In this document: piece by piece, positions 1-64,000 of the stretch
Layout of the letters: every line of letters starts with the position of its first letter
How positions within the stretch are numbered: the stretch's first letter is position 1
NCBI GenBank assembly: GCA_045592905.1
Contig: JAZNVR010000023.1
Span: 12,986 to 76,985 of the forward strand
Reading direction: 5' to 3'
DNA length: 64,000 nucleotides
Source of the DNA: Candidatus Enterousia sp.
GTDB lineage: Bacteria > Pseudomonadota > Alphaproteobacteria > Rs-D84
Notes under the pieces: generated by a model
Databases searched by the model: none
The model's input: only the letters and a program-made list of their open reading frames with translations
Told to the model about the DNA's origin: nothing
Translations under genes and position numbers: made by a program

Positions 1-64
1 ACGATGCGTTTGCTGAATTTGTGTATATTGCAATTAAAGATGTCATTATGATTGCTTTTTTCAT
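1..64 (-). CDS. 5' end (about 21 codons) of a gene running off the left edge; the N-terminus looks like a signal peptide
   Basis: The reverse strand reads AGGAA-N6-ATG, then MKKAIIMTSLIAIYTNSANAS. Too little sequence is in the window to name a product. Confidence 0.3.
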   Translation of the reverse strand, partial: MKKAIIMTSLIAIYTNSANAS

Positions 65-204
65 ATCTGATTCCTTTTTTTTGTATTCGTGGATCACAAA
101 TTACGATATTTTTATATGTCCTTAGGACTATTATATCATAAAAACATAAAAATAAAAACGCTATTACACGCAGAATTATTATTGTAAAAAGTGAAAAATT
201 TGAT

Positions 205-780
205 ATGATTGGTCTTGTTATGGATAAGATAAACGAAGAATTTATTGATAGACCTGTGGTTATGGTTGGTTTAATGGGGGCAGGTAAGACCAGTGTTGGG
301 CGTGCTTTGGCCAGACGGCTTGGTATACCATTTGTTGATTCTGATAAAGAGATAGAAGCGGCAGCAGGTTGTAGTGTTGTTGATATTTTTGCGATGTATG
401 GCGAACAAGAATTTCGTCGGGTTGAACAGCGTGTAATTGAACGTTTGTTGGATACACCGCCTGCATTAAAAGTTATTTCTACGGGCGAGGGGGCTTTTAT
501 TACGCCTGCGGTTCGGCAAATGGTGCTGGACAGGGCGTTGTCTGTATGGTTAAAGGCTGATTTGAATTTGTTGGTAAAGCGTACAAATTCGCGTGATACA
601 CGTCCGCAGTTGCTTAATACGGACAGTCGTAAAATATTAGAACAATTGATAGAAGAGCGTTATAAAACGTACGCATTGGCAGATATAACTGTGGAAACAA
701 AAGATGAAAATTTACGTAAAACGTTATATAAGGTTTTATGTGCAATAGAAGAATATTCTGAAAAACAAGAAAAGGAGTAA
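205..780 (+). CDS. aroK: shikimate kinase
   Basis: P-loop VGLMGAGKTSVGRALARRLG is followed by FVDSDKEIE. Length and layout fit shikimate kinase I. An alternative start is at 220. Confidence 0.9.
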   Translation: MIGLVMDKINEEFIDRPVVMVGLMGAGKTSVGRALARRLGIPFVDSDKEIEAAAGCSVVDIFAMYGEQEFRRVEQRVIERLLDTPPALKVISTGEGAFITPAVRQMVLDRALSVWLKADLNLLVKRTNSRDTRPQLLNTDSRKILEQLIEERYKTYALADITVETKDENLRKTLYKVLCAIEEYSEKQEKE

Positions 781-782
781 AA

Positions 783-1355
783 ATGACTAAAAAGAATAAC
801 TTATTAAAGGAATTTAGTGCGTTTGTTCAGCGTGGTAATGCGATAGATATGGCTGTCGGTATCATTGTTGGTAGTGTTATGACAAGCGTTGTAAATTCGT
901 TGGTAAAAGATGTTATTATGCCACCGATTGGGTTGTTAATTGGCGGTGTTGATTTTTCGCAATGGTTCTTTGTGTTGGGTGGGGGACAAGCTGGGGCGAC
1001 ATATGAAACGATAGCCCAGGCACAGGCGGCTGGGGCGACCACGTTGAATTTGGGGTTGTTCCTGAATTCTGTGGTTAGTTTCTTTATTACAATGTTTGCG
1101 ATATTTTTGTTTGTGCGTACGATGAATAAAATGCGTGATAAAAAGCCTGCAAACACACATGCGTGTCCGTATTGTAAATCTAATATTAATAATTCGGCAA
1201 CAAAATGTGCGTTTTGCTGTTCGGATGTAGTGCCGGTTGAAACAGCGGGTGTAGAAGAAAGCGATTTGAAAAAAGGATTGAAAAGTCTTAAAAAGGTCGC
1301 TGCAAGTGTTGCGACAGATTCTGTTAGTAAAATTAAAAAAATTACAAAGCGTTAA
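783..1355 (+). CDS. mscL: large-conductance mechanosensitive channel MscL with a C-terminal 4-Cys extension
   Basis: LKEFSAFVQRGNAIDMAVGIIVG...DVIMPPIGLLIGGVDFS is the MscL signature. A second TM helix is present, then an extra tail with CPYC-x11-CAFCC. Confidence 0.9.
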   Translation: MTKKNNLLKEFSAFVQRGNAIDMAVGIIVGSVMTSVVNSLVKDVIMPPIGLLIGGVDFSQWFFVLGGGQAGATYETIAQAQAAGATTLNLGLFLNSVVSFFITMFAIFLFVRTMNKMRDKKPANTHACPYCKSNINNSATKCAFCCSDVVPVETAGVEESDLKKGLKSLKKVAASVATDSVSKIKKITKR

Positions 1356-1386
1356 TTTTTATTTGTGATAAAATAGATAAATAAAA

Positions 1387-1411
1387 AACAGGTGTAAAAA
1401 CCTGTTTTTTT
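1387..1411 (+). terminator. intrinsic terminator after mscL
   Basis: AACAGGU-loop-ACCUGUU hairpin followed by a U-run. Confidence 0.75.
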
Positions 1412-1675
1412 GTTGTTGTGTGTATATGAATGACAGGGTGTATTATGTATAGTTTTTTAAGGTGATGTTTTTGCTGTCGGGTAGATTATAGGAAGTATGT
1501 GTGTCGCTTTTTAGATGTTTTTAAGAAGTTGGATGTTTGTATGTGTTTGTTTTGTGGTATTGCTGTGTTGGATGTGTTGCTGAACGGGTAAAATATTTTT
1601 ATTGTGTATACTGTTTGTTAGAAAAAAGAGCCAGGAATATGCAGGGGACACGATATTATAAAGGCGTATAATGTA

Positions 1676-1858
1676 TATTATGTATACTTTACGATATAAA
1701 AATTAAAAATTTTTATATTCGTATGCACATCAATTCAAACATCGCTGACGCTCGTTTTCATTGGTGCACCTGTATACATAATATTCGTTATATCGCTTTG
1801 GCTTTTGGTTATGCTTCGCAACGGTTGATTGTTTGCTTTCCCTTGCGTGTATACCGCC
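1676..1858. repeat. left copy of a ~180-bp direct repeat (units A+B)
   Basis: 1676-1784 matches 3655-3763 exactly by eye. 1781-1858 matches 3857-3935 with a few mismatches. It contains the near-palindrome CGATATAAAAATT-AAA-AATTTTTATATTCG. Confidence 0.85.
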
Positions 1859-2080
1859 GCCAAAACGCACGCTGCAATTTTTCTGTTTTGCACTAATTAT
1901 TTTAACACAAAAACATCGTTTACACAAGCGTCATGTTTTGCGGTTTTCTGCGGTTTTGGAAAATATTTTTTTCAAGTTGTGCCGAATTTTTATTTTGCAA
2001 TTTAATTATCGCTTATAATTATAATTATTTATTTATATATTTATTTATAAATAAATAAAATAAATAAAAAATACATCGCC

Positions 2081-2335
2081 CTATTCTTGTGGTTTTGTGC
2101 TTATGGTATTGCGGCTCTGCCGCGGCTCAGCAATGGTTATGTTCAATAATTTTTCTATTTCTGTACGCTGTTTTTGTAGTGCGGCAATGTGTTCTTGTAT
2201 TTCTTTGATGTTTTGTTCTGTTTGTGTTGTTGGTTGTATTTTGTGCATATCGTGTGCCGCCCGCAGTTGTGTGTGGGCGGCAGAGATTTCTTGTGATATT
2301 TCTAAATATTTATCGCACAGATAGTTGTGTGTCAT
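2081..2335 (-). CDS. hypothetical coiled-coil protein (cassette gene 4)
   Basis: 84-aa ORF whose start overlaps the stop of the upstream ORF (ATGA-type overlap). It is Q/E/K-rich and helical. No recognisable family. Confidence 0.55.
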   Translation of the reverse strand: MTHNYLCDKYLEISQEISAAHTQLRAAHDMHKIQPTTQTEQNIKEIQEHIAALQKQRTEIEKLLNITIAEPRQSRNTISTKPQE

Positions 2336-2619
2336 AACTTGCCAATTTTAGCAGATAATATTGTTAAAGCAACATCTAAATCAGTGCGGTTATATGGCTC
2401 ATTGTATCCGTATTGACTGACTGCTTCTAATGCTCTGTCGGGCAATTCTAAGATTTCATTTTGTAATTTTAATAAATCAATACCGCTAAAAACAAGTCTG
2501 TGTTGACTGTATCGGTGTAATCCAAGATTGTGCTCCATTTGGTAGCCGCCAAGGTCGCAAAACATCCGTATTGCCATTTTAATAGATTTTTTTTGTATTT
2601 TTTGTGTCATTTTAATCAT
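2332..2619 (-). CDS. hypothetical protein (cassette gene 3)
   Basis: 95-aa ORF preceded by AAGGAA-N7-ATG, in a tightly packed same-strand operon. Confidence 0.6.
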   Translation of the reverse strand: MIKMTQKIQKKSIKMAIRMFCDLGGYQMEHNLGLHRYSQHRLVFSGIDLLKLQNEILELPDRALEAVSQYGYNEPYNRTDLDVALTILSAKIGKL

Positions 2620-2640
2620 TGTTTATTTCCTTTTGTTGTT

Positions 2641-2973
2641 TTATCTAAATTTGCGTACAAAATAAATTAACCATTTGTCGGTTATAAGTTGTGCGGGCTT
2701 TAATTTGTTTCTTATAAACGCGGCACATCTTTCTAATTTTTCGGGGTTGTATATTTCGCCGCTTGCATCCATTACTGACTTGATTGTATCTGCTGTTATG
2801 TATGCACTGTATCTATTTTGAAAAAAGTTATTCAAAAACTTTTGCCACGCTAATTTTGCAAGGTATTCATTGTCATTTTCTGGTGTAAATGTTGCTGGGT
2901 CTTTTATTAAATGTCCCAATTTTGTATAATCATTTACACGATTTAATGATTCTAATAATTCGGCTAAAATCAT
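2641..2973 (-). CDS. hypothetical protein (cassette gene 2)
   Basis: 110-aa ORF with a 4-nt overlap with the upstream gene. Composition is natural and no motif is recognised. Confidence 0.6.
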   Translation of the reverse strand: MILAELLESLNRVNDYTKLGHLIKDPATFTPENDNEYLAKLAWQKFLNNFFQNRYSAYITADTIKSVMDASGEIYNPEKLERCAAFIRNKLKPAQLITDKWLIYFVRKFR

Positions 2974-3269
2974 AGTATTATGCCCTTTTTTATAAATTCG
3001 TTTTTAATTGTGTTTATTGCGTTGTTCCATGCGTCGCGGTGTCTGCCGCGGTATGGTGGACGACATAATTTATAACCATAAAATATAATTATTTGTTGTT
3101 CATAATGTGATAAATTGCAATTATTCAAGATTGTTGAGATGTCTAAAACTTCATAATTGTTCAAATGTCTTGTGGGTGTTGTTTTTTTTAAAAAATATTT
3201 TACAATTTTTATATGTGAAAAATATTTAAAAATAATATTTTCAGTTTCAATTGTTTGTTTGTCTATCAT
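2970..3269 (-). CDS. hypothetical small protein, possibly HTH/sigma-region-4-like (cassette gene 1)
   Basis: The internal ATG at 3269 has AGGAAA-N6 upstream, while the 3398 start lies in low-quality sequence. LSHYEQQIIIFYGYK...AINTIKNEF weakly recalls phage RinA/sigma r4 regulators. Confidence 0.5.
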   Translation of the reverse strand: MIDKQTIETENIIFKYFSHIKIVKYFLKKTTPTRHLNNYEVLDISTILNNCNLSHYEQQIIIFYGYKLCRPPYRGRHRDAWNNAINTIKNEFIKKGIIL

Positions 3270-3654
3270 TTCTGCTTTCCTTTCTGTTTTGTTGTTTGAT
3301 TGTGTTATTGCCTGCTGCAATAACAATTTGCAGAAAAGAAAATCGCAACGCCCGCCCGCGGGCTGCGGGTCGCATGCAAACTGTCGTGCATGCTCCAATG
3401 ATTGCTTTGTGTGGTATCACATGCCAACCGCACGCAAACAACACAACGCCATGTGTAAAACACAACAACCTGCGTCATTTTGTTTGTGCGTGTAATATAT
3501 GCTCGCATGGCTCGCATATATAACACTTACAACACGCAATGACCGGTTGTGTTTTAAGACATGTCTTATGTTGTTGTTTGCTTTCTTTGCGGTTGGCAAA
3601 CGAACAACGCAACAACAACCTGCTACGCATAACCGCCTGCTGCGTATAACGCGT

Positions 3655-3935
3655 TATTATGTATACTTTACGATATAAAAATTAAAAATTTTTATATTCG
3701 TATGCACATCAATTCAAACATCGCTGACGCTCGTTTTCATTGGTGCACCTGTATACATAATATATGTGTATACTTTATGGTATAAAAATTAAAATATTTT
3801 TATATTCGCATGCACAACAATTCAAACATCGCTGACGCTCGTTTTCATTGTATGTAATATTCGTTATATCGCTTTGGTTTTTGGTTATGCATTGCAAACG
3901 GTTGATTAATTGCTTTCCCTTGCGTGTATACCGCC
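3655..3935. repeat. right copy of the direct repeat, with unit A duplicated (A, degenerate A', B)
   Basis: 3655-3763 equals 1676-1784. 3764-3850 is a diverged second A unit. 3857-3935 is approximately 1781-1858. Confidence 0.85.
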
Positions 3936-3953
3936 AGCAATATAGGTATTGTG

Positions 3954-4270
3954 TTTTTGTTTGATTGTGTGCTTATGGTGTTGTCGTCTTTGTTGCACGT
4001 GGCTGAAAAAACATGTTTGTACCCTATTCTGGTGTTAAAAATGTTAAAAAACCGCAGATTTCTGCGGGTTTTATCGTGTTTTTTGTGGGGTTTTACATAA
4101 TCGTGCGATTTTTTTGTTTGATTGTGTGCTTATGGTGTTGTCGTCTTTGTTGCACGTGGCTGAAAACATGTTTGTTATTACCCTGTTCCGGTGTTAAAAT
4201 GTTAAAAAAACCGCAGATTTCTGCGGTTTTTATCGTGTTTTTTGTGGGATTTTACATAATCGTGCGATTT
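3954..4270. repeat. two tandem copies of a ~157-bp unit, each with a terminator-like hairpin
   Basis: TTTTTGTTTGATTGTGTGCTTATGGTGTTGTCGTCTTTGTTGCACGTGGCTGAAAA...CCGCAGATTTCTGCGG...TTTTACATAATCGTGCGATT occurs twice back to back with a few indels. The hairpin is CCGCAGA-UU-UCUGCGG, flanked by A- and U-runs. Confidence 0.85.
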
Positions 4271-4481
4271 TTTTACCGTATTTAATGGCTTTTTCTTTGG
4301 TGTCTAGTAATGGGACATGTTTTGTTTTATTTTCGCTTTCGTATTCTGTTATTGCCTCGTTTGCGATTGTTGGTATATATTTTCGTATAACGCCAACAAA
4401 ATAAGGTGCAGGAACGGCATCAATTTTGCAATGTAGTGGACATCTGTTACAAATTATAGGCGTTTTTGTTTTTGATATCAT
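4230..4481 (-). CDS. small 4-Cys protein, one copy of the CxxCx3C...PTI...C module
   Basis: The ATG at 4481 lies 1 nt after the upstream stop. MISKTKTPIICNRCPLHC...IPTIANEAITEY...AIKYGKKIARLC. It is a paralogue of the three upstream genes. Confidence 0.65.
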   Translation of the reverse strand: MISKTKTPIICNRCPLHCKIDAVPAPYFVGVIRKYIPTIANEAITEYESENKTKHVPLLDTKEKAIKYGKKIARLCKIPQKTR

Positions 4482-4482
4482 T

Positions 4483-4983
4483 TTATTTCTCTTTGATTTG
4501 TCGTTGTTTTTTATAAAAGTCGCAACGTGCTGCGATTTGTTTTGCATATTGTATTGTTTGGGGTATGTTTTTGTTTTGTTGGGATATTTGCAACGTGCCA
4601 TGTGCATCTATGTACCCATGTATAGTTTGATTGTTGATGGTTGGTAAAAAGCCGTTTGTTGTTTTGTGTGTGCCTAGTTTGCATAATTTGTTGCAGCCGG
4701 TACAGGTGTTTGCATCAGAGGATTGTACTGTTGAGAATTTTTCAACATAGTGCGTACATGTTCTGGTAATTGTTTTTGCTGCGTCTATGGCGTTATATCT
4801 GCTGCGATATAGGTGTAAGAATCGTTTAGTGTTGTTTGCATCAATATAATATTTGATGGTTTTACCACAGATTGTAGGCAAGAAACCTTGACGTTTTTTC
4901 TCATAGTATACAGCGTCAATTTCGCAGTGTTTTTTACAGCCGTTGCATTTATTTGCGTTTAATCTGTTTGTCTGAGAAAACAT
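4483..4983 (-). CDS. 4-Cys module protein, two tandem modules
   Basis: MFSQTNRLNANKCNGCKKHC...FLPTICGKTIKYYID...AKTITRTCTHY, then CTGCNKLC...FLPTINNQTIHGYID...AKQIAARCDFY. The ATG at 4983 is preferred over the 5046 start. Confidence 0.7.
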   Translation of the reverse strand: MFSQTNRLNANKCNGCKKHCEIDAVYYEKKRQGFLPTICGKTIKYYIDANNTKRFLHLYRSRYNAIDAAKTITRTCTHYVEKFSTVQSSDANTCTGCNKLCKLGTHKTTNGFLPTINNQTIHGYIDAHGTLQISQQNKNIPQTIQYAKQIAARCDFYKKQRQIKEK

Positions 4984-4990
4984 AACTGTT

Positions 4991-5491
4991 TTACCTTTGG
5001 TAATGATCGCATAGTTTTGATATTTTGGCAGCACGAATACGTGCACGTAATGGGTCGTTATAGTGTGGAACTATTTTTGTGATACCACGTTTGTCTGTGT
5101 ATCTTCTTATTTCTCTGGTTCCGATAACAGGTAAAAAACCATCACGTGTTGCGGATTTTATGTGTTTTATTCCAAATGTGCATTTGTTTTCACAGCCTTG
5201 GCATTGTGTGTTTGTGTAGGTGCTGGGGCTTGGTTGTGCTGGTCGTGTGTAGTGTGGGCATAATTTTGATATTGTGCGTGCAAAAGAAATAGCGACAGCG
5301 GCATTTCTGTATTGTTGTACAAGGCGTTTTTTACCTTGTTTGTCGGTATATGATTTTTGTATTTTGTTGTTGATAGTAGGGACAAAACAACTGTAATTAT
5401 CGTGAAAAATAATTGTTTTTGCACCAAGTGTGCATTTGCGATTACAGCCGTTGCATCTGCCGATGTTAAGTTTTTGTGTCTGTGTAAACAT
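4991..5491 (-). CDS. 4-Cys module protein, two tandem modules
   Basis: MFTQTQKLNIGRCNGCNRKC...VPTINNKIQKSYTD...ARTISKLCPHY, then CQGCENKC...FLPVIGTREIRRYTD...AAKISKLCDHY. Confidence 0.7.
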   Translation of the reverse strand: MFTQTQKLNIGRCNGCNRKCTLGAKTIIFHDNYSCFVPTINNKIQKSYTDKQGKKRLVQQYRNAAVAISFARTISKLCPHYTRPAQPSPSTYTNTQCQGCENKCTFGIKHIKSATRDGFLPVIGTREIRRYTDKRGITKIVPHYNDPLRARIRAAKISKLCDHYQR

Positions 5492-5505
5492 CTGTTGAAA
5501 CTTTT

Positions 5506-5757
5506 TTATCTTTTGTTAGTGTTATATCCGCATTTTGCAGCGATTGCACGTGCCATTTGATGTGCGTATTCACGTTTTTTTGCAGATATCTTGGTTGTGA
5601 TGTTATTTTCGTCGGTGTATTCTGTGATTTTTCTGCAATTAATTGTTGGATAGTATTTTGCAGGAATAGAAAACAGTTTCCATTGTGTGCCTAAAACACA
5701 ATGAAATTCGCAACCGTTACAGTAGTCTTTGTCGTTTTGACTTAATTTTACACACAT
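5506..5757 (-). CDS. small 4-Cys protein, one module
   Basis: MCVKLSQNDKDYCNGCEFHC...YPTINCRKITEYTD...MARAIAAKCGY. It is the first gene of the array. Confidence 0.7.
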   Translation of the reverse strand: MCVKLSQNDKDYCNGCEFHCVLGTQWKLFSIPAKYYPTINCRKITEYTDENNITTKISAKKREYAHQMARAIAAKCGYNTNKR

Positions 5758-5852
5758 TTAGAATCCTTTTTTATTATGTATGCATTAAATATAGACAAAT
5801 ATAATAAAATGTCAAGTTGATTTTGTGTAAAATTTGTGTTATTTTGTTCTTT

Positions 5853-6566
5853 ATGAGATTAGATCAAGCATTAGTTTTTCAGAAAATATACCCGACACGT
5901 GCCAAAGCGGTTGCTGCAATTAATGCGGGATTGGTAACGGTAAATGGCGTTGTGGCAAAGAAACCAAGTCAGTCTGTTGATACGGATGATGTTTTGGTTG
6001 GTGGTGTTTTGCCCTATTCTGCTGGGCGTGGTTTGTTAAAGTTGGCACGTGCACTGGAATATTTTAATGTTAATCCAGATGGTTTTGTGTGTTTGGATGT
6101 TGGTGCAAGTACAGGCGGATTTACAGAAGTTTTATTGAAAAGTGGTGCGAAAACTGTTTATGCTGTTGATGTTGGTTCAAATCAATTAATTGATGAATTG
6201 CGTAATGATTTGCGTGTTGTTTCGTTGGAACAAACAGATATTCGTGATTTAAAGCCGCTGTCTGTGGTTGATTTGATTGTTATTGATGTTTCATTTGTGT
6301 CGTTGGTAAATATTGTAGATTGTTTACCGCAATGGGGTGCGAAAACAATAATTGTGTTGATAAAACCACAATTTGAAGTCCCACGTGATGTATCTGCAAA
6401 GTTTCGTGGTGTTATAAAATCAAAAGAGTGGCATGATTATTCTGTTAATCGTGTTGTGGATGCGTTTAGAATGCATAATTTTGATTGTTTGGGCGTGATT
6501 GAATCACCGGTCAGGGGCGGCAGTGGCAATGTGGAATTTTTAGCCTGTTTCAAGTTGAAAAAATAG
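5853..6566 (+). CDS. tlyA: TlyA-family rRNA 2'-O-methyltransferase (S4 + FtsJ-like domains)
   Basis: MRLDQALV...RAKA...I..G.V.VNG (S4-like), then LDVGASTGGFTEVLL and AVDVG SAM-binding motifs. The ATG at 5853 is preferred to the 5817 start. Confidence 0.85.
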   Translation: MRLDQALVFQKIYPTRAKAVAAINAGLVTVNGVVAKKPSQSVDTDDVLVGGVLPYSAGRGLLKLARALEYFNVNPDGFVCLDVGASTGGFTEVLLKSGAKTVYAVDVGSNQLIDELRNDLRVVSLEQTDIRDLKPLSVVDLIVIDVSFVSLVNIVDCLPQWGAKTIIVLIKPQFEVPRDVSAKFRGVIKSKEWHDYSVNRVVDAFRMHNFDCLGVIESPVRGGSGNVEFLACFKLKK

Positions 6567-6620
6567 TTTAATAATGTGTGTTATTTTATTGAGTTTTGCT
6601 TAAAAAATGTTTTTAGCATG

Positions 6621-7562
6621 TTAGTTCATTTTTATACCAAATAAACGGATTTTATTGTCTTTTGTTGTGGTGATAAATGGTATATTTGTTTTGTTGTTGT
6701 GCTTTTTTTGTTTGCGTTTATATTCTTGTTTTATGAAATCTTCGGGATATAAGTCAATTTTATATGCAGTACGTGTAAACAGTGAATATATGTTTACCGG
6801 TGTGAATTGATAATAGAATGGTTTGATTGCATAGAAATGCATAATATGTATTTTGTTTTGTACAAAATTACGTTCAGATTGTTTGAATTTCTTGTCAATA
6901 TAAATTTCTGGTATGCAATTGTATCGCAGTGGTAATTCAAGTATTTGCCCGTCAAAGGTAGTGTTTATGATGTCTTGATCCGGGTAAGTTAGTTCGCTTT
7001 TAATTGGCCATGGTGATTTAATTGTGCGTAAATATTCTAAATTTAATAACAATACCCCAGAATTAACGTATAAATCATGTTGTAAATACTTTTCTTTGAA
7101 TTCACGAACGTATATGCCGTTTGGATCGTTTGGGATATTTGTTGGTGCCATATCCCGAATTGCACCCAATGCATATTTGGAAATGTCCGTTTGATATAGT
7201 TCTGTTAAATCAGATTGAATCAATGTGTCAGAATCAAGGTATAACAATTTGTTTTGATTTGGAAAAACTGTGTGTGCAAACATGCGATAGAATATTACAG
7301 GCGACCAACGTGAATAGTCTATGTTTGCATATGGATTTCGTCTGTTTGGGATGGTTTTCCATATCAGTTTGCCACCCTGCCCGATGATTTTTTTTATCTT
7401 GCGATGACCATGTGTGTGGGGTGCAACCATACAGTGTACATTAATGGTTGTGTCGGGATTCTTGTGTTCAAATAATGAATAAATAGAAACGGCCGCCATT
7501 CGCCAAAAGTTGTTATCAAAACAATATAATACATTTATTTCAGACATGATAAAAACCAGCAT
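6621..7562 (-). CDS. glycosyltransferase family 8 (LPS/glycan alpha-glycosyltransferase-like)
   Basis: NVLYCFDNNF...LLYLDSDTLI (DxD)...YVNSGVLLLNL is the GT8 pattern. An alternative start is at 7547 (MSEINV). Confidence 0.8.
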   Translation of the reverse strand: MLVFIMSEINVLYCFDNNFWRMAAVSIYSLFEHKNPDTTINVHCMVAPHTHGHRKIKKIIGQGGKLIWKTIPNRRNPYANIDYSRWSPVIFYRMFAHTVFPNQNKLLYLDSDTLIQSDLTELYQTDISKYALGAIRDMAPTNIPNDPNGIYVREFKEKYLQHDLYVNSGVLLLNLEYLRTIKSPWPIKSELTYPDQDIINTTFDGQILELPLRYNCIPEIYIDKKFKQSERNFVQNKIHIMHFYAIKPFYYQFTPVNIYSLFTRTAYKIDLYPEDFIKQEYKRKQKKHNNKTNIPFITTTKDNKIRLFGIKMN

Positions 7563-8476
7563 AAAATTCGTTGTTTGAAACGCAGATATCTGCGTGGAAT
7601 ATATTTACATGATTCAATAACAGCTGCCTTGGATTCGGCATGGGCGGTGTTATATTGTTTTGATTTTATAATTGTTTCGTGTATCAAATATTTAAAGGTG
7701 TCGGTATAAAATTTTCGCCAAAAGATATGATTGTATTTATCTAGCAGGTTGTTATAAATATATTTGAAGTATTTTGGAAACCATGTAACGTTGTTTTCAC
7801 AAAAGTCTTGTGAACTTATATTATTTTGATGTGCACGATGATATACGCATACATTGTTGCATTCTGCACTGGAATTTGCACGATATGCAATATTTAACAT
7901 GAATGTTAAATCGTCACCAAATGTTGTAAATTCTGGTAAAAATCGTGTGTCACCAATTAATTCACGTTTATATATACGTCGCCATATCCAGCACCATGAA
8001 TGCTTTTGTGGTAATAATAAGAATTCTTCGGGTGCGTATGAGGTTACGAAATCTTCCAAGGAAAAAGTCGCTTTTGGGTTTTCTTTGAATGTGAATGCAC
8101 TGTCAATCATATGTGTTCGTCCGCCAGCCATATCGGCACCAGTTGTTTCAATTAACTGTATCAGTGTTTGTAATGCCGTATCTGTATAGCAGTCGTCGGA
8201 ATCCAAGAATGCAATATATCTGCCTTGGGCGGTGTCCAGACCATGGTTGCGTGCCACAGATGGGCCGGATTGTTTTGATAATTGAATCAGTTTGAAACGT
8301 TTGTCTTTTTTTATGTATTGCTTTATTGTTTTTACAGAATTGTCGGTACTGGCATCATCAATTATGATGCATTCCCAATTTTTTTCTGTCTGGGCAGATA
8401 CGGATTTTAATGCATCGGTAATATACTGTTCGCCGTTATAGTTCGGCATAATAATAGATACAATTGGTTCTTTCAT
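7535..8476 (-). CDS. glycosyltransferase family 2
   Basis: VSIIMPNYNGEQYITDALKSVSAQT...IIIDDASTDNS...ARNHGL..A.G.YIAFLDSDD is the classic GT2 N-terminal domain. Confidence 0.85.
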   Translation of the reverse strand: MKEPIVSIIMPNYNGEQYITDALKSVSAQTEKNWECIIIDDASTDNSVKTIKQYIKKDKRFKLIQLSKQSGPSVARNHGLDTAQGRYIAFLDSDDCYTDTALQTLIQLIETTGADMAGGRTHMIDSAFTFKENPKATFSLEDFVTSYAPEEFLLLPQKHSWCWIWRRIYKRELIGDTRFLPEFTTFGDDLTFMLNIAYRANSSAECNNVCVYHRAHQNNISSQDFCENNVTWFPKYFKYIYNNLLDKYNHIFWRKFYTDTFKYLIHETIIKSKQYNTAHAESKAAVIESCKYIPRRYLRFKQRILCWFLSCLK

Positions 8477-8481
8477 GGTTT

Positions 8482-9183
8482 TTATTCATATGGGCAACTG
8501 GTTGCGTTGACATAAGTGCCGGTGTCGTCGGTAAAACTGGTATTGGCTGGAATATAACAATCTGAAACAGTATTAGAAGAAATCTGCCGTGTATTAACGC
8601 TGTATTGTTGTTTTATACATCTACCGTCCTGGTCTGTTGTGCCGTTTGCATTAAGTATTATGCCGACACCTGTGCCAGCATAGTCTTTATAAGATGTTGT
8701 CATTTGGGCCGTTGGTGTCAGATTTTGTGTTGAACATAGTGTCCAAATTTTGGAGGTGTATACTGATATTTGTGTCGCTGGTACTGTTGCAACACTTTTC
8801 CCATTGTAATTTGGACATGCATAGCATCTGGCACCAGAAGCGGTACAAGATGTTAGTTTTGATTGGTTTGCAGATGTGTTGTCAACAGATGTGTCGCCTA
8901 TTATACAAGAGGCCAAATAACTTCCTGCGTTGCATAGTGTAATGTAACTGTCTGGTTGTGTATTCTGTAAGTATTCCCATATTTGATCTTTGGTGGTTAC
9001 TGCAGCTGTTGTTATTCCTGCATTGCTGCAGAGGGTTCTGCATGTTTCTTCGTTGGTGCTGGTTGATAATGTGTTAAAAGTTGATAGTCTGATTGTGACA
9101 GCACCATATACAGTGTTAATTTTATAACCAATAAAAACACTGCAACTGATTATACTGTATAAGATTTTGCTGATTGTTCTCAT
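8482..9183 (-). CDS. secreted Ser/Thr/Asn-rich, Cys-rich hypothetical protein
   Basis: The ATG at 9183 (GGGGA-N5) is preferred to the TTG at 9195. It has a signal-peptide-like N-terminus and many Cys and N-x-S/T triplets. It lies 5 nt upstream of the GT2 gene on the same strand. Confidence 0.65.
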   Translation of the reverse strand: MRTISKILYSIISCSVFIGYKINTVYGAVTIRLSTFNTLSTSTNEETCRTLCSNAGITTAAVTTKDQIWEYLQNTQPDSYITLCNAGSYLASCIIGDTSVDNTSANQSKLTSCTASGARCYACPNYNGKSVATVPATQISVYTSKIWTLCSTQNLTPTAQMTTSYKDYAGTGVGIILNANGTTDQDGRCIKQQYSVNTRQISSNTVSDCYIPANTSFTDDTGTYVNATSCPYE

Positions 9184-9314
9184 GCTATTCCCCAAATAAC
9201 CTCTGGTTATTGTATAGTTTTTTTATGTTAAAGTCAAATCGTTTGTTTAATTTCCTTGAAATCTGTCGGATTTGTCGCTAAAATCGGGCTGATTATAAAA
9301 TATAGGATGTAATT

Positions 9315-11714
9315 ATGGCAGACGATATCAAAAAAATTCATGAACGTGAAACAAAATGGCAAAAAAAATGGGCGGATGCACGTGTGTTTGTGCCAAAAAA
9401 CGATGGTTCTAAGCCAAAGTATTATAACTTGATTGAATTTCCATTCCCAAGCGGTTCTGGATTACATGTTGGACATATGTTGCCGTATACAGGTATGGAT
9501 GTTTTGGCCCGGTTTCAACGTATGCGTGGATTTGATGTGCTGTATCCAATTGGATATGATTCTATGGGAATATCGTCTGAAAATTATGCAACAAAAATTG
9601 GTAAACACCCCAGTGAATCTGTCGCAGAATTGATTAAAATTTTTGAACGTGATATTTCAATAATGGGGTTGTCTTTTAATCCTGAATCAAAATTATCTAC
9701 ATCTGATCCTGAATTTATTAAATGGACCCAGTGGATGTTTATTCAGTTTTACAAGGCAGGATTGGCGTATAAATCAGAATTACCAATGAATTGGTGCCCA
9801 AATTGTAAAACAAATTTGACCAATGAAGAACTGGAAGATGGCAAATGCGAACGTTGCCATGGGCCTGTTGAAAAGAAAATGAAATTACAGTGGAATCTGG
9901 CAATTACAAAATACGCAGACAGACTGATTGATGATTTGGCATTGGTGGATTATCCAGAACGTGTAAAAACAGAACAGATAAACTGGATTGGACGTTCGCA
10001 TGGTGCCGATGTTAATTTTATGGTTGGCGATGATGTTATGACAGTGTATACAACACGAATTGATACTATTTTTGGTGTAACGTTTTGTGTTTTAGCACCA
10101 GAACATGCGTTGGTTAAAAAATGGTTGAATGCTGGTAAAATTGAAAACGCAGATGCGGTAAATGAATATATTACTGCGGCACGTGCAAAATCTGAAATTG
10201 AACGTACAGATGTTACACGTGAAAAAACAGGCGTTCGTTTGAATGGTGTCATGGCAGTAAATCCATTTAATGGTCGTGAAATACCAATCTTTATTTCTGA
10301 TTATGTATTGGCCGATTATGGTTTCGGTGCAATTATGGCGGTGCCAGCACATGATGGTCGTGATTGGGATTTTGCCAAGAAATTTGGATTGGATATTATA
10401 CCTGTGTTGGCAGGTGGTGAAGAAAATCAAGTTTGGGAAGGTGATGGTGCACATATAAATTCGTCTTTCTTGGATGGAATGGGCAAAGAAGATGCAATTG
10501 CTGCTGCAATTAAGTATGGAACAGAACATGGGTTTGCACGTGGTACAACCAAATATAAATTGAAAGATTGGGGATTTTCGCGTCAGATGTATTGGGGCGA
10601 ACCAATTCCAATGATTCATTGTGAAAAGTGTGGCTGGGTGCCTGTACCAGAATCTGAACTGCCGTTGTTGCAACCATATATGTCAGACTATAAACCGACC
10701 GATGATGGTGAAGGTCCATTGGCACGTGCAACAGATTGGGTGAATACAACATGCCCACATTGTGGGGGTGCGGCAAAACGTGAAACAGATACAATGCCAC
10801 AATGGGCGGGTTCTTCGTGGTATTTCTTGCGTTATTTAGATTCCAAGAATAATAATGAATTTTGCTCACGCAGACAGATGGATAAATGGATGCCAATTGA
10901 CCACTATAATGGTGGTATGGAACATACAACACGTCATGTCCTGTATTCCAGATTCTGGTACAAGGTTTTACATGACCTGGGGGTTGTGCCAGGGGTTGAG
11001 CCATATAAAAAACGTACCAGTAACGGTCTGATTATGGCGGCAGATGGTACAAAAATGTCAAAATCACGTGGAAATACTGTGCCAAGTTCGGATGTCGTTA
11101 ATCGTAGTGGTGCAGATGCGTGTCGTATGGCAATCTTGTACTTAGGCCCATGGGAACAAAGTGCAAATTGGTCCGAAGATACACTTCGTGGTGTTGAACG
11201 TTTCTTAAAACGTGTAGAAAATTTGGCAGATAATCTGACAGACGAACCAATGACTGCAGACCAAGAACGTTTACAGCATAAACTGATTGCTGATGCGACA
11301 GAACGTTTGACAGAAATGAAGTTTAATACAACGATTTCAGCAATGATGGAATATATTAATGCGTTTGGCGGTAAAATGCCCCGCCCTGCGTATGAAACAC
11401 TGTTACAGGTTTTGAATCCTTTTGCACCGCATTTAACCGAAGAAATGTGGGAAAAATTAGGACATGATGATATGCTGGTGTTTGAACCATGGCCAACGTT
11501 TGATGCAACAAAGTTGGTTGAAACACAAATGACAATTGTTGTATCTATCAATGGTAAACGTGCAACGGATTTTGTTGTCGCTGCTGATGCAGATGAAAGT
11601 GTGATTGTTGATGCAGCAAAAAATGCTGCTGGTGCAAAGTTATGTGATTGCGAAATCATCAAGACGATTGTTGTTCCAAAAAAGTTAGTGAACTTTGTGG
11701 TTAAAAAGGCATAA
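9315..11714 (+). CDS. leuS: leucyl-tRNA synthetase
   Basis: FPFPSGSGLHVGH (HIGH), KMSKS, a CP1 editing region and zinc-type CxxC pairs. The 799 aa are collinear with bacterial LeuRS. Confidence 0.95.
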   Translation: MADDIKKIHERETKWQKKWADARVFVPKNDGSKPKYYNLIEFPFPSGSGLHVGHMLPYTGMDVLARFQRMRGFDVLYPIGYDSMGISSENYATKIGKHPSESVAELIKIFERDISIMGLSFNPESKLSTSDPEFIKWTQWMFIQFYKAGLAYKSELPMNWCPNCKTNLTNEELEDGKCERCHGPVEKKMKLQWNLAITKYADRLIDDLALVDYPERVKTEQINWIGRSHGADVNFMVGDDVMTVYTTRIDTIFGVTFCVLAPEHALVKKWLNAGKIENADAVNEYITAARAKSEIERTDVTREKTGVRLNGVMAVNPFNGREIPIFISDYVLADYGFGAIMAVPAHDGRDWDFAKKFGLDIIPVLAGGEENQVWEGDGAHINSSFLDGMGKEDAIAAAIKYGTEHGFARGTTKYKLKDWGFSRQMYWGEPIPMIHCEKCGWVPVPESELPLLQPYMSDYKPTDDGEGPLARATDWVNTTCPHCGGAAKRETDTMPQWAGSSWYFLRYLDSKNNNEFCSRRQMDKWMPIDHYNGGMEHTTRHVLYSRFWYKVLHDLGVVPGVEPYKKRTSNGLIMAADGTKMSKSRGNTVPSSDVVNRSGADACRMAILYLGPWEQSANWSEDTLRGVERFLKRVENLADNLTDEPMTADQERLQHKLIADATERLTEMKFNTTISAMMEYINAFGGKMPRPAYETLLQVLNPFAPHLTEEMWEKLGHDDMLVFEPWPTFDATKLVETQMTIVVSINGKRATDFVVAADADESVIVDAAKNAAGAKLCDCEIIKTIVVPKKLVNFVVKKA

Positions 11715-11717
11715 AAC

Positions 11718-12545
11718 GTGACCGAAAATTATAATGTGGGTTTGGGATGGTTGGATGGATTCTTTGCAAATCGTCTGAAAAGACGTGGACCAGTTGAGTT
11801 CTACTGGATGAAAAAAGGACAATCCCGCTTGTTTCGCATGGTGGTTGAATATAAGTGGAATAATTCCCCAGATGTAAAATTGGCACGAAAACTAAATCGT
11901 ATTTTGCGTTGGGTAAAATTTATTGATGCATCGCAATATAAACAGTTCAGAAAACAAGTCTTGTATGATATCAAGCAAGGTGCACATGGGGATATGAATG
12001 CATATAATGCGTATGTTAAAATGATTGATAATCCGAAAATTGGTAAAAATTACGATGATTTTGTATGTGAAATATTAGCAGACAGTCCAAAGACAGATAG
12101 TGTTATTTGTAAATTTGTTGAACGTGATTTAGAATTGCAAAAATTTAATCTGGATTATCGTTCTGATTATATTGTTAATGATTCTAAAAAGATAGATATT
12201 TGGATTAGCAAAGCAATATTTTTATATACGTTTTTGCGTTGTGATGCAAACTTGATGTGGAAGTGTATACGTATCGGCATGCGGTTGCAAGGTGATATCG
12301 CAAGATTAAATGTGGCAAAATTTTTGTGGGGTGATTTTCCGCATATTATAAATACGTACCAGACACGATTAGATGCACAACAAGAATTATATAATACAGC
12401 AACAGAGTTGTATCAAAAAACAGTTGATGATACTAGAAAGGCATATAAGAAAGCCGAAAAAAATATTGAAAAAAAATATGCAGGTATTGCACAATATAAA
12501 GAATTAATACGTACAGGACAGTTGTCAAAGTTTGTAAAAAGATAA
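11718..12545 (+). CDS. hypothetical protein (GTG start), in the position often held by lptE but without a signal peptide
   Basis: 275-aa ORF starting 3 nt after leuS. Composition is natural and the C-terminus is coiled-coil. No family recognised. Confidence 0.6.
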   Translation: MTENYNVGLGWLDGFFANRLKRRGPVEFYWMKKGQSRLFRMVVEYKWNNSPDVKLARKLNRILRWVKFIDASQYKQFRKQVLYDIKQGAHGDMNAYNAYVKMIDNPKIGKNYDDFVCEILADSPKTDSVICKFVERDLELQKFNLDYRSDYIVNDSKKIDIWISKAIFLYTFLRCDANLMWKCIRIGMRLQGDIARLNVAKFLWGDFPHIINTYQTRLDAQQELYNTATELYQKTVDDTRKAYKKAEKNIEKKYAGIAQYKELIRTGQLSKFVKR

Positions 12546-12575
12546 AAAAAATCCCCAAATTGGGGATTCTTTTTA
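12545..12575. terminator. bidirectional intrinsic terminator (AUCCCC...GGGGAU family)
   Basis: AAAAAAAATCCCCAAATTGGGGATTCTTTTT lies between convergent genes. Confidence 0.75.
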
Positions 12576-13454
12576 AATGCTGTCAGCGTTTACCCAACGG
12601 CCATCTTTTAATAAGCCTGGGGCCATGCCTTCGTTAGAACGCAGTGCATCAATTACAGCACGTGCCTTGGTTGCGTCCAGATTGATAATGCGTACCTTGA
12701 ACATATCGCCTTCGTTAACAACGGCCGTTTCACCATATGTTTTCATACGAATTGCCAATGCGTCTGCACTGTCCTGGGCGTAAAATGCAGCCAACTGAAT
12801 GCTGTATGGGCCGGTTGCTGTCGGTGCAGAAACAGTTGTTGTTTCTGCTGGTGTTGCGGCAACAGTTGTTGTTTGTTGTGCAACTGTTGTCCCCAGGGTT
12901 GCATTTTTAACAGCAGTTGATTGTTCTGGCATTACTTGGATTTGTACTTTTGCCTGGCCGGTTAGACCGATTTTTTGGGCTGCTGCAGCCGATAAATCCA
13001 TTAAACGAGTATTAACAAATGGACCACGATTGTTTACACGTACAATAACAGATTGACCGTTTTCTAGATTTGTTACACGTGCAATTGTTGGTAATGGTAA
13101 TGTTTTGCTGGTCGCTAACATTTGATTGCTGTCAAATGTTTCACCGTTGCTGGTTTTTGCACCGTTCAAATCAACAGGAATAATTCCAGCAATACCGGTT
13201 TGATTGTATGTCATATCTTCAACAGGGATGTATTGGACATCGTCAACCTTGTATGCAGAACCAACATAATATTTTGGTGCGGCCGCCATTAAGTATGTGT
13301 CTGTTAATGCGTCTGTCTGTGCAACGGGTGCCGTTGCAACCAATGGTTCTTCGCCAAAACCATCTGTGCCATAATTAGCACTGCCTGTTGTGCTAAGATC
13401 TGCACAGCCAGCTAATATTGCGGTCAATGCCGTCAAAGAGATTAATTTTTTCAT
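12573..13454 (-). CDS. rlpA: septal ring lytic transglycosylase RlpA-family lipoprotein with C-terminal SPOR domain
   Basis: Lipobox LAGC. DPBB core TSNGETFD...ATSKTLPLPT.ARVTNLENGQSVIVRVNNRGPFV..R.MDLS. SPOR-like YSIQLAAF... Confidence 0.85.
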   Translation of the reverse strand: MKKLISLTALTAILAGCADLSTTGSANYGTDGFGEEPLVATAPVAQTDALTDTYLMAAAPKYYVGSAYKVDDVQYIPVEDMTYNQTGIAGIIPVDLNGAKTSNGETFDSNQMLATSKTLPLPTIARVTNLENGQSVIVRVNNRGPFVNTRLMDLSAAAAQKIGLTGQAKVQIQVMPEQSTAVKNATLGTTVAQQTTTVAATPAETTTVSAPTATGPYSIQLAAFYAQDSADALAIRMKTYGETAVVNEGDMFKVRIINLDATKARAVIDALRSNEGMAPGLLKDGRWVNADSI

Positions 13455-13532
13455 AATATATGACTCCTTCCATTACATTTATGATTTTATTTTATCATAA
13501 AAAAGCACCGCATTCAAATTTATTTTTATAGA

Positions 13533-14993
13533 TTAAATTTTACGGTCAATTAGGTATGCAATTGGCAGGTATATTATAGCGTATCCAGTAATCGCCAGTC
13601 CCAGTGTCCAGATGCTGGAAATAGAAATTGTTGACAGTATTAACCCCAGTATTGATGCCCATAAACCAAACGCAATGATTGCACGAATTGTACGTCCGTC
13701 ATGTTTGATTAGTTCACGCTTGCGACATGCACGTCCCAACAAATAATTTTTTAGATATCCACTGATAACAATTCCAATTGGTATTGCCAAATATCCAACC
13801 ATTGGGAACAATGCTAAATATAATACTGCGGCAACGCTTAATGAAATCATACTGGTTTTTACAGGCGTTTTTACATCCTGGGATGCGTACAATGTTTTGT
13901 TATATATTTGACTGACCAACATTGCAGGTAATACAAATACCTGAATCATAATTGCCAATGCAACGGCATGTGTTGATTCTGGGGTCCATGCACCGTATTC
14001 AAACAGGTATTTAATAATTGGTTCTGCCAGTACAAATAATCCAACCACACATGGCAGTATCAGCATCATTGAACGACGTAATGAAGAATTTTGCTGGATA
14101 TAAACACTGCGAATATTGTTATTTGTCAGTGCGTTTGATATTGATGACATCAGTACTGTTCCAACCGCCAGACCAATCATTGCAAATGGCAATTGTACAA
14201 TTCTGTCAGAATAATACAACCATGATACAGCACCGCTTTGGAAACTGGCGACCAGTGTACCGATAATAATTGTTATCTGATAAAATCCATTGCCAACAAT
14301 ACTGACCCCCAGACGTTGAAACATTGATTTAATTTTGTTGTTCCAGTGTGGTCGTATTAAATATAGGCCGAAATGGTTTTTGCGTATGCGGGACCACAAA
14401 ACACCAAACTGAATAATTCCAGATAGTACAACGGTGCCTGCCATTAAATATAATATATGTGTGCTGCCAAATATCATGGCAAACAACAGTGTGCATATCA
14501 GCATTATGTTTAACAGTACAGGCATAAAAGCCGCCAATAAAAATTTGGAAAACGCATTCAGAATTGCTGATAAAAATGCCGCCCCACATATAAAGATGAC
14601 GTAAACAAACATTATACGTGATATAACAATTGTCATTTCCATTTTGCCAGGCGTGGCATCAAACCCAGGTGCCAAGAACCATACAACCAATGGCATAAAT
14701 ATCTCAAATAATATCGTTATTCCCAATAATATCAGCATTAGCCATGAAAATACATTGCGTGCGAATGATTCGTCTTTTTTGGAATCTGTATACATGGGAA
14801 TAAATATCGCAGACAGTGCCCCTTCGCCCAGCAAATCACGAAACAGGTTTGGTAACTTGAATGCCGCCAAGAATATGTCAGACAAACGCCCTGCACCCAG
14901 AACACGTGCAATTAACATGTCACGAATGAATCCGAAAATACGACTGATGCCCGTCATGGCACCAACACCGAAAATATGTTTGCCAAGTTTCAT
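13533..14993 (-). CDS. murJ: lipid II flippase MurJ (MviN)
   Basis: SRIFGFIRDMLIARVLGAG..SDIFLAAFKLPNLFRDLLGEGALSAIFIPMY, plus a polytopic MOP-family profile. Confidence 0.9.
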   Translation of the reverse strand: MKLGKHIFGVGAMTGISRIFGFIRDMLIARVLGAGRLSDIFLAAFKLPNLFRDLLGEGALSAIFIPMYTDSKKDESFARNVFSWLMLILLGITILFEIFMPLVVWFLAPGFDATPGKMEMTIVISRIMFVYVIFICGAAFLSAILNAFSKFLLAAFMPVLLNIMLICTLLFAMIFGSTHILYLMAGTVVLSGIIQFGVLWSRIRKNHFGLYLIRPHWNNKIKSMFQRLGVSIVGNGFYQITIIIGTLVASFQSGAVSWLYYSDRIVQLPFAMIGLAVGTVLMSSISNALTNNNIRSVYIQQNSSLRRSMMLILPCVVGLFVLAEPIIKYLFEYGAWTPESTHAVALAIMIQVFVLPAMLVSQIYNKTLYASQDVKTPVKTSMISLSVAAVLYLALFPMVGYLAIPIGIVISGYLKNYLLGRACRKRELIKHDGRTIRAIIAFGLWASILGLILSTISISSIWTLGLAITGYAIIYLPIAYLIDRKI

Positions 14994-15045
14994 AGTTTAG
15001 ATTATACTGCGTTAGACAAGCGAAAATCAAGACAGGAATTAAATT

Positions 15046-15768
15046 ATGAAAAAATTAGTAGTTTTATTGATTATTGGTGCTGTATTGACAGGATGTGCCG
15101 GTACAGATAATGAAATTGTGGCTGATTTACCAGTGGCTGATATTTACAAAAATGCATATGCAGAATTAAATGATGAAAATTATGAACAGGCAGCAATTGA
15201 ATTCTTAAAGGCAGAAACGCAATATCCTGCCAGTCCATGGGCGGCAGATGCGCTGGTTATGGCGGCATATGCACAATATCTGGATAATGATTTTGCTGGT
15301 GCAATATTAACAATGGACAGATTTATGCGTTTTCACCCCGGACACGCTGATGTTCCGTATATAATGTATTTACGTGGTATGTGCTATTACCGCCAGGTCA
15401 GTGATGTGCGTCGTGAACCGGGTATGTCTGCGTATGCGTTACAACAGTTTCAGACATTGGTAAAGCGTTTCCCACGCAGTCCATATGCAGAAAATGCCAA
15501 GAATAAAATTATTATCTTGAAAAACTATATTGCAGGTAAAGTTATGTATTCTGCACGTAATGATATGCAAAAAGAAAACTGGACCAGTGCGATTGCTCGT
15601 TTGCAGTCTGTTGTAACGGATGCCCAGGAAACAGTTATGACTGCCGAAGCGATGTATCGTCTGACGGAATGTTATAACGCAATTGGATTGCCAGAACAGG
15701 CAGATGGATATGCCGAAATGTTAAAGTTAAATTTTCCAGACAATGAATGGACAAAAAAGTTGAAATAG
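15046..15768 (+). CDS. bamD: outer membrane protein assembly factor BamD (TPR lipoprotein)
   Basis: Lipobox LTGC, then the YfiO/BamD-like TPR pattern (YEQAAIEF...YPASPWA..A....AYAQY...). Confidence 0.85.
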   Translation: MKKLVVLLIIGAVLTGCAGTDNEIVADLPVADIYKNAYAELNDENYEQAAIEFLKAETQYPASPWAADALVMAAYAQYLDNDFAGAILTMDRFMRFHPGHADVPYIMYLRGMCYYRQVSDVRREPGMSAYALQQFQTLVKRFPRSPYAENAKNKIIILKNYIAGKVMYSARNDMQKENWTSAIARLQSVVTDAQETVMTAEAMYRLTECYNAIGLPEQADGYAEMLKLNFPDNEWTKKLK

Positions 15769-15777
15769 ATGCTCACT

Positions 15778-15798
15778 CCCCCATTTGGGGGCTTTTTT
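15778..15798 (+). terminator. intrinsic terminator after bamD
   Basis: CCCCC-AUUU-GGGGG, then CUUUUUU. Confidence 0.7.
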
Positions 15799-15802
15799 AT
15801 TA

Positions 15803-15830
15803 TTGAAAAAGATGTAATTTTTGATAGAAT
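15803..15830 (+). promoter_or_regulatory. sigma70-type promoter for RNA leader copy 1
   Basis: TTGAAA, a 16-nt spacer, then TGaTAGAAT (extended -10). Confidence 0.55.
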
Positions 15831-15836
15831 ATAATT

Positions 15837-16048
15837 TGAACTGACAGGGATGTCGGTTCGGGCCTTAGAAAAGCCCAACAGTTTCGGTGCGAATGCATCG
15901 TAATCCGATTAAAATCGGTGTCTTTGCACCGTTATTTTTACCCCCGATAATGGTCGGGGTGCCGTTGTAATATATTGAACGCAACGGGGTCACTAAACTG
16001 TTGATTTTTCTAACACCCCGACCGTCATTTCTGTGGCGGTTTTTGTTT
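15837..16048 (+). promoter_or_regulatory. structured RNA leader, copy 1 of a two-copy unclassified motif ending in an intrinsic terminator
   Basis: It shares sequence blocks and four compensated helices with 30570-30818. The terminator is ACCGUCA/UGGCGGU plus a U-run at 16021-16048. Confidence 0.6.
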
Positions 16049-16121
16049 AGGGGTAATATTTGTTTTCAACCACCACCTTAAAGTATGAAAATGTGTTACC
16101 CCACCAATTTGTGGGGGGTAT

Positions 16122-16991
16122 ATGAGAAAGATAATTTGTCTGTGTCTGATGATATTATGTGTTTCTGCACATGCACGTGTGTTGCATGTGGGTGATAATA
16201 CAATAAAACTGTCACAAACAAAAACAACAGACCCCGCCCTGCACGTGCGGGTTGATAATGAAGTATGGTATGGGATGATGTGCACGAATTTCAAGCAAGA
16301 TTCATTACACATAAAATATAATGACACGGTATACGATGTTACCAACCCCTTTGCCGACACAACAAACTATACATATGACACAGACGGCCGATTAATTGGT
16401 GCAAATGAAAATATTTATTTGGAAAACATTGATAAAGCATGGATAGATACTGGAATTTTGCCATCTTTGAATTTATTAACACATATCAGTGTTTATGCAT
16501 TAAACTATACAGGAAACGTCATTTATGGCACAGGAGGGCCAAAAGATGCCTCCGTCATGGACGTTGAAACATACCGTTTATTTAACTACAACGGCCAAAT
16601 ATATTTTGATATAAATGGAATAACTAATAGACTTGTTGGAGAATCTTTAAGTTTTGATAAAAATATTAAATATAATTTTGAACTTGGTAATCGTTATGTC
16701 AAAGATTTAAATTCTGGTTATATCATAGAAAGAACACCGCTAAAAACACTAACATTTATTCCAAACGATTCTCATAAGCTACGTTTGTTTGATAGATATA
16801 TTGGAATAATTAGAATATTTTACACAAAAATCTGGGATAATGATACGCTTGTTCGGCATTTTGTGCCGGTGCCGTGTGGGTTAAAAATTGGGGATTTTGT
16901 TGTGCCAAGTAACGGTATGTGGGATATTGTGGAACAAAAATTCTATGGCAATATGGGAACTGGCGATTTTATTTATGGCGTGGATGAGTAG
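16122..16991 (+). CDS. secreted hypothetical protein (possible lectin/tail-fibre-like C-terminus)
   Basis: Signal peptide MRKIICLCLMILCVSAHA. From memory, the C-terminal LVRHFVPVPCG...GMWDIVEQKFYGNMGTGDF resembles a motif of an uncharacterised family common in gut bacteria and phages. This is unverified. Confidence 0.7.
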   Translation: MRKIICLCLMILCVSAHARVLHVGDNTIKLSQTKTTDPALHVRVDNEVWYGMMCTNFKQDSLHIKYNDTVYDVTNPFADTTNYTYDTDGRLIGANENIYLENIDKAWIDTGILPSLNLLTHISVYALNYTGNVIYGTGGPKDASVMDVETYRLFNYNGQIYFDINGITNRLVGESLSFDKNIKYNFELGNRYVKDLNSGYIIERTPLKTLTFIPNDSHKLRLFDRYIGIIRIFYTKIWDNDTLVRHFVPVPCGLKIGDFVVPSNGMWDIVEQKFYGNMGTGDFIYGVDE

Positions 16992-16995
16992 ATGT

Positions 16996-17023
16996 AAAAA
17001 AATCCCCCAAACGGGGGATTTTT
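16996..17023. terminator. bidirectional intrinsic terminator (AUCCCCC...GGGGGAU family)
   Basis: AAAAAAATCCCCCAAACGGGGGATTTTT lies between convergent genes. Confidence 0.8.
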
Positions 17024-17468
17024 AAGAGATTTTTTGGATGCGTCTGATGCGACGTTCTGATGCATCAAATGGCGATTCCAAAAATGTTTGAACGCACATA
17101 AATGCAACTTCTATGTCAATGTCGTCTGCAGCCAATGCCAGAACATTTGTGTCGTCATGATATCTGTCATCACGTGCCTGGTTTGGTGTGTTACAACGTG
17201 ATGCACGAATATGTTTGTATCTGTTCGCAGCAATCATTACACCGGCACCTGTGCCACAGATTATTATGCCACGTGATTCTGATTCGTCCAGCATTGCATC
17301 TGCCAATGTTGCTGCAACATCAGGATAATCAACAGATGTGTTTGGATCATCAACACCCAAATTTACAGTGTTATATCCAGCCGCAGCCAACATTTCAATC
17401 AAGTATAATTTCAAGCCAACACCACGATGGTCAGCAGCAACAAAAACACGTGATACATTTTTATTCAT
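17022..17468 (-). CDS. rpiB: ribose 5-phosphate isomerase B (RpiB/LacA/LacB family)
   Basis: VAADHRG..LK......L...GY...NLG........DYPD.A......RGIIICGTGAG..IAANR is the RpiB pattern. Confidence 0.85.
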   Translation of the reverse strand: MNKNVSRVFVAADHRGVGLKLYLIEMLAAAGYNTVNLGVDDPNTSVDYPDVAATLADAMLDESESRGIIICGTGAGVMIAANRYKHIRASRCNTPNQARDDRYHDDTNVLALAADDIDIEVAFMCVQTFLESPFDASERRIRRIQKIS

Positions 17469-17826
17469 CTTTCTTTCCTTTGTCTTCTTCTTTGCGTCGT
17501 GATAATTTACAGTCCAGGCCAGTGTTACCTGTGATGTTTAATGTTTTGTACGCCAGTGTACCTGTCATTTTGGCGGCGTTAAATACATTTGCCGTATTTA
17601 CAGTTGCAGAACCATCCAATGCACCATGTAAAAATAATACAGGTGTATTTACATCGCCAATAACAATGCCACCACGTCCGATAACGACTGTTTCGGCTGT
17701 GATGTTGCCAATGACTTCGCCATGAATTTGGACATTGTGGTCTGTTTTGATGTCGCCTGTCAGTTTGCACCCTGCCCCGATTACGGTTGGCGATTGTTTT
17801 TCTGATGCGTTTGTAAAAGCCAGCAT
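17461..17826 (-). CDS. bactofilin
   Basis: The beta-helical repeats VIGAGCKLTGDIKTDHNVQIHGEVIGNITAETVVIGRGGIVIGDV are typical of bactofilin (DUF583). The ATG at 17826 lies 1 nt after the M23 gene stop. Confidence 0.8.
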   Translation of the reverse strand: MLAFTNASEKQSPTVIGAGCKLTGDIKTDHNVQIHGEVIGNITAETVVIGRGGIVIGDVNTPVLFLHGALDGSATVNTANVFNAAKMTGTLAYKTLNITGNTGLDCKLSRRKEEDKGKKDE

Positions 17827-17827
17827 T

Positions 17828-19108
17828 TTATTTTTCCCCCTGTACAAATTTTGTTGGATCAAATGGTGTGCCCTTGTATCTGATTTCATAGTGTAAATGT
17901 GGGCCAGTTGAACGACCAGATGAACCCGCCAGGCCGATAACTGTTCCTGGGCGTACCCAATCGCCACGTGATACCTTTATCTGTGACAAATGTGCGTACA
18001 ATGTTGTAAACCCAAGGCCATGATCAATTTCAACAGTTGTGCCATATCCAACACGTTCACCCGCAGATACAACACGACCAGGTGCAACTGCCATTAATTC
18101 TGTGCCAATTTTACCAGCAAAATCAATGCCACGATGTTTCTTTGGTTTGCCAGTGAATGGATCGTTACGTGTGCCATAGTTTGATGTTACACGTGATTTT
18201 ACAGGTTTTCCCAATGGTAAAACATCGTTCAGACGACGCAGACCATTCCATTTTTCTAGTCCGTCTGCCAGTTTCTGATATTTTGCATCCAAATTTTTAT
18301 TAAATTCAATAGGTGTAAATGCAGAACCGACCAATGGGCTGGAATATTTGTTAACACCACGTATAAGTGTTTTTTCATTCAAACCCAATGATGATAATGT
18401 GCTGTTTATTTGTTTAATTTGTTTGTGTAAGGTATCAGAATTTTCCTTGGTTAATGTGCTGACAGTATCTACGATTATATTGTCTGCTTCTGCAATTTGT
18501 AGCATAGATTCAATCATTTGAGTATTGCGTTTTTTCAAGTCTTCGTTTTCAGCACGTGTTAATTCATATTCTGCGGATAATTCAGACATTTTGAAATATT
18601 CTGGTGTGTAATCATCGTCTTTTAACATTTCTGCAATGCGTGTGCGTAAAAATTCCAGTTCGCCCCATGTTTTGCTGCGACTGTTCATTAATGATTCTTT
18701 TTCTTTGTCTGATTTATCCTTGGCGTTTAAAATTTTGTCATCAATTATATTCAAGTCACGTGCCAACGATGTGTATTTTGCCAAATATGTTTGTAAGTCA
18801 GTCATATGGCGTGAATGTGTATCACGTACCTGTTCCAGTTGTTGTGTACGCATTTGTAATAATGGACGATGATATATAAATACATATGTTGACCACGATG
18901 CCCATAAAAATAAACCAACCTTGCCACAAAAGCGTGTAAAACGCCAAAAACTGCTTTGTTCATAAGAATAAACATTGCCATGCGGTGTGTCCATAACGGT
19001 AAATTGACGTGGTGGAAAAAAACGTGCAATCAAACGCCATACAGCACGAAATGGCGATGTAATAAACGCCCAAAGTGATGTAAAATATTTTGCAATAAAG
19101 TTTAACAT
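17828..19108 (-). CDS. bitopic M23 (LytM) peptidase with N-terminal TM and coiled-coil
   Basis: C-terminal HRGIDFAG..GT...A...G.V...........G..V.IDHG.G..T.YAHLS......G..V..G..IG..G.SG.STGPHLHYE. Confidence 0.9.
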   Translation of the reverse strand: MLNFIAKYFTSLWAFITSPFRAVWRLIARFFPPRQFTVMDTPHGNVYSYEQSSFWRFTRFCGKVGLFLWASWSTYVFIYHRPLLQMRTQQLEQVRDTHSRHMTDLQTYLAKYTSLARDLNIIDDKILNAKDKSDKEKESLMNSRSKTWGELEFLRTRIAEMLKDDDYTPEYFKMSELSAEYELTRAENEDLKKRNTQMIESMLQIAEADNIIVDTVSTLTKENSDTLHKQIKQINSTLSSLGLNEKTLIRGVNKYSSPLVGSAFTPIEFNKNLDAKYQKLADGLEKWNGLRRLNDVLPLGKPVKSRVTSNYGTRNDPFTGKPKKHRGIDFAGKIGTELMAVAPGRVVSAGERVGYGTTVEIDHGLGFTTLYAHLSQIKVSRGDWVRPGTVIGLAGSSGRSTGPHLHYEIRYKGTPFDPTKFVQGEK

Positions 19109-19794
19109 GTCCGGGATATTGTAGACAACGCATCTGCAATAGTCAAGCCATCACGCAAAATCGTTTCGCAGTTCATTGAAATACCACGATGTATAATACT
19201 GATTCCATGTGTGCCAAGACGACCAGATATTAATACACGTTCTGCAGTGTCTTTTGTGCCAAATAACGGTAATATATTAATGTTCCCCAATTTTTTTGAC
19301 ATTTCTGCGATTACTTTTGCTGTTGTGGCCGCATCTGTAATTATACAAAATGTGCCCATTGGACGGACACGTGCAATGCAACGTGAAATCCACGTGGGTA
19401 AATCAGCATTATGATGTGCGTTATGGTGTGCAGGTGTGCCATTAAAATATGGTGGGTTTGTAACAACTAAATCAAATGTTCGTGTTGTTTTCCATGTATT
19501 TATATCGGCATTAATTAGTTCTAGTTCTGTGTTATTTAAGGCAGCGTTTTGTGCAACCTGATTCAACATATCGTCTGATATGTCAATGCCTGTAATTTGT
19601 GCCCCAGGATTATGTGCGTGCAGACACAGTGATACCCCGCCAGTGCCAATACCGACGTCTAAGATTGTTTTTGCGGTTGTTGGTGCAAACGCAGCCAGCC
19701 ATACAGCATCTGATGTAGGGTTGTAAAAACTGCGGTGCATTTTTACAAGACCACCCATTAATGTAAAAATATCTTGTTTTGTGCTCATATGCAT
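19102..19794 (-). CDS. class I SAM-dependent methyltransferase with NPPY motif (TrmN6/YfiC-like)
   Basis: LDVGIGTGGVSL (motif I) and FDLVVTNPPYF (motif IV). Confidence 0.75.
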   Translation of the reverse strand: MHMSTKQDIFTLMGGLVKMHRSFYNPTSDAVWLAAFAPTTAKTILDVGIGTGGVSLCLHAHNPGAQITGIDISDDMLNQVAQNAALNNTELELINADINTWKTTRTFDLVVTNPPYFNGTPAHHNAHHNADLPTWISRCIARVRPMGTFCIITDAATTAKVIAEMSKKLGNINILPLFGTKDTAERVLISGRLGTHGISIIHRGISMNCETILRDGLTIADALSTISRTC

Positions 19795-19828
19795 TTATAA
19801 TAAATAATTAAAATCAAAAGGCAAGTTT

Positions 19829-20815
19829 ATGTTAGAAGATCTTACTGTTGTGCAAAGTGCGGTCAGTGCGTTTAATAATGCTGCATTGTGGGCACCTGCG
19901 TTTTTGTGGTGGGCGTTATTAATGTTACCGCTGTTTGCATTTGTTGTGAAATGTGGGGGTGTTTTTGTTAAACATATCGGTTGGAATCGTGAAAATTTAA
20001 TCAATAAAGTTGCGTTTTGGACAGCAGTATTTGTCTTTTTGTGGATGGTCTTGTTTGCTGGAAATTATGGTGTGTTACGGGATAGTTTGTCTGTGTTGCC
20101 GATGTTGAATGCGACAATATTGTTTTTGTCGTCTTTATTTGTTTCTTCGCATTTTGCCACAGAAAAAATACCGCATATCAAATTGCGTGGTGTTTTATTT
20201 GCTGTTTTGTTGGTGGTAATGGTTGGAATGTCTGGTATATATACATGGTGGGGGCCATTGTTGCAGATTGGTGCATTTGTTGCGGGTGTATTATTTGGTC
20301 GTGTTGCAAAATCGCCAATGCGTCCAATCGGGGGCAGTATATTAATTATGCTGACAACTGTATCTGCAATATTAATGCAACCAGAATTTTTTAGATTTGG
20401 ACAGCTGGGTAATCTGACAGTATTTCATTTGTCGGCAATATTACTGTTTGGGGTATTTTCTGTGGCAACAGTTGTTGTGTATAATATTAATCCTGGGGAT
20501 AAAATAAATCACAGTATTTATATAAAGTTAAAATGGCTGTGTCGTGTATTCTGTATGCTGGGCAGTGCGTTGTTCTTGTTGACCGAAGCGGTACCTGTAT
20601 TTCTTGGAACATTAGTCGTTTTTGGGTTGATGTTCATGTTATCTGTGTTTCACGTTGAACATATTACAGATAATTTACAAGAAAAGTTGTTTGCTTTGTC
20701 TTTGATGTGTTTTGGTGTTATAACTGTGATGCCTGTTATTACAGCAATGGGATTGCTGTTATGGATTGATAACCCTAAGAATAAGTTTTGGTCTGAATTC
20801 AAGGCGTTGTTATAA
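19829..20815 (+). CDS. polytopic inner-membrane protein, unknown function
   Basis: 328 aa with about 9 hydrophobic helices. No recognisable family. Confidence 0.7.
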   Translation: MLEDLTVVQSAVSAFNNAALWAPAFLWWALLMLPLFAFVVKCGGVFVKHIGWNRENLINKVAFWTAVFVFLWMVLFAGNYGVLRDSLSVLPMLNATILFLSSLFVSSHFATEKIPHIKLRGVLFAVLLVVMVGMSGIYTWWGPLLQIGAFVAGVLFGRVAKSPMRPIGGSILIMLTTVSAILMQPEFFRFGQLGNLTVFHLSAILLFGVFSVATVVVYNINPGDKINHSIYIKLKWLCRVFCMLGSALFLLTEAVPVFLGTLVVFGLMFMLSVFHVEHITDNLQEKLFALSLMCFGVITVMPVITAMGLLLWIDNPKNKFWSEFKALL

Positions 20816-20898
20816 TTTGTTATATTATTTTAATACCAATTATCGCCTGAATAATATACTATGCGTATAGTTAATATTAAAGAAAGGCGATACATATT

Positions 20899-21696
20899 AT
20901 GTTTATACATCCAACGGCGATTGTTCACGAAGGGGCACAGATTGGTGCAGATTGTAAAATTGGCCCATATTGTATTATTGGGTCAAATGTTGTTCTGGGG
21001 GAACGTGTTGAACTGGTTTCGCATGTTGTTATTGATGGTAAAACATCAATCGGTGATGATTCAATTGTCTATCCATTTGCGGTACTGGGCGTTATGAGTC
21101 AGGACTTAAAATGGCAAGACGAAGCATCAATGACAGGGTTACGCATTGGCAAAAGATGCAGAATTCGTGAATATGTAACAATTCATTCTGGAACACCTGC
21201 TTCGGATGGGACTGTTATTGGTGATGACTGTCAGATAATGGTTAATGCACACGTTGGTCATGACTGTAAAATTGGAAACAGTGTTGTTATGTCTAATTTG
21301 GTCCAAGTTGCAGGTCATGTAGAAGTTGAAGATTTTGCAATATTGTCTGGTGGTGTAATGGTGTTGCAGTTTGCACGTATTGGGCGTAATGCATTTGTTG
21401 GTGGTATGTCTGGGGTTGGTAATGATGTATTGCCATATGCTATTTATGATGGTGCACGTGCTGTGTATCGTACAATTAATCGTGTTGGTTTAATGCGTCA
21501 TGGGTTCACAAACGAAGATATGCATGCAATTCATGCTGTGTACGCTGCGGTATTTCGTGCAGAAGATGGAACTGTTGCAGAACGCTTGGCCAAGGTTCGT
21601 AAAGAAGTAAAGAATAATAAATACGCAATGGATGCGATTGATTTCATTGAAAACCGTTCAAAACGTGGAATTGGTACATCAAAAAATGCAGAATAA
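20899..21696 (+). CDS. lpxA: acyl-ACP--UDP-N-acetylglucosamine O-acyltransferase
   Basis: MFIHPTAIVHEGAQIGADCKIGPYCIIG hexapeptide repeats, plus an LpxA C-terminal helical domain. Confidence 0.9.
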   Translation: MFIHPTAIVHEGAQIGADCKIGPYCIIGSNVVLGERVELVSHVVIDGKTSIGDDSIVYPFAVLGVMSQDLKWQDEASMTGLRIGKRCRIREYVTIHSGTPASDGTVIGDDCQIMVNAHVGHDCKIGNSVVMSNLVQVAGHVEVEDFAILSGGVMVLQFARIGRNAFVGGMSGVGNDVLPYAIYDGARAVYRTINRVGLMRHGFTNEDMHAIHAVYAAVFRAEDGTVAERLAKVRKEVKNNKYAMDAIDFIENRSKRGIGTSKNAE

Positions 21697-22819
21697 ACAT
21701 AAACGTATTTTTATAATTGCAGGTGAAGTTTCTGGCGATGTTTTGGGTGGCCGTATTATGTCAGAAATTCCGGATGCTGAATTTGTTGGCATCGGTGGTG
21801 AAAATATGCAGGCTGCGGGATTAAAATCATTGTTCCCAATGTCTGATTTGTCGGTGATGGGAATTGTAGAGGTGTTAGCACACGCCAAAACATTAACACG
21901 CAGAATTAAACAAACTGTTGCTGCAATACTGGAATATAAACCAGACTTGGTTGTAACGATTGATTCACCTGGATTTGCAAAGTCTGTAATTAAACAAGTT
22001 CGTAAGCATACTGGCGGTAAAAGTTTAATTGCAAATGGGTTGCGTTTTCACCATGTTGTTGCACCCCAAGTGTGGGCATGGCGTTCTGGACGTGCAAAAA
22101 AATACGCCAGGTTGTTTGATAAATTATATGCATTTTTTGATTTTGAAATACCATATTTTACGAAGTATGGCTTGGATACAGTGGCTGTTGGACACCCAAT
22201 TGCAGATAAATTAATTGGTAAGTTTAACAATGCAAAAAAAACAGATGAAAAAGTAATTGCCCTAATTCCTGGCAGCAGAATGAGCGAGGTTAAACGTCTG
22301 ATGCCGTTGATGCGTGATATTGCCGATCAAATGGTACGAAATGGTTACCAGGGGTATAAGTTTATAATACCAACAGTTGAAACAACAGTTGGGTATGTTT
22401 CAGAAGAAATAAAAAAATGGCCAATTCGTCCTGTGTTGGTGCCATCTGAAAAACGATATGATGTATATTCCAAGGCATATATTGCGATTGCAGCCAGTGG
22501 AACTGTATCTGCTGAATTGGCAATGTTGCACGTCCCGACAGTTGTTGTGTATAAAATGAATCCAATAACAATGTGGATTGGGCGGCATTTAATTCATGTT
22601 AAATGGGTGTCATTGGTAAACATATTATTAAATTGTTGTGTTTATCCAGAATGTTTGGGTGCAGACGCAAATGTTAATTGTGTGTTGGATGCTGTACAGA
22701 AATTAACAATACCATCCGTACGAAAAAATATGATTGCAGATTTGCAAAGTGCCGATAGTTTATGGAAAAAATCAGGCAAAGGTGCCGCAGCGTTAATTGC
22801 AAAAAACATATTAAATTAG
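21686..22819 (+). CDS. lpxB: lipid-A-disaccharide synthase
   Basis: RIFIIAGEVSGDVLGGRIM..., IDSPGF, ALIPGSR are the LpxB pattern. The ATG at 21686 overlaps the lpxA end. Confidence 0.9.
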   Translation: MQNKHKRIFIIAGEVSGDVLGGRIMSEIPDAEFVGIGGENMQAAGLKSLFPMSDLSVMGIVEVLAHAKTLTRRIKQTVAAILEYKPDLVVTIDSPGFAKSVIKQVRKHTGGKSLIANGLRFHHVVAPQVWAWRSGRAKKYARLFDKLYAFFDFEIPYFTKYGLDTVAVGHPIADKLIGKFNNAKKTDEKVIALIPGSRMSEVKRLMPLMRDIADQMVRNGYQGYKFIIPTVETTVGYVSEEIKKWPIRPVLVPSEKRYDVYSKAYIAIAASGTVSAELAMLHVPTVVVYKMNPITMWIGRHLIHVKWVSLVNILLNCCVYPECLGADANVNCVLDAVQKLTIPSVRKNMIADLQSADSLWKKSGKGAAALIAKNILN

Positions 22820-22883
22820 TAATATATTTTTATGGAATTAATTTTTTGTTTGTGATATTATTACACTATCAAAGGAGAAAAGA

Positions 22884-23150
22884 ATGCGTATGTTTTTAGT
22901 CGGATTAATGTGTGTATTATTTTCTGGGGCTGGTTTTGCACAGATGCAAAGTGTGAAAGTTCCAACAAAATCATTTGCTGAAAATGCTGATAATTTAACA
23001 TCTGGTACGGTTAATGTTGAACGTTTGCCTGTTGGCGAAGGTTCTGGTAAGGTTGCCGCTGGTGATGACAAACGTTTTAACACTGTATCGTTGGGTCGTC
23101 CTGATGATGCAACGGTTGTTGAAGGTCGTGCATTAATGTGGATTGAATAG
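22884..23150 (+). CDS. small secreted hypothetical protein
   Basis: Strong RBS AAAGGAGAAAAGA-ATG and signal peptide ...SGAGFAQ. 88 aa, followed by a terminator. Confidence 0.7.
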   Translation: MRMFLVGLMCVLFSGAGFAQMQSVKVPTKSFAENADNLTSGTVNVERLPVGEGSGKVAAGDDKRFNTVSLGRPDDATVVEGRALMWIE

Positions 23151-23172
23151 TTTGGTTTTTATTACAGATAAT

Positions 23173-23199
23173 AAAAAACACCCGCTGGGTGTTTTTTTT
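23173..23199. terminator. bidirectional intrinsic terminator
   Basis: AAAAAACACCCGCTGGGTGTTTTTTTT lies between convergent genes. Confidence 0.8.
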
Positions 23200-23208
23200 G
23201 TTGCTTTT

Positions 23209-23526
23209 TTATCTTAATCCTTTGTCACGACAACATGCAGAAGCGGCAGATTGCCAACTGGAATATTCTTTGGATGGGTTCCTTAGGTCACGCCATGGTT
23301 GCCATCCGCTGCAACGTTTGGTTGTGCCAACATTTGTACATTTGGCATAGCGACGTAAAGAACATGTTTGGTTTGAAACCTTGCCAGTATCGGTTGTGCA
23401 TTTAATAACAATATTTTGATTTTTTGCATCGTTTTTCCCCAGTTCTTTGGATGATAAAACCTGATACGCATTTGCAGAACATATTGTCATAAGAACCAGT
23501 ATAGAAGATAGTAATATTTTTTTCAT
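23209..23526 (-). CDS. small secreted Cys-rich hypothetical protein
   Basis: Signal peptide MKKILLSSILVLMTICSANA. The 105-aa protein has 8 Cys in the mature part. Confidence 0.7.
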   Translation of the reverse strand: MKKILLSSILVLMTICSANAYQVLSSKELGKNDAKNQNIVIKCTTDTGKVSNQTCSLRRYAKCTNVGTTKRCSGWQPWRDLRNPSKEYSSWQSAASACCRDKGLR

Positions 23527-23602
23527 AACTTATACCCCCATGCTCTTTGTATTTTACATTTATATTATAAGTAATTTTTTATATAAATACAATGGGAATA
23601 TA

Positions 23603-25564
23603 TTAATTTGTTGTCCATGGTATATCGTTCATAATCAGATAATACAGTTGTGCATTATCGCTGTCTGGATTGCGGATAATTGGGCGTACAACGAAAATAT
23701 CAACGTTGCATGGGCTGTTTGTGTCATTTTGTATTTCTGTTAAATCTTCGTGGAATTTTGCGGCAAAGTCCATTGCTTGCAGATATGCGGCATCGTCGTC
23801 TTCGGGATTGGTTGAATCGCCCTGCCACATTAGCCACATTCCGTAATTTACGACATTTTCTTGACCTGTGATATCGTCTGCAGATAACAGCAGCAGTGGC
23901 TTGAATTCAATATCATTTGTAAATTCACCGGTACTGGTTTCTGTAAAATCGTACATATCGCCTGCAAATTTCAAGGCACCGTATATAAATCCTGTTGATG
24001 CCCCTACTTTGGCAAGTTTCCCGATATTGCTCATCGTTGAATGAAATAACCAATCTTTGACACGTGTTGAAATTTTGCTGGCCCGCCCCAGTTTTGCACC
24101 CTTGACAATCAGTTCGTTCCCAGTAAATGCCGCCTTGCCGGCTTTTATCGCCTTGACCCCACGTGTAATAACATTGCCCGTTTTTGCCATACGTGTTAAT
24201 GCATGACGTGAAGCATTTAATGTTTTGTATGCATCTGCAGTTTCTTTATATTTTTTTACATCATCTGTGTTTTCTAGTGTTTTTAATGAATCTTTTAGTT
24301 TATCAAGTTCGGCAGTTTTTTCTGCGATTTTTGCAGCATCTGTCAGTGTGTTAATTTCATCGGTCAGTCTGGTTATTTGGGCGGTTGTTTGTATATAATT
24401 TTGTACAGATGTACGCTGGCGTAAATTTTTCAATGTGCCAGCCATTTCTTTTAATTGCAGTTTTGTACGTGCTTTTCTGGATGGATCTAGCAGTTGATGG
24501 CGGTATTTATTCAAGTCTGCAAATGTTTCTGATGTTTCTTTGTATTTTTTTACATCGTCTGCTTTTTCCATTGTTTTAATAGAATCTTTTAATTTATCAA
24601 GTTCGGCTGTTTTTTCTGCGATTTTTGCAGCATCTGTCAGTGCGTTGATTTCGTCTGCTAATTTATTTGCACGTGCAGTTGCTTTTATATAATCTTGGAC
24701 AGAATCTAGTTTACGCAGTTGTTTCAGAACGTCTGCCATCCCGTTTAATGCACGCAATGCACGTGTGCCTTTGGTCGCACCAGAAATAACAGTCCATCCG
24801 CCAGATGTAGCAACAGTTATCACAACGTCAAGTGCGATTTCTGTATATCCAATCCATTCCAGATTTGCGTCACCAGCAACATAATAGTCATTTGAATCGT
24901 CTTCTGCACCAACAGTTTGTGTAACGGCACGATTAAGTGCCTTGGTATCACGTGCCAATGCGTGCTTTGTGGTGCAATTTACGCCATGTGGAAATAATTG
25001 GTTTATGTTATCATTTATATATTGGATTGAAACAGTATTGTTTTTGTCTGGGCCAACAAAGTTATCCAGTGTTCCAGATTCAACCACCATAATCGCATAC
25101 CATGCAGGATTTGTATTTGTCCAAATCGCATCGTCATTTATGTCCCCAACACGTGGATTGGGATCAGCGGTTGGTAAATTACGCTTATTAGACAGTGTTA
25201 ATCGTTGTTTCAATACAATTGGCTGTGTTTCGTAATTTACTGTGATTGTACGTCCTATTGGAAAAGTGTACTGAATCGGTGAAAAGCGGATTGTTTCTGT
25301 GTCGGTTACAGATGTGATTTCTGGACATTTTAATACGTTTGATAATGTATTTGTGTCGGAAAATATTGAATAAATCCATTGTTGAATTATCTCTTCATCT
25401 GCTGTTTCATCAACTGTGGTGGCTGTTTTTGCCATTTGATTTGCGAAAATTTGTGATGCACATGGTGTTGTTGCATCTAATAAATTACTTGCATTTGATG
25501 TGTCGTCTGCCCATAAATAACAAGGCAGAAAAATTAGTGATAAAATGTAAAATAGTTTTTCCAT
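23603..25564 (-). CDS. large secreted hypothetical protein with an internal 98-aa tandem repeat
   Basis: Signal peptide ...CYLWA/DD. It is a 653-aa protein. Residues ~265-362 and ~363-457 are a helical tandem duplication. Confidence 0.75.
   Translation of the reverse strand: MEKLFYILSLIFLPCYLWADDTSNASNLLDATTPCASQIFANQMAKTATTVDETADEEIIQQWIYSIFSDTNTLSNVLKCPEITSVTDTETIRFSPIQYTFPIGRTITVNYETQPIVLKQRLTLSNKRNLPTADPNPRVGDINDDAIWTNTNPAWYAIMVVESGTLDNFVGPDKNNTVSIQYINDNINQLFPHGVNCTTKHALARDTKALNRAVTQTVGAEDDSNDYYVAGDANLEWIGYTEIALDVVITVATSGGWTVISGATKGTRALRALNGMADVLKQLRKLDSVQDYIKATARANKLADEINALTDAAKIAEKTAELDKLKDSIKTMEKADDVKKYKETSETFADLNKYRHQLLDPSRKARTKLQLKEMAGTLKNLRQRTSVQNYIQTTAQITRLTDEINTLTDAAKIAEKTAELDKLKDSLKTLENTDDVKKYKETADAYKTLNASRHALTRMAKTGNVITRGVKAIKAGKAAFTGNELIVKGAKLGRASKISTRVKDWLFHSTMSNIGKLAKVGASTGFIYGALKFAGDMYDFTETSTGEFTNDIEFKPLLLLSADDITGQENVVNYGMWLMWQGDSTNPEDDDAAYLQAMDFAAKFHEDLTEIQNDTNSPCNVDIFVVRPIIRNPDSDNAQLYYLIMNDIPWTTN
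24194..24772. repeat. intragenic 294-bp tandem duplication
   Basis: The ~60-bp core TTATCAAGTTCGGC.GTTTTTTCTGCGATTTTTGCAGCATCTGTCAGTG.GTT.ATTTC occurs at 24300 and 24594 (period 294 = 98 codons) and is nearly identical. Confidence 0.85.
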
Positions 25565-25573
25565 TATATCGTA

Positions 25574-27004
25574 TTAATCAATGTTATATGGACCACTAAT
25601 AATTTTATTGATATTAAACTGGCGTGTATTTGGTATTTGTGTAACTTTGACTGTGTATATATCCAAGCCAGAGCAATTACTGTTCTTTAATATCTTTATT
25701 AACCATAAAGCTAATTTATGTATATCGTTTTCTGTTTGTTGGCGTACAGGATAAGGAAATCCGGGCCTGTCAGACATCAAAAGCCCAACAGGAGAAGATG
25801 TAGATAAAAAATAATCTGTAGTATCATCGAAACTAAGTGGGCTTTTGTGTAATAAGCTGTTTATATCTGTGCTATCGTCATAATACATATAATATGATTG
25901 GTCGGCACACTTTTTGTGCCAAAATACCTTGTTATTATGTTCGTCTGTTTCGTATATTTTGTTTTCTGCGGATTGTATAGATTCTCGTGGACTGAATAAT
26001 ATGGCAAATTCTCCTTTTTGATCATTGTCTTTACTGTGCTCCGGTTTATAACCTTCTGGTAATTCTACTTCATTGTTTTCGGGTTTTTCGGGGTCTGTTG
26101 TTGTTGTGGGTGTGTTTTGTTCTGGTGTAGTCGACTGTGTCGGCTGAGTTGGTTGAGATGGTTGCGTTGATATAGTTTGCGTCGTCGTCTGAGACGATTG
26201 TTGTTGTGAATTTGTGTTTAGTGTTTGAGTGGGTGGATTTTTTAGATTTTCAATATCTTTCTGACGTATAACATATTCTTTTTCGGTTTCAATTTTTAAT
26301 GTGGTATATGCACTGGTATCTTTGAATGGTTCGTATCCTGCCTGTGCGTTTTCCATACGTTCAGAAAAAGATATGTCGGCGTATGTTGTTGGAAACGCAT
26401 TTGCATATATACCATAATCATTTGTGCCGTTTTGAGATTGTAAATCTTGTAGTTCTTGTTTGCGTTCTTGCATTTCTGTTGCCCATTCTGGTTTTTCATG
26501 GACCAGTGGGTTTTTTATTTCAATTTGGCTGTTGACCCCAATATTATGATTTGGCGTTGTTGCGGTTGGAAAACTGGTCGCAATACCACGTGGGGCAGCG
26601 TTTGCATATTGCGAAATATATTCATTAAAGATGCCATCTAAATACCCAGAGCATGCAGTTGCATAATTGCCACCAGACATGCGTGATAATTGTAACATAA
26701 TTGTTGGTCTGATATCAGATAAATGTGTGTCAATACAGTTGTTCATGTTCATACACTGAACGGTTACCAAACTGCGTACAATACGTTGGCATTCATCTGT
26801 TGTAATATCTGGGCCAGTTGCGTATACCGGTTGGGGCATGCGTTGATTATATGGCGAATCGGGATTCCAAAATGGATTGCTGGAATAGTTCTGGACATTT
26901 TGAATAATCCCATATTTAGAAAATGGCGTTGACGCATGTGCCGTAACACAGTATGTCGTTACGCATGTAAAAAAATACAGAAATTTCTTGAAAAACATCC
27001 TCAT
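25574..27004 (-). CDS. secreted hypothetical protein with Q/T/P-rich linker
   Basis: Signal peptide ...VTAHA/S and a low-complexity linker PTQTLNTNSQQQSSQTTTQTISTQPSQPTQPTQSTTPEQNTPTTTT. It lies 9 nt from the downstream gene. Confidence 0.75.
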   Translation of the reverse strand: MRMFFKKFLYFFTCVTTYCVTAHASTPFSKYGIIQNVQNYSSNPFWNPDSPYNQRMPQPVYATGPDITTDECQRIVRSLVTVQCMNMNNCIDTHLSDIRPTIMLQLSRMSGGNYATACSGYLDGIFNEYISQYANAAPRGIATSFPTATTPNHNIGVNSQIEIKNPLVHEKPEWATEMQERKQELQDLQSQNGTNDYGIYANAFPTTYADISFSERMENAQAGYEPFKDTSAYTTLKIETEKEYVIRQKDIENLKNPPTQTLNTNSQQQSSQTTTQTISTQPSQPTQPTQSTTPEQNTPTTTTDPEKPENNEVELPEGYKPEHSKDNDQKGEFAILFSPRESIQSAENKIYETDEHNNKVFWHKKCADQSYYMYYDDSTDINSLLHKSPLSFDDTTDYFLSTSSPVGLLMSDRPGFPYPVRQQTENDIHKLALWLIKILKNSNCSGLDIYTVKVTQIPNTRQFNINKIISGPYNID

Positions 27005-27026
27005 TCCAATTCCCTGTTCAGACTGA

Positions 27027-27497
27027 TTATATCAAAAATAGATTTATAATAAAAGATAAAAATCCCCCAAAAATAAAGAATGGTGCAAATGGTATAAATC
27101 GTTGCCGGTGTAAATGTGCCCAAATATATCCTGATATGCATGCGAATATTAACGAAATTGCCAATCCGTTCGTGCCCAACCATAATCCGCCAACCCCCAG
27201 TAACTTTATATCACCCATACCAATTGGAGGCGTGTTCTTGGTGTCTTGGTTTCGCAAGAAATATTCAAATACAATACCAACTGTGGCACCAAGTATATAT
27301 CCAAATGTGGCACCCAATGTGGCATTCTGAATACTGATTGGGAAAGAATAAAATGATATCAGTATTAAACCTGTTAATAACAGTGGAAACAGATATGCGT
27401 CTGGAATAATTCTGCGACGAAAATCCGCAATTGAAATTTTTAGGGCAAAAAATCCTGAAAAAGCCAGCAAAATAATGAAAAATATGTCAGAAATCAT
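27027..27497 (-). CDS. A24-family prepilin peptidase, short CpaA-like form
   Basis: Both catalytic Asp motifs are present: ISIADFRRRIIPD and GMGDIKLLG. 156 aa, polytopic. Confidence 0.8.
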   Translation of the reverse strand: MISDIFFIILLAFSGFFALKISIADFRRRIIPDAYLFPLLLTGLILISFYSFPISIQNATLGATFGYILGATVGIVFEYFLRNQDTKNTPPIGMGDIKLLGVGGLWLGTNGLAISLIFACISGYIWAHLHRQRFIPFAPFFIFGGFLSFIINLFLI

Positions 27498-27570
27498 GTT
27501 TTTCTCCCTTGCGTTTCGATTCGGAATTATGTTACAATACTATTATAATTTATAACAGGGGTTTTGTAAA

Positions 27571-28134
27571 ATGAGCAAAGGTTGGGATAGTACCGCATTA
27601 AAAAAATTAAAGGCTTTAACTGGCAAGGGTTTATCTACATCTGAAATTGGTAAACGTTTGGGTATGTCAAAAAATGCCATTGTTGGGAAACTGAACAGAT
27701 TGGGTTGGAATGCCAAGGCTGGTGGTGCAGCCACCGCTGTAATCCCAGAAAAGAAAACAACGAAAAAAGTTGCTGGGACAGCAAAGAAAACAGCAACGGT
27801 AAGCAAAACAGAAAGTGCAAAAAAAACCGCAGCGGTTAAAGTTGTAAAAAAAGCACCTGTCAAAGCAGTTGTAAAAAAAGCCGTTGAAAAAAAGACTGAC
27901 GTTAAGGGAACTGTGTCGTCTAAGAAAACTGCCAAGGATTTAGCGGTGCATCAACGTATTATTCAACATTCACTTGAAATGGCAAATCTGAAGCCAAATC
28001 AATGTCGTTGGCCGATTGGGGATCCAGATTCAGAACATTTTCATTTCTGTGGCGAAACAGTTTTTGTTGGAAAGCCATATTGTTATGAACATTGTAAACA
28101 AGCATATCAGTTTAACCCGCCAAAGAAAAAATAA
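27571..28134 (+). CDS. gcrA: cell-cycle transcriptional regulator GcrA
   Basis: N-terminus W....LKKL...GLS.SEIGKRLG.SKNAIVGKLNRLG and C-terminus CRWPIGDP....FHFCG......PYC..H match the GcrA family of Alphaproteobacteria. Confidence 0.9.
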   Translation: MSKGWDSTALKKLKALTGKGLSTSEIGKRLGMSKNAIVGKLNRLGWNAKAGGAATAVIPEKKTTKKVAGTAKKTATVSKTESAKKTAAVKVVKKAPVKAVVKKAVEKKTDVKGTVSSKKTAKDLAVHQRIIQHSLEMANLKPNQCRWPIGDPDSEHFHFCGETVFVGKPYCYEHCKQAYQFNPPKKK

Positions 28135-28149
28135 TACAGGGATTTATAC

Positions 28150-30432
28150 ATGACAAACGAGAGAGAAACTTTTTTTCAGCCCTTGACAATGGTGGATTAT
28201 GATATCGCAGGAAATTCGTTTCGTGCGTATTATGATGTAGATAAAAAACTTGTCTTTGTGATTGATTTCTTGACCAGTGATATAAAACCAAATGTTTTGT
28301 TGGTAATAAATCCTGTTGGGGATCGTAAATGGGATGATATTCTGGAAAATGATTATGGCGTTGATTTAGAAACTGTTCGCCCAAAGAAAGATAATAAATA
28401 TCAGAAATTAGATATTGAATATGCTGGTTTGTCTGAATATGATGAACTGATTGCTGCATATGAATCTGGTAATAATTTGAATCAAAAACTGGATGCGTTG
28501 ACAGAATTTCGCCATGTTGCTGCAACACGTGCCGCAATTGAACGTTTGGGGGCTGCTGAATTAACGGTTAAACGCAGTCGTGAAACAATTGATAAAACAG
28601 ACGTTAAAATACAAGATTTGCAAGAAAAATTGAAAAAATTACGCTTAAAGTTGTCTGATGCAAGACAATCTATTGGTAAAGAACCAACCAAGCAGTCTGC
28701 ATCCAAAATATTGCGTATTGAATCACAAATAGATTCTACAAATGATAAGATAAAACGTGCAAAAAAACGCCTGAATAATGCACAAAATCGTTTAAGTGCT
28801 GCAGAAGATGAAATTGAAGTTGCACAGTATATCTTAAATAAATTAAAGGTAAATTTGCCTGCGGAACCTGTGCCGGCTCAAATTGTTGTATCAGAACCTG
28901 CACCTGTTCCTGTGGTCAATGATGATATTATATATGAAGAAACAAAGGCGGATGATATGGATGATGATGTAAAACCATTGTTTGATACAGACCCAAAAAT
29001 TCTTGATGAAGAAATTGCCTTTAAACCAATTAATTTTGGAACAGATTCAACAACAATCGTATCCAGCGGTTCGCAACCTGTAAACAACACGTTTACAGAA
29101 GATGTCAACGATGATACAGATGATGATTCCGAAGAAACTATGCCTGTCGTGTCTGTGCCGATGGGGGGGTATTCTGAAAATACAGAATATGAAGAAGATG
29201 ACGATGAAGATGAACAAAAACAAGAAAATATTGTTCAGCCATTGTCTTTTACACCACCGGTCAGTTTTGAACCTGTTGCAGAAGAATCTGACACAGAAAT
29301 AGAAAACGAAGAAAATACAACAAAACCTATGTTGGATGGGTTTACACCAATTCCATTTGGTTCTGAACATGAAGAATTAAACGTTTGGGAAGAACCTGTG
29401 ATTGATATGCCGACTGTTTATCCGATGAACGAAAATGCATCTGAAAAACAAGAAAGTACAGAACAAAATGTAATGCCTGTGCCAGAATATGTTTCGGAAC
29501 CAGTTGTTGCTGATACAAATGATGTTGCTGTTGCACCTGTTACATCCAGTTTGCGTCCTGTGTCCCCTATTTCTGGTGGTGCAGATGTGGCACCTGTGGT
29601 GGCTGTTGCCCCGGTTGCAGGGGGAAATAAAAAACCAACAATGCTGTATTATGTTTTATTGATTGTTTTGATTGTTTTGTCTGTGTTTACATTGTGGGTT
29701 TATCAGAATTCTGCAAATGATGTTATGCCTGAACTTGGGGTAAAGACAGAAACAGCCGCTGTTGTTTCAGAATCAGAAGATGTTGTAACTGATGTAGCCC
29801 CTGTGGCGGTGCCAGACGTTGTTGACGAAGAAGTTGTTGTTACAGAAGATATTGCAGAAGAAGTTGTCCCAGAAACAACAGATGTGGTTGTGCCAGACGT
29901 TGAGCCAACACCAGTAGAAGTTACAGAGCCTGTTGTTGAAACTGTTGTTGCGGATGCAACAATTGTTCCCGTTACACAGGAAAAAACAGAAAATACAGAT
30001 ACTGATGTTGCCGAACAGGCGGACGTGATAAGCCCGTTTATAAATTTATCTGCTGATACAATATTTAGAAATGTGCCAGATGCACCAGAACCAGAACCAA
30101 CTAAAATTCCAACCGAAGAAGAAATATTGGCATCAAAACCTGCCTATGGTGTTTCGCAGAATGAGAATATGTTTGTTGCAGCACCAGAATATGAAACAGA
30201 TGTTGATATTGTTGCACCTGTTGAAGAAGTGTCAGCACCGGTTGTTGAAATCGCAGAACCAACAGTTGTCACAGAATATGCAGAAGAAGAATATATGGAA
30301 GAAGAAACCTGTTCTGATGGCAATCCACCTGATATGTATGGGTGCTGTACTGGTGAAGATTTTGTCTTGTTGCCAGATGGCGAACGTGCGTGCTGTGCAG
30401 AAAGTACAGGCGAATGCTTCCCGCCAATGTAA
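28150..30432 (+). CDS. 760-aa acidic bitopic protein: cytoplasmic coiled-coil, one TM, V/E/P/T-rich exterior, C-terminal 7-Cys knot
   Basis: TM KKPTMLYYVLLIVLIVLSVFTLWVY sits mid-protein, with long D/E-rich low-complexity regions. The end is ETCSDGNPPDMYGCCTGEDFVLLPDGERACCAESTGECFPPM. Confidence 0.75.
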   Translation: MTNERETFFQPLTMVDYDIAGNSFRAYYDVDKKLVFVIDFLTSDIKPNVLLVINPVGDRKWDDILENDYGVDLETVRPKKDNKYQKLDIEYAGLSEYDELIAAYESGNNLNQKLDALTEFRHVAATRAAIERLGAAELTVKRSRETIDKTDVKIQDLQEKLKKLRLKLSDARQSIGKEPTKQSASKILRIESQIDSTNDKIKRAKKRLNNAQNRLSAAEDEIEVAQYILNKLKVNLPAEPVPAQIVVSEPAPVPVVNDDIIYEETKADDMDDDVKPLFDTDPKILDEEIAFKPINFGTDSTTIVSSGSQPVNNTFTEDVNDDTDDDSEETMPVVSVPMGGYSENTEYEEDDDEDEQKQENIVQPLSFTPPVSFEPVAEESDTEIENEENTTKPMLDGFTPIPFGSEHEELNVWEEPVIDMPTVYPMNENASEKQESTEQNVMPVPEYVSEPVVADTNDVAVAPVTSSLRPVSPISGGADVAPVVAVAPVAGGNKKPTMLYYVLLIVLIVLSVFTLWVYQNSANDVMPELGVKTETAAVVSESEDVVTDVAPVAVPDVVDEEVVVTEDIAEEVVPETTDVVVPDVEPTPVEVTEPVVETVVADATIVPVTQEKTENTDTDVAEQADVISPFINLSADTIFRNVPDAPEPEPTKIPTEEEILASKPAYGVSQNENMFVAAPEYETDVDIVAPVEEVSAPVVEIAEPTVVTEYAEEEYMEEETCSDGNPPDMYGCCTGEDFVLLPDGERACCAESTGECFPPM

Positions 30433-30458
30433 ATAAATTAAATATAATAATTCATCTA

Positions 30459-30480
30459 CAAGCGGTGCCAGCACCGCTTG
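30459..30480 (+). terminator. hairpin after the 760-aa gene (weak U-tract)
   Basis: CAAGCGGTGC-CA-GCACCGCTTG, then TATTTAT. Confidence 0.5.
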
Positions 30481-30535
30481 TATTTATATCGTTCTATTTA
30501 ATTTCTTTGCTAAATTGCAGGCAGTGTTTTTTTAT

Positions 30536-30564
30536 TTGTATATGAATAAAAAATCTGGTATAAT
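30536..30564 (+). promoter_or_regulatory. sigma70-type promoter for RNA leader copy 2
   Basis: TTGTAT, a 17-nt spacer, then TGgTATAAT (extended -10). Confidence 0.55.
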
Positions 30565-30569
30565 AATCT

Positions 30570-30818
30570 TGAAATCATAGGGATATGGTTTCGGGGACTT
30601 AAGAAATCCCGTATTTGGCGATACAGTGATGTATTGATATCCGACCAAGGTAAAATATTTGGCGCGGATGCGCTTTTTATTTTATCAAAAATCCCGATAA
30701 TTGTTGTCGGGGTGCCTGTGGCTATAACACAGTGCTGTGCACAAAGGCCACAGGGGTCATTCCAAATATGATTTTCTTAACACCCCGACCGTCATATTCT
30801 ATGACGGTTTTTGTTTTT
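30570..30818 (+). promoter_or_regulatory. structured RNA leader, copy 2 of the unclassified motif, ending in an intrinsic terminator
   Basis: It has the same blocks and helices as 15837-16048. The terminator is ACCGUCAU-AUUCU-AUGACGGU plus a U-run (30788-30818), and GGGG-N6-AUG follows. Confidence 0.6.
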
Positions 30819-30829
30819 CGGGGAAAACG

Positions 30830-31120
30830 ATGAAACGAATATTGTTTTTTGTATTTATGTTATTGCCAATATCTGCCACAGCATCAGATGTTGTGGCATT
30901 GCAGACGCAAATTGATTTATTGCGTAATGAAATAACACAACTGGATAAAGATTTAATGGAATGTAAACAGGGGTTAAAGGGGTGGACCGCTGCGACCGCA
31001 TTGGGCGCGGTTGGAACTGTGGCAACTGGGGTTGGTGCAACGATTCAAGGGGTCAGTTTGCATAAATTAAAAAAAGAACAACAACAAGAAAAACAAAAAT
31101 CAACCGAAACGGAAAAATAA
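30830..31120 (+). CDS. small secreted coiled-coil / glycine-zipper protein (paralogue 1)
   Basis: The ATG at 30830 follows GGGGAAAACG. Signal peptide MKRILFFVFMLLPISATA, a coiled-coil with a single Cys, then AATALGAVGTVATGVGATIQG. The 30737 start would lie inside the RNA leader. Confidence 0.7.
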   Translation: MKRILFFVFMLLPISATASDVVALQTQIDLLRNEITQLDKDLMECKQGLKGWTAATALGAVGTVATGVGATIQGVSLHKLKKEQQQEKQKSTETEK

Positions 31121-31509
31121 TGATTAGATATTTATTTGTTATTGGTTTGTTTATTTGTTTCGGCACAACAGTGTTTGCCAATGATATGTATATCCAAATA
31201 CTGAATGCACAGATTGAACAGTTGACTGCGGAACGCGATGCAAAACGCATGGAATTGGACGAGTGTCAAGATAAACAAAAAAAGATGAAGGTTGCAGGTT
31301 CTGTGACAATGGCAACAGCCGGTGTTGGTTTGGGGGTAAATATTGCATTGGCATCAAAACTTGCCAGCGAGAAATCTGGTGGTCCTTTGGCCAGTGGTGC
31401 CGGAATGCCACGGGATACAAGGTCACAAGAACAAAAGAATTGTGATAGTTGTCAAATGTTCAAAAAAAGGAATATATCACCGATGCCCGGTGAATGTAGT
31501 GGTTGTTGA
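31120..31509 (+). CDS. small secreted coiled-coil / glycine-zipper protein (paralogue 2) with Cys-rich tail
   Basis: Its start overlaps the upstream stop (TAATG). The layout is the same (LDECQD...AGSVTMATAGVGLGVNIALA), plus the C-terminal CDSC...GECSGC. Confidence 0.7.
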   Translation: MIRYLFVIGLFICFGTTVFANDMYIQILNAQIEQLTAERDAKRMELDECQDKQKKMKVAGSVTMATAGVGLGVNIALASKLASEKSGGPLASGAGMPRDTRSQEQKNCDSCQMFKKRNISPMPGECSGC

Positions 31510-31530
31510 TATATAAAAAAAGGAGAAAAA

Positions 31531-32193
31531 ATGAAAAAAATATCTGTTATATCGTTGGCTGCGTTGATTGGCGGGACGTGTGTTGCGTCTGCAGCAACAT
31601 TAAAAGAAACTTGCTTGGCAAATCCAGAATATTTTGTCTGGGTTGAAAAGACGTCTGATTGTGCAACTGTGCATCCATGTGAGGATCCGTCTGATCCGCA
31701 TTACGCATTTTATTGCAATACTGCATTCAAAGATATTCAGGTGGCAAGTGTTCGTGAAGCACAAGAATTGGCAAATTTGTTCGTGTCAAAACGTATGGGG
31801 GTAACGTGTTCTTTCTTGGCAGCACAAGACGCGAAGTTGGTTGGTCAAGATTATGTTGGTTGCAAAACATCAGATGGTGGATTTATAGAATTCGAATTTG
31901 ATGATTATTCTGAACATGGATCTTCTACGGCTGATTTTTCATATGAATTGGGTAAATGTATCGCGTATGGCGGGAAACCAACATTGGCTGATATTGCCAG
32001 TTCACAAGATGTGTTGGGTGTTCCGACAGAAGCGGGTTTAGAAGGTGGTATAGCTGTAAAACAAGAAAATTTAATTGGTGGTTCACGTAAGACAATTGAA
32101 TGCTATAATGTTAGTGAATCGCAGTGTAAAGAAATGTATTCTGATCGTGCGACTTACAACCCGACAAATAAATTGTGTACATTACATAGATAA
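31531..32193 (+). CDS. secreted Cys-rich hypothetical protein
   Basis: RBS AAAGGAGAAAAA-ATG and signal peptide ...CVASAA. 220 aa with about a dozen Cys. Confidence 0.75.
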   Translation: MKKISVISLAALIGGTCVASAATLKETCLANPEYFVWVEKTSDCATVHPCEDPSDPHYAFYCNTAFKDIQVASVREAQELANLFVSKRMGVTCSFLAAQDAKLVGQDYVGCKTSDGGFIEFEFDDYSEHGSSTADFSYELGKCIAYGGKPTLADIASSQDVLGVPTEAGLEGGIAVKQENLIGGSRKTIECYNVSESQCKEMYSDRATYNPTNKLCTLHR

Positions 32194-32219
32194 AAATCCC
32201 CCATTTGGGGGATTTGTTT
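32192..32219 (+). terminator. intrinsic terminator (AUCCCCC...GGGGGAU family)
   Basis: AAAAATCCCCCATTTGGGGGATTTGTTT. Confidence 0.8.
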
Positions 32220-32266
32220 ATTTATGAATTATATGATATACTATCCTGTATATAAAGGAGTTTATT

Positions 32267-32803
32267 ATGGCGGATAATGTTGTGTTAAAATCAAAAGAAA
32301 AGATGGTCTTGATGGAAGTTGTGCGTTCTTTGATTGATAAAAATCAAAGTGCTGTTGTTGAAACACTGCATGACCGGGTTGATGGTAATGTTGCATATGT
32401 GGGTGACGGACCGCATCTGCCAGCACATGGTATGGATTTTGGAAAGAATAATTCCAAGCACATGAACGCAGAACATGCACGCAGTGTAAAACTGGGGGAC
32501 GATATTACAATTACATTTGAAAATGGTAAATATCAGGTTCATACGCCAAATGGAACAGCTGTTGTGCCTGATAATAATTATGATATGCAAACAGCATGGC
32601 GACTGGCGTTGCGTAAATATGAAAAAGGTGTAAAATCTTTACATTCTACGGCATACTATTTTCGTGATGCAGAATTGCAGGATACATATATGAACGATGG
32701 TCCAGAATTAGAAAAAAATTCTAAATTTGAAAAAGCAACAAATAAGTTAAAGAATATGGGTATAACTAAATTTAGATATATGTCTGATAAACAAAATGAT
32801 TAA
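32267..32803 (+). CDS. hypothetical cytoplasmic protein
   Basis: RBS AAAGGAG-N8-ATG. 178 aa with no signal peptide and no recognisable motif. Confidence 0.7.
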   Translation: MADNVVLKSKEKMVLMEVVRSLIDKNQSAVVETLHDRVDGNVAYVGDGPHLPAHGMDFGKNNSKHMNAEHARSVKLGDDITITFENGKYQVHTPNGTAVVPDNNYDMQTAWRLALRKYEKGVKSLHSTAYYFRDAELQDTYMNDGPELEKNSKFEKATNKLKNMGITKFRYMSDKQND

Positions 32804-32833
32804 AAAAATCCCCCACAAACGGGGGATTTTTTT
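32802..32833. terminator. bidirectional intrinsic terminator (AUCCCCC...GGGGGAU family)
   Basis: AAAAAAATCCCCCACAAACGGGGGATTTTTTT lies between convergent genes. Confidence 0.8.
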
Positions 32834-33773
32834 ATCGGGCGACATCACCACGCAAACGTTCGTGACAGACATAGTCTTTTAATTTAAATCCATTATCTGC
32901 GTGCCACTTCAGCATGCCGTTCCAGTTTTCGTCTGGAATTTCAACAGTTGGTAACTTATATGGTGTGCGTGATATCTGTTCACGTGCTTGATTTATATGA
33001 TTTTCGTAAATGTGAACATCGTGCAATTCACCACGCAGTACACCTGGTTGCAGCCCTGCTTCCTTGGCGTATAACATCAATAACAGTGCATACGATGCAA
33101 TGTTATATGGAATGCCCAAGAACATATCACATGAACGCTGGGTCCATATCAGATTCAGTTTGTTGTTATGTACCAATACCTGATGCATGATATGACACGG
33201 TGGTAACGCCATTTGATATTGGTCAACCGGATTCCATGCGTTCACAATAATACGGCGATTGTTTGGATCTGTCTTGATTGTGTTTATTGCATTTGCTAAC
33301 TGGTCAATGCCAGGATATTGTGGTTCAAAGTTCTTTTGTGGGGCTACCGGATTCCAAAAGTATTTGCCACCAAAATGACGCCACTGCCAACCATAAATTG
33401 GCCCCAAATCCCGTTCAGATGACATAAGTTGATTTTTTAATTCTGTTTTTTTGTCGTCTGTCATATTTGGGTTTAATTTGATAGCCTGTTCGTATTTTGG
33501 TTGCCATTTTGTCGGATTAGACCATTCGTCCCAAATGTGACATTTTCTGTCAGCCAGCCATTGTTTGTCTGTTATTCCGTGTATAAAGAATTCTAGTTCT
33601 GTGGCAATGTTTTTTAGGCCCATTTTTTTTGTTGTAACCAATGGGAATCCGTTTGACATGTCGTGTTCAAAGGTTGCACCCCATGGTATGCGCAATGTTC
33701 GTATGCCTGTGCGGTTGTCGGACATTGTCCCATTGTTCAGACAGTTGTTTAATATATCTAGGTATGCTTTCAT
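32832..33773 (-). CDS. thyA: thymidylate synthase (long form with insertion)
   Basis: YLDIL........DRTG.GT......F.......FPL.TTKK, plus the active-site region ALPPCH and DLGPIYG.QWR. Confidence 0.95.
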   Translation of the reverse strand: MKAYLDILNNCLNNGTMSDNRTGIRTLRIPWGATFEHDMSNGFPLVTTKKMGLKNIATELEFFIHGITDKQWLADRKCHIWDEWSNPTKWQPKYEQAIKLNPNMTDDKKTELKNQLMSSERDLGPIYGWQWRHFGGKYFWNPVAPQKNFEPQYPGIDQLANAINTIKTDPNNRRIIVNAWNPVDQYQMALPPCHIMHQVLVHNNKLNLIWTQRSCDMFLGIPYNIASYALLLMLYAKEAGLQPGVLRGELHDVHIYENHINQAREQISRTPYKLPTVEIPDENWNGMLKWHADNGFKLKDYVCHERLRGDVAR

Positions 33774-33791
33774 AATATATGCCTTGTGTAG

Positions 33792-33818
33792 AAAAACGCG
33801 CCGGCTGGTGCGTTTTTT
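33792..33818 (-). terminator. intrinsic terminator after tig
   Basis: The minus strand reads AAAAAACGCACCAGCCGGCGCGTTTTT. Confidence 0.7.
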
Positions 33819-33819
33819 A

Positions 33820-35127
33820 TTATCTTACAGATGCTTGTTTGAACAGATCATCTGCATTAACCTTCTTTTCTTTGGTTTTGACGTGTGTCAACATTGCATC
33901 CAATGCCTTGCGCTCAAACAGCATGCCACGTAGCATTGCTAATGCATTTTGATTCTTGTTATAGAATTCAAATACCTGTTTTGGATCTGGGTAACGTGAT
34001 GCTTCGGCCCAAATGGCTTGTTGCAGGTCTTCACGTGTTACCTCAACTTTGTTTTGTGTACCCCATTCTGCCAAGATTAAGCCTAATTTAACACGACGTT
34101 CTGCTTCTTTGCGTTCTGATTTTTCATCCCATTTATGGTCGCATTTTTCATCATGACAATGTGCGTGTGAACGTTCAAATTCAGATTTTGCCATGTTTAA
34201 TTCTTGTTCAACTAATGTTTCTGGCAAATTCAATTTAACCTTATCTGCCAAGACATCCAGCAGTTCGTTACGCATATCACGTTGTGCCGCTTCACTGTAT
34301 TGTTCGTTGATGATTTTGCGAATATGTTCTTTTAATGCATCAACAGAATCTTGTCCAACCTGTTTTGCCAATTCATCATTTAATTCTGGCAAGATATGTT
34401 TGCGGATTTCATGTACTGTAACTGCAAAGCGTGCGTCTTTGCCAGCCAAGTTTTCTGCGTGATAGTCGGATGGGAATTTTACGTTTACATCAAATTTATC
34501 GCCAACCTTATGACCGATAATTTGATCTTCAAATCCTGGGATGAATGAACCAGAACCTAAAATCAAATGATGTTTTGTTGCTTCGCCACCTTCAAATGCT
34601 TCGTCACCGATAAAGCCCTTGAAATCAATTACAGCAACGTCACCATTTGCCGCTTTGTATTTTTCGTCTTGCTTTTCAGCAACGCTACGGCTTTTGCGGA
34701 TGTTTTCAAGTGCGGTATCTACTTCTTTTTCGTCTAAATCTGTAATTTTTTTGGTTACAGTGATTTTGCCCAAATCAATTTCTGGTAATGTTGGCAAAAT
34801 ATCAAATTCCAGTGAATATTCTGCATCTTTACCAATTTCCCAACCGGCCAAATCAGCCTTTGGTGCACCGGCCAAGCGGATTTTTTTATCTGCGATATAG
34901 TTGTTCAAATCATTGTTCATTAATTTATCAATTGCTTCGCCATATGCAGATGCGTTGTATTTTTGACGCAAGATAGATAATGGAACCTTGCCTGCACGAA
35001 AGCCAGGCATTTTTACTTTCTTGCCGTATTCTAACAGAATTTCATCTGCGGCAGCCTGTAAATCTGTGGCGGAAATTGTGCCGTTAACCGAGTAATGTAA
35101 ATCTTTGATTTTTTCTTTTGTAAACAT
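33820..35127 (-). CDS. tig: trigger factor
   Basis: The N-terminal ribosome-binding GFRAGKVP motif, a central FKBP-type PPIase (VIDF.GF..GE.FEGG) and a C-terminal helical arm are present. Confidence 0.95.
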   Translation of the reverse strand: MFTKEKIKDLHYSVNGTISATDLQAAADEILLEYGKKVKMPGFRAGKVPLSILRQKYNASAYGEAIDKLMNNDLNNYIADKKIRLAGAPKADLAGWEIGKDAEYSLEFDILPTLPEIDLGKITVTKKITDLDEKEVDTALENIRKSRSVAEKQDEKYKAANGDVAVIDFKGFIGDEAFEGGEATKHHLILGSGSFIPGFEDQIIGHKVGDKFDVNVKFPSDYHAENLAGKDARFAVTVHEIRKHILPELNDELAKQVGQDSVDALKEHIRKIINEQYSEAAQRDMRNELLDVLADKVKLNLPETLVEQELNMAKSEFERSHAHCHDEKCDHKWDEKSERKEAERRVKLGLILAEWGTQNKVEVTREDLQQAIWAEASRYPDPKQVFEFYNKNQNALAMLRGMLFERKALDAMLTHVKTKEKKVNADDLFKQASVR

Positions 35128-35193
35128 ATGTTTCCCCTAATGTGAATTATATTGCCACGTGATTATACAATGTTTTTTAATGAAAGCAATAAT

Positions 35194-35222
35194 AAAAAAA
35201 TCCCCATGGTGGGGATTTTTTT
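35194..35222 (-). terminator. intrinsic terminator after rpsI (AUCCCC...GGGGAU family)
   Basis: AAAAAAATCCCCATGGTGGGGATTTTTTT is symmetrical. Confidence 0.8.
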
Positions 35223-35237
35223 GTTTGTTCCAAACGA

Positions 35238-35720
35238 TTAACGTTTGCTGAACTGTGTAGAACGACGGGCCTTGCGATAACCGTAGTGTTTACGTTCAAC
35301 AACACGACTGTCGCGTGTCAAGAAGCCAGCGGCCTTTAACGCAGCACGTAATTCTGGTTCTATCTTTTCTAATGCCTTAGAGATACCATGTTTAACAGCA
35401 CCTGCTTGCCCAGACAAACCACCACCTTCAACCATTGCAACGATGTCGTATGCGGTTTCACGTTTTGTGATTTCAAATGGTTGTGCGATAATCATCTGTA
35501 ATACAGCACGACGGAAGTATTCGTTTGATGATTTGCCGTTAACTGTGATGTTGCCCTTGCCTGGCATCAAGTATACACGTGCAACAGAATCTTTACGTTT
35601 ACCTGTTGCGTATGTTGCGTCGTTTAATTTTGGTGTTGCAACTGCTGCCTTGGCAACTGTTTTTTTTGCAGGGGCAGCCTTTTTAACTGTCTTTGTTGCT
35701 GTTTTCTTTGTTTCTGCCAT
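35238..35720 (-). CDS. rpsI: 30S ribosomal protein S9
   Basis: GKRK.S.ARV.L.PG.G...VNG...E.YF and C-terminal [14 protein letters not shown], with a K/A-rich N-terminal extension. Confidence 0.95.
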
Positions 35721-36193
35721 TATTCGCCCCTTTTGTTTTTGCGGTTCAAACCTGCGAAGTCAATTACCTGTGGATTTTGTGCAGCGTGTTTGTGTTCGCT
35801 GCCTGCGTATACATGCAGTTTTGTCAGGCGTTGATTTGCCAATGCAACTGCTGTACGACGACCCATCATGCGTTTTACTGCGTTGAATACCAATTTTTCT
35901 GGTTTTTCAGAACGCATCTGACCCAATGTGCGTGATTTCAAGGAACCTGTCCACAAAGAGTGCCAGAAGAAACGATCTTTGTCAGCCTTGTGACCAGATA
36001 ATGCAACCTTGTCAGCGTTAATGATAATAACATGATCACCGCAATCCATGTTTGGTGTCCATGTTGGCTTATGCTTGCCACGCAGGATGTTTGCAGTATA
36101 TGCCGCCAAACGACCCAATGTGCATTCTGTTGCGTGAATCAGATACCATTTTGCATCCAATTCGCACTTTTTTAACGATTTTGTCGCTGCCAT
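35720..36193 (-). CDS. rplM: 50S ribosomal protein L13
   Basis: WYLIHA....LGRLAA..A..LRGKHKP.....D.GD.VI..NA is the L13 signature, in the rplM-rpsI operon order. Confidence 0.95.
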
Positions 36194-36303
36194 TTTATGT
36201 TTTCCTTATGGTTTATAAATTAAAGCGTGGACATTATGACCCAAACCCGCATAAAAGTCAAGAAAAATCAATACGGTATTATTATACCGTACAAATGTTG
36301 TAA

Positions 36304-36329
36304 TAAAAACGCCCGTTTGGGCGTTCTTT
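36304..36329 (-). terminator. intrinsic terminator after the histidine kinase gene
   Basis: The minus strand reads AACGCCC-AAAC-GGGCGTT plus TTTT. Confidence 0.75.
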
Positions 36330-36331
36330 AT

Positions 36332-37612
36332 TTATATTGGTAAAACCACCCTGACTTTTAACCCGCCCAGGTCGCTGTTTTCCAAAAATAACTGACCCCC
36401 ATGATTTTCAATGGCTGTTTGGGCAATTGATAACCCCAGTCCTGTGCCACCAGTATCTGTGCCGCGTGCATCGTCCAGGCGGACAAATGGACGCAGTGCG
36501 TCTTTCTTGCGGTCGTCTGGAATTCCAACACCATCGTCTTCAATTATTATTTCAATGCTGTCAATAGAATCTATTTCGGTTATCTTTATCTTTTTATTTG
36601 CATATCTTGCAGCGTTTTCAATAATATTGCCGAATGCTCGTGCTAATGCCATTGGTCTGGCATAGAATTGTGCAGGATTGTCTGGAAAGTTTGTAATTAT
36701 CTTTTTATCTGGAGCCGCATCACGTGCAATGCGTGTCAGCATTGGGGGCAGTTCTGTTGCCTGCTCTATTTCTGGGGTTTCACCACGTGCAAATGCCAGA
36801 TATCCGTTAACCATTTCTGTCATTCTGTCAATATCACGAATTAAATCATCGTTTGACGCTGTATTCGTTTCAATAGACAGTCGCATACGTGTCAGTGGTG
36901 CTTTTAAGTCGTGGCTTACTGCATTCAGCATGTCTGTACGTGTGCGATTGTATCTGTCTAGACGTTCTTTCATTGTTATCATAGAAGCGGCTGCTTCGCG
37001 GATTTCTTTGGAACCACTTGGTGTAAATCCAGGTGCGTCCAGACCACGACCAAAGCGACTGGCCGCACGTGCAATACGACGAATGCTGCGTGTGTGCATG
37101 ATTATAAATGGCGTGACTAATATAGATACAATTAAAATAGAACCCAATAACCATATAATAAATACTTCGGTACTGGTTGAATATATACGATATAATGATG
37201 TTCCAAATGTTGCAATTTCTTTGTTCTGTGTGGGTACATCAACAAAAACTAAACGTTTTCCTTTGTCTATATAAATATCAGCGGGGCGTTTCAAGCGTTT
37301 GGATAGTTCTGTTGCAAGTTCCCCTGTTTCGTGTTTGTTGTTATCGTTTTTAGCAGGACGATTTAATTTTTGATTTATACTAAAATTAACCCCAATACCG
37401 TTTGCCAGTTGTTGTGCATCAGCAATTTTATTACGATCAATAAAATCCATCATAGTTACAATTTCACCGGCAAGTGTGCGGGCTAATGTGTTATGAACAC
37501 GTGACCAATGGTTGCCAAAAAAAGCATTTGCAACAATTATTTGTGCAACAACTAATGGTATCAATATCATCAATATCGTTCGCCATAAGAAACTGCGTGG
37601 TATTAATCTCAT
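36332..37612 (-). CDS. EnvZ-like sensor histidine kinase (2 TM, HAMP, HisKA, HATPase_c)
   Basis: H-box VSHDLKAPLTRM, an N-box, the G2 box GGTGLGLSIA, and two TM segments flanking a periplasmic loop. Confidence 0.9.
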   Translation of the reverse strand: MRLIPRSFLWRTILMILIPLVVAQIIVANAFFGNHWSRVHNTLARTLAGEIVTMMDFIDRNKIADAQQLANGIGVNFSINQKLNRPAKNDNNKHETGELATELSKRLKRPADIYIDKGKRLVFVDVPTQNKEIATFGTSLYRIYSTSTEVFIIWLLGSILIVSILVTPFIIMHTRSIRRIARAASRFGRGLDAPGFTPSGSKEIREAAASMITMKERLDRYNRTRTDMLNAVSHDLKAPLTRMRLSIETNTASNDDLIRDIDRMTEMVNGYLAFARGETPEIEQATELPPMLTRIARDAAPDKKIITNFPDNPAQFYARPMALARAFGNIIENAARYANKKIKITEIDSIDSIEIIIEDDGVGIPDDRKKDALRPFVRLDDARGTDTGGTGLGLSIAQTAIENHGGQLFLENSDLGGLKVRVVLPI

Positions 37613-37651
37613 GTTTTTTTCTCTTTGTGTTGCAAGGGTGTAAGCCTTGGT

Positions 37652-38284
37652 TTACTGGGCGGACAAGTCAATAAGTTTATATCCTTGACCACGAATAGTT
37701 ATTATATCTAGGTTTGATAATACCATTTTTAATTTGCTTCGCAAGCGTTTTGCAACCATTGGTGGTGCAGGCACAATATTCCCAACAGGGTGTGTCAGAT
37801 GTTGTAATAATTTTTTTTCTTCGCCAGATAATGCCAATGCCTTGGCAGATTTGTCGGTTGTTACAAAAAATTCGTTATCTGCGAATGATAACCCATTGGG
37901 CATTTTGGAATATGTATAACTATCTTTCTTTATGATATTATTAAGACGCAAAATCAATTCACGTATTTGGAACGGTTTTGCCAGATAGTCATTCGCACCA
38001 TTAGATAAGCCATCAATTGTGTTTTCTGGCCCAGACATTGCTGTCAACATAATCACAGGAGTTTGATTTCCAGAATTTCGTATCTGTTTCAGAAACGTTA
38101 GGCCATCAATACCTGTCATCATTCTGTCCAGAATAATGGCATCAACGGATATTTTTGATAAAATTTCTGCAGCGTTTTCTGCGGATGATGCGGTTAAAAC
38201 ATTAAAACAATCATTACGTAACCCCTTGGACAGCGAGGTACGTAAAACATTGTCATCGTCAATAACTAAAACTGTTTTGTTCAT
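37652..38284 (-). CDS. OmpR-family response regulator (divergent, short winged-helix domain)
   Basis: Receiver domain motifs VLVIDDD...ILDRMMTGIDG...ML(T)A...DYLAKPF. The C-terminal ...ITIRGQGYKL is like the OmpR wing. Confidence 0.85.
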   Translation of the reverse strand: MNKTVLVIDDDNVLRTSLSKGLRNDCFNVLTASSAENAAEILSKISVDAIILDRMMTGIDGLTFLKQIRNSGNQTPVIMLTAMSGPENTIDGLSNGANDYLAKPFQIRELILRLNNIIKKDSYTYSKMPNGLSFADNEFFVTTDKSAKALALSGEEKKLLQHLTHPVGNIVPAPPMVAKRLRSKLKMVLSNLDIITIRGQGYKLIDLSAQ

Positions 38285-39195
38285 TTTCTCATTGGTTCAA
38301 CAGCATATTCGCCAGGTTGTATTGTGCGATTGCCGTTGTTTGGTACTTCGTCATCATACGTTGCTGCACGAAACTGCATGCCACCTGTTGTAAATTCTGT
38401 TTTGAACAGTGCATACCCTGTTCCGCCACCTGTGGTTGGGCCCTGCATCCCCAAAGAATAATAACCACCCAGTATACCATAATCCAAGTCAATATAATCT
38501 AAACTGACGATTAATGAAACACTGCTGATACCATCGCTGGTCATGTTACATGCAAATTCACGATTTGATAAAACTGCTTCTGAATTTACTGGAACAACAA
38601 TATCCATAACGGTTGGTTCGCAATTACGGTCAATACCATTTACCAAGAATTCATATGTCATACCAACAGTTGCCTTGGATAAACCAGTAGATACACTGAC
38701 CTGTGAAATGGTGCCTTTGGGAATTTTTACCATTGCGTTTGCAATACCAGAACGTACAGGGAAAGAAATGCCAGACTGCAGACAATCACGTGAGAAAGGA
38801 TCTGCTTCGCAAATATATACACGTGAATGTGCGTTCATCATAAACATATTTGCCAAACTGTTAAACAAGAAAGAACGTGTAATACGGTCGTTCAAACGTG
38901 TGCAACCAAAATTACGGCAAATAACCATTGGGCGATTTGCAAACATTACCCCTGGGTGCATTGCTGCTTCTGCGTTGCGTGCATCAATGATGTTTTGATC
39001 ATAATCAAGACTGTCTGCACGTTCCATAAATTCTGTTTCAGGAATAAAATTTGGGTCGTCTGGATACGCGTAGTATGACTGAACCGGTGTTTCAGTGTAT
39101 ATTGTCTGAAATTCTTGGTATGTCATTTCTTCCTGGGCATAGGCAGAAAATCCGCAGAATACTGCAAAAATAGACGTTAAAAATATTTTCAACAT
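38281..39195 (-). CDS. secreted hypothetical protein co-transcribed with the two-component system
   Basis: Signal peptide MLKIFLTSIFAVFCGFSAYA and a 4-nt overlap with the response-regulator start. 304 aa, no family recognised. Confidence 0.75.
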   Translation of the reverse strand: MLKIFLTSIFAVFCGFSAYAQEEMTYQEFQTIYTETPVQSYYAYPDDPNFIPETEFMERADSLDYDQNIIDARNAEAAMHPGVMFANRPMVICRNFGCTRLNDRITRSFLFNSLANMFMMNAHSRVYICEADPFSRDCLQSGISFPVRSGIANAMVKIPKGTISQVSVSTGLSKATVGMTYEFLVNGIDRNCEPTVMDIVVPVNSEAVLSNREFACNMTSDGISSVSLIVSLDYIDLDYGILGGYYSLGMQGPTTGGGTGYALFKTEFTTGGMQFRAATYDDEVPNNGNRTIQPGEYAVEPMRK

Positions 39196-39332
39196 GGTAC
39201 GACCTTTTGTTCTCTCAGATGAATATTAGAACATTTTGGACATTTGTGTCAAAACAAAAATATTTTTATTGAAATTTGTATTCGGTTTGTTCTAACGTTT
39301 AGTATGATTAATATAAAAGAAAGGTAGAAAGT

Positions 39333-39992
39333 ATGGTTGATATCATAATTTCAGGGGAAGCAGGTAAATTACATGCTGTTTATCATAAATCTGAGCAGGA
39401 AGCAGCACCATTGGCGGTAATACTGTCTGGTAATCCACGTCAGAAATATCATATGAATGATCGTGTTTCGTATGCGATGTTTCGTGCGTTTATGGATATT
39501 GGTTTTTCTGTTGTTAGATTTAATTATCGTGGTGTTGGTGATTCCGAAGGGGTAATTGGCACAACGTCCGAAAATATGTTGGATATTGCAACAGTGATTG
39601 ATTGGATACAAAATCACAATGAAGATAGTGATAAAATTTGGCTGGCGGGACATCAGTTGGGTGCGTGGTATGTGTTGCAGGCAATGATGCGTCGCCCAGA
39701 AATTTCTGGTTTTACATTGGTTTCACCTGATGCATCTGTGTCGGATTTTGCATTCTTGTCACCACGTCCAAATCGTGGTTTGTTACTGCAAGGCGGAATG
39801 GAATCTGATGATGCACGTACGTTCGGAACACATTTGACACAAATCTTGAAAAAACAAGCACAAATAGATTTGGAAACTATTCGTGTCAAAGGTGCGGACG
39901 CAATGTATAGTCAACCGGCAGATTTACGGCAAATGTATAATGACCTGAAAGCGTATGTTGGACGTGAAAACGAAGAAGATAAGTTGTTATAA
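39333..39992 (+). CDS. alpha/beta-hydrolase-fold protein (COG2945-like) lacking the nucleophile serine
   Basis: Fold pattern ...VILSGNP...FNYRGVGDSEG...IWLAGHQLGA..., where G-x-S-x-G would be expected. Confidence 0.75.
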   Translation: MVDIIISGEAGKLHAVYHKSEQEAAPLAVILSGNPRQKYHMNDRVSYAMFRAFMDIGFSVVRFNYRGVGDSEGVIGTTSENMLDIATVIDWIQNHNEDSDKIWLAGHQLGAWYVLQAMMRRPEISGFTLVSPDASVSDFAFLSPRPNRGLLLQGGMESDDARTFGTHLTQILKKQAQIDLETIRVKGADAMYSQPADLRQMYNDLKAYVGRENEEDKLL

Positions 39993-39995
39993 AAT

Positions 39996-40985
39996 ATGCA
40001 AAACAAAGAAAGATTTTTAGATGCAAATATTCCAGACGATATGGCTGCAACCATTCGTCCACGCAGTTTAACGGACTTTATCGGGCATGAAAGTTTGAAA
40101 CAAAACTTGTCTGTTTTTGTTGCAGGTGCACGCAGTCGTGGCGAAGCAATGGATCATGTGTTGTTGTATGGCCCCCCAGGATTAGGTAAAACAACATTGG
40201 CACATATTGTCGCAAATGAACTGGGGACAAATTTTCGTGCGACGTCTGCACCAATGCTTACAAAACAAGGAGATTTGGCAGCAATATTGACCGCTTTGGA
40301 ACCGATGGATGTTTTATTCATTGATGAAATTCACCGTTTGCCAACTGCAATTGAGGAAGTTTTATATTCCGCAATGGAAGATTTTAAGTTAGATATTATG
40401 TTGGGCGAAGGTGCCAGTGCGAAAAGTGTACGTATTGACCTGCCCCCATTTACATTGGTTGGGGCGACGACACGTACTGGACTGTTGTCAAATCCATTGC
40501 GTGACAGGTTTGGAATTGATTTAAGATTGACATTTTATTCGCCAGATGATTTGTCTAAAATTATTAAACGCAGTGCAAATATATTGGGAATGCCAATTGA
40601 TGATATGGGGGCTTTGATGCTGGCGAAATCATCACGTGGAACACCTCGTATTGCAAACAGACTGTTGAAGCGGGCACGTGATTTTGCGTGTGCATTGAAA
40701 AAAACAGAAATAACAGCAGATATTATTAAAACTACCCTGTTCCAGTTACATATTGACGATTGTGGTCTGGATGAAATTGACAGGGAATATATGAATACGA
40801 TTATAAAATTTTATGCAGGTGGGCCTGTTGGAATTGAAAATCTGTCCGCAGCATTGTCAGAACCCAGTGATACAATAGAAGATGTTATTGAGCCGTATTT
40901 AATGCAGTTGGGTTTTGTTCAGCGTACACCACGTGGACGTATTATTACTGATTTGGGATACCAACATTTAGGATTAGAAAAATGA
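39996..40985 (+). CDS. ruvB: Holliday junction branch migration ATPase RuvB
   Basis: RP..L.DFIGH......L.......[38 protein letters not shown]. Confidence 0.95.
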
Positions 40986-41698
40986 AAAAATATATGTTAT
41001 GGCATTTTTGCCGCATTGTTTTTTGCTGTGTTTTGTTAGTTGGCTGTGCCACAACAGGAAATGTACAATATAAAACAAATCTAAAACCATATACAATAAA
41101 TGGAAAAACGTATTATCCTGTTGCGTCTGCAAATGGATATAATGAAACAGGTGTTGCATCATGGTATGGCCCAAAATTTCATGGCAAAAAGACTGCCAGT
41201 GGGGAAAGGTATAACCAAAATGCAATGACTGCTGCACATAAAACGTTACCATTTGGTACACGTTTGCGTGTTACAAATCTGGATAATAATAAAAATGTTA
41301 CGGTTGTTGTGAATGATAGAGGTCCGTTTGTAGATGGACGGATAATAGATTTATCACGTGCAGCAGCAAATAAGTTAGATATGATGCACAGTGGAACAGC
41401 ACGTGTAAAATTGCAAAGTTTAGATTCTGCAGGGAAATCAAATGCTGTAAATGTCAAATCAGTGGCTGGTTCTGGTGGAAATTATTATGTTCAGGTTGGT
41501 GCTTTTTCTTCACGTGTAAATGCAGATGCGACAGCCGCAAAATTAAAACAATCAGGATATAATACATATGTGAAGTCTGGGAAACAGAGTGAATATGTGG
41601 TACACGCAGGAACTTATTCTACCAAGGAACAAGCAGAACAAATACGTGATTTATTGCGAAATACTTTTCCTGGGGCGTTTATAGTATGGCAGAAGTAA
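40982..41698 (+). CDS. rlpA: RlpA-family lipoprotein with SPOR domain (second paralogue)
   Basis: Lipobox [25 protein letters not shown]....[19 protein letters not shown]...V.V.VNDRGPF...RIIDLS, and [13 protein letters not shown]. Confidence 0.9.
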
Positions 41699-42315
41699 TG
41701 AAAAAAATCATAGATTTTTTGACCATTGCAGAAAAACTGGAATGTGAATACCGTTTGACCCGTATGTCAGATGATATGCCCCAGGCGGTTGCATCGCATT
41801 CATGGAATATGGCGATGATTTCAATGGTGTTACAGCCCTATTTCCAAAATGACTATGATATGCGACGGGTGATGGAATTGTGTTTGATTCATGATTTGCC
41901 CGAAGCGATTGCACATGATGTGCCGTTGCACAAACAAACACCCCAGGTGCGGGAACAAAAGCATGCAGCGGAAACGGCAGCAGTGAAACAAATTCTGGGG
42001 ATTTTACAGAATGAACGTATTGCAGATTTGTTTGCGGAATACGATGCACGACAAACAAAAGAATCACAATTAGTCAAAGCATTAGATGTTATGGATACAG
42101 CAGTGCAACATATGTGTGCCAAAGATTTAACGTATATAGGCAGGTTTGATAATGGATTTTATTGGAAACTATTTTTTAATGATGAATTTGCTAAAATGTT
42201 TGATTTTGAGCCGGTATTGCGACGTCTTTTGGATGAAATTAGAATGCGTGTAGCGGCACGATTAAAAGAAGAATTAGGTATAGATGCAGCGGGGTATAAA
42301 AATGAAAGTGCATAA
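41686..42315 (+). CDS. HD-domain phosphohydrolase (YfbR/5'-deoxynucleotidase-like)
   Basis: HSWNMAM....., then HDLPEAIAHDVP (HD...D). An alternative start at 41698 forms TAATG with the rlpA stop. Confidence 0.75.
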   Translation: MAEVMKKIIDFLTIAEKLECEYRLTRMSDDMPQAVASHSWNMAMISMVLQPYFQNDYDMRRVMELCLIHDLPEAIAHDVPLHKQTPQVREQKHAAETAAVKQILGILQNERIADLFAEYDARQTKESQLVKALDVMDTAVQHMCAKDLTYIGRFDNGFYWKLFFNDEFAKMFDFEPVLRRLLDEIRMRVAARLKEELGIDAAGYKNESA

Positions 42316-42676
42316 GTTCCCATTTACAATTGCATATGCGGACACCGATGCCGAAGGTATTGTTTATCATGCCAGATATTTAGAAATTGCAGAACGTGCC
42401 AGAATGAACTGGTTGCATGGTCGTTTTCATGCCGGCGATGATGTTGGCTTTGTTGTTCGTGAATTAAATATAAAATACGTTCAGCCATTATATGTTGAAG
42501 ATGAATTGACTGTTTTGTCGCAAATGGTAGATGTTCGTAACGCAAGTATAGTTATAGAACAAAAATTTATAAAAAATAGTGAAATTTGTGCTATAATTGA
42601 AATTAAGGTTGCGTATTTAGGAAAAGATATGCGTCCAAAGCGTATACCAACAGTATTACTTGATGGGCTTGTATAA
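42302..42676 (+). CDS. ybgC: tol-pal-associated acyl-CoA thioesterase (4HBT family)
   Basis: F...I.YADTDAEGIVYHARYLEIAERAR..WL, positioned immediately upstream of tolQ. Confidence 0.85.
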   Translation: MKVHKFPFTIAYADTDAEGIVYHARYLEIAERARMNWLHGRFHAGDDVGFVVRELNIKYVQPLYVEDELTVLSQMVDVRNASIVIEQKFIKNSEICAIIEIKVAYLGKDMRPKRIPTVLLDGLV

Positions 42677-42693
42677 AATAAAGAGGAATAAAA

Positions 42694-43182
42694 ATGGAAA
42701 ACAGTTTTTCAATGTTAAACTTATTTACTGGTGATATTATGACACTGTTTGTGTCTGTTGTTCTGGTGGTTTTTAGTGTATTGTCATGGACAGTAATTAT
42801 AGAAAAAATACGTTTGTGGCGTATGGTAAAAAGAAATCCTGTAAAAATTCAGAAAAATGTTAATTTAGACACCTTTGTAGATAAAATTATACAGCCATTT
42901 GATAAAAATTTGTGGTTTTTGTCCATGGTTGCGTATATTTCACCGTTTATTGGTTTGTTTGGAACTGTTTGGGGGGTTATGGATTCTTTTGCGTCTATTG
43001 GTGTTAATCAATCTGTCAGTATTGGTGTGATTGCACCTGGGTTGGCGGTGGCGTTGGGTACAACTGCATTGGGGTTAATTGCGGCTATTCCAGCAGCAAT
43101 TGCACAGCAATATTTTGCAAAGAAATCTGATGATTTATATGACAGATTAACACAGGAAGTTCATGAACAAAAATTGAAATAA
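42694..43182 (+). CDS. tolQ: TolQ (MotA/TolQ/ExbB proton channel), short form
   Basis: ISPFIGLFGTVWGVMDSFASIG and LAVALGTTALGLIAAIPA. At 162 aa it is shorter than typical TolQ, with a reduced cytoplasmic loop. Confidence 0.85.
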   Translation: MENSFSMLNLFTGDIMTLFVSVVLVVFSVLSWTVIIEKIRLWRMVKRNPVKIQKNVNLDTFVDKIIQPFDKNLWFLSMVAYISPFIGLFGTVWGVMDSFASIGVNQSVSIGVIAPGLAVALGTTALGLIAAIPAAIAQQYFAKKSDDLYDRLTQEVHEQKLK

Positions 43183-43200
43183 TACCAAGGGAAATTGATT

Positions 43201-43602
43201 ATGTCTAGAATTCGTCGTAGACAATCAGATGCTGGGATTCAATTGACCCCAATGATTGATGTTATGACAGTGCTGTTGGCGGTGTTTATGGTTACAACAC
43301 CAATGATGACAACAGGAATTGATTTGGAATTACCACGTGCAGGTGCATCTGCGATGACCGGTGCAGATCACGCAATGCAGATTAGTGTTGATGCATATGG
43401 ACGTTATTTTTTGTCTGAAATGCAATTGTCACAGGATGATGTTGTAAAACGTGCTGTTGCAATGCGTGGCGAAAATCCAAATTTGACAATTATGATAAGT
43501 GGCGATACACATGCAGATTATGGTGCGGTTATGTCTGTTATGGGAAAACTGAAAGATGCAGGTTTTCAGAAAGTTGGATTAAGAACACAACCAGAAAAAT
43601 AA
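43201..43602 (+). CDS. tolR: TolR (ExbD/TolR family)
   Basis: LTPMIDVMTVLLAVFMVTTP TM, then ExbD-like periplasmic domain. The ATG at 43201 is preferred to the TTG at 43195. Confidence 0.85.
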   Translation: MSRIRRRQSDAGIQLTPMIDVMTVLLAVFMVTTPMMTTGIDLELPRAGASAMTGADHAMQISVDAYGRYFLSEMQLSQDDVVKRAVAMRGENPNLTIMISGDTHADYGAVMSVMGKLKDAGFQKVGLRTQPEK

Positions 43603-43603
43603 T

Positions 43604-44347
43604 ATGGCTAAATTTAATCAATTTTCAACAGAAAATTTTATGATGGCTGTTTGCGGACATCTGATATTGTTTGTTGTATTAATGATGGCGGCAACAATTG
43701 TGTTTGAACGGGCTAAATTGGTTGCCCCAGACAGAATTCAGATTATTGAAATTGATTTGAATAACGTCAAGGTTTCTGGCGATGAAACTAAATTATATAA
43801 TGTTGGTACACCAGAAGAAAAACAGAAAGAAAGCCAAGAAGAAACATCTGTGTCAAAATCAGAAGAACAGACAATTGAAAAAACAGAAATAAAATCAACG
43901 ACTTTGGTTGAAGAAGAAACAACAGATGTAAAGAAAGAAGAACCTAAACAAGAAGCCAAAAAAGAAAATAAAAATGTAGTAAAGAAAAAGCGTATTGTTC
44001 GTGTCAATCGTGAGGTTTTATCCCTGGACAGAACACTGACAATATCTGTGGTTGATGCACTGCGTGTTGCAATGACACGTTGTTGGGTGATTGATAGTGG
44101 GCGTCCAGATATTGCAGATATTCGTGCGGTCGCACATCTAAAGATGCGTAAAAATGGTACGGTTCAAAATGTCTGGTTTGAATCTGCGGCACGTGCAGAA
44201 TCTGATCCTGCATTTGCATATGTATTGGATACAATCAAAGAAGCGATTGATACGTGTCAGCCATTTCGTATGTTGCCGGTTGGTGAATATGCAAAATGGC
44301 AAGATATTCAGTTAACCTTTTATCCAACCCAGGGTAAGGTTATGTAG
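43604..44347 (+). CDS. tolA: TolA-like protein
   Basis: N-terminal TM, a K/E-rich helical spacer and a C-terminal TonB/TolA-type domain, in the tolQ-tolR-tolA order. Confidence 0.75.
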   Translation: MAKFNQFSTENFMMAVCGHLILFVVLMMAATIVFERAKLVAPDRIQIIEIDLNNVKVSGDETKLYNVGTPEEKQKESQEETSVSKSEEQTIEKTEIKSTTLVEEETTDVKKEEPKQEAKKENKNVVKKKRIVRVNREVLSLDRTLTISVVDALRVAMTRCWVIDSGRPDIADIRAVAHLKMRKNGTVQNVWFESAARAESDPAFAYVLDTIKEAIDTCQPFRMLPVGEYAKWQDIQLTFYPTQGKVM

Positions 44348-44396
44348 TTTTTTACCGTTAAATAGCGAACACTGAGTTGTGTATAGAAATGTAAAT

Positions 44397-44425
44397 AAAA
44401 AACGCACCGGATGGTGCGTGTTTTT
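44397..44425. terminator. bidirectional terminator shared by tolA and rnpB
   Basis: AAAAAACGCACCGGATGGTGCGTGTTTTT. Confidence 0.8.
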
Positions 44426-44429
44426 ATTG

Positions 44430-44745
44430 CAAGACAGGCATATAAGCCGGGTTCTGTTCTGCCACAAATCAGTTTTATACCATTTCGTGGTAGTGGACAT
44501 GATTAATCTGCATATTGCATTGCTGCATATGTCAAGCCTTCTACCCGCCCCCAATGTGGGACACATATGCGGAGGCCTATTTGAAGTTGCTGCACGCAGA
44601 GATTGCCCGTTTCACCCGAATTTAATCGTTTCGTCACTGTTGCTCTAATCGTCAGGTCGCCCTGCCCGGTATATTAGCCGGTGCGTTGTCCCATGCAGCC
44701 CGGACTTTCCTCTGATATTAATCAGCCATGCCCAGCCTGTCTTGT
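44430..44745 (-). ncRNA. rnpB: RNase P RNA, bacterial type A
   Basis: The reverse strand contains the universal GAGGAAAGUCCGGGCU (P4 5' side) and ACAGAACCCGGCUUAU (P4 3' side). P1 pairs AGACAGGC with GCCUGUCU at the two ends. Confidence 0.9.
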
Positions 44746-44785
44746 GTTGGACATGTTATCAATATTTAGATAGATTTCAATGTTT

Positions 44786-45001
44786 TTATTTCTTTTCGCC
44801 CATATGTTTTGCGGATTCTAATGCCAGACGCAGGGATTGTTCTGCGATTTGACGAATTTTTGGTGCAAATGTTCGCATATTCATTGTGTCTGCAACTGTA
44901 TCGCCAAAATTTCGTGCGATATGTTCAATTTGTGCGGGCGAAATAATAAAAATATCACTGATAATACTGTCTGTACTTAAATTCTGAATGTTTTCACGCA
45001 T
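44786..45001 (-). CDS. small hypothetical protein
   Basis: 71-aa ORF with AGGGAG-N6-ATG. It is helical and charged, with no recognised family. Confidence 0.55.
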   Translation of the reverse strand: MRENIQNLSTDSIISDIFIISPAQIEHIARNFGDTVADTMNMRTFAPKIRQIAEQSLRLALESAKHMGEKK

Positions 45002-45135
45002 AATTTCTCCCTTTGTGAATAAAAATTTATCTTTTTAGACTTGCTAAATTCGTTTAGTGTTATTATATACATAAAGTATCTTGACCGCAAGGCTCAAAAT
45101 TGCTATATATCTCATGATAAATACAAGGAAGAAAG

Positions 45136-47748
45136 ATGGTAAAAAATATTATTGGTAAATTATTGGGGTCTGCAAATGATCGTTTGGTAAAAAGTTATGA
45201 TAAAACAGTGTCTTTAATCAATGATTTAGAGCCTAAATATCATGCAATGTCAGATGAACAGTTGCGGGAACAAACAAATGTTTTGCGTGCAAGATTGAAT
45301 GCAGGTGAAAAAGAAAAAGACGTTTTGCCAGATGCGTTTGCATTGGTTCGTGAGGCATCTATTCGTACAATTGGTCTGCGACATTTTAATGTGCAAATGA
45401 TTGGTGGTATGGTTTTAACCAATGGACAAATCGCAGAAATGAAAACTGGCGAAGGTAAAACACTGGTCGCAACATTGGCAATGTATTTAAAGGCATTGCA
45501 TGGCAAAGGTGCACATTTGATTACAGTAAATGATTATTTGGCATCACGTGACGCAGAATGGATGGGTGCTGTATATAAATTCTTGGGACTGTCGGTTGGT
45601 ATTATTCAGCACGACATGACAGATGAAGAACGTAGGGATGCATATGCGTGCGATATTACATATGTTACAAATTCGGAATTGGGTTTTGACTATTTGCGTG
45701 ACAATATGAAATTTTCCAAGAAACAACAGGTTTTGCGTCCTTTCTTTTATGCAATTGTTGACGAGGTAGACAGTATCTTGATTGATGAAGCACGTACACC
45801 ATTGATTATTTCTGGACCTGCCGAAGATACAAGTGAATTGTATGCCAAGGTTGATGCAGTTGTTGCACAGTTTACAGAATCTGATTTCAAGAAAGATGAA
45901 AAAGACAGACATGTAACATTAACAGAAGCCGGGGTTGATACTGCAACACGTTTGTTGAAAGAAGCAGATTTATTGGTTGGTGATAACTTGTACGCATCAG
46001 AAAACGCCCCATTAGTTATGCACATTCAACAATCTTTGTTGGCACATCATTTGTATCAAAAAAATGTTAACTATGTGGTCAGAAATGGCGAAATTTTAAT
46101 CGTTGATGAATTTACAGGTCGTGTTATGTCTGGTCGTCGTTTCGGCAAAGGTTTGCACCAGGCAATTGAAGCCAAAGAACATGTAAAGGTTCAACCGGAA
46201 AATCAAACAGTTTCCAGTATTTCTTATCAGAATCTGTTTCGTTTGTATCCAACATTGTCTGGTATGACAGGTACCGCAATGACCGAAGCAGCAGAATTTG
46301 AAGAAATTTATAAATTGCGTGTTGTTTCAATCCCGACAAATCGCCCTGTTGCACGAAATGATCATCATGATGAAATATATCGCAATAAAGATGAAAAGTA
46401 TGCCGCAATTCTGAAGCAGATATCAGATTGCGTTGCACGTAAACAACCTGTGTTGGTTGGAACTGTGTCAATTGAAAAATCTGAAGAATTGGCTGCAATT
46501 GTACGCAAGGAATTGAAAATTAATCCTGCTGTATTAAATGCAAAACATCATGAATCCGAAGCAAAAATTGTTGCACAGGCTGGTGCCCCAGGTGCAGTTA
46601 CAATCGCAACAAATATGGCCGGACGTGGAACTGATATTAAATTAGGCGGTAATGCAGAGGCGTTAATTGCAGAATTGGATACACAGTCGCCTGATTATGA
46701 AGAAAAGAAAAAAGAAATATACGATACAATAGAAGCAAATAAGAAAGATGTATTAAATGCAGGCGGTTTATATGTAATCGGTACAGAAAGACATGAATCA
46801 CGTCGTATTGATAATCAGTTGCGTGGACGTTCTGGGCGTCAAGGTGACCCAGGGGATTCCAAGTTCTTTTTGGCATTAGATGACGATTTAATGCGTATAT
46901 TTGGTGCTGCACGTTTGCAAGGAATGCTGACAACATTGGGACTGAAGTCGGGTGAAGCAATTACGCACCCATGGATAACCAAGGCATTAGAAAAGGCACA
47001 AAAACGTGTTGAAGCAAGATATTTTGAAGCACGTAAAGAATTGCTGAAATATGACGATGTTATGAATGAACAAAGAACAGTAATTTATAAACAACGTGAT
47101 GATTTGATGGTGTCTGATGATTTGTCGCCTTTGGCACAAGAAATGATAGCAGATGTTGTTGAAATTATTTGCGAAAACTGTATTCCAGAAAAAGCAATGG
47201 CTGCGGATTGGAATTTGAATGGTATTCATAATGCAATGATGCGTGTTTTTGCATTAGATATCACAGATATTGAAAAATGGAAAACAGACGAAGAAATTAC
47301 AGAACGTAAAGCATATGAATCACTGTTGGGATTGGCACAGCGACGTTATGCACACCAGGCGGAAAAATATGGCCCAGAAATGATGCAAATGGCATCAAGA
47401 CAAATGATGTTGGGTGCGTTGGATGCTGTGTGGAAAAAACATTTGCAACAGATGGATTACCTGCAAAGTGCAATTGGATTGCGTGGTTATGCACAAAAAA
47501 ATCCATTATATGAATATAAGCGTGAAGCGTTGGAATTATTCAAAAATACAGTAAATAATTTCAAGATTATGTCTATATCTTATATTTGTCGTATGGAATT
47601 AACACGTGAAGATGTTGCCGCAACCGAAGCAGAACGTAATAATCATGATGAAAAATTAAATCAGGCATCTGGGGACGCACGCAGAAATGCACCATGTCCA
47701 TGTGGGTCTGGGTTAAAGTTCAAGCATTGTTGCGGAAAGTTGCATTAA
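45136..47748 (+). CDS. secA: preprotein translocase ATPase SecA
   Basis: MKTGEGKTLVATL (Walker A), DEVDSILIDEARTPLIISG, TNMAGRGTDI, and the C-terminal zinc site CPCGSGLKFKHCCG. Confidence 0.97.
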   Translation: MVKNIIGKLLGSANDRLVKSYDKTVSLINDLEPKYHAMSDEQLREQTNVLRARLNAGEKEKDVLPDAFALVREASIRTIGLRHFNVQMIGGMVLTNGQIAEMKTGEGKTLVATLAMYLKALHGKGAHLITVNDYLASRDAEWMGAVYKFLGLSVGIIQHDMTDEERRDAYACDITYVTNSELGFDYLRDNMKFSKKQQVLRPFFYAIVDEVDSILIDEARTPLIISGPAEDTSELYAKVDAVVAQFTESDFKKDEKDRHVTLTEAGVDTATRLLKEADLLVGDNLYASENAPLVMHIQQSLLAHHLYQKNVNYVVRNGEILIVDEFTGRVMSGRRFGKGLHQAIEAKEHVKVQPENQTVSSISYQNLFRLYPTLSGMTGTAMTEAAEFEEIYKLRVVSIPTNRPVARNDHHDEIYRNKDEKYAAILKQISDCVARKQPVLVGTVSIEKSEELAAIVRKELKINPAVLNAKHHESEAKIVAQAGAPGAVTIATNMAGRGTDIKLGGNAEALIAELDTQSPDYEEKKKEIYDTIEANKKDVLNAGGLYVIGTERHESRRIDNQLRGRSGRQGDPGDSKFFLALDDDLMRIFGAARLQGMLTTLGLKSGEAITHPWITKALEKAQKRVEARYFEARKELLKYDDVMNEQRTVIYKQRDDLMVSDDLSPLAQEMIADVVEIICENCIPEKAMAADWNLNGIHNAMMRVFALDITDIEKWKTDEEITERKAYESLLGLAQRRYAHQAEKYGPEMMQMASRQMMLGALDAVWKKHLQQMDYLQSAIGLRGYAQKNPLYEYKREALELFKNTVNNFKIMSISYICRMELTREDVAATEAERNNHDEKLNQASGDARRNAPCPCGSGLKFKHCCGKLH

Positions 47749-47752
47749 ATAT

Positions 47753-47783
47753 AAAATTGCCGAATTGTCGGCAATTTTTTTTT
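47753..47783 (+). terminator. intrinsic terminator after secA
   Basis: ATTGCCGA-ATTG-TCGGCAAT plus a T-run. Confidence 0.8.
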
Positions 47784-47840
47784 GTTTTTTAGGAAATATT
47801 GTGGTTGCCTTGGGGTGGTGGTTTTGCTATGGTAATGCAC

Positions 47841-50800
47841 ATGGAAAGACAATTTATTCATCTTCGTACGCATTCTCGCTTTTCTGTTGGGGCAAGTACT
47901 TTGACAATAAAAAAAATACCAGCATTGTGTTTGGGGGCTGGTATGTCTGCGTGTGCGTTAACAGATACGAATTTAATGTCCGGGTGTGCAGAATTTTCTG
48001 ATGTTATGCCAAAAAACAAAGTTCAACCCATAATCGGTATTGAAATATCATTAAATCATCATACCGCAGATCCTAAAATATTACGTTCTGAATCATTATC
48101 AAAAATTGTGTTGCTGGCACAAAATCATACAGGGTATCTGAATTTATGTGATTTGAATAAAATAATGTATATGCGTCAAGATAATCATCATTTGGGGCCC
48201 TTTGTTACAATTGATGAATTAGCAGAATATAATAATGGACTGATTTGTTTGTCTGGTGCACACACAGGCCCAATCGGAATGGCGTTGTTAAATAATCAAG
48301 ATGATCAGGCAAAGCGTTATGCTGAAAAGTTTTTAGAAATATTTGGCAATCGTTTTTATGTTGAAATTCAACGTCATGGATTAGATGATGAAATAAAAAC
48401 AGAACCTGGATTTCTAAAAATTGCACAAGAATTAAATATACCAATCGTTGCAACAAATGATGTTTGTTTCGCAGCAGATACAGATTATGAATCTGCAGAT
48501 GCGTTAGGGTGTGTGTTGGGACAGACCAAGGTTATTGATCCAGAACGTTTGCGTAAATCATCGGAACAGTATTTCAAATCATATGAACAAATGTGTGAAA
48601 TATTTTCTGACCTGCCAGAGGCAATTGAAAACACTGTACGTATTGCGAAACGCTGTGGTTTTATGGTTAATGTTCATGAAAAACCATTATTGCCACGATT
48701 TGGTGACGATTTAGAAACAGAATGTCAAATGTTGCGTGATAACACGATGGCAGGATTGAAACGCAGGTTAGAGCAACATAATATTACAGATACTGCACCA
48801 TATTATGAACAGGCAGAATTTGAACTGGGTGTTATTATTGGTATGGGATTCCCAGGGTATTTTTTGATTGTTGCAGATTATATTGATTGGTGCAGAAATA
48901 ATGATGTTTTAACGGGGCCTGGGCGTGGTTCTGGTGCGGGTTCTATTGTTGCGTGGGCGTTGGGGATTACAAATGTTGACCCACTAAAATATGGTTTGTT
49001 GTTTGAAAGGTTCCTGAATCCTGATCGTATTTCAATGCCGGATTTTGACGTTGATTTTGAACCAACGGGAATTGAACGTGTTTTAGCGTATGTTTGTGAT
49101 AAATATGGATATGATTCTGTTTGTCGTATTATTACTTTTGGCAGTTTGCAGGCACGTGGTGCAATTCGTGATATTGGTCGTGTATATGGTATACCCTATT
49201 CTAAATCTGACAGACTGTCCAAATTAATACCGCAAGATGCCAAGACATTAAAAGAAGCGGTTGATATGTCTGGGGAAATTCAGGATATTCTGAATAACGA
49301 TCAAGATTTAAACAAGGTTGTTACCGTTGCTGAAGAATTAGAAGGTTCCCTGCGTAATTTGGGGCAACATGCATGTGGTGTTGTTATTGGCGACAGACCA
49401 ACAACTAAAATTGCCCCTGTGTATCGTGATCCTGCGAACCCGTTGCCATCATGTCAATTTGATGGAAAATATTTGGAAAAATCAGGTTTGATTAAATTTG
49501 ACTTTCTTGGTTTGGAAACGTTGGTTGTATTAAAATACGCAATACGCTTAATCCAACAAACACGTGGTATTAATATTGATTTAGATCAGATACCAACAGA
49601 TGATCCAAAGACCATGAAATTATGGCAGGCAGGTTTAACCGAAGGTATATTCCAATTTGATGCACCGTTTGTTAAACAGACATTGCGTAAAATGCATCCG
49701 ACAAGTTTCTTGGAAATTTCAGCATTAAATGCGTTAAATCGTCCAGGACCAATCGCATTTATTCCACAGTTTATTGCACGTATGCATGGCGAAGAATCTA
49801 TTGAATATGTTCATCCAAAGGCAGAACCGATATTAAAAGAAACATATGGTATTATTGTTTATCAAGAACAGGTTATGCAATTGACACGTGCGTTGGCTGG
49901 GTTTACTCGTGGTCAGTCTGATAACGTACGTAAAGCAATGGGTAAAAAACTGATTGAAATGCTGAATGAACTGGAAGGTAAGTTTTATGAGGGGTGTGAA
50001 AAAGAACAAACCTTAGACAGGGCAACGGCCAAAGATTTATGGGAAAAATTCAAGGAGTTTGCAAAATATGCATTTAATAAATCACATGCGATTGCGTACT
50101 CTATTGTTGCGAACCAGTGTGCATATTTAAAAGCAAATTATACACCTGAATTTTTGGCTGCATCTATGTCCAGTAATTTGAATGATACAGATCAATTGGC
50201 ATTATTTGTTGATGATGCGAAATCTAATTTTGGTATTCAAATTGTTGCACCAGATATAAATGAAAGTGAGTCTTTATTCACTGTTCGTGATGGTAAAATT
50301 ATATACGGTTTGGCTGCGTTAAAGGGTGTCGGGACTGTTGCAACAGATGCAATCGTTGCGGAACGAAATGCAAATGGTAAATTCAAGAATTTAACAGATT
50401 TTGCAAAACGTTGTGCGTCAATTATGAATAAAAGAATTTTAGAAGCATTTGCCAAGACTGGTGTATTGGATTCATTAGAACCAAATCGTGCCGCTATATA
50501 CATGAATGCAGATATGATTTTGTCTTATGCCGCAAAGTCCAGGGATGGTGCAAATATGTTGTCGTTGTTCGCAAATACAGTAGAAGACGATGTCATAGAA
50601 GATAGATTGCGTAAAAATTTACCAAAAACAGAGCCATGGACATTTGGCCAACGTCTAGAAAACGAATTATCTGCACTTGGGTTTTATATTTCTGCCCATC
50701 CATTGGATCAGTACAAGCATTTAATTAAATCTGCGAATCTTGCAACCAGTGCAACTTTGGCATCTATGGGCGACAGAAAGAGTGTGCAGATTGCAGTAAA

Positions 50801-51251
50801 TGTGAATTCATTCAGTCGTCGTCGTACTAAAACAGGCAAAGAAATGATTACGATAAACGCATCAGACAGTTTGGGTAATATTGATGCTGTTGCGTTTGGG
50901 GATTCTGCGATTGAATTTTCACAGATTTTATCTTCGGAAACGGTTGTTTTGATATCTGGCAAGACGTCTAATCGTGATGACAGGGTATCGGTTTTTGTTG
51001 ATTCAATTATACCTTTGACGAACTGGGTTGCGAAAATTGCGAAAAAAATAACATTGGATATTCGTGATGGTTCTGTATTACAGGATGTAAAAAAGGCAAT
51101 TGTTGCATTGCCACGTGGTTACACCCAGGTTGTATTAAATTTACATGCTGCTGACAAGGTTGCAACAATGGCATTATCTGGCGGGGTTGAATTGGGCAAT
51201 ACAACAATTGCTGACTTTACGGCCTTGGGATTGCGTGTGGGGGTTGAATAA
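47841..51251 (+). CDS. dnaE: DNA polymerase III alpha subunit
   Basis: PHP domain FIHLRTHSRFS, the GSGAGS.VA.ALGIT..DP and PDFD.DF motifs, and a C-terminal OB fold. The ATG at 47841 is preferred to the 47799 start. Confidence 0.95.
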   Translation: MERQFIHLRTHSRFSVGASTLTIKKIPALCLGAGMSACALTDTNLMSGCAEFSDVMPKNKVQPIIGIEISLNHHTADPKILRSESLSKIVLLAQNHTGYLNLCDLNKIMYMRQDNHHLGPFVTIDELAEYNNGLICLSGAHTGPIGMALLNNQDDQAKRYAEKFLEIFGNRFYVEIQRHGLDDEIKTEPGFLKIAQELNIPIVATNDVCFAADTDYESADALGCVLGQTKVIDPERLRKSSEQYFKSYEQMCEIFSDLPEAIENTVRIAKRCGFMVNVHEKPLLPRFGDDLETECQMLRDNTMAGLKRRLEQHNITDTAPYYEQAEFELGVIIGMGFPGYFLIVADYIDWCRNNDVLTGPGRGSGAGSIVAWALGITNVDPLKYGLLFERFLNPDRISMPDFDVDFEPTGIERVLAYVCDKYGYDSVCRIITFGSLQARGAIRDIGRVYGIPYSKSDRLSKLIPQDAKTLKEAVDMSGEIQDILNNDQDLNKVVTVAEELEGSLRNLGQHACGVVIGDRPTTKIAPVYRDPANPLPSCQFDGKYLEKSGLIKFDFLGLETLVVLKYAIRLIQQTRGINIDLDQIPTDDPKTMKLWQAGLTEGIFQFDAPFVKQTLRKMHPTSFLEISALNALNRPGPIAFIPQFIARMHGEESIEYVHPKAEPILKETYGIIVYQEQVMQLTRALAGFTRGQSDNVRKAMGKKLIEMLNELEGKFYEGCEKEQTLDRATAKDLWEKFKEFAKYAFNKSHAIAYSIVANQCAYLKANYTPEFLAASMSSNLNDTDQLALFVDDAKSNFGIQIVAPDINESESLFTVRDGKIIYGLAALKGVGTVATDAIVAERNANGKFKNLTDFAKRCASIMNKRILEAFAKTGVLDSLEPNRAAIYMNADMILSYAAKSRDGANMLSLFANTVEDDVIEDRLRKNLPKTEPWTFGQRLENELSALGFYISAHPLDQYKHLIKSANLATSATLASMGDRKSVQIAVNVNSFSRRRTKTGKEMITINASDSLGNIDAVAFGDSAIEFSQILSSETVVLISGKTSNRDDRVSVFVDSIIPLTNWVAKIAKKITLDIRDGSVLQDVKKAIVALPRGYTQVVLNLHAADKVATMALSGGVELGNTTIADFTALGLRVGVE

Positions 51252-52099
51252 TGACAAAGCATATTCCTGTATTATTAGATAGTGTTATGGATGCAATTGG
51301 TGATATATCTGGTCAAACCGTTGTTGATTGTACGTTTGGTGCCGGGGGGTATTCACGTGCTTTCTTGGATGCCGGGGCAAATGTCATTGCATTTGACAGG
51401 GATCCAAATGTTGTTGCAGACGCAGATGCATTGCAACGGGATTTTGGAACACGATTTCAATTTATTCCAAGACCGTTTTCTGGTATATCTGAATTGGATT
51501 GTCTGGTTGATGTAATCGTTTTTGATTTAGGAATTTCTTCAATGCAAATTGATATTGCATCACGTGGTTTTTCTTTTCGTGCAGATGCACCGCTGGATAT
51601 GCGTATGTCTGTGGACGGTATAACCGCAGCCCAATTAATAGAACAATTATCTGTGTCGGAATTGGCGGATATTCTGCGTAAATATGGCGATATTAGCAAG
51701 GCTGGCATTCTGGCACGTGCGATTAAAGATGCGTTGCCGAAAACAACGTTTGCATTGCGTGATTTAATTTATAATCCACGTGATGTTGCACCTGTGTTTC
51801 AAGCGTTGCGTATTGCTGTTAATGATGAAATGGGTGAACTGGAACGTGCGTTATCTGTGGTGCCAGAACATTTGAACATTGGTGGAAGGTGTATTTGTGT
51901 AACGTTTCATTCATTAGAAGACAGAATTGTTAAGAATACATTTCGTACATGGACAACGCCAGTTGGGGATCCACGAATGCCTGTATTGGCCCCTGCCCGA
52001 TTTGATTTAATAAAACCACAGGTACCAACAAAATCAGAATTGGAAAATAATCCACGTGCCCGGTCTGCACATATGCGTGGTGTAATAAAAACGTATTGA
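51251..52099 (+). CDS. rsmH: 16S rRNA (cytosine1402-N4)-methyltransferase
   Basis: HIPVLL..V.......VDCTFG.GGYSRA.L, DLG.SS.Q.D...RGFSF, FHSLEDR.VK. Its start overlaps the dnaE stop (TAATG). Confidence 0.9.
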   Translation: MTKHIPVLLDSVMDAIGDISGQTVVDCTFGAGGYSRAFLDAGANVIAFDRDPNVVADADALQRDFGTRFQFIPRPFSGISELDCLVDVIVFDLGISSMQIDIASRGFSFRADAPLDMRMSVDGITAAQLIEQLSVSELADILRKYGDISKAGILARAIKDALPKTTFALRDLIYNPRDVAPVFQALRIAVNDEMGELERALSVVPEHLNIGGRCICVTFHSLEDRIVKNTFRTWTTPVGDPRMPVLAPARFDLIKPQVPTKSELENNPRARSAHMRGVIKTY

Positions 52100-52146
52100 C
52101 CCAGGCGTTTGTTTTTTTGTACTGTATATGATGAAAGGAATATCAA

Positions 52147-52557
52147 ATGCGACAAAGTACATTAAGAAAGCATATTGAAAAGGCGGATATGGCAAAAAAA
52201 TCCAATCGCTTGGATTTGTCTTCTGACCAGGATTTAACGGTTGGTTTAATGAATTTGTTGAATATAGAAGAATATATAAAATTGCATACAACAAATGATT
52301 ATGCTGGGTTATTGGATATGGTTGTTGATATTCGTATGCGTTTAATGGAACGAATTGTGAATTCATCCGACAAAAACAAGGACACAATGGAACGGTTGCT
52401 GACTGAATCAATGTCGTGTATTGATGATGGGGTACATCTGTTGTCGTCTGGGGACAATGATACAGCGTATGCATTATTTGATGATGCGTATGCAAAATAT
52501 TCATTGTTCTGGGGTTTGAATATGGGATTAATAGATAAGAAAGATATAGAAAGTTGA
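52147..52557 (+). CDS. hypothetical cytoplasmic helical protein
   Basis: RBS AAAGGAA-N6-ATG. 136 aa. The antisense 188-aa ORF has junk-like composition. Confidence 0.65.
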   Translation: MRQSTLRKHIEKADMAKKSNRLDLSSDQDLTVGLMNLLNIEEYIKLHTTNDYAGLLDMVVDIRMRLMERIVNSSDKNKDTMERLLTESMSCIDDGVHLLSSGDNDTAYALFDDAYAKYSLFWGLNMGLIDKKDIES

Positions 52558-52619
52558 AATTAACTATTGATTCCAATATGCAAAAAATGATAAAATGCAA
52601 AAAAGAGAGAAGGAAAGTG

Positions 52620-55133
52620 ATGCCTATGTTTAAGAATTTTTACCGTTTTTCTGCTGTTTTAGCAATATTTGCGTGTGCTACATCTGTGTTCGCAGACCAG
52701 GCACCAAATCCACGTAGTGCAGTTGCAGTTAATACTGCGAACAGTCGTTCCAGTAGCAAGGTTGTAACACGTGGTGATGGAACCGCTGGTACAGTTGTTT
52801 CACGTACAGGTGCAACTTCTGGGCGTTCTGCATCTGTTTCAGAACGTTCTGGCACAACAACAGCACGTACGGGACGCAACGTGTTGCAGATGGGTAATGT
52901 TGCGAATCGTGCAGCAGCGACATCTGCACGCAGTATAACCAAGGCATCCCCTGCACGCAGTGCGGTTGCAGGCAGCAAAATTGCAAATCCACGCAGTGCG
53001 GTCAGAACGGTTACTGGGGCAACGGCTGCATCACGTGCAGCGAATCGTGCACGTGCGACTGCGGTGTTTAGTGATATTTCTAAAATTGGTGGCGGATATG
53101 CACAATGTCGTGAATCGTATGCGACATGTATGGACCAGTTCTGTGCAAATGCAAATGATACATTCCGTCGTTGTTATTGTAGTGATAAGTTTACAGAATT
53201 TAACGATACAGAAGAAGCATTGAACCAGGCCAAGGTATTATTGCAACAATTTGAAGATAATAATTTGAATGCAGTTGATAAAACCGCAGCAGAAGTTAAT
53301 GCAATGTATTCTGCAACTGTGGGTGAAGCGGCAATTAAAAATGACGTCAGTGGTGCACAATCTATATTAAATGAAATTGGTGATTTGTTGTCTGGTAAAA
53401 AGAAAGTAGAAAAACCAGAAAAAGAAAAGACCACGTTTGATTTAAGCAGTTTGGATTTTACAATTAATGTTGATGACATTTGGGGCGGATCGGATTCAAT
53501 GTTTGATGCGGCTAGCAAACGTAACACTGTTGATATGACACAATTGTTTGGTCGTGAATTGTTTAATGAATCTAATAAACAATGTTTGGAAATTATTGGT
53601 GATACATGTTCGTCTGATGCAATGTTGAACATGTCTGTCAGTGCGTATAACATCATGATTACCCAGGATTGTAACCTGTATGAAAAGAAAATTGATGCAC
53701 AACGTGAAGCGGTAAAAAATACTGTTCGCCAGGCGGAAAAATATTTACGTGAAGCACGTTTGGAAGAATATCGTGCACATAATTCAGCAGACGTAAACGA
53801 ATGTATCGGCAAGGTACGTACCGCAATATTACAGGATACAGCATGTGGTGAAGATTATAAACGTTGTTTGGATTATACCGGGCTGTATATCAATCAAACA
53901 ACAGGCGAACCAATTTATTCCCCATTGTTGTTCAAATTGGTTGAAATTATTAATTTATATAACAGTGGAAATACATCATCTGACGTATTGTCATATAACA
54001 AGGAATTTGATAAATTCTTGGATTCTAAAAAGATGTTTGTAACCAAGGCATTGGATTCTTGTCGTGATATTGCAGATAATGTTTGGACAGAATTCAAACG
54101 TACTGCCCTGTTGGAAATTGCCCAGGCCCAAGATGAAAAGATAGAAGAAGTCAAGGCATCATGTGTAACAACAATGGGTGAATGTTATGATACACAATCT
54201 GGTGCATTAAAAGATTTTGATAAAACATCTGCCCAGGCATCTGGGGCGTTGGCGGCCAATGCTGCACGTGCAATGTGTTCGGACAAGGTTGCAGCATGTG
54301 CTGCGTTGTATGCACCAAATAACAAGACAGGCTGTAAGTTTAATGCCCAGGGTCAGGTTGAAAATGCGGCAAATTGTGGATTGACACAGTTGTTGGATTT
54401 CGTGGCATTGAATGACAGTGTAAAAATTGCCGAAGGTTGTGCCCAGGCGGTTACAAAATATGCCGAAGATACATGTGCACCATCCAGTGCAGATGAAGAC
54501 AAGGCGTATCCATGGGGTTGCCGCTTGTTATCACGTAACAAGTTGGAAAAGAATATCTTGGATCGTGCAGCGGTTTACTGTAATGTAAAGCCCACTGATG
54601 GCGATGATAGATTGAATAATGAATTGGTTCAGGTTGAAACCACCGTCAGAAGTGTTATTGACACAATTACAACAGAATTGTCATCTGTGTTAAATGAAGA
54701 ATGTGTAAATGCAGGTGGTATTTGGGTTGATTCTACTGAATCTGAATCTGAAGTTACATATTGTGTTGCCAATGGTAAAGTGACTGAGTCTGGTGGGGAA
54801 TGTAACGGTGAATTGTATACCATGGTTAGTGGTTATCAGGTAAATAAACCAAACAGCAGCCAAGTAATGAACCCTGATGAGGCTGGAGAATATGAAGAAA
54901 ATGCGTTCTATACAGCGATAAAGGTTTCTGCAAACGTTCACAAAGATGCAATACGTTCATATGGTGTATGTTTTAGAAACGATGTAAAAATGCATTGCGA
55001 ATTACAGGGTTCAGAATATGCAACATACAATGCGACAACAGGTATGTGCGAATTCAAGGATGAATGGTACAGTATGAAGTGTGAACAGTTGGGCGGTACA
55101 TTTGCGGACAACGTATGCTATTTGGCAGAATAA
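52620..55133 (+). CDS. giant secreted Cys-rich protein, paralogue 1 (basic R/S/T-rich N-region, CMDQFC domain)
   Basis: The ATG at 52620 follows AGAGAGAAGGAAAG. Signal peptide ...ATSVFA/DQ, a ~125-aa Arg/Ser/Thr/Ala-rich tract with NPRSAV x2, then YAQCRESYATCMDQFC...RRCYCSD. It is collinear over ~450 aa with the 56638-59214 product. Confidence 0.8.
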   Translation: MPMFKNFYRFSAVLAIFACATSVFADQAPNPRSAVAVNTANSRSSSKVVTRGDGTAGTVVSRTGATSGRSASVSERSGTTTARTGRNVLQMGNVANRAAATSARSITKASPARSAVAGSKIANPRSAVRTVTGATAASRAANRARATAVFSDISKIGGGYAQCRESYATCMDQFCANANDTFRRCYCSDKFTEFNDTEEALNQAKVLLQQFEDNNLNAVDKTAAEVNAMYSATVGEAAIKNDVSGAQSILNEIGDLLSGKKKVEKPEKEKTTFDLSSLDFTINVDDIWGGSDSMFDAASKRNTVDMTQLFGRELFNESNKQCLEIIGDTCSSDAMLNMSVSAYNIMITQDCNLYEKKIDAQREAVKNTVRQAEKYLREARLEEYRAHNSADVNECIGKVRTAILQDTACGEDYKRCLDYTGLYINQTTGEPIYSPLLFKLVEIINLYNSGNTSSDVLSYNKEFDKFLDSKKMFVTKALDSCRDIADNVWTEFKRTALLEIAQAQDEKIEEVKASCVTTMGECYDTQSGALKDFDKTSAQASGALAANAARAMCSDKVAACAALYAPNNKTGCKFNAQGQVENAANCGLTQLLDFVALNDSVKIAEGCAQAVTKYAEDTCAPSSADEDKAYPWGCRLLSRNKLEKNILDRAAVYCNVKPTDGDDRLNNELVQVETTVRSVIDTITTELSSVLNEECVNAGGIWVDSTESESEVTYCVANGKVTESGGECNGELYTMVSGYQVNKPNSSQVMNPDEAGEYEENAFYTAIKVSANVHKDAIRSYGVCFRNDVKMHCELQGSEYATYNATTGMCEFKDEWYSMKCEQLGGTFADNVCYLAE

Positions 55134-55150
55134 TTGAATGGGGTTAACAT

Positions 55151-56557
55151 ATGAATACGAATAAAGTATCTTTGTTATCTTTGATGATATTGTTGTGTGC
55201 TGTACCAATGGCGAATGCAGCAAGTAATTCTGATGGCACAAAATATCGTTCTGATTGGGGATTAAATGATGGCAGTATAACATCATTAGCCTGCTCTGGT
55301 TCTGGGGCGGATGCCGGGTTTAGTAAGTCGCATACAGGTGAAGAACCAAGTGTTGGTAGAGATGAATACTGGCATAAATGGTTGGCAAAACATTTTACAG
55401 ATGATCAAAAAGGTGATTGGTCATATGGTGCAGTTTATTATATTGCACATGAAATGTCAGAACATGGTTATAAATTCTGTAAAACGGTTGTCCAGGGCGA
55501 TCGTGATAGTTGTACATCAGACAGTACATTTTTGATGTATTATGGATTAGGCGATTGTTTGTGGATTTGTGAAAAGGGATATTATGGTGATGGCTGTACC
55601 AGCAAGACAATTGATACAACACAACCGGACACCAGTGTCCTGAAAAGACGCAAGTCATATGCAAATGGTAAAATTCATCCGTTGGTTTCTACCAAAGATA
55701 TGCGTACAGGTGGAAATATAAAGACGAAAATACCAATGTTCTTTTCTTCACACAAGGTGAAATGTTCGGATGGTAATCAGGTTAATTTGTTAAAAATGAA
55801 AAAAAAGCAAGAACATGATGTTGTTTTGGCTATCAAGACAATCACAGATTCTGACAGTTTATGGAAATTTACGTTGTCGCCAATGGTAATTCGTTCTGGC
55901 GGTGCCAAGGGATGCCATGGTGTTGATGATACTGCGTGGCCAATGATAAAATGGGCCGGCCAGGAAAGTGCAAACTATTGCCCATCTGCAGGGTTTATAT
56001 ATGATGCAACAAAATCTGCGTGTATTGCAAATGTTCCATTAGCAGAATCACAGGCTGCCGAAGAAGCAGCATCAAATGCAGCAAGTGAATTGCAACAGGC
56101 AATTGCAGATGCGGAAAAAGACAGACAAAACAAATTGAATTTGTTATGCCCTACTTTCGTTAAGGAAAATTATAATCAAAAAATCCATGATTTTATAGAA
56201 TCTAAGTTTGGTGAAACAACATGTTATAACTTAAAATGCAAGGATTCTGAATCTGGTTTTTATGAAGCAGATATGGATTCAACAACAGTGATTCCATGTA
56301 ATAAATGTGCACCAGCAGATTCAAAAAGCGATATGTTGTATGGTGTTGACAGTGATGGATATTGCGTAGAATGTGGTTTGGGTAAATATTTTGACAAAAG
56401 TACAAAAAAATGTGTAGTAGCAACCGCCATAACCAAAGAACAAATGAAAGGTGAGATTAGTTCCACTGGTTCTTTGAAAAAGACCGCAACAGATCGTTGT
56501 TGGACAAAATCAACCCCAGCAGAGTACAGAGAGTGTTTAAATTTAGATAAAGAATAA
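55151..56557 (+). CDS. secreted Cys-rich protein with EGF-like and furin/VSP-like Cys spacing
   Basis: Signal peptide ...AVPMANA/AS, CLWICEKGYYGDGC and CVECGLGKYFDKSTKKC. 468 aa. Confidence 0.8.
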   Translation: MNTNKVSLLSLMILLCAVPMANAASNSDGTKYRSDWGLNDGSITSLACSGSGADAGFSKSHTGEEPSVGRDEYWHKWLAKHFTDDQKGDWSYGAVYYIAHEMSEHGYKFCKTVVQGDRDSCTSDSTFLMYYGLGDCLWICEKGYYGDGCTSKTIDTTQPDTSVLKRRKSYANGKIHPLVSTKDMRTGGNIKTKIPMFFSSHKVKCSDGNQVNLLKMKKKQEHDVVLAIKTITDSDSLWKFTLSPMVIRSGGAKGCHGVDDTAWPMIKWAGQESANYCPSAGFIYDATKSACIANVPLAESQAAEEAASNAASELQQAIADAEKDRQNKLNLLCPTFVKENYNQKIHDFIESKFGETTCYNLKCKDSESGFYEADMDSTTVIPCNKCAPADSKSDMLYGVDSDGYCVECGLGKYFDKSTKKCVVATAITKEQMKGEISSTGSLKKTATDRCWTKSTPAEYRECLNLDKE

Positions 56558-56582
56558 AAAAAACGCCAATTGGCGTTTTTTT
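56556..56582. terminator. bidirectional terminator between convergent Cys-rich genes
   Basis: AAAAAAAACGCCAATTGGCGTTTTTTT. Confidence 0.85.
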
Positions 56583-56637
56583 ATTATGTGTTTTGTGTAA
56601 CAAATATTAATGTATAAAATATATCATCATATACAGA

Positions 56638-59214
56638 TTATATACCAACCGGTACTGTTAATAGTTCTTCTTCTGTTCCGTCTGTGCATTTAATTTGATT
56701 GTTTTCATACATAGAATGTATACATACCTGATTTTTATATGATATAGACTTACCCGATTTCCAATTTGTTGATATAACCATTTCTTCTTTGTTTTCTGTG
56801 CTGTCATTGTTTTCTGTGGCTGTTTTATCGTAATATTCTGTAACACATTTTGCGGTTTTGCCATTTTCACTGCGACGTGCACCGTTTTCCCAACATGAAC
56901 ATATTCCCCATGATTTTGTATCAATTGTTTCATGGTAGTTGTGTGGGCATACGTTTTCGTTTGCGGTTAATCCGTATAAATCGCTTAGTTTCTGCAATGT
57001 TATTGGGAATGTAGATTCGTCCGAGATATCGTCTGGCAGTTGGCACATATTTCCACTTGCACTGAAATTATATATATTTCTGTCAATGTTTGTATATTCA
57101 ATAAAGCGTCCCTGCAGGTTCATGCATTGGGTTGATAATACAGATAATATTTTATTATATACTTCGGTTGCAACGCCCGATGAACGTGGATGACGTAATA
57201 TTTTTTGCGGTATATCGTCGGGGTTAGTAAAGTATGTGTATTCTACCTCTTGGGATGTGCTGAGTATTATACTTCCTTGTTTCTTTCTTGTAACGTGCAC
57301 ATATTTATCAAATCCACCAAACACTTCTTCAATCAGTTCTTTGTCGCTGCATGCGGGTATTTCGGCAACCTGTTGTGCACATATAGATTTATATTTTGAT
57401 TTGGTAAGGCTTTTGTCTCCGTTTTCGGTGCATTTTGCGCACTCTGGTTCATCTTTTTCACAGATTGTGTCTTTTCTGTCGTTGGTGGATGTGTAAATGT
57501 ACTCGTTACATCCTTTGTCGTACAGTGTAAACCAGTCAATGGCTTCGCCTGCGTTAAACAGACCGCTGTATGGATAGTAAAAGTTTTGATAATTTACACC
57601 ACCGTATTTGTCAAAACATTGTTGAACAACGGCACGACATGCCGCACGTGTGTCTGTGTCTTTTTGATTCGCAATATAATCCTTGATAATATTGCCATCA
57701 AACATGCCATTACAGGATTCAACATAATCTGTACACATTTGCGTATTTAATGCAATTTTGTCTGGTTGTATAACAATGTTGTTCCCATTGGTTAATACCT
57801 GCATTGCGGTGGTAATTGCCTTGTCGCTGTTGATATAGCATGATGAAACAAAATCAAAACAACCCTGCTTAATTTCGTTTACCTTGGCACGTTGTGCATA
57901 GTATATGTCAAGCAGTGCCTTGTCCAGATAGTCGGCCCATGCAATATCTGCTTTTTCAACACATTTGTCCATCGCAGGGGCAGCAAATTTTTTAACACGA
58001 CTGACAAAATTGTTCACAAACGTTTTGTTGCGTTGAATTGTAGATAACTTTTGATGTGCAGAATCAACCCCATCCGCAAATGTTAATAATTCTGCCAGTT
58101 TATAGAATTGTGCAACACCAGCAATCGGTTTGCCCGTAGATACATCAATGTATTCACCGTTGTCCAAACATCTGTGATAGTTTTTACCGCATACTTCTTC
58201 GCTAAGTATTGCTGCCTCTATCTCGTTAATGCATGTGGTTAAGTCAGATGAATTATGTTTTTGCCGATTTTCAACACGTGCCAAATCTAGCATGGCACTG
58301 CCTTCACGAACGGCAGATTTCAATTGTTTCTGTGTTGTTTCAATGGCCGTCTGGACGGTATTACAGTCTTGTTCAACAGCCATTAAATATGCAGTAATTG
58401 CACGCTGTAATGATGCGTCGGTACAATCGTTTTTTACAGCCTGACGACATTGTGGGTATACTGCATTATATAACGCCAATCCGTTATAGGCGGCAATTGC
58501 CTGACCTGCATCAGATGTGCCAAATGCATTGGCAGTGTCAAAAGACATATTAATACTGTTTAAATCAGAATATTTACCACCAACATTTGTGTCCTTGCCA
58601 CGAATTGAATTCATGATTGCCTGTAATAATGCCTTGGATGCAGATTTGTCAGATGTTAATGCATTTTCCCCTTCGGATGCATTTTTCATCGCAGATGCCT
58701 GGGCAGCCGTCATGCCAACAACGTCCAAGGTTTCTGTAAATGCAGTTAATTGTTCATTTGCATCTTCAAGTGTTTTACGCTGTTCAATCAAATCAAATAC
58801 ACGATCGTTACAAGAACAACGACGATAATCATCGTTTTTTAATGTGCAAAACTGATCCATACATGAAAAATATGTCTTTTTACAATTTTCGTATTCTGCA
58901 CCAGTGCGTGTTTCAGACATGCTGGGGGCGGTGGTTGCAGCACGTGATATAACATTGCGTTTTGTAGAACTGGTTGTGTTTCGTGATTGAATACCCGGTC
59001 TGGTTTGTGTCGCACTGCGTGGATTTTTTGCAGTGTTACCACGTGCAGAAATTACAGATGTTCGTGGTTTTGATGGCAGAACAGTTGTTGCAACACGTGA
59101 TTGGGTTGCACGATTTGGACGTGTGCGTGATGTGCTGTTCCCATCACGAACAGCAGCGTCAACAACGCCAACGCAAATCAATGTGTTAATAATAAATACA
59201 AGAATTTTCTTCAT
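56638..59214 (-). CDS. giant secreted Cys-rich protein, paralogue 2
   Basis: ATG at 59214 (MKKILVFIINTLICVGVVDA). Basic R/S/T tract with KNPRSAT, then YENCKKTYFSCMDQFC...RRCSCND. It is a paralogue of the 52620-55133 product. Confidence 0.8.
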   Translation of the reverse strand: MKKILVFIINTLICVGVVDAAVRDGNSTSRTRPNRATQSRVATTVLPSKPRTSVISARGNTAKNPRSATQTRPGIQSRNTTSSTKRNVISRAATTAPSMSETRTGAEYENCKKTYFSCMDQFCTLKNDDYRRCSCNDRVFDLIEQRKTLEDANEQLTAFTETLDVVGMTAAQASAMKNASEGENALTSDKSASKALLQAIMNSIRGKDTNVGGKYSDLNSINMSFDTANAFGTSDAGQAIAAYNGLALYNAVYPQCRQAVKNDCTDASLQRAITAYLMAVEQDCNTVQTAIETTQKQLKSAVREGSAMLDLARVENRQKHNSSDLTTCINEIEAAILSEEVCGKNYHRCLDNGEYIDVSTGKPIAGVAQFYKLAELLTFADGVDSAHQKLSTIQRNKTFVNNFVSRVKKFAAPAMDKCVEKADIAWADYLDKALLDIYYAQRAKVNEIKQGCFDFVSSCYINSDKAITTAMQVLTNGNNIVIQPDKIALNTQMCTDYVESCNGMFDGNIIKDYIANQKDTDTRAACRAVVQQCFDKYGGVNYQNFYYPYSGLFNAGEAIDWFTLYDKGCNEYIYTSTNDRKDTICEKDEPECAKCTENGDKSLTKSKYKSICAQQVAEIPACSDKELIEEVFGGFDKYVHVTRKKQGSIILSTSQEVEYTYFTNPDDIPQKILRHPRSSGVATEVYNKILSVLSTQCMNLQGRFIEYTNIDRNIYNFSASGNMCQLPDDISDESTFPITLQKLSDLYGLTANENVCPHNYHETIDTKSWGICSCWENGARRSENGKTAKCVTEYYDKTATENNDSTENKEEMVISTNWKSGKSISYKNQVCIHSMYENNQIKCTDGTEEELLTVPVGI

Positions 59215-59350
59215 CTCTGATGAAATTTTAGCAAAATTATGAATTTTAGTGCAAGTGAATAATAACTGTTTGTGTGCTAAAATTACAATAAAAATAATTT
59301 TTTCTTGTTGCAATTAAGGGTTTTATAGATTAATATCATGTTCGCTTTAT

Positions 59351-59437
59351 GGGCGTATGGCGGAATTGGTAGACGCGCTAGTTTCAGGTACTAGTGGTAG
59401 CAATACCTTGGAAGTTCGAGTCTTCTTACGCCCACCA
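59351..59437 (+). tRNA. tRNA-Leu (anticodon CAG)
   Basis: Acceptor GGGCGUA/UACGCCC, anticodon arm CUAGU-UUCAGGU-ACUAG, long variable arm, T-loop UUCGAGU, encoded CCA. Confidence 0.9.
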
Positions 59438-59446
59438 TTGTATTAT

Positions 59447-59522
59447 GGGGTTGTAGCTCAGTTGATAGAGCGCTACGTTCGCATCGTAGAGGTCGTGGGT
59501 TTGAGTCCCATCAGCTCCACCA
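59447..59522 (+). tRNA. tRNA-Ala (anticodon CGC)
   Basis: G3:U70 in the acceptor stem, anticodon arm CUACG-UUCGCAU-CGUAG, encoded CCA. The D-loop is AGUUGAUA and the T-loop UUUGAGU (A19/U56). Confidence 0.85.
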
Positions 59523-59670
59523 ACATTATATGCTAATTATTTTTGTTTTATACGTTATTGTATATAGTAGTAATTCCTTGATAGATTTAAGTAAATATTA
59601 ATTAATGTAATATTTTTTGCTTGCATATGTTAAATCATATTGATAATATCTAGGCGTTATTACACACGTC

Positions 59671-59757
59671 GGGGATATGGCGGAATGGTAGACGCTGAGG
59701 ACTTAAAATCCTTTGATCATTGCGATCGTGTGGGTTCAAGTCCCACTATCCCCACCA
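59671..59757 (+). tRNA. tRNA-Leu (anticodon UAA)
   Basis: Acceptor GGGGAUA/UAUCCCC, anticodon loop CUUAAAA, long variable arm, T-loop UUCAAGU, encoded CCA. Confidence 0.9.
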
Positions 59758-59762
59758 CAAAT

Positions 59763-59786
59763 AAATGCCCGTTGCGGGCATTTTTT
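59763..59786 (+). terminator. intrinsic terminator after the tRNA
   Basis: UGCCCG-UUG-CGGGCA plus UUUUUU. Confidence 0.8.
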
Positions 59787-59793
59787 ATTTCCT

Positions 59794-60213
59794 TTATTCT
59801 TGACCGTTTAATGCTTTTAACATGCCCATAATCGCAGCACGTTGCTTGTCACTGGGTAATTTCCAGTATAAATTAATTATTTCCAATGATTCGTTCTTGG
59901 ATAATGGGTCGTCCATGGATTGATTAGATACATAATTTTTTGGTAAACGACCACTGCGGGTTTCGTGATCAATATATCCAGGCAGACCATAAAAGAAAAA
60001 TGAAACAGGTGTTTGCAAGGCAACGCTGATTTCAAATAAGCGTGATGCAGATATGCGATTGCCCGCAGATTCGTATTTCTGAATCTGTTGAAATGTAACA
60101 CCGCATGTTCCAGCCAAATCTTTTTGAGATAGTCCCATCATAACACGACGTAATTGAATGCGTTGACCAATATGCTCGTCAATTGTTGATGGTAAAAATG
60201 GTTTGCCACTCAT
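59794..60213 (-). CDS. XRE-family helix-turn-helix transcriptional regulator
   Basis: IGQRIQLRRVMMGLSQKDLAGTCGVTFQQIQKYESAGNRISASRLFEIS is a canonical HTH_3 domain. Confidence 0.85.
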   Translation of the reverse strand: MSGKPFLPSTIDEHIGQRIQLRRVMMGLSQKDLAGTCGVTFQQIQKYESAGNRISASRLFEISVALQTPVSFFFYGLPGYIDHETRSGRLPKNYVSNQSMDDPLSKNESLEIINLYWKLPSDKQRAAIMGMLKALNGQE

Positions 60214-60337
60214 GTTTTATTCCTTTGTAAATATAAGAGAATGTTCCTAATGTTCTTATACAAGTTTTCTTTTAGTTTTGCAATTAAAAAACAGTTGTGA
60301 TACCATATCGTGTAAGATGTAGAAAAAGGATTTATAA

Positions 60338-61810
60338 ATGATAAAACCATTGGTGCTGTGTATTTTGGATGGGGTTGGAATCAATGACAATGTGCAGAAT
60401 AATGCTGTGGTACAGGCAAAGATGCCTTTTTTTAATAAATTACTAAAAGAATATCCTCATTCTGTATTAAACGCCAGTGGTATATCTGTTGGTTTGCCAG
60501 ATGGTGTTATGGGAAATTCAGAAGTAGGACATATTACAATCGGTTCTGGACGTGTTGTAAATCAATTTTTACGTCGTTTTCAATTGGAAAATTGGGATAA
60601 AAATCTGCCGTTACAAAAATTTATAAATAATGTTAAGTTAAGTGGTGGTATCGTACATGTCGCAGGTTTGATGTCAGATGGACGTGTGCATTCTGATATA
60701 AATGATATTGTCGTTATTGTGCAAAATGTTATAAAGTCTGGATTGCGTGTGTGTTTGCATTTTATTGCAGATGGACGTGATACACCGCCACAATCTGCGA
60801 AACAATACACAGATTTTATCGGTAAAAAACTTGCAGATGAATTCGCATCAAAAAAGGTGTTTTTTGGTACGTTGTCTGGTCGGTATTATACAATGGACCG
60901 AAATAATAATACAGAACGTACACAGTTGGCATTTAATGCAATTGCATTGGCAAAATCTGATATCGTTGCCCCAGATATTGATGCCGCATTGATGGGGGCA
61001 TATGCACGTGGCGAAACAGATGAATTTATTAAACCAACAGTAATTCAGGGCGATGTTCCAATTACAAACAAGGATGGTTTTATATTTGGAAATTATCGCA
61101 GTGATCGGGCCAGACAGATAATGCGTGAAATCGTTACAACAGGGGCAGAAATTCTATGCTTTTCCCAGTATGGCGAAGGATTAAATGATTTGTGCCCTGC
61201 ACTGCTGGCTGACGAAGTAATTGAAAATACGTTGGGTGATGTGTTGGCAAAAAATAATTTGCGACAGTTGCGTATTTCTGAAACAGAAAAATATAATCAT
61301 GTAACTTATTTTTTTGATGCAGAACGGAATATAGACTTTGTTGGCGAAACAAAGATTCTAATTCCATCCCCGGATGTCGCAACGTTTGATTTAAAACCAG
61401 AAATGTCAGCTGTTGAAATAACAGATGCGTTGTTACCAGTATTATCTGATTTTGATGTTGTTATATTAAATTATGCCAATGGCGATATGGTTGGACACAC
61501 CGGTAATATTGATGCAACAATCTGTGCAATGGAAACGTTGGATAAACAGTTGGCACGATTAGTGCCGGCTGTATTAAATTTAGGTGGCGTTGTATTGTTG
61601 ACAGCAGATCATGGAAATGCAGAACAGATGACGGATGTAAATACTGGTGTACCATGGACAGCACATACAACAAATCCTGTGAACTTTATTGTTGTTGGTG
61701 GTGGCATTAATTCTGTCCAAGATGGCGGATTGGCAGATATTGCACCAACAATTTTGAAAATCTTAGGGATAAAAAAACCAAGTGACATGACTGGTAATTC
61801 GTTGGTGTGA
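60338..61810 (+). CDS. gpmI: 2,3-bisphosphoglycerate-independent phosphoglycerate mutase
   Basis: LCILDGVG, MGNSEVGH..IG.GR, ADGRDTPP, TADHGNAE. Confidence 0.95.
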   Translation: MIKPLVLCILDGVGINDNVQNNAVVQAKMPFFNKLLKEYPHSVLNASGISVGLPDGVMGNSEVGHITIGSGRVVNQFLRRFQLENWDKNLPLQKFINNVKLSGGIVHVAGLMSDGRVHSDINDIVVIVQNVIKSGLRVCLHFIADGRDTPPQSAKQYTDFIGKKLADEFASKKVFFGTLSGRYYTMDRNNNTERTQLAFNAIALAKSDIVAPDIDAALMGAYARGETDEFIKPTVIQGDVPITNKDGFIFGNYRSDRARQIMREIVTTGAEILCFSQYGEGLNDLCPALLADEVIENTLGDVLAKNNLRQLRISETEKYNHVTYFFDAERNIDFVGETKILIPSPDVATFDLKPEMSAVEITDALLPVLSDFDVVILNYANGDMVGHTGNIDATICAMETLDKQLARLVPAVLNLGGVVLLTADHGNAEQMTDVNTGVPWTAHTTNPVNFIVVGGGINSVQDGGLADIAPTILKILGIKKPSDMTGNSLV

Positions 61811-61815
61811 TAATA

Positions 61816-62226
61816 TTATTTTTCTTTAAAGTTTATCAGCATTTTTTGTATTTCAAATTTCATCTTTGCACGGGTCACATTATGAATAATGGCATTATGT
61901 TTTGTGTGTAACAACAAATAATCGCCACGTTCTGCTTTAATTGGACTATTAATAGTGCGCTCACCCGTTTTGTTGCCATAAACAACTAACTTATTAGTAC
62001 CTTTTTCCAAAACAACGACATAATCATAATTATGTTCATTGTATTTGAGAGTTCTTACCCAGTTATTATAGTCGTTCTTTTTGATAATAGAGCCAAAGCC
62101 CCATGGGTTTGCTTTGTATCTTGTGTGAAAAATTGCTGTACGAAAAGGATTTTCAGATGTTGCATCTAATGATATTACTGAACATCTTTCTGCGGTACCA
62201 TTGTCGAAAGAATCTTTGTCTATCAT
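61816..62226 (-). CDS. hypothetical protein translationally coupled to tadA
   Basis: The ATG at 62226 forms an ATGA overlap with the tadA stop. 136 aa, no recognised family. The ORF-track start 62253 lies inside tadA. Confidence 0.6.
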   Translation of the reverse strand: MIDKDSFDNGTAERCSVISLDATSENPFRTAIFHTRYKANPWGFGSIIKKNDYNNWVRTLKYNEHNYDYVVVLEKGTNKLVVYGNKTGERTINSPIKAERGDYLLLHTKHNAIIHNVTRAKMKFEIQKMLINFKEK

Positions 62227-62711
62227 AAAATAGTGTGTTGTTTCTTTTTGCATTTTACGTCCTTTTTTTTATTTCGTTGTTTTTGGAAAAAATCTTTTAA
62301 TAATCGTGCAGATTCATCTGCGTATTCTGGAACTTGGTATACTTTTGGCTTCCATAGGTGTTTATCTGTTTCATATATGCGGGCATTTGATGTAATTCCC
62401 CCGCCCTTTTCATCTGTGGCCGCAAAATAAATATTGTTTATGCGTGCAAATGATATTGCAGTTGCACACATCGCACATGGTTCCAAAGATACATAAATAT
62501 CACAATCGTCCAAAAATTTCGTCCCCAGTTTTTTACACGCACGATTAATCGCAACAATTTCTGCGTGTAATGTTGGATTTTTACGCATTTGTACCTGGTT
62601 TTCGCCACGTGCAATAATTTTGCCATTGTGAACAATGATGGCACCAATTGGCACATCATCGTGTTCAAATGCTTTTTTTGCTAAAACAATGGCTTGATTC
62701 ATAAAATTCAT
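62223..62711 (-). CDS. tadA: tRNA-specific adenosine deaminase
   Basis: The CDA zinc motifs HAE and PCAMC are present, and the length is TadA-like. Confidence 0.9.
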   Translation of the reverse strand: MNFMNQAIVLAKKAFEHDDVPIGAIIVHNGKIIARGENQVQMRKNPTLHAEIVAINRACKKLGTKFLDDCDIYVSLEPCAMCATAISFARINNIYFAATDEKGGGITSNARIYETDKHLWKPKVYQVPEYADESARLLKDFFQKQRNKKKDVKCKKKQHTIL

Positions 62712-62728
62712 GCTTTATACTTTATAGT

Positions 62729-63283
62729 ATGTATTCAAAATTGCAAATTATTTCTGGAAAACATCGTGGCCGCAAATTGCGATTGCCACCGAATGCACGA
62801 CCAACACAAAATCGGGCCAGGATTGCATTGTTTAATATGCTGGAATCTGGTATTGTTGATACAGAACAAGATTTTATTGTTTGGGATGCATTTGCAGGTT
62901 CTGGGGCGTTTGGTCTGGAATGTTTGTCTAGATATCAAAATGCAAATGTTATTTTTACGGATATTAATCCAACATCAATTAAAACAGTCAGTGATAATCT
63001 AAAAATCCTTGGCGAATGTGCCACAATTAGACAGGCCGATGCAATACAGTCTGTTGCAGAATATGGCAAAATGGCAGATTTGATTTTTGTTGATCCGCCA
63101 TATGCAGATTCTGGATTTGGTGGTGTATTTGTTCATAAATTAACTAAAACAGCAAAAACTGGTACTGTGTTGGTATGGGAACAAGAAACTGGACACGAAA
63201 TGAATCCGGATACTAATAAATGGTGTGTTTTGCGTGATAAATATTATGGTCGTGCCAGATTTTTGATTTTACAAAAGATTTAA
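62729..63283 (+). CDS. rsmD: 16S rRNA (guanine966-N2)-methyltransferase
   Basis: IISGKHRGRKL..P.....RPT..R.R.ALFN.L, DAFAGSGAFGLE, DPPY. Confidence 0.85.
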   Translation: MYSKLQIISGKHRGRKLRLPPNARPTQNRARIALFNMLESGIVDTEQDFIVWDAFAGSGAFGLECLSRYQNANVIFTDINPTSIKTVSDNLKILGECATIRQADAIQSVAEYGKMADLIFVDPPYADSGFGGVFVHKLTKTAKTGTVLVWEQETGHEMNPDTNKWCVLRDKYYGRARFLILQKI

Positions 63284-63388
63284 CCAATAAAATCCTTGAT
63301 TTTTCCATTTTTTTAAGTAATAATATGCCCCGCACAGCACCCTTGGAGGCTGTGAAATGTTAACAAAATGCTATAAAAGGATAAAAAA

Positions 63389-63994
63389 ATGGCAATTAAT
63401 ATAAATGCAGAAATTCGCAACGTTGCTGGCAAGGGGGCCGCACGCAGCATCCGCAATAACAAAAACATCCCTGCTGTTATTTATGGGGAAAAGAAAGCCC
63501 CTGTTGCAATTGAACTGAATGGTCATGAATTCGGGATGTTGCTGAACACACCAAGTTTGCGGACAAAATTATTCCAAATTAAAACAACCGCTGGTACAGA
63601 AGATGCAATGTTGATGGATATTCAATATCATCCAGTGTCTGATGCACCAATTCACGTAGATTTTAAGCGCATTGACGTTAAAAAACCAGTTAATGTTGTT
63701 GTTCCTGTTGAAGTTATTAACGCAGAAACATCAAAAGGCTTGAAATTGGGTGGTACATTGAACTTTGCAGTACGTAAGGTTGCATTGCGTGGTTTGGTTG
63801 ATGTTATGCCAGAAAAAATTATTATTGATTTGGCAAATTTAACAATCGGTGATGTTGTTCATGGTTCAGATTTGGTTTTACCAAATGGTGTTGAACTGGG
63901 ATTGCATCAGGCAGAATTGGCATTTGCAACAATTGGTGGTAAAATGCCTGCCGAAGAAGATGATAAAAAAGCCGCTGCAATGGCAGCAAAATAA
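63389..63994 (+). CDS. rplY: 50S ribosomal protein L25/general stress protein Ctc (long form)
   Basis: GKGAARSIRNNKNIPAVIYG......I.L, ...Q.HPV......HVDF.R, and a two-domain length. Confidence 0.9.
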   Translation: MAININAEIRNVAGKGAARSIRNNKNIPAVIYGEKKAPVAIELNGHEFGMLLNTPSLRTKLFQIKTTAGTEDAMLMDIQYHPVSDAPIHVDFKRIDVKKPVNVVVPVEVINAETSKGLKLGGTLNFAVRKVALRGLVDVMPEKIIIDLANLTIGDVVHGSDLVLPNGVELGLHQAELAFATIGGKMPAEEDDKKAAAMAAK

Positions 63995-64000
63995 TAATGT

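Follow-up and report, generated by a model that had tools for sequence, protein, structure and literature searches.

What kind of protein is encoded by the four small, adjacent genes on the minus strand next to tlyA in this Candidatus Enterousia contig, and do they belong to the core of the chromosome or to a mobile element engaged in conflict? In the window, that is the whole 64-kb stretch of DNA analysed here, the initial annotation had described four minus-strand genes carrying one, two, two and one copies of an unrecognised four-cysteine module, and the open reading frames were indeed found as described. In transcriptional order the genes are named D, C, B and A, and their module copies add up to six (1+2+2+1) of approximately 80 amino acids each. 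The features of the locus are as follows.

5788..5815, minus strand: sigma-70-like promoter (TTGACA, 16 nt, TATATT; 11/12 match), divergent from tlyA
5506..5757, minus strand: gene D, 83 aa, one module of the first-single type, with Cys13, Cys16, Cys20 and Cys76
4991..5491, minus strand: gene C, 166 aa, two fused modules (aa ~1-84 and ~90-166)
4483..4983, minus strand: gene B, 166 aa from ATG 4983, two fused modules (aa ~1-83 and ~84-166)
4230..4481, minus strand: gene A, 83 aa from ATG 4481, one module of the last-single type, with the CNRC variant, ending in CKIPQKTR
4206..4231, minus strand: intrinsic-terminator-like hairpin and T run directly 3' of the gene A stop codon, AAAAACCGCAGAAATCTGCGGTTTTTTT

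The starts of gene A (ATG 4481, MISKTK...) and gene B (ATG 4983, MFSQTN...) are preferred here over the longer mechanical reading frames 4230-4607 and 4483-5046. The intergenic gaps are 14, 7 and 1 nt, in agreement with the range of 1-14 nt given before, and D, C, B and A form a single operon that runs from the sigma-70-like promoter to the terminator. Ten related loci conserve both the -35 and -10 boxes of this promoter, of which the -10 box lies at 5788-5793 in the window, and an AAGGA ribosome-binding site ahead of their first array gene. A search of the window with the family HMM found no seventh module copy.

The repetition of the module is not a product of chance, since BLASTP between array genes gave E = 1e-07 and 4e-10 (single comparisons) and the family HMM (A4) matched each of the four genes at E = 2e-17 to 1e-23, scores that are partly circular for genes A and D, which were included when the HMM was built. 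In the alignment the six modules are 21-37% identical in pairwise comparison and share eight invariant columns (C, C, C, P, I, Y, I, and C). The consensus motif proposed earlier holds in outline but is less strict than it was written: gene A has CNRC for CxGC, ...YES... for Y-x-D, and ...CKIP for C-x-[HFY]-Y, gene D ends in CGYN where the same C-x-[HFY]-Y was expected, and module C1 has I-x3-Y-x-D for I-x2-Y-x-D. Among 93 diverse single-module relatives no column is invariant except those of the four cysteines, three in CxxCxxxC and a fourth where the predicted C-terminal helix ends, and the four are likewise invariant in both halves of 24 doublets. CxxCxxxC is retained in 196 of the 197 near-full module matches and true loss of the fourth cysteine was seen once, so that at least 195 keep all four, with the distal cysteine 49-93 residues away from CxxCxxxC. 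This family-wide conservation, of the kind looked for in a generic Cys4 metal-binding mini-domain, strengthens the earlier suggestion of a metal site, most likely with one centre per module.

The module family comprises 186 clusters at 50% identity, and all of its named members are hypothetical proteins from metagenome-assembled genomes of Alphaproteobacteria. As far as these named members show, the family is confined to uncultured Alphaproteobacteria of the gut, namely Candidatus Enterousia and relatives (order Rs-D84), and to their mobile elements. Two proteins that had been collected as giant multi-module members, P0070 (987 aa, nine matched stretches) and P0179 (614 aa, five), lack CxxCxxxC and are false positives; they consist of serine/glycine-rich, beta-propeller-like repeats (VSCGGVSANCSGSSQGT.DYF.SKY).

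The position of the array on the chromosome bears directly on whether it is accessory DNA. The order tlyA, array, dif-like site, mscL is the same in every related genome examined, distant genera included, and the earlier placement of the array in an accessory block has to be abandoned in favor of a fixed syntenic position beside tlyA. A conserved dif-like Xer site between the array and mscL hosts integrated elements, and it is because of this adjacent site that the array region, with its repeat-bracketed cassette, has an accessory look. An RNA element in the spacer between the array and mscL was also considered and rejected, Rfam giving terminator look-alikes only; the conserved element there is the dif-like DNA site. 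Among the recurrent neighbors are a lipoprotein of 126-129 aa, small HTH-like proteins, a "FPxxY" C-terminal domain and the cassette ORFs, for which Pfam and PHROGs were uninformative. Genomes of the Rs-D84/Enterousia group are smaller than 1 Mbp (PMC12306168) and shed nearly everything dispensable, yet all those examined keep 5-10 module copies at the tlyA/mscL locus under a strong conserved promoter. Given this retention in reduced genomes, the family probably does something important for the lineage.

Comparison between loci further shows that the array genes are old paralogues with position-specific orthologues. In all related loci orthologues of gene D come first in the array, those of gene B are present in all arrays compared, those of gene C were found as the third gene of three loci (L006 g3, L007 g3, and L010 g3), and those of gene A (P0004-P0006) are 70-76% identical. 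The dN/dS ratios of the array genes are 0.06-0.54, a range which, with dS saturated at 0.7-2.5, is to be read only as well below 1 gene-wide and does not address positive selection. Purifying selection thus acts on the paralogues, and their turnover is not rapid. The previous characterization as fast-evolving paralogues needs correction in this respect; the dN of the array genes is nonetheless 2-8 times that of the housekeeping neighbors (compared with L001 and L007, the two loci in which these neighbors are present). Such stable positional orthology, together with purifying selection, suits a housekeeping-like function no less well than one in conflict. These data also settle whether the genes might be open frames that arose by chance, or pseudogenes in decay, within an A/C-rich spacer, as the short proteins and the skewed composition of the sense strand could suggest. 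With 186 family clusters, invariant cysteines, dN/dS well below 1, a conserved promoter, ribosome-binding site and terminator, and retention of the array in genomes of less than 1 Mbp, that reading is refuted by the comparative evidence and we give it practically no credence; the genes are not pseudogenes.

If the array is a conserved chromosomal operon, the next question is whether its module belongs to any known family. No significant match was obtained in Pfam (best E = 0.035, zf-FCS, 14.4 bits against a cut-off of 22.4), in PHROGs (best E = 0.0034, without a matched stretch), in PADLOC (best E = 0.016 over 27 residues), or in a profile search of PDB sequences, and NCBIfam matched neither P0064 nor any of the four array genes. 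AlphaFold2 modeled a single module with pLDDT 76.1 and pTM 0.61 and a doublet with pLDDT 76.8, being less confident at the termini, the region of the last cysteine included. The predicted fold consists of an N-terminal cysteine knuckle (C-x-G-C-x3-C), a four-stranded antiparallel beta-sheet (strands 21-27, 34-39, 46-48, and 54-56 of the single-module model) and one C-terminal helix (62-75), in whose last turn the fourth cysteine is predicted to lie. We counted as a fold match in PDB or BFVD a Foldseek E of at most 0.001, or a TM exceeding 0.5 across most of the model. The single module reached E = 1.0 and TM <=0.37 at best against PDB and E = 0.25 with TM 0.50, to an unnamed protein, against BFVD, while the best value of the doublet against PDB was E = 0.63; none of these is significant. 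Assignment to a known family is therefore rejected and the module is, as first reported, unrecognised. Having no detectable relative by sequence or by predicted fold in these collections, it is a candidate new metal-binding domain that would be worth a Pfam/DUF entry.

A cysteine-rich module in an anaerobe may also be a small iron-sulfur electron carrier, with a [4Fe-4S] cluster or an Fe(Cys)4 site in each module serving fermentative metabolism. The initial annotation had set the cysteine spacing apart from the ferredoxin and radical-SAM patterns, and this exclusion was too quick: CX2CX3C with a distal cysteine is a known cubane-binding motif, by which enzymes of the 2,4-dienoyl-CoA reductase family hold a [4Fe-4S] cluster (PMC11574389), and the host lineage consists of strictly fermentative gut bacteria (PMC12306168). 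Gene B shows faint Pfam matches to Fer4_2 and Fer4_6 (E = 0.17-0.66), far below the cut-offs and without the CxxCxxCxxxCP motif of Fer4, and a ferredoxin appears among PDB sequences at E = 2.7. Ferredoxins and rubredoxins are, however, typically acidic, whereas the array proteins have a pI of 9.2-10.1, against a median of 5.9 for the 31 other proteins in the window. No oxidoreductase neighbor was found in any locus examined, and 5-10 paralogues at 21-37% identity, copies borne by a prophage, and fusions to non-redox and Panacea-like domains (see below) are ill-suited to a housekeeping redox carrier. We consider electron transfer quite unlikely, and favor a set of metal-clamped binding modules.

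No stretch of the array proteins is hydrophobic (the Kyte-Doolittle mean over 15 residues reaches 1.25 at most), so that neither a signal peptide nor a transmembrane helix is apparent, as had been noted for signal peptides before, and the products are best read as soluble, cytoplasmic and strongly basic. This weighs against secreted or injected effectors by which a partner-dependent, genome-reduced bacterium would act on its host or partner cell. The idea draws on the proposal that Rs-D84 bacteria are obligate symbionts or parasites (PMC12306168), on paralogue expansion, which is typical of effector repertoires, and on two conserved features of the family, a predicted disordered N-terminal tag M(S/P)FTQ(E/K) and a basic C-terminal tail ...CDHYKTR. 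The tag is, however, absent from the first and last array genes, no secretion system gene was found in any locus examined, and the proteins show neither a eukaryote-like domain nor one known from effectors, which leaves effectors very unlikely in comparison with intracellular binding modules.

Relatives outside the chromosomal array provide the link to phages. In one locus (L018) three module genes lie between gpU/gpX and gpD among the tail genes of a P2-like prophage, where we propose that they are a moron, an inserted non-structural gene set. PHROGs contained no relative of the family, and neither did IMG/VR (2.9 million viral contigs), where the broad alignment A4 offered no conserved stretch to search with and the narrower alignment A5 gave 63 pattern matches, of which none was confirmed. 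The link to phages thus depends on a single prophage and a few contexts that look mobile. A phage or plasmid origin, as suggested at first, is thus supported through the homologues in this prophage but not through the context of the window, which is core synteny. Modules are also found fused to other N- and C-terminal domains without an assigned family and to membrane anchors. At the same chromosomal locus in another genome (L019), a single module is fused to a domain weakly matching SocA_Panacea (Pfam E = 0.053, 14.9 bits against a threshold of 25.7; phrog_1281 E = 4e-05), followed by a gene for an ART-PolyVal ADP-ribosyltransferase. The Panacea-like fusion subfamily includes P0058, P0050, P0072, and P0084; a homologue search with the C-terminal domain of P0058 returned only itself and one close relative without Pfam annotation, and the Panacea link stays weak.

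Orphan immunity-gene arrays are known from polymorphic-toxin loci and from acquired interbacterial defence clusters, and a tight tandem array of diverged, small cytoplasmic paralogues resembles them. The modules may accordingly be a bank of neutralisers against toxins of competitors or phages, or partners in toxin-antitoxin pairs, and the Panacea-like fusion preceding the ADP-ribosyltransferase gene would suit such a role. It remains the only toxin-like neighbor, none having been found next to the window's array or at more than 10 related loci, and PADLOC was without a match, the sub-threshold Panacea assignment gained no strength from the homologue search, and the orthologous groups are stable across species. 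To our knowledge, immunity families are not built on four invariant cysteines. Immunity is in our judgment unlikely.

The explanation that we favor, though tentatively and at slightly less than even confidence, is a four-gene operon of six lineage-specific, metal-clamped binding modules with a regulatory or conflict role. The four invariant cysteines of each module would hold one metal centre, a structural Zn(II) or a [4Fe-4S] cluster, which would tie the end of the helix to the N-terminal knuckle. The modules may then act as metal-dependent binders of nucleic acid or of an acidic or conserved cellular partner, and the array proteins would be small regulators or conflict proteins instead of enzymes or electron carriers. 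We infer the binding function and the regulatory or conflict role, of which the basic pI is suggestive. In the chromosome the array is a long-established operon, rich in paralogues and fixed in its place next to tlyA and the dif-like site. The moron slot in the prophage, together with the toxin-antitoxin-like and membrane fusions, offers a handle on phage-host or cell-cell conflict in a host group without existing genetics.

Several known systems resemble the module in part. Lar-family restriction alleviation proteins and other small phage zinc-ribbon proteins are likewise small, cysteine-containing and beta-rich, and a Lar-family protein is among the weak BFVD matches (rank 19, TM 0.47/0.57, E = 0.99, not significant), but they have no sequence similarity to the module and their cysteine pattern differs. 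Panacea (SocA/PanA) antitoxin fusions are weakly similar to one module subfamily, while the genes in the window have neither such a domain nor an adjacent toxin. CX2CX3C with a distal cysteine is also the cubane-binding motif of FS0 in molybdopterin oxidoreductases (MopB) and of N7 in NuoG. As in these enzymes and those of the 2,4-dienoyl-CoA reductase type, C-x2-C-x3-C leads directly into a beta-strand; their distal cysteine is, however, 11-34 residues away, against 49-93 and at a helix end in the module, and their motifs are parts of large enzymes, whereas the module is a free-standing basic protein without a sequence or fold match to them.

The Ogr/Delta family (PF04606) shares with the module four cysteines, a length of about 70-80 aa and a location near tail gene D of P2-like phages, just as the prophage modules lie beside gpD. 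P4 Delta, at about 166 aa, is a doublet made by fusion, so that the family, like the module, comes in single and doublet forms. Ogr is, however, a C-x2-C-x22-C-x4-C zinc ribbon that differs from the module in motif and fold and is encoded after gpD instead of before it, and with no Pfam match to Ogr_Delta at E <=10 the module stands outside the family.

WhiB-like (Wbl; PF02467) proteins of Actinobacteria and actinophages, of about 80-120 aa, are metal-cluster-bearing partners of the transcription machinery. Like the module they are small, have four invariant cysteines, are confined to one bacterial lineage, and occur as diverged paralogues with phage-carried homologues. The module is not itself a Wbl protein: there is no Whib match in Pfam, the host phylum differs, the Wbl spacing is C-x(14-22)-C-x2-C-x5-C against C-x2-C-x3-C...C, and the Wbl fold is all-helical, as opposed to the predicted beta-sheet with one helix. 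Nevertheless, Wbl proteins are the best analogy for how the module family might work. A more specific version, rather unlikely in our estimation, is that the module could be a metal-cluster fold not described before, defining an Rs-D84 class of small regulators with a redox- or metal-sensitive Cys4 centre, a WhiB-like analogue that binds nucleic acid or the transcription or translation machinery and is exchanged with the prophages of the lineage. If so, prophages would use the modules to take over or protect their host, and the operon of 5-10 modules between tlyA and dif would serve these bacteria, with genomes below 1 Mbp, as a core organ of regulation or of defence against phages.

The four adjacent minus-strand genes D, C, B and A, named in operon order, encode small proteins in which a module of about 80 amino acids (aa) with four cysteines occurs once, twice, twice and once. 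D and C are ORF readings, and the starts of B and A were chosen from sequence reading. The features are as follows.

5853-6566, divergent from D-C-B-A: tlyA (TIGR00478 match, E = 2e-60)
5815-5788, upstream of D: near-consensus sigma-70-type promoter (TTGACA, 16 nt, TATATT)
5506-5757, minus strand: gene D, 83 aa
4991-5491, minus strand: gene C, 166 aa
4483-4983, minus strand: gene B, 166 aa, N-terminus MFSQTN
4230-4481, minus strand: gene A, 83 aa, N-terminus MISKTK
4231-4206, 3' of gene A: GC-rich hairpin followed by a T run

The D-C, C-B and B-A gaps are only 14, 7 and 1 nt, and with the promoter before D and the hairpin after A they make the four genes look like a single operon, divergently transcribed from tlyA. 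Ten loci keep both promoter boxes, together with an AAGGA ribosome-binding site, ahead of the first array gene. The window is chromosomal, with RNase P RNA, tRNAs, leuS, mscL and aroK all present. A tandem duplication of 157-159 nt (3954-4115 and 4111-4274) covers the final 14 gene-A codons and the terminator hairpin, leaving an orphan gene-A 3' end and a second terminator (4052-4067) downstream of the operon. The sense strand of the module genes has a striking A/C excess (AT skew of -0.34 between 4 and 5 kb), and plus-strand GC skew is positive across nearly all 64 kb irrespective of gene orientation, the cumulative skew reaching 9.1.

When C and B are halved and set beside A and D, the six modules show pairwise identities of 21-37% and share eight invariant positions, namely the three cysteines of C-x2-C-x3-C, a Pro, an Ile, a Tyr, a further Ile and the fourth Cys. 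BLASTP matches between window genes (E = 1e-07 and 4e-10) are each significant alone, and with the alignment they bear out the repeated module described in the initial annotation; its written motif holds in outline, and genes A and D call for a slightly looser form. Among 93 diverse single-module sequences, picked with a motif filter and aligned, only the four cysteine columns are invariant; M1, a Pro and the CxGC glycine are nearly so, and in 24 doublets (two fused modules) the cysteines are invariant in both halves. A recount made without the filter found CxxCxxxC in 196 of 197 near-full-length module matches (179 proteins); P0128 has CxCx4C instead, and P0096 alone truly lacks the distal Cys.

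The module was rightly called unrecognised: no family match was obtained from Pfam, NCBIfam, PHROGs, PADLOC or a PDB-sequence profile search. AlphaFold2 with the family alignment gave models of moderate confidence for doublet B (pLDDT 76.8, pTM 0.64) and single module D (pLDDT 76.1, pTM 0.61). The predicted module has a Cys-bearing N-terminal loop, four beta-strands (21-27, 34-39, 46-48 and 54-56 in gene D) and a single helix (62-75) with the fourth Cys at its end, preceded by an N-terminal tag predicted to be disordered. Foldseek with the doublet and the single module returned nothing significant from PDB (best E = 0.63 and 1.0) or from BFVD (best E = 0.25, an unnamed protein), and the predicted fold is provisionally considered new relative to PDB and BFVD structures. 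We rate the module as a new family of small, probably metal-binding Cys4 domains.

The window's module proteins contain neither signal peptide nor hydrophobic segment, as had been noted for the former, and the proposal that they are secreted effectors ranks third among the rival explanations. Because of this lack of export features and the gut-anaerobe host, a cytoplasmic metal site appears much more likely than disulfides, and a metal is probably bound at the four cysteines. At the N-terminus of molybdopterin oxidoreductases, and at cluster N7 of NuoG, CX2CX3C with a distal Cys binds a cubane [4Fe-4S] cluster. It holds such a cluster in the 2,4-dienoyl-CoA reductase family too (PMC11574389), and the earlier dismissal of known Fe-S spacings was therefore premature. 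The putative Cys4 centre is compatible with both Zn and Fe-S; that the modules are Fe-S electron carriers is the second most probable rival.

Scanned with the doublet alignment, species-representative genomes yielded relatives only among animal-gut metagenome-assembled genomes (MAGs) named Candidatus Enterousia sp. or "Alphaproteobacteria bacterium", and the locus is carried by sequencing runs from gut, faeces and sheep-gut metagenomes. Enterousia, of order Rs-D84, has genomes below 1 Mbp, is fermentative and is thought to be partner-dependent (PMC12306168). A profile searched exhaustively against 1.84 billion cluster representatives gave 186 clusters at E <= 0.001, most of 75-120 aa, starting M(S/P)FTQ(E/K) and ending ...LCD(H/N)YKTR; all named members are "MAG: hypothetical protein [Alphaproteobacteria bacterium]". 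Two long matches, P0070 and P0179, were discarded as unrelated Ser/Gly-rich repeat proteins. These results define a sizeable orphan family that, going by its named members, is confined to uncultured Alphaproteobacteria of the gut and the mobile elements they carry.

The array is at the same site in all related loci with sufficient flank, with tlyA lying divergently on one side and a spacer leading to mscL-aroK on the other (L001, L002, L006, L007, L009, L010 and L012-L017), and the same order occurs in the far more divergent L035 and L038, whose modules were found by exhaustive search only. Arrays hold 5 to 10 modules, and in the module tree these form orthologous groups by array position: a first single (D type), an optional second single, C-type doublets, extra doublet types that the window lacks, B-type doublets and a last single (A type). 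The N-terminal halves of doublets group together, as do the C-terminal halves, which implies that a single ancestral doublet gave rise to the others by duplication of whole genes. dN/dS against three relatives was 0.06-0.54 (Nei-Gojobori) with saturated dS, so that purifying selection overall is the sole conclusion. Against L001 and L007, the two relatives with leuS, mscL and aroK, the modules have a dN 2-8 times as high as those genes; against the closest relative their dN is similar to that of tlyA. Judged from these patterns, the module genes are real, expressed-looking and long retained in very small genomes, and the view that they are non-genes is the least probable rival. A fixed conserved operon beside tlyA across loci is also not the accessory block of phage or plasmid origin that had been proposed. 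The tlyA-leuS interval is a second variable spot (window 6621-9195; L009 5506-8874; L007 4630-8093; L035 3339-4909), holding GT8 and GT2 glycosyltransferases in the window and L009, two PAP2 phosphatases in L007, a Flg_new-repeat protein in L035 and nothing in L001. The window MscL (783-1355, 190 aa) is extended C-terminally by about 60 aa that include a zinc-ribbon-like CPYC...C.FCC motif, an extension kept in the related loci.

The array-mscL spacer holds a 28-nt dif-like XerC/D site, AAGGCGTATAATGTATATTATGTATACT in the window, which agrees at 21-22 of 28 positions, whole core included, with E. coli dif. One copy per locus lies in this spacer and is kept across genera (L001 10596-10623; L007 11063-11090; L009 11403-11430; L010 12444-12471; L019 10719-10746; L035 8017-8044; L038 8671-8698). 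GC skew changes sign at the site in none of the loci, and a terminus assignment therefore cannot be claimed. In the window the site opens a cassette.

1661-3940: cassette span
1661-1688: dif-like site
1772-1799: inverted dif-like site, 84 nt past the first
2081-2335, 2332-2619, 2641-2973 and 2970-3266, minus strand: four small ORFs
3643-3667: second dif-like site, 7-nt centre
1676-1863 and 3655-3940: flank repeat; a further, partial copy of 109 nt lies at 3763-3871

None of the four ORFs has a Pfam or PHROG match. The cassette looks like an integrated element exploiting host Xer recombinases, and since its layout matches Xer-integrating elements, the variable content belongs to the hotspot and not to the array. 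This is the repeat-bracketed cassette of the initial annotation. In L019 (GCA_045637165.1, 8001-16599) a microvirus prophage (Phage_F capsid, REP_ORF2-G2P, Phage_ORF5) starts directly after the dif-like site.

Elsewhere in the family a phage link does exist. Three single-module genes of L018, a MAG from water-buffalo colon, lie amid tail genes and ahead of lysis genes, in the order tape measure protein, gpU (phrog_76, E = 4e-54), gpX (phrog_46), the three module genes, gpD (phrog_52, E = 2e-110), endolysin and spanin; the prophage is P2-like, and the module genes sit where morons typically do. IMG/VR gave no confirmed relative and PHROGs holds no such family, which argues against a strong phage association, and the phage connection within the family is real but thin.

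The module is also fused to other domains. The tlyA-adjacent L019 protein joins a single module to a C-terminal domain weakly resembling SocA_Panacea (Pfam E = 0.053; phrog_1281 E = 4e-05), a link that gained no strength on follow-up, and is followed by a gene for a 359-aa ART-PolyVal ADP-ribosyltransferase, ahead of the dif-like site. The most probable rival is that the modules are immunity or antitoxin modules. Domains without known identity are fused N-terminally in P0071, P0098 and P0161 and C-terminally in P0102, and in L038 a module is fused to a two-helix membrane anchor. As the module recombines so freely with other domains, a role in binding or as an adaptor is more likely than an enzymatic one. 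A second Cys-containing domain, ending ...C.D.[FY][IM].Q.[LV]G..LFP..Y..K (L021 1210-2437, L033 2623-3336, L038 6899-7318), occurs as a C-terminal fusion to the module or as a separate gene within arrays. Directly 3' of a single-module gene on three unrelated contigs lies a conserved predicted lipoprotein of 126-129 aa (MK..LHKLP..LL.L.GC...; L005 391-771, L022 5233-5613, L029 6741-7130), which matches nothing in Pfam or PHROGs and may be a functional partner.

The window module proteins are strongly basic (pI 9.2-10.1, 14-31 Lys+Arg vs 7-10 Asp+Glu), the median pI being 5.9 for 31 other window proteins and 8.7 for the family. Our best explanation, which we hold tentatively and at somewhat under even chances, is that these are metal-stabilised or metal-sensing binding modules acting in regulation or conflict. 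The Cys4 clamp would stabilise the module through a metal, or sense it; the modules would bind nucleic acid or a conserved acidic partner; and binding would serve regulation or phage/toxin conflict. This reading is drawn from the clamp, the small beta-sheet and helix body, the conserved tag predicted to be disordered, the fusions and the prophage copies, and its specific role for the modules is doubtful. Membership in the WhiB-like or Ogr/Delta families was ruled out by motif, HMM and predicted fold. As functional analogies these are nevertheless the closest: WhiB-like Fe-S proteins are likewise lineage-restricted, multi-paralogue and also phage-borne, and the Ogr/Delta zinc proteins of P2/P4-type phages come both in single form and as a fused doublet, paralleling the singles and doublets of the module.

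Follow-up and report, generated by a model that had tools for sequence, protein, structure and literature searches.

A 5′ leader RNA family in Candidatus Enterousia with three pseudoknots and two exclusive pairings beside an intrinsic terminator

The window examined here is a 64,000-nucleotide stretch of DNA from Candidatus Enterousia sp. (assembly GCA_045592905.1, contig JAZNVR010000023.1, positions 12,986 to 76,985 of the forward strand). Two copies of one RNA family, both on the + strand, were found in it, together with the following promoters and genes (window coordinates throughout):

15803..15830, + strand: copy 1 promoter, with a −35 TTGAAA, a 16-nt spacer and a TG-extended −10 TAGAAT; predicted RNA start about 7 nt further on
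15837..16048, + strand: copy 1 leader RNA (type A, short form), running from its predicted first base through the U-tract
16060..16125, + strand: copy 1 upstream open reading frame (uORF), 21 codons, opening at UUG, its end overlapping the 16122 start in AUGA
16099-16104/16111-16116, + strand: hairpin CCCCAC/GUGGGG at the Shine-Dalgarno (SD) sequence of the copy 1 main gene
16122..16991, + strand: copy 1 downstream gene, 289 aa, resembling a signal peptide at its N terminus and matching no Pfam family
30536-30541, + strand: copy 2 promoter −35, TTGTAT, weak
30556..30564, + strand: copy 2 promoter −10, TGgTATAAT, identified by eye and uncalled by the consensus scan
30570..30818, + strand: copy 2 leader RNA, long form of type A
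30820..31120, + strand: copy 2 SD (GGGG 30820-30823) and downstream gene (ATG 30830) for a 96-aa signal-peptide protein, the first of three small secreted-protein genes

An initial annotation, made from the letters of the window alone, had proposed that the two leaders are homologous, and this was borne out. Their pairwise alignment gave a mean column identity of 73%, nhmmer returned the two copies at E 9e-58 and 1e-75, and on the + strand cmsearch scored copy 1 at 175.7 bits (model positions 1-242) and copy 2 at 207.1 bits, the − strand reaching about 21 bits. With filters off, the covariance-model search retrieved only these two copies from the window and nothing further below E 0.1. Beyond the window, pattern scans, nhmmer and cmsearch together yielded some 100 full-length homologues (92 unique), with strong covariation and leader RNA lengths of about 170-290 nt. 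Named host records were Candidatus Enterousia or uncultured alphaproteobacterial gut MAGs, and some of the metagenome contigs bearing homologues were labelled human gut; phage origin was also checked, and viral contigs gave no family matches. The family comprises type A, to which both window copies belong, and a distant type B. In type A the strings GUCGGG, GGGGUCA and CCCGACC were fixed by the scan patterns used for recovery, and their invariance therefore cannot be read as constraint except in member L022a and in type B. Seventeen pattern-scan loci that had no nhmmer match to the family were discarded as chance hits (L008, L020, L026, L041, L044, L053, L060, L061, L062, L066, L071, L076, L083, L087, L104, L111 and L114). 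Literature searches on the conserved strings and on Enterousia RNA elements found no description of the leader.

The family consistently occupies a 5′ leader position. Every copy has a sigma70-type promoter about 7 nt upstream, an intrinsic terminator at its 3′ end and a same-strand gene close behind, and family homology begins at the predicted transcription start. The initial annotation had called both window promoters strong; in copy 2 the −35 is weak. Wherever the flank sufficed, the downstream open reading frame started about −12 to +220 nt from the element, the single exception being L049, in which an inserted inverted repeat shifts the gene to about +470. In most members the start codon lies about 10-25 nt past the U-tract, which leaves no room for a second promoter, and none was called between terminator and gene in L052. 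The products encoded downstream are signal-peptide or Cys-rich proteins, proteins with Chlamydia-PMP repeats, glycosyltransferases and some DNA methylases, with several copies of the element per genome; as had been noted, genes for proteins with a signal peptide or signal-peptide-like segment follow both window leaders. In the glycosyltransferase-linked members a second conserved module was observed past the terminator.

Multiple copies per genome before variable surface-protein genes and some DNA methylases could also denote a DNA-level repeat, either a MITE or a recombination cassette for phase or antigenic variation comparable to the conserved 5′ regions of Mycoplasma vsp/vpma. We find this scarcely credible. 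All members lie in 5′-leader contexts in the same orientation as the downstream gene, and they have no terminal inverted repeats. The element is kept at orthologous loci, as copy 1, L001 and L021 share both the preceding terminator and the downstream gene family. It is also strand-specific, given its G-U pairs and the 10-fold difference in score between strands, and its helices are held by compensatory changes, which indicates selection on the RNA and not on DNA identity.

The fold energies of both copies were far below those of shuffled controls (z −6.4 for copy 1 and −8.5 for copy 2). Across the family 94.6% of pairing cells were paired, compared with 80.7% after shuffling and about 42% with slid partners; the covariation score was 0.452 against 0.198, two-sided changes were present in 50 of the 65 pairs, and none of 500 shuffles reached the observed pairing or covariation values. 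The elements of the fold are located as follows:

15838..15859, + strand: P0, 5′ hairpin, GAACUGACA/UGUCGGUUC, loop GGGA 15847-15850; two-sided changes in 8 of 9 pairs
G15848, G15849, A15850 with U15904, C15905, C15906, + strand: PK0, P0 loop GGA with AAUCC
15860..15876, + strand: P1 hairpin, GGGC/GCCC; closing pairs C-G, A-U, U-A and U-G across the family
15866-15872 with 16006-16012, + strand: PK1, P1 loop UAGAAAA with UUUUCUA; double changes in 6 of 7 pairs
15877..15884 with 15995-16002, + strand: P2, AACAGUUU with AAACUGUU; several pair types at every pair
15885..15900, + strand: P3 hairpin, CGGUGC/GCAUCG; double changes in 6 of 7 pairs
15916..15931, + strand: P3b hairpin, CGGUG/CACCG, with a U-rich stretch after it; double changes in 5 of 5 pairs
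15942..15959, + strand: P4 hairpin, C2 arm CCCCGAU (15942-15948) with G2 arm GUCGGGG (15953-15959), −11.4 kcal/mol; excludes PK3
15953..15961, + strand: G2, GUCGGGGUG, the strand common to P4 and PK3 and the 5′ strand of PK3
15962..15987, + strand: P5, CCGUUG/CAACGG with conserved loop UAAUAUAUUGAACG; double changes in 6 of 8 pairs
16014..16022, + strand: C3, CACCCCGAC, the 3′ partner strand in PK3, ending in GAC (16020-16022), which is also the base of the terminator stem
16020..16048, + strand: terminator, stem-loop 16020-16041 and then the U-tract
Copy 2, + strand: P0 30571-30592; P1 30594-97/30607-10; PK1 30600-06 with 30773-79
Copy 2, + strand: P2 30612-18/30762-68; P3 30619-25/30630-36; PK0 30581-83 with 30640-42; P3b 30661-74
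Copy 2, + strand: P4 30693-700/30704-11; G2 30706-14; P5 30715-22/30747-54; C3 30781-89; terminator 30787-30809

Four helices that had been proposed by comparison of the two copies (P1, P2, the helix here called P5, first labelled "P4", and the terminator) all covary across the family, and the underlying strings are found where they had been placed (GGGC/GCCC at 15860-63/15873-76, CAACAG/CUGUUG at 15876-81/15998-16003 and CCGUUG/CAACGG at 15962-67/15982-87). UUUUCUA is indeed a conserved block as had been listed, although its strongly covarying pseudoknot with the P1 loop, PK1, had been missed; one of its pairs, for instance, is AU in 40 members, CG in 24 and GC in 9. The three covariation-supported pseudoknots PK0, PK1 and PK3 had not been fully described in the initial annotation. 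P0 starts 1-2 nt from the predicted 5′ end, and GGGA is found in its loop in most type A members, covarying with its partner. In L016 and L043 the PK0 pairing GGA/UCC is replaced by AGA/UCU (GAGA/UCU when the whole loop is considered), and L094 has GGU/ACC with the register shifted by one nt, as judged by eye. This loop and P3b, a hairpin that itself looks like a terminator, are absent from type B, in which the P5 loop motif AAUAUAUUGAA was found again. PK1, PK3 and the terminator follow one another along one strand. Two further RNAalifold helices were rejected: an outer helix GGG(27-29)/CCC(291-293) is broken in L005, which compensates in the local P1, and an extension of P5 by G-C, G-U and U-G pairs is broken in L022a, which compensates in PK3.

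The initial annotation had been unable to match the element to the TPP, T-box, GEMM, ZTP, cobalamin, purine or guanidine classes, and searches of Rfam 15 agree for all of these as well as for glmS, ydaO and the remaining families. At gathering score the whole window gave only RNase P and three tRNAs, and 17 other members of the family gave tRNAs only. Searching the two copies at E<=10 returned scattered matches 41-114 bits under the gathering scores, none of which was common to both copies.

The feature most relevant to function is the strand UCGGGG(UG), which has two partners: the upstream CCCGA arm of hairpin P4, or the downstream CACCCCGAC, with which it forms PK3. This choice of partners had been recognised in copy 1, where UCGGGGUG (15954-61) was proposed to pair either with CCCGA (15943-47) or with CACCCCGA (16014-21), and it proved to be the best-supported feature of the element. 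PK3 has 9 pairs, 100% paired, with double changes in 3. In an unbiased test, in which both pairing strands of the scan pattern carried an unconstrained NNN, the distal pairing was kept in 86 of 87 members: GGUG/CACC in 40, GGAG/CUCC in 18, GGAU/AUCC in 8, GAAG/CUUC in 7, GGGG/CCUC and GGGG/CUCC in 5 each, and GGCG/CGCC, GGGG/CCCC and GGGU/AUCC in a single member each; the one remaining sequence was a mismatch. The three segments C2, G2 and C3 read CCCGA(C)/GUCGGG/CCCGAC in type A and change all together in type B, to CUCCAAC/GUUGGAG/CUCCAAC, or in one member to CCCAAC/GUUGGG/CCCAAC; this three-way covariation indicates that both competing pairings are under selection. Nearly all members have a run of C followed by G ahead of G2, though the scans did not require it. 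Where the seventh base of GUCGGGGUG is A, the opposite C2 base is U in 6 of 7 cases, an observation to be taken qualitatively, as the automated search for P4 partners tolerated G-U pairs and was too noisy for clean covariation counts.

The distal pairing also overlaps the terminator. Both copies possess a G+C-rich hairpin followed by a U-tract (16020-16041 and 30787-30809), and the terminator stem covaries (one pair GC in 71 members and AU in 10, another CG in 54, UA in 14 and UG in 13). In type A the GAC of C3 is the base of the scan-called terminator; in type B, on reading of the sequences, the AAC of C3 can pair with the GUU that ends the terminator 3′ arm. P4 and PK3 thus exclude one another through G2, and PK3 and the complete terminator overlap by 3 nt. 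Removal of the three shared bases reduces the calculated energy of the copy 1 terminator from −11.6 to −6.5 kcal/mol. Over 84 members the corresponding averages were −12.4 and −8.0 kcal/mol, with −16.7 kcal/mol for the PK3 duplex and −12.5 kcal/mol for P4; summing gives about −24.9 kcal/mol for one state and −24.7 kcal/mol for the other, so that they are near-isoenergetic. An antiterminator built from the P5 strands and the terminator arms was also considered and dropped, copy 2 having no such complementarity by eye.

Based on these features, we tentatively propose that the leader is a new cis-acting, riboswitch-type transcription attenuator for secreted and surface proteins and surface-glycan enzymes. 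The initial annotation had likewise suggested mutually exclusive pairing of the riboswitch or attenuator type, which the three-segment covariation and the near-equal energies of the two states support. With two exclusive pairings beside a terminator, the leader would most likely act to switch the surface repertoire on and off. According to this proposal, transcription from the strong promoter would yield an RNA of 170-290 nt folding into P0, P1, P2, P3, P5 and, in some members, P3b, with PK0 and PK1 holding the helices together. In the putative OFF state G2 would close P4 with the CCCGA of C2, leaving C3 free for the full terminator and giving a short terminated leader. In the putative ON state GUCGGGGUG and CACCCCGAC would form PK3, depriving the terminator of the three nucleotides at its base at a cost of about 4.5 kcal/mol, so that polymerase would read through into the gene. 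A ligand or factor binding the pseudoknotted core may favour PK3, in the manner of ON-type pseudoknot riboswitches; no metabolite is indicated by the genes downstream, which are diverse. The effect on termination could be small, since the overlap is only 3 nt and a stem of 6-7 bp is left in the PK3 state. PK1, PK3 and the terminator could also stack rigidly on one another, which would make the terminator hairpin a structural element and not a regulated one, and P4 could be merely a transient guide for co-transcriptional folding.

The same energies may be read differently. PK3 is stabler than P4, P0 begins almost at the predicted 5′ end, PK1, PK3 and the terminator are lined up without interruption along a single strand, and the downstream genes have no common metabolic theme; all this would suit a constitutive structured leader that has no ligand. 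In such a leader P4 would be a transient placeholder guarding G2 until C3 is made, the mature fold would always contain PK3, and the function would be a fixed level of read-through and/or protection of the mRNA 5′ end by P0. We consider this reading unlikely. C2 mimics C3 and covaries with it across the subfamilies, the near-isoenergetic states are what a regulated switch requires, and a precisely placed terminator in every member would be costly if it were never regulated.

An antitermination leader, dependent on a factor (a NusG paralogue or a dedicated antiterminator) or directed at polymerase in the manner of put or EAR, with the logic of lambda PR′-tR′ and Q, would also match the layout of strong promoter, short leader and immediate terminator. 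RfaH, UpxY and EAR systems control genes of the class found here, surface proteins and glycosyltransferase operons, and the post-terminator module of the glycosyltransferase-linked members could be counted in favour as well. The C2/G2/C3 alternative pairing would nevertheless be superfluous for antitermination of this sort, no candidate factor gene was seen adjoining the elements, and there was no Rfam match, eps-associated RNA included if it is in the library; we therefore hold such a leader to be quite improbable. A tblastn search with E. coli NusG, RfaH, CsrA and Hfq gave no match in the 0.92 Mb local to the elements, a result that is uninformative as it missed the essential NusG too.

With its own promoter, its own terminator and a discrete size, the element might alternatively be a stand-alone small RNA gene, working in trans or serving as a sponge for a protein (a CsrA-like one, for instance, through GGA loops) and standing before surface-protein genes by chance. 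GGA also occurs in some P3b loops, and the P0 loop region ACAGGGAUGU resembles the CsrA SELEX consensus. Against this, the short interval between U-tract and start codon has no space for a separate gene promoter, L016 and L043 lose GGA yet stay paired through the compensating UCU, and type B does not have the GGGA loop. Failure to find CsrA in the tblastn search above is a further, weak argument in the same direction. On balance a small RNA gene appears very unlikely.

The element was compared with characterised regulatory RNAs. Similar in design are the ON-type pseudoknot riboswitches fluoride/crcB and ZTP/pfl, which are also 5′ leaders with covarying helices and conserved joining regions, and in which the 3′ strand of a long-range pseudoknot overlaps the 5′ side of the terminator and competes with it. 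The leader differs from them in having no sequence or model similarity (Rfam cmscan), a much larger size, three pseudoknots, a dedicated competitor hairpin (P4), a terminator overlap of 3 nt and a putative regulon of secreted and surface proteins. GEMM-I and c-di-GMP-II are alike only in the type of regulon, being multicopy leaders before adhesins, pili and surface or secreted proteins; the leader has another size and fold and no Rfam match to them. T-box, trp and pyr attenuators share a three-part logic, here with C2:G2 as anti-antiterminator, G2:C3 as partial antiterminator and C3 with the 3′ arm as terminator. Unlike these, the leader has no leader peptide, specifier or T-box sequence or repeated protein-binding motifs, and its antiterminator is a pseudoknot inside a large conserved fold; RF00230 gave no match, and the genes downstream code for secreted or surface proteins and glycosyltransferases. 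HK022 put RNA, the Bacillus eps-associated RNA and lambda PR′-tR′/Q likewise begin with a strong promoter, directly followed by a leader that is short or structured and, further on, by terminators, and their targets include surface-polysaccharide genes, as here. They rely on no competitor hairpin and pseudoknot sharing one strand, whereas in our leader the terminator is joined to the fold at one set position, and no homology was detected. CsrA/RsmA-binding RNAs resemble it in the GGA of a 5′ hairpin loop and, in part of the family, a G-rich SD; here, in contrast, AAUCC is the pairing partner of the GGA loop and the two vary in step, and there is no array of GGA sites.

Members of Candidatus Enterousia and of the order Rs-D84 live in the gut, have not been cultured, and encode many unexplained surface proteins on genomes smaller than 1 Mb (PMC12306168). 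If the attenuator reading is true, a large orphan regulatory RNA of complex fold would join the few three-pseudoknot leaders whose switch is fully visible, and it would offer a first handle on gene regulation in this group. Pmp-like repeat proteins, Cys-rich secreted proteins and glycosyltransferases are expected mediators of contact with host or partner cells, and the trigger of the switch would accordingly indicate what these bacteria sense. A bolder possibility, which we regard as rather doubtful, is that the secretome and surface coat of the genome-reduced, probably partner-dependent Rs-D84 are governed mainly by a new riboswitch class or RNA-only sensor. A leader with three pseudoknots, present ahead of dozens of genes, would then itself sense a single signal and turn on adhesin-like proteins, surface-glycan enzymes and Cys-rich secreted proteins in concert. 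The three-way covarying layout of C2, G2 and C3 makes the mechanism directly testable through compensatory mutations.

Translational signals were found in part of the family. A leader peptide from the conserved AUG of UAUGAUUUU was rejected: it has no SD, 1-nt indels in PK1 disrupt its frame, and conservation there tracks base-pairing. The GGGG SD, complementary to C3, had been noted as a property of the element; it is present in 42 of 87 members and is thus not family-wide. It may add translational control in those members, and the uORF and SD hairpin of copy 1 may do likewise. These last two are present as first annotated. Both are common only to copy 1 and L001 and are absent from L021 and the rest of the family; the uORF, which lies past the terminator, has 24 codons in L001 and encodes a similar peptide there.

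The stretches at window 15837-16125 and 30570-30830 were re-read against the sequence, and all helix coordinates and motifs described for them in the initial annotation were confirmed. They contain the following two elements:

Window 15837-16048 (+): copy 1, with promoter TTGAAA-16-TAGAAT and upstream TG ending 7 nt 5' of the element
Window 30570-30818 (+): copy 2, with promoter TGgTATAAT in the same position and a weak -35 that a consensus scan missed

The proposed homology of the two copies held, as they aligned end to end with 73% mean column identity, the blocks noted earlier being long identical stretches. A profile built from the pair matched only the two copies in the 64-kb window (E 9e-58 and 1e-75), and both folded much more stably than shuffled controls, with z values of -6.4 (copy 1) and -8.5 (copy 2). 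Both 3' ends were called as terminator-like hairpins by the consensus scan. Copy 1 follows the RlpA, MurJ and BamD genes and precedes a gene for a 289-aa secreted protein, with convergent RpiB, bactofilin and M23 peptidase genes on the opposite side. Copy 2 lies upstream of three small secreted-protein genes. At window 28150-32193 (+), a gene for a highly acidic 760-aa protein stands directly 5' of copy 2 and signal-peptide proteins of 96, 129 and 220 aa are encoded downstream, all without a Pfam match; the latter three genes are possibly one operon under the leader.

The absence of a known class was borne out when the full window was run through cmscan with Rfam 15; at gathering scores only RNase P RNA and three tRNAs were returned:

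Window 44426-44744 (-) and 59351-59757 (+): RNase P RNA bacterial class A (186.7 bits); tRNA-Leu(CAG), tRNA-Ala(CGC) and tRNA-Leu(UAA)

Permissive Rfam scans of each copy gave few matches, 41-114 bits under gathering scores and none common to both, while 17 other family members yielded only tRNAs. Full-text literature searches, with conserved strings and for RNA elements of these organisms, found no description of the element. Homologues were collected by two pattern scans. A gapped pattern from three conserved blocks gave 43 loci in a species-representative genome collection, 39 of them with full-length homologues by nhmmer; nearly all are rumen, colon or faecal MAGs recorded as Candidatus Enterousia or uncultured Alphaproteobacteria, and several genomes have 2-5 copies. 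A pattern with three free positions per side of the proposed long-range pairing gave 74 metagenome loci, including human-gut-labelled contigs and contigs 0.3-0.9 Mb long. Together these comprised 103 homologues (92 unique); viral contigs had no match to the pattern. Enterousia falls within order Rs-D84, in which genomes are smaller than about 1 Mb, the TCA cycle and respiration are missing, and hypothetical membrane proteins are numerous (PMC12306168). A covariance model from an 82-sequence alignment, calibrated quickly so that its E-values are rough, gave copy 2 a + strand score of 207 bits and copy 1 one of 176 bits, against about 21 bits on the - strand, and with filters off found no further window match with E below 0.1.

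The structure was derived from RNAalifold on 39 sequences, from a search through every pair of columns and from explicit pair counts over 82 sequences. These supported the four helices originally proposed (P1, P2, the terminator and a "P4" here renamed P5) within a larger set that includes three pseudoknots:

P0: 5'-terminal hairpin, supported
P1: local hairpin GGGN/N'CCC, closing pairs widely variable
P2: long-range helix, several pair types at every pair
P3, P3b and P5: helices, supported
Terminator: helix, supported
PK0: P0 loop GGA with AAUCC; AGA/UCU in family members L016 and L043
PK1: P1 loop UAGAAAA with UUUUCUA, double changes in 6 of 7 pairs
PK3: GUCGGGGUG with CACCCCGAC

Across the 82 sequences 94.6% of paired cells were complementary, versus 80.7% when shuffled and about 42% with slid partners; the covariation score was 0.452 versus 0.198, both sides had changed in 50 of 65 pairs, and none of 500 shuffles reached the observed values. 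P1 counts were lowered here because seven short-form sequences are off by one column around P1/PK1 in the MAFFT alignment A3; a separate direct inspection showed P1. Two RNAalifold helices were rejected: rare variants break an outer GGG/CCC helix and an extension of P5, yet compensate in P1 and PK3, respectively. In L094, PK0 can be read by eye as GGU/ACC, shifted by one nt. The top of the P0 hairpin (window 15844-15853 and 30577-30586) is ACAGGGAUGU, or AUAGGGAUAU in copy 2, and resembles the CsrA high-affinity SELEX consensus; covariation suggests instead a pairing of this loop with AAUCC. P3b (window 15916-15931 and 30661-30674) is itself terminator-like, having a G+C stem and, directly after it, a U-run that in long forms can pair with an upstream A-run; it could serve as an early stop site within the leader.

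The central feature of the family is a strand, G2, with two alternative partners. Pairing with C2, a short way upstream, makes hairpin P4, whose loop spans 3 to about 40 nt; pairing with C3, downstream, makes PK3. When three positions on each PK3 strand were left free in the pattern, the strands were complementary in 86 of 87 unique sequences, with nine different combinations, and all nine PK3 pairs were 100% paired in the 82-sequence alignment. GTCGGG, GGGGTCA and CCCGACC were fixed by the scan patterns, so that their invariance within the main family, type A, is ascertainment; in member L022a and in a distant, shorter subfamily, type B, they vary, always in a compensatory way. Type B was found by cmsearch with the type A model (170-205 nt, 27-33 bits):

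L006:662-866 (+): type B member
L037:4594-4765 (+): type B member
L088:4320-4490 (-): type B member
L002:7747-7928 (+): type B member

These precede signal-peptide proteins and one GT2-like gene. They lack P3b, PK0 (GGGA loop and AAUCC partner) and the GGGGUCA block, and retain P0, P1/PK1, P2, P3, P4/PK3, P5 (loop AAUAUAUUGAA) and the terminator. C2/G2/C3 is CCCGAC/GUCGGG/CCCGAC in type A, versus CUCCAAC/GUUGGAG/CUCCAAC in three type B members and CCCAAC/GUUGGG/CCCAAC in the other. Since all three strands were altered jointly, C2 duplicates C3 and selection maintains each of the two competing pairings.

The terminator stem has the last three bases of C3 at its foot, GAC in type A; in type B, as read from the sequences, the corresponding AAC can pair with the GUU ending the terminator 3' arm. 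The layout is one of anti-antiterminator, partial antiterminator and terminator, and the mutually exclusive pairing first suggested for copy 1 is supported by the free-position test, the three-way covariation and this overlap. Over 84 members, mean energies were -16.7 kcal/mol for the PK3 duplex, -12.5 for P4, -12.4 for the full terminator and -8.0 for the terminator minus the shared bases. P4 plus full terminator (about -24.9 kcal/mol) and PK3 plus weakened terminator (about -24.7 kcal/mol) sum helix energies alone, loop and tertiary terms being uncounted. We tentatively read the element as a riboswitch-type attenuator, in which P4 with the full terminator would stop transcription, PK3 would permit read-through past the weakened terminator, and binding of a putative ligand or factor would make the compact pseudoknotted core more stable. 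Against this reading, the PK3/terminator overlap is only 3 nt, and PK1, PK3 and the terminator may do no more than stack into a single fixed rod. A constitutive leader with P4 only a folding guide is an unlikely account.

Upstream flanks of the members share no homology except -35/-10 elements, and homology begins at the predicted transcription start. Every element ends in a hairpin and U-tract, followed by a same-strand ORF, usually 10-25 nt on and sometimes starting inside the U-tract. A DNA repeat or recombination cassette is scarcely credible, and it is quite improbable that the element is an independent small RNA or a protein sponge. By mechanical ORF calls and a simple hydrophobic-run rule for signal peptides, the downstream products include signal-peptide and Cys-rich proteins without a Pfam match, one Listeria-Bacteroides repeat protein, Chlamydia-PMP-repeat proteins, GT2 and GT1/GT4 glycosyltransferases, one HAD hydrolase and two DNA methylase-like genes. 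Such targets, surface proteins and glycan operons, make antitermination directed by a factor or by polymerase, in the style of lambda Q, put or EAR, attractive, but we consider it improbable. The elements form a genuine and new RNA family within a known kind, that of structured cis-regulatory leaders, here with a putative switch tied to the terminator; the family is unusual in its structural complexity and has a coherent regulon of surface and secretome genes in little-known genome-reduced gut bacteria.

Two features initially proposed for copy 1 proved narrower in the family. Its 21-codon uORF and SD-sequestering hairpin are present but recur only in L001 (24 codons, similar peptide), and are absent from L021 and the remaining family; copy 1, L001 and L021 are orthologous loci with a common upstream terminator and downstream gene family. 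The uORFs (window 16060-16125; L001 ~3695-3769) lie 3' of the terminator with ends overlapping the main start, their peptides are alike (..YE[ND][VI].P..F[VI].G) although the DNA has diverged, and the G-rich Shine-Dalgarno of the main gene lies within a CCCCA(C)/(G)UGGGG hairpin, an arrangement that may represent a form of translational coupling peculiar to this gene lineage. The C3-complementary GGGG Shine-Dalgarno is enriched but not universal: 42 of 87 members have one no more than about 35 nt from the terminator, as against roughly a tenth, judged by eye, of the other long ORFs in the window.

Leaders of PMP-repeat (autotransporter-like) genes (L052, L055, L057, L068, L073, L079, L085, L093, L113 and L116) share a conserved spacer of ~75-115 nt 3' of the terminator, in which no consensus promoter was called for L052. 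Glycosyltransferase-linked members (L058, L065, L081, L115, L101, L112 and L074; also L049:2583-2670) carry a second conserved module between terminator and start codon, within ~100 nt after the leader terminator: GGGUGG(A/G)UG, a variable hairpin, then CUGUCGGUUGUUUGAAC(N)CCACCC, with no Rfam match at gathering score. In L049, GGGUGG/CCACCC is replaced by GGGCGGGC/GCCCGCCC, and an inserted 42-nt inverted repeat (L049:2320-2581; 86% complementary, 178 nt between arms), which looks like a MITE or invertible segment, separates the leader terminator from the second module and its GT2 gene.

Follow-up and report, generated by a model that had tools for sequence, protein, structure and literature searches.

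The window analysed here, a 64,000-nucleotide stretch of a Candidatus Enterousia sp. contig, contains a structured RNA in two copies, both on the forward strand, which were located by alignment and folding at 30570-30822 (copy 2) and 15837-16054 (copy 1). Candidatus Enterousia and other members of the order Rs-D84 are uncultured gut bacteria with genomes <1 Mb; they appear dependent on other cells and have many uncharacterised membrane and surface proteins (PMC12306168). The parts of both copies and the genes that follow them are shown in Table 1. The predicted promoter of copy 2 ends 5 nt ahead of the first base of the RNA model. A terminator scan recovered two features that the first-pass annotation had read from the letters, the GCGC-GGAU-GCGC hairpin with its U-run and the terminator with a U-tract ahead of the first gene. 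Similarly, the three genes placed after copy 2 as secreted-protein genes all open with signal peptides, and the start preferred for the first of them (30830 rather than 30737) was supported by the CGGGGAA ahead of it, by its signal peptide MKRILFFVFMLLPISATA and by public gene calls, which give the same 96-aa product. A Pfam search of six window proteins, including these three, gave no matches.

Table 1. Features of the two leader copies and the genes behind them, in window coordinates
Feature	Position	Strand	Details
Copy 2
Predicted sigma-70-type promoter	30535..30564	+	-35 TTTGTA 30535-30540, 18-nt spacer, -10 TATAAT 30559-30564; consensus match only
P1, 5'-terminal hairpin, GNRA tetraloop	30571..30592	+	GAAAUCAUA-GGGA-UAUGGUUUC; helix 1 covariation
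G1	30593-30597	+	GGGGA; pairs with C1 (stem S1)
P2 5' strand	30599-30606	+	UUAAGAAA; enclosed by S1
C1	30607-30610	+	UCCC; pairs with G1
P3 5' strand	30611..30618	+	GUAUUUGG; hypervariable between copies; helix 4 covariation
hpA hairpin	30619..30636	+	CGAUACA-GUGA-UGUAUUG; helix 5, 6/7 pairs with compensatory changes, 97% paired
Conserved junction	30637..30644	+	AUAUCCGA; family consensus UAAUCCG / AUAUCCG
hpB	30647..30686	+	GC-rich hairpin GGCGCGGAUGCGCU (30661-30674), then U-run; listed by terminator scan
C3 box, 5' arm of hairpin hpC	30692..30700	+	UCCCGAUAA; pairs with G2; helix 9, 94% paired
G2 switch segment, G-rich	30706..30714	+	GUCGGGGUG; partner C3 (hpC) or C4
hpD, hairpin with internal loop	30715..30754	+	family consensus CUAUACAACAGGGG...CCCCAAAGG; AUACAA hairpin of sRNA-Xcc1 (RF02221 alignment)
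GGUCAU junction, P3 3' strand, GA linker, P2 3' strand	30755..30780	+	P3 CCAAAUAU 30762-30769; P2 UUUCUUAA 30773-30780; helices 3, 4
C4 box	30781..30789	+	CACCCCGAC; 3' partner of G2; last three bases GAC form the terminator-stem foot
Intrinsic terminator	30787..30818	+	GACCGUCAUA-UUC-UAUGACGGUU, then UUUGUUUUU; stem 30787-30809 plus U-run; terminator scan: 10 pairs, 3-nt loop, T-run
Ribosome-binding site	30819-30825	+	CGGGGAA; ahead of ATG 30830
First downstream gene	30830..31120	+	ATG 30830, 96 aa, signal peptide; ORF list, public gene calls
Second and third genes	31120..32193	+	starts 31120 / 31531; 129 aa / 220 aa; both open with signal peptides
Copy 1
Leader including promoter	15803..16054	+	same parts as copy 2
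Predicted promoter	15803..15830	+	TTGAAA 15803-15808, 16-nt spacer, TAGAAT 15825-15830
P1	15838-15859	+
G1/P2a/C1	15860-15876	+
P3a	15877-15884	+
hpA	15885-15900	+
hpB core	15917-15930	+
C3	15942-15948	+
G2	15952-15961	+
hpD	15962-15987	+
P3b	15995-16002	+
P2b	16006-16013	+
C4	16014-16022	+
Terminator	16020-16048	+
Downstream gene	16122	+	start; signal-peptide protein, 289 aa

The leader is a real, strongly conserved folded RNA of about 250 bases. Pairwise alignment of the two copies bore out the common core that had been noted by eye, with the blocks UUCGGG, AUCCGA, CCCGAUAA, GUCGGGGUGCC, GGGGUCA, GAUUUU and AACACCCCGACCGUCAU..CGGUUUUUGUUU present in both. The 17-mer AACACCCCGACCGTCAT and the 11-mer GTCGGGGTGCC each occur twice in the window (0.11 and 0.23 occurrences expected, respectively), and a covariance-model search with the default filter matched the two copies only, copy 1 scoring 176 bits; thus the earlier count of two in 64 kb stands. 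Compared with dinucleotide shuffles, copy 2 folds at -101.8 vs -64.0 kcal/mol (z -8.5) and copy 1 at -86.6 vs -57.0 kcal/mol (z -6.4), with 0/200 shuffles as good in either case. Similarity stops at the element, which has no terminal repeats, and the flanks are unrelated; the pair is therefore not a segmental duplication, the origin that the first-pass annotation had named as fatal to its reading. In addition, the helices of the two copies differ by compensatory changes.

More than 70 distinct relatives were recovered from Candidatus Enterousia / order Rs-D84 genomes and gut metagenomes, which answers the call for further copies in related genomes. The RNA is ~215-290 nt long in this family, and each copy has a 5' GNRA hairpin, a pseudoknotted core, four internal hairpins and a terminator. 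In a structural alignment of 72 sequences, 93.1% of cells pair (76.2% in shuffles) and compensatory changes occur at 60 of 76 pairs; the covariation score is 0.481 vs 0.185 in shuffles, a value that none of the 500 shuffles reached, and slid controls gave 0.07-0.09. An unbiased mutual-information scan recovered the same helices plus G2:C4. The family exists and all its helices are real, so that the conserved scaffold proposed earlier is confirmed. The copy number was estimated at 10-30 per <1-Mb genome.

Individual helices were well supported. P1 has 97% of cells paired, compensatory changes at 8/9 pairs and a GGGA or GAGA loop in the members read. S1, which was left out of the covariance model, pairs G1 with C1 around the P2 5' strand and thus has an H-type pseudoknot topology; its pair 37:49 occurs as GC58/UA3/AU2 and its pair 38:48 as CG39/UG10/AU6/UA5. 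P3 is also 97% paired, with compensatory changes at 9/9 pairs and four Watson-Crick types at most positions, and its own 3' strand was the best of 37 partners in 34 of 37 sequences (-16.8 vs -6.9 kcal/mol). Compensatory changes were found at 10/11 pairs of hpD (helices 10-11) and at 4/8 pairs of the terminator (helix 12, 95% paired), which keeps a U-run throughout (alignment A2, columns 301-312). As to hpB, its core (helix 8) is 94% paired with compensatory changes at 5/5 pairs, and its outer A/U helices 6-7 are 71-75% paired; it resembles a terminator, and its U-run can pair with an A-rich run upstream. The GGCGCGGAUGCG(U/C)C hairpin with a U-run is the majority form of hpB in the family, and copy 1 has the minority short form in the corresponding place. 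Therefore the "larger, unrelated" central domain of copy 2 is not the variable peripheral insertion it was first taken for. Conserved unpaired junction nucleotides comprise UAAUCCG, UGCC, GGGGUCAU and GA; columns A70 T71 C72 C73 are nearly invariant in alignment A2, and the mutual-information scan found no pairing partner for UAAUCCG / AUAUCCG.

We found that the position of the leader relative to promoter and gene is also conserved. The -10 hexamer ends 5-6 nt ahead of model position 1 in 58 of 72 members (TATAAT in 37, a 5/6 match in 26), and the commonest spacer to a TTGnnn -35 is 17 nt (44/72). Given this placement, transcription is predicted to begin at the 5' P1 GNRA hairpin, in agreement with the leader role assigned earlier. 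The gene upstream of the leader has its own terminator according to the terminator scan. Downstream, a same-strand ORF follows in 69 of 72 members, mostly within 5-25 nt of the model end, a gap that leaves no room for a separate promoter; a few members have the next gene 70-180 nt away, and three have no called ORF. As in an attenuator, an intrinsic terminator (a G/C-rich hairpin with a U-tract) lies between the predicted promoter and the gene. By a crude hydrophobicity test, 51 of the 69 downstream genes encode signal-peptide or lipoprotein precursors. The suggestion that the element precedes genes for exported proteins thus holds for this majority, but EcoRI-type adenine methyltransferases, a GT2+GT8 glycosyltransferase and further cytoplasmic-looking proteins are also found behind it. 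Ribosome-binding sites of the GGGG type are enriched after the leader (32/55 vs 9/55 for other window genes; p ~1e-5) and are present at ordinary genes as well. Sequestration of this G-rich site by a C-box was considered as well, but its partners in the minimum-energy folds of eight read-through RNAs were inconsistent.

Segment G2 is complementary both to the upstream C3 and to the 3' C4, and has two mutually exclusive partners, both covarying; the RNA accordingly has two alternative folds. G2:C4 is paired in 100% of the 72 sequences, with UA40/AU21/GU6/GC4/CG1 at position 8 and GC64/UA8 at position 9; the metagenome scan required position 8 of G2 not to be U and left the partner base free. 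In a divergent subfamily all three boxes have changed in step, C3 to CUCCAACC, G2 to GGUUGGAG and C4 to CCUCCAACC, and an additional copy that only the profile search detected has the compensated variant GUCGGGGGG / CCUCCCGAC. G2:C4 and the terminator stem share G, A and C (30787-30789). Through these three bases the conserved alternative helix is mutually exclusive with the terminator, and it is predicted to affect function. With G2:C4 formed, a 5-6-bp hairpin followed by GUUUUU would be left of the terminator. Since the overlap is 3 nt, anti-termination may be partial. In nested-structure energies, computed under a model that cannot score the pseudoknotted arrangement, the fold with hpC, P2/P3 and the full terminator comes out ahead of the G2:C4 fold in every case, with a margin of 11.2 +/- 3.7 kcal/mol. 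The G2:C4 fold would therefore depend on a factor, on kinetic trapping, on loss of the 5' domain or on the pseudoknotted arrangement. The first-pass annotation has neither the G2:C4 pairing nor the G1:C1 pseudoknot, nor does it note how the 3' domain is related to sRNA-Xcc1, as described below.

The leader is distantly related to the phage/integron small RNA sRNA-Xcc1 (RF02221) and larger than it; the match, made by the 3' fold with G2:C4, lies below threshold. Full-length matches (model 1-87) were obtained in 15 of 25 related copies at 30.3-50.2 bits (cutoff 53), whereas bona fide Xcc1 members fetched for comparison scored 63-69 bits; the window copies gave no RF02221 match even at E<=10. sRNA-Xcc1, found in Xanthomonas campestris and also in integron cassettes, prophages and plasmids, is a three-way junction closed by a 9-bp G/C-rich helix, a plan that the 3' domain of the leader resembles (GUCGGGGUG/CACCCCGAC in the leader, GGUCGGGUG/CACCCGACC in the E. 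coli prophage Xcc1). Also shared are a first hairpin with an AUACAA...AA internal loop, the position of a second hairpin, and the GCC that follows. Most members have the AUACAA hairpin (CUAUACAACAGGG...CCCAAAGG); it is degenerate in copy 2, and in copy 1 just a loop is left of it. The second hairpin (GGUCA:UGAUU) is invariant, and it cannot coexist with P3 because its loop is engaged there. Like the leader, Xcc1 lies on the same strand directly upstream of a gene, for example symE (bioRxiv 10.1101/2025.06.18.660453), an ORF6N protein gene (bioRxiv 10.1101/2020.03.17.996009) or antA/antB. Both RNAs carry, ahead of the closing helix, a C-box complementary to its 5' strand and, behind it, a hairpin that shares bases with its 3' strand; in genuine Xcc1 copies of an E. 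coli prophage and of N. gonorrhoeae, the hairpin that overlaps the closing helix of the junction is followed by a Shine-Dalgarno sequence and ATG. In contrast to sRNA-Xcc1, the Xcc1-like part makes up only the last ~85 nt of a ~215-290-nt RNA, to which P1, the S1 pseudoknot, the long-range P2/P3 helix, hpA, hpB and a true intrinsic terminator are added. The loop of the second hairpin and the junction strand pair with the leader's own 5' region, the copy number is high, and the genes behind it encode surface or secreted proteins rather than prophage or toxin functions.

A similar way of working is known for the C4 antisense RNA. It has been reported that C4 / immI of phages P1 and P7 (RF01695), a small RNA of three stems, is transcribed together with its target gene; its loops vary, the sequences complementary to them are part of the same transcript, and specificity is set by covarying loop-target pairs (summarized in PMC5320573). 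The E. coli Xcc1 locus shows this loop-target logic directly: its loop CUUAUUUG complements ACAAAUAAG in the 5' leader and ACAAAUAAG-GAGG at the antA ribosome-binding site. The Enterousia leader gave no match to RF01695; unlike the case of C4, the region around the downstream start offers its variable strand no cognate complement, and control is predicted to act on an intrinsic terminator, not on translation and Rho. Terminator/antiterminator riboswitches and attenuators offer a further parallel, as they combine a structured 5' domain with mutually exclusive helices, one of them an intrinsic terminator, and precede genes that share a functional theme, as c-di-GMP riboswitches do with adhesin genes. 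The leader differs in that its alternative helix and terminator overlap by only 3 nt. No Rfam riboswitch family was matched by the leader.

The reading we favour, with somewhat better than even confidence, is that the element is a cis-acting transcription-attenuating leader of Xcc1 type at the 5' end of its own transcription unit. This reading is supported by the constant arrangement of promoter, terminator and gene, by the two covarying partners of G2 and by the like layout of the E. coli prophage and N. gonorrhoeae Xcc1 loci. Transcription would begin at the P1 hairpin, and the RNA would fold into a pseudoknotted core of S1 (G1:C1), P2 and P3 with hairpins hpA, hpB and hpD. With G2 paired to C3, C4 would stay free and the terminator would form over its full 8-10 bp; polymerase would then halt 10-25 nt short of the ribosome-binding site, yielding a ~230-250-nt RNA and no mRNA. 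Pairing of G2 with C4 would instead close a three-way junction like that of sRNA-Xcc1 at the cost of the terminator's three bottom pairs, and polymerase would read through the weakened terminator into the surface-protein gene(s). Some factor would set the choice between the folds, and with it the termination efficiency; candidates are small molecules, proteins, temperature and processing of the RNA. In this scheme the start site, termination and read-through are all predictions. The energy order favouring the hpC fold, the 3-nt overlap, and the distant or missing ORFs in a few members were counted against the attenuator reading, as was the description of sRNA-Xcc1 as a free-standing 88-nt sRNA with mapped ends (PMC2996969).

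That last description also speaks for an alternative which we consider unlikely, namely that the element is a free-standing sRNA gene of Xcc1/C4 type, whose ~230-250-nt transcript or a ~100-nt cut product acts in trans, with downstream expression as incidental read-through. The predicted promoter, the strong terminator and the full-length RF02221 matches all suit an independent RNA, as does what is reported of C4-like RNAs, which arise by processing of longer transcripts and can occur in multiple copies whose loops vary (PMC5320573). The predicted promoter lies ~135-200 nt upstream of the Xcc1-like domain, and there may be a processed product; by analogy, a ~100-nt product would parallel the cutting of phage C4 RNA from its precursor by RNase P, whose RNA the host encodes in the window (44426-44744). 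The Xcc1-like fold is disfavoured with the 5' domain attached, as expected if it forms after processing. However, the partner of the variable loop and junction (P3b/P2b) lies in the 5' region of the same molecule, no trans target is known, and tight coupling to co-oriented genes without room for a promoter is not expected of an independent sRNA. Antisense pairing of P3b/P2b with the region from the terminator to ~+100 was rejected, since cognate and non-cognate complementarity did not differ (-9.95 vs -9.84 kcal/mol; Mann-Whitney p = 0.62, n = 69).

Rather improbable, in our view, is a riboswitch for a small molecule, ion or second messenger, with the junction closed by P3 as aptamer and hpC / G2:C4 / terminator as expression platform. 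The large size, the many conserved unpaired junction nucleotides, the GNRA loops, the pseudoknot and the terminator-based platform would all fit, and so would the position before many unrelated genes with a common theme, the cell surface; c-di-GMP riboswitches lie ahead of adhesin and pilus genes. On the other hand, the downstream genes are neither transporters nor biosynthetic enzymes that point to a metabolite, and the relatives Xcc1 and C4 are antisense/immunity-type RNAs rather than ligand sensors. A DNA-level cassette is highly improbable, whether a promoter and 5'-region module that recombination or gene conversion has spread among surface-protein genes, or a site of recombination that serves antigenic variation, like those of the Mycoplasma vsp/vsa loci. 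It would account for multiple copies, promoter included, ahead of variable surface proteins, methyltransferase and glycosyltransferase (contingency-locus gene classes), and for the metagenome contig L192, where the 5' half of the element belongs to one paralogue and the 3' half to a second. That hybrid may be an assembly chimera, however, the element lacks terminal repeats, the flanks are unrelated, and hundreds of compensatory changes keep the helices while the sequence diverges. These changes argue strongly against it as the main explanation, since what gene conversion or a DNA site bound by a protein would keep is the sequence and not the pairing.

Several other readings were tried and rejected. 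At curated thresholds, Rfam matched RNase P RNA and three tRNAs only in the whole window, and a permissive scan of 30400-30950 gave chance-level matches only; similarity to isrK (17.6 bits, E = 0.11) was due to the generic hpB hairpin and U-run. Mimicry of tRNA-Pro was dismissed as ARAGORN and the Rfam tRNA model found nothing at the element and as helix positions 8 and 9, beyond CGGGG, vary with compensation, so that tRNA-Pro identity is not conserved; the pattern GTCGGGGTG..GGGGTYA..CACCCCGAC was also matched by ~60 true tRNA-Pro genes of Planctomycetota, Rhizobium and further phyla. P1 (ACAGGGAUGU) resembles the CsrA SELEX consensus, but the loop of some members is GAGA and lacks GGA, and the GNRA loop is the conserved feature. 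Pairing of G1 with the 3' CCCC, seen in the single-sequence minimum-energy fold, was discarded because G1 changes to GGGA and GGGU are compensated in C1, not in C4. The GGUCA:UGAUU hairpin proposed by RNAalifold shows no covariation and cannot, for reasons of geometry, form together with the strongly covarying P3; it may be limited to the alternative fold.

In our literature search, no RNA motif was connected with Enterousia or Rs-D84 in any paper found. It is tempting, though doubtful, to suppose that a phage/integron-type RNA module with an Xcc1/C4-like junction was domesticated and amplified in this genome-reduced, probably partner-dependent gut alphaproteobacterium, where perhaps 10-30 promoter-leader-terminator cassettes under one shared signal would switch the surface proteome, a DNA methyltransferase and an LPS-type glycosyltransferase. 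If so, the family would be a new class of global riboregulator or an orphan riboswitch, and sRNA-Xcc1 members in general would be cis-acting leaders, not trans-acting sRNAs. One RNA design before a large share of surface genes would make a host-interaction regulon definable by sequence alone, and the leader is a likely explanation of surface coordination in an organism with few regulators. It is also a testable switch for which nature already supplies the compensatory-mutant designs. The reading of sRNA-Xcc1 itself changes: at the E. coli, Neisseria and Enterousia loci examined, the 87-nt model covers the 3' part of a longer leader, in which a C-box lies upstream, a hairpin or terminator overlaps on the downstream side, and a gene is adjacent. 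The label "virulence sRNA" of the sRNA-Xcc1 Rfam family is common in automatic pipeline annotation.

The leader element proved to be genuine: it has a well-defined structure and is widespread within a single clade. Copy 2, the leader studied here, aligns over its full length with copy 1, the other leader of the window, except for two central hairpins, and a 17-mer and an 11-mer shared by both each occur exactly twice in the 64 kb. Fold z-scores against dinucleotide shuffles were -8.5 for copy 2 and -6.4 for copy 1. On the 5' side of each copy stand the upstream gene's terminator and a promoter-like TTGnnn/TAnAAT pair, and at its 3' end there is a G/C-rich hairpin followed by a U-run. In copy 2 this U-run leads directly into a CGGGGAA ribosome-binding site and an ATG at 30830, the arrangement described in the first-pass annotation, and public gene calls use this start instead of the one at 30737 that had been rejected there. 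The first gene codes for a 96-aa product; signal peptides open this and the next two products, in agreement with the three secreted-protein genes proposed. The central insertion of copy 2 had been considered unrelated; it proved to be the majority form of a hairpin, hpB, which copy 1 has in a shorter form. The product of the gene 5' of copy 2 is 760 aa long, highly acidic and of low complexity; it has a single hydrophobic segment, a Cys-rich C-terminus (CSDGNPPDMYGCCTGEDFVLLPDGERACCAESTGECFPPM) and no Pfam match. The spacer between the terminator of copy 1 and its 289-aa gene holds a 21-codon ORF with a TTG start, AGGGG 5' of it and a TGA overlapping the ATG of that gene (ATGA); it may be fortuitous, because the orthologous spacer in locus L012 differs.

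Positions of the leaders, their boxes and other features (L-numbers are loci outside the window)
Feature	Position	Strand	Remark
Leader copy 1	15837-16054	+	
hpB, copy 1	15916-15940		
21-codon ORF	16060-16125		
Window carrier of ~50-aa module	16122-16991		
Gene 5' of copy 2	28150-30432		
Leader copy 2	30570-30822	+	
hpB, copy 2	30661-30686		
C3 box	30692-30700		5' arm of hpC
G2	30706-30714		GUCGGGGUG; 3' arm of hpC
C4	30781-30789		CACCCCGAC; perfect complement of G2
RNase P RNA, class A	44426-44744	-	187 bits; short in P3 and P12 regions
tRNA-Leu(CAG), tRNA-Ala(CGC), tRNA-Leu(UAA) cluster	59351-59757	+	
Divergent leader	L014:7746-7932		
Divergent leader	L029:662-870		
Divergent leader	L105:4594-4769		
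Divergent leader	L166:4316-4490		
Hybrid leader	L192:3828-4077	-	metagenome
E. coli O157 Xcc1 loop and complements	L195:1423-1431, 1555-1562, 1612-1624		NZ_CP044141.1 prophage contig

When one genome per GTDB species was scanned for an exact pattern, approximately 40 true relatives came up, together with approximately 60 tRNA-Pro genes sharing the pattern by chance, and a profile search revealed further copies outside the exact pattern. A second scan, of metagenomes and built to recover only variants at one helix position, added approximately 42 relatives from ruminant, human and termite gut samples. The covariance model of the family (R1) gave scores of 192 bits for copy 2 and 176 bits for copy 1 and found no third copy in the window. 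The copies beyond the window that such a search had been expected to find were indeed recovered: 72 strong, distinct members in the DNA collected, and four members (42-45 bits) of a divergent subfamily that keeps the family architecture but lacks hpB. Several loci of 8-13 kb contained two copies each, and extrapolation gives a rough estimate of 10-30 copies per genome. We found no description of the element in the literature.

The RNA begins with a 5' hairpin (P1) that has a GNRA loop. It is followed by S1, four pairs of GGGN with NCCC around the 5' strand of P2, in an H-type pseudoknot topology; by P2 itself (UUAGAAAA:UUUUCUAA and variants); and by P3, a 9-bp helix of different sequence in almost every copy. 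Hairpins hpA, hpB, hpC and hpD and the terminator complete the order. In the 72-sequence alignment, which was fitted to the model for nested helices so that pair counts lean towards the structure, standard pairs occupied 93.1% of cells versus 76.2% after shuffling, and 60 of 76 pairs showed compensatory double changes. The covariation score was 0.481 versus 0.185 in shuffles (none of 500 as high), with slid controls at 0.07-0.09. Two independent checks agreed with the structure: in an ordinary MAFFT alignment the cognate 3' strand of P2/P3 was the best of 37 partners for 34 of 37 sequences, and a mutual-information scan of all column pairs recovered the same helices. S1 also covaries (GC/AU/UA/UG), though it lies outside the model. 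hpB is a short G/C hairpin with a U-run (UCUUUUUUUGUG in most members) that by itself appeared terminator-like in a terminator scan; its U-run can pair with an upstream A-run, and hpB might cause transcription to pause or to end early. One hybrid leader, L192, joins the 5' P3 strand of one paralogue (as in L190/L135) to the 3' strand of another (as in L164/L161), and the two cannot pair (-9.0 kcal/mol versus about -19); either the assembly is chimeric across the conserved core, or leader copies have recombined.

The G2 box can pair with C3, forming hpC, or with C4, the last three bases of which are the foot of the terminator. The first scan forced both G2 and C4 sequences and was thus no test of their pairing. 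In the metagenome scan, which allowed any base but U at G2 position 8 and left C4 positions 1-2 unconstrained, the C4 partner followed G2 in 33 of 34 distinct sequences. G2:C4 was 100% paired in the 72-sequence alignment (position 8, UA40/AU21/GU6/GC4/CG1; position 9, GC64/UA8), and C3, G2 and C4 are jointly changed to CUCCAACC, GGUUGGAG(G) and CCUCCAACC in the divergent subfamily. Because the partners covary and the three boxes change together, these sequences indicate that C3:G2 and G2:C4 are both under selection; the two are mutually exclusive. The divergent boxes resemble an anti-Shine-Dalgarno/Shine-Dalgarno pair. Nested-structure energies favoured the fold with hpC, P2/P3 and full terminator by 11.2 +/- 3.7 kcal/mol; therefore, termination is the expected default and the G2:C4 fold needs promoting. 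The most likely reading, somewhat better than even in our judgment, is that the leader is a cis-acting attenuator. By default the RNA would fold with hpC and the full terminator, and some input would favour G2:C4, weaken the terminator and allow read-through. The leader also supplies a two-state RNA for which nature has already made compensatory mutants.

The 3' domain of the leader resembles sRNA-Xcc1 (Rfam RF02221). In permissive Rfam scans, the segment from G2 to just past C4 matched the full 87-position model in 15 of 25 copies at 30-50 bits (best E-value 6e-6 in a 68-kb search), all below the curated cutoff of 53 bits, and window copies 1 and 2 gave no RF02221 match. The alignment equates the Xcc1 closing helix with G2:C4, its AUACAA hairpin with hpD and its second hairpin with GGUCA...UGAUU. 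Since the scores lie below the cutoff and most of the RNA extends beyond the Xcc1 model, the leader is best filed as an enlarged Xcc1-type variant and not as an RF02221 member. Bona fide Xcc1 members (63-69 bits) were retrieved for comparison. In an E. coli O157 prophage, an antA/antB antirepressor gene begins approximately 40 nt past Xcc1. The closing helix of this Xcc1 is GGUCGGGUG/CACCCGACC, a CACCCGA box stands on its 5' side, and the hairpin that comes next (GACCGCCAG...CUGGCGGUU) overlaps the helix exactly as the leader terminator overlaps G2:C4. The second-hairpin loop, CUUAUUUG, complements ACAAAUAAG at two places, one in the 5' leader and the other abutting the GGAGG ribosome-binding site of the antA/antB gene, a pattern that suggests C4/immI-like translational control. 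We know of no earlier description of this two-site complementarity for Xcc1. In N. gonorrhoeae, a weaker second Xcc1 copy has a terminator-like hairpin and then a gene on its 3' side; the tandem elements score 68.8 and 33.9 bits, and the gene begins MSIQTFSFNRFSVSFQENGYLNATAIAEQ. This record (NZ_CP119140.1, 2.17 Mb) comes from a plasmid collection, yet is as large as a complete N. gonorrhoeae chromosome. Xcc1 also precedes symE in integron cassettes (bioRxiv 10.1101/2025.06.18.660453) and an ORF6N protein in APSE phages (bioRxiv 10.1101/2020.03.17.996009). These comparisons suggest that what is annotated as sRNA-Xcc1 in many genomes marks the leader of an adjoining gene.

The main rival to the attenuator is a free-standing or processed Xcc1/C4-like sRNA acting in trans, which we consider unlikely. 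In Xanthomonas, Xcc1 was mapped as an RNA of 88 nt (PMC2996969), and its logic resembles that of the C4 antisense RNA of phages P1 and P7 (PMC5320573). In contrast, the variable strand of Enterousia leaders pairs solely with its own 5' region, and against downstream start regions cognate strands did no better than non-cognate ones. A ligand-sensing riboswitch, a special case of the attenuator, appears slightly less probable still, and a purely DNA-level cassette is very improbable, the covariation being strongly against it.

A same-strand ORF follows 69 of 72 members, most starting 5-25 nt past the model end, and in 51 of these 69 a crude hydrophobicity test gives an N-terminus like that of a signal peptide. 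Among the products are Cys-rich proteins of 100-450 aa, lipoproteins, 531-aa and 1397-aa proteins with Listeria-Bacteroides repeats, a trypsin-like protease, EcoRI-type adenine methyltransferases and, after one divergent-subfamily member, a GT2+GT8 glycosyltransferase; the six window proteins compared had no Pfam match. What the products have in common is the cell surface and interaction with the host, a wider theme than the secreted proteins of the first-pass annotation. The leader is absent from several other signal-peptide genes of the window. Many proteins encoded behind leaders share a module of approximately 50 aa (approximately L-x-x-G-D/T-x-x-x-L-x-x-x-K/E-x-T-x-P-S/A-L-x-V ... Y-G/H), carried by one window protein and by downstream proteins of L034, L084, L099, L114, L036 and L081. 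The window protein has this module at its N-terminus (RVLHVGDNTIKLSQTKTTDPALHVRV), others at the C-terminus (...FSLWAEKYTEPSLVVEYNDQKCYGKL...YHLVN); it has no Pfam match and may be a shared domain for anchoring or sorting. Ribosome-binding sites just past the terminator are G-runs unusually often, with GGGG at 32 of 55 leader genes versus 9 of 55 other window genes; these G-runs could pair with leader C-boxes, for which fold predictions were inconsistent.

Genes of the window include those for GcrA, BamD, MurJ, trigger factor and class A RNase P RNA. Members of the uncultured order Rs-D84, among them Enterousia, have genomes below 1 Mb, possess neither respiration nor standard transporters and appear to depend on other cells (PMC12306168). 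The leader offers a sequence-defined surface regulon in such an uncultured symbiont. Related RNAs came from MAGs labelled Candidatus Enterousia or "Alphaproteobacteria bacterium" from rumen, colon and faeces, and identical copies of the 96-aa protein occurred only in gut metagenome contigs.
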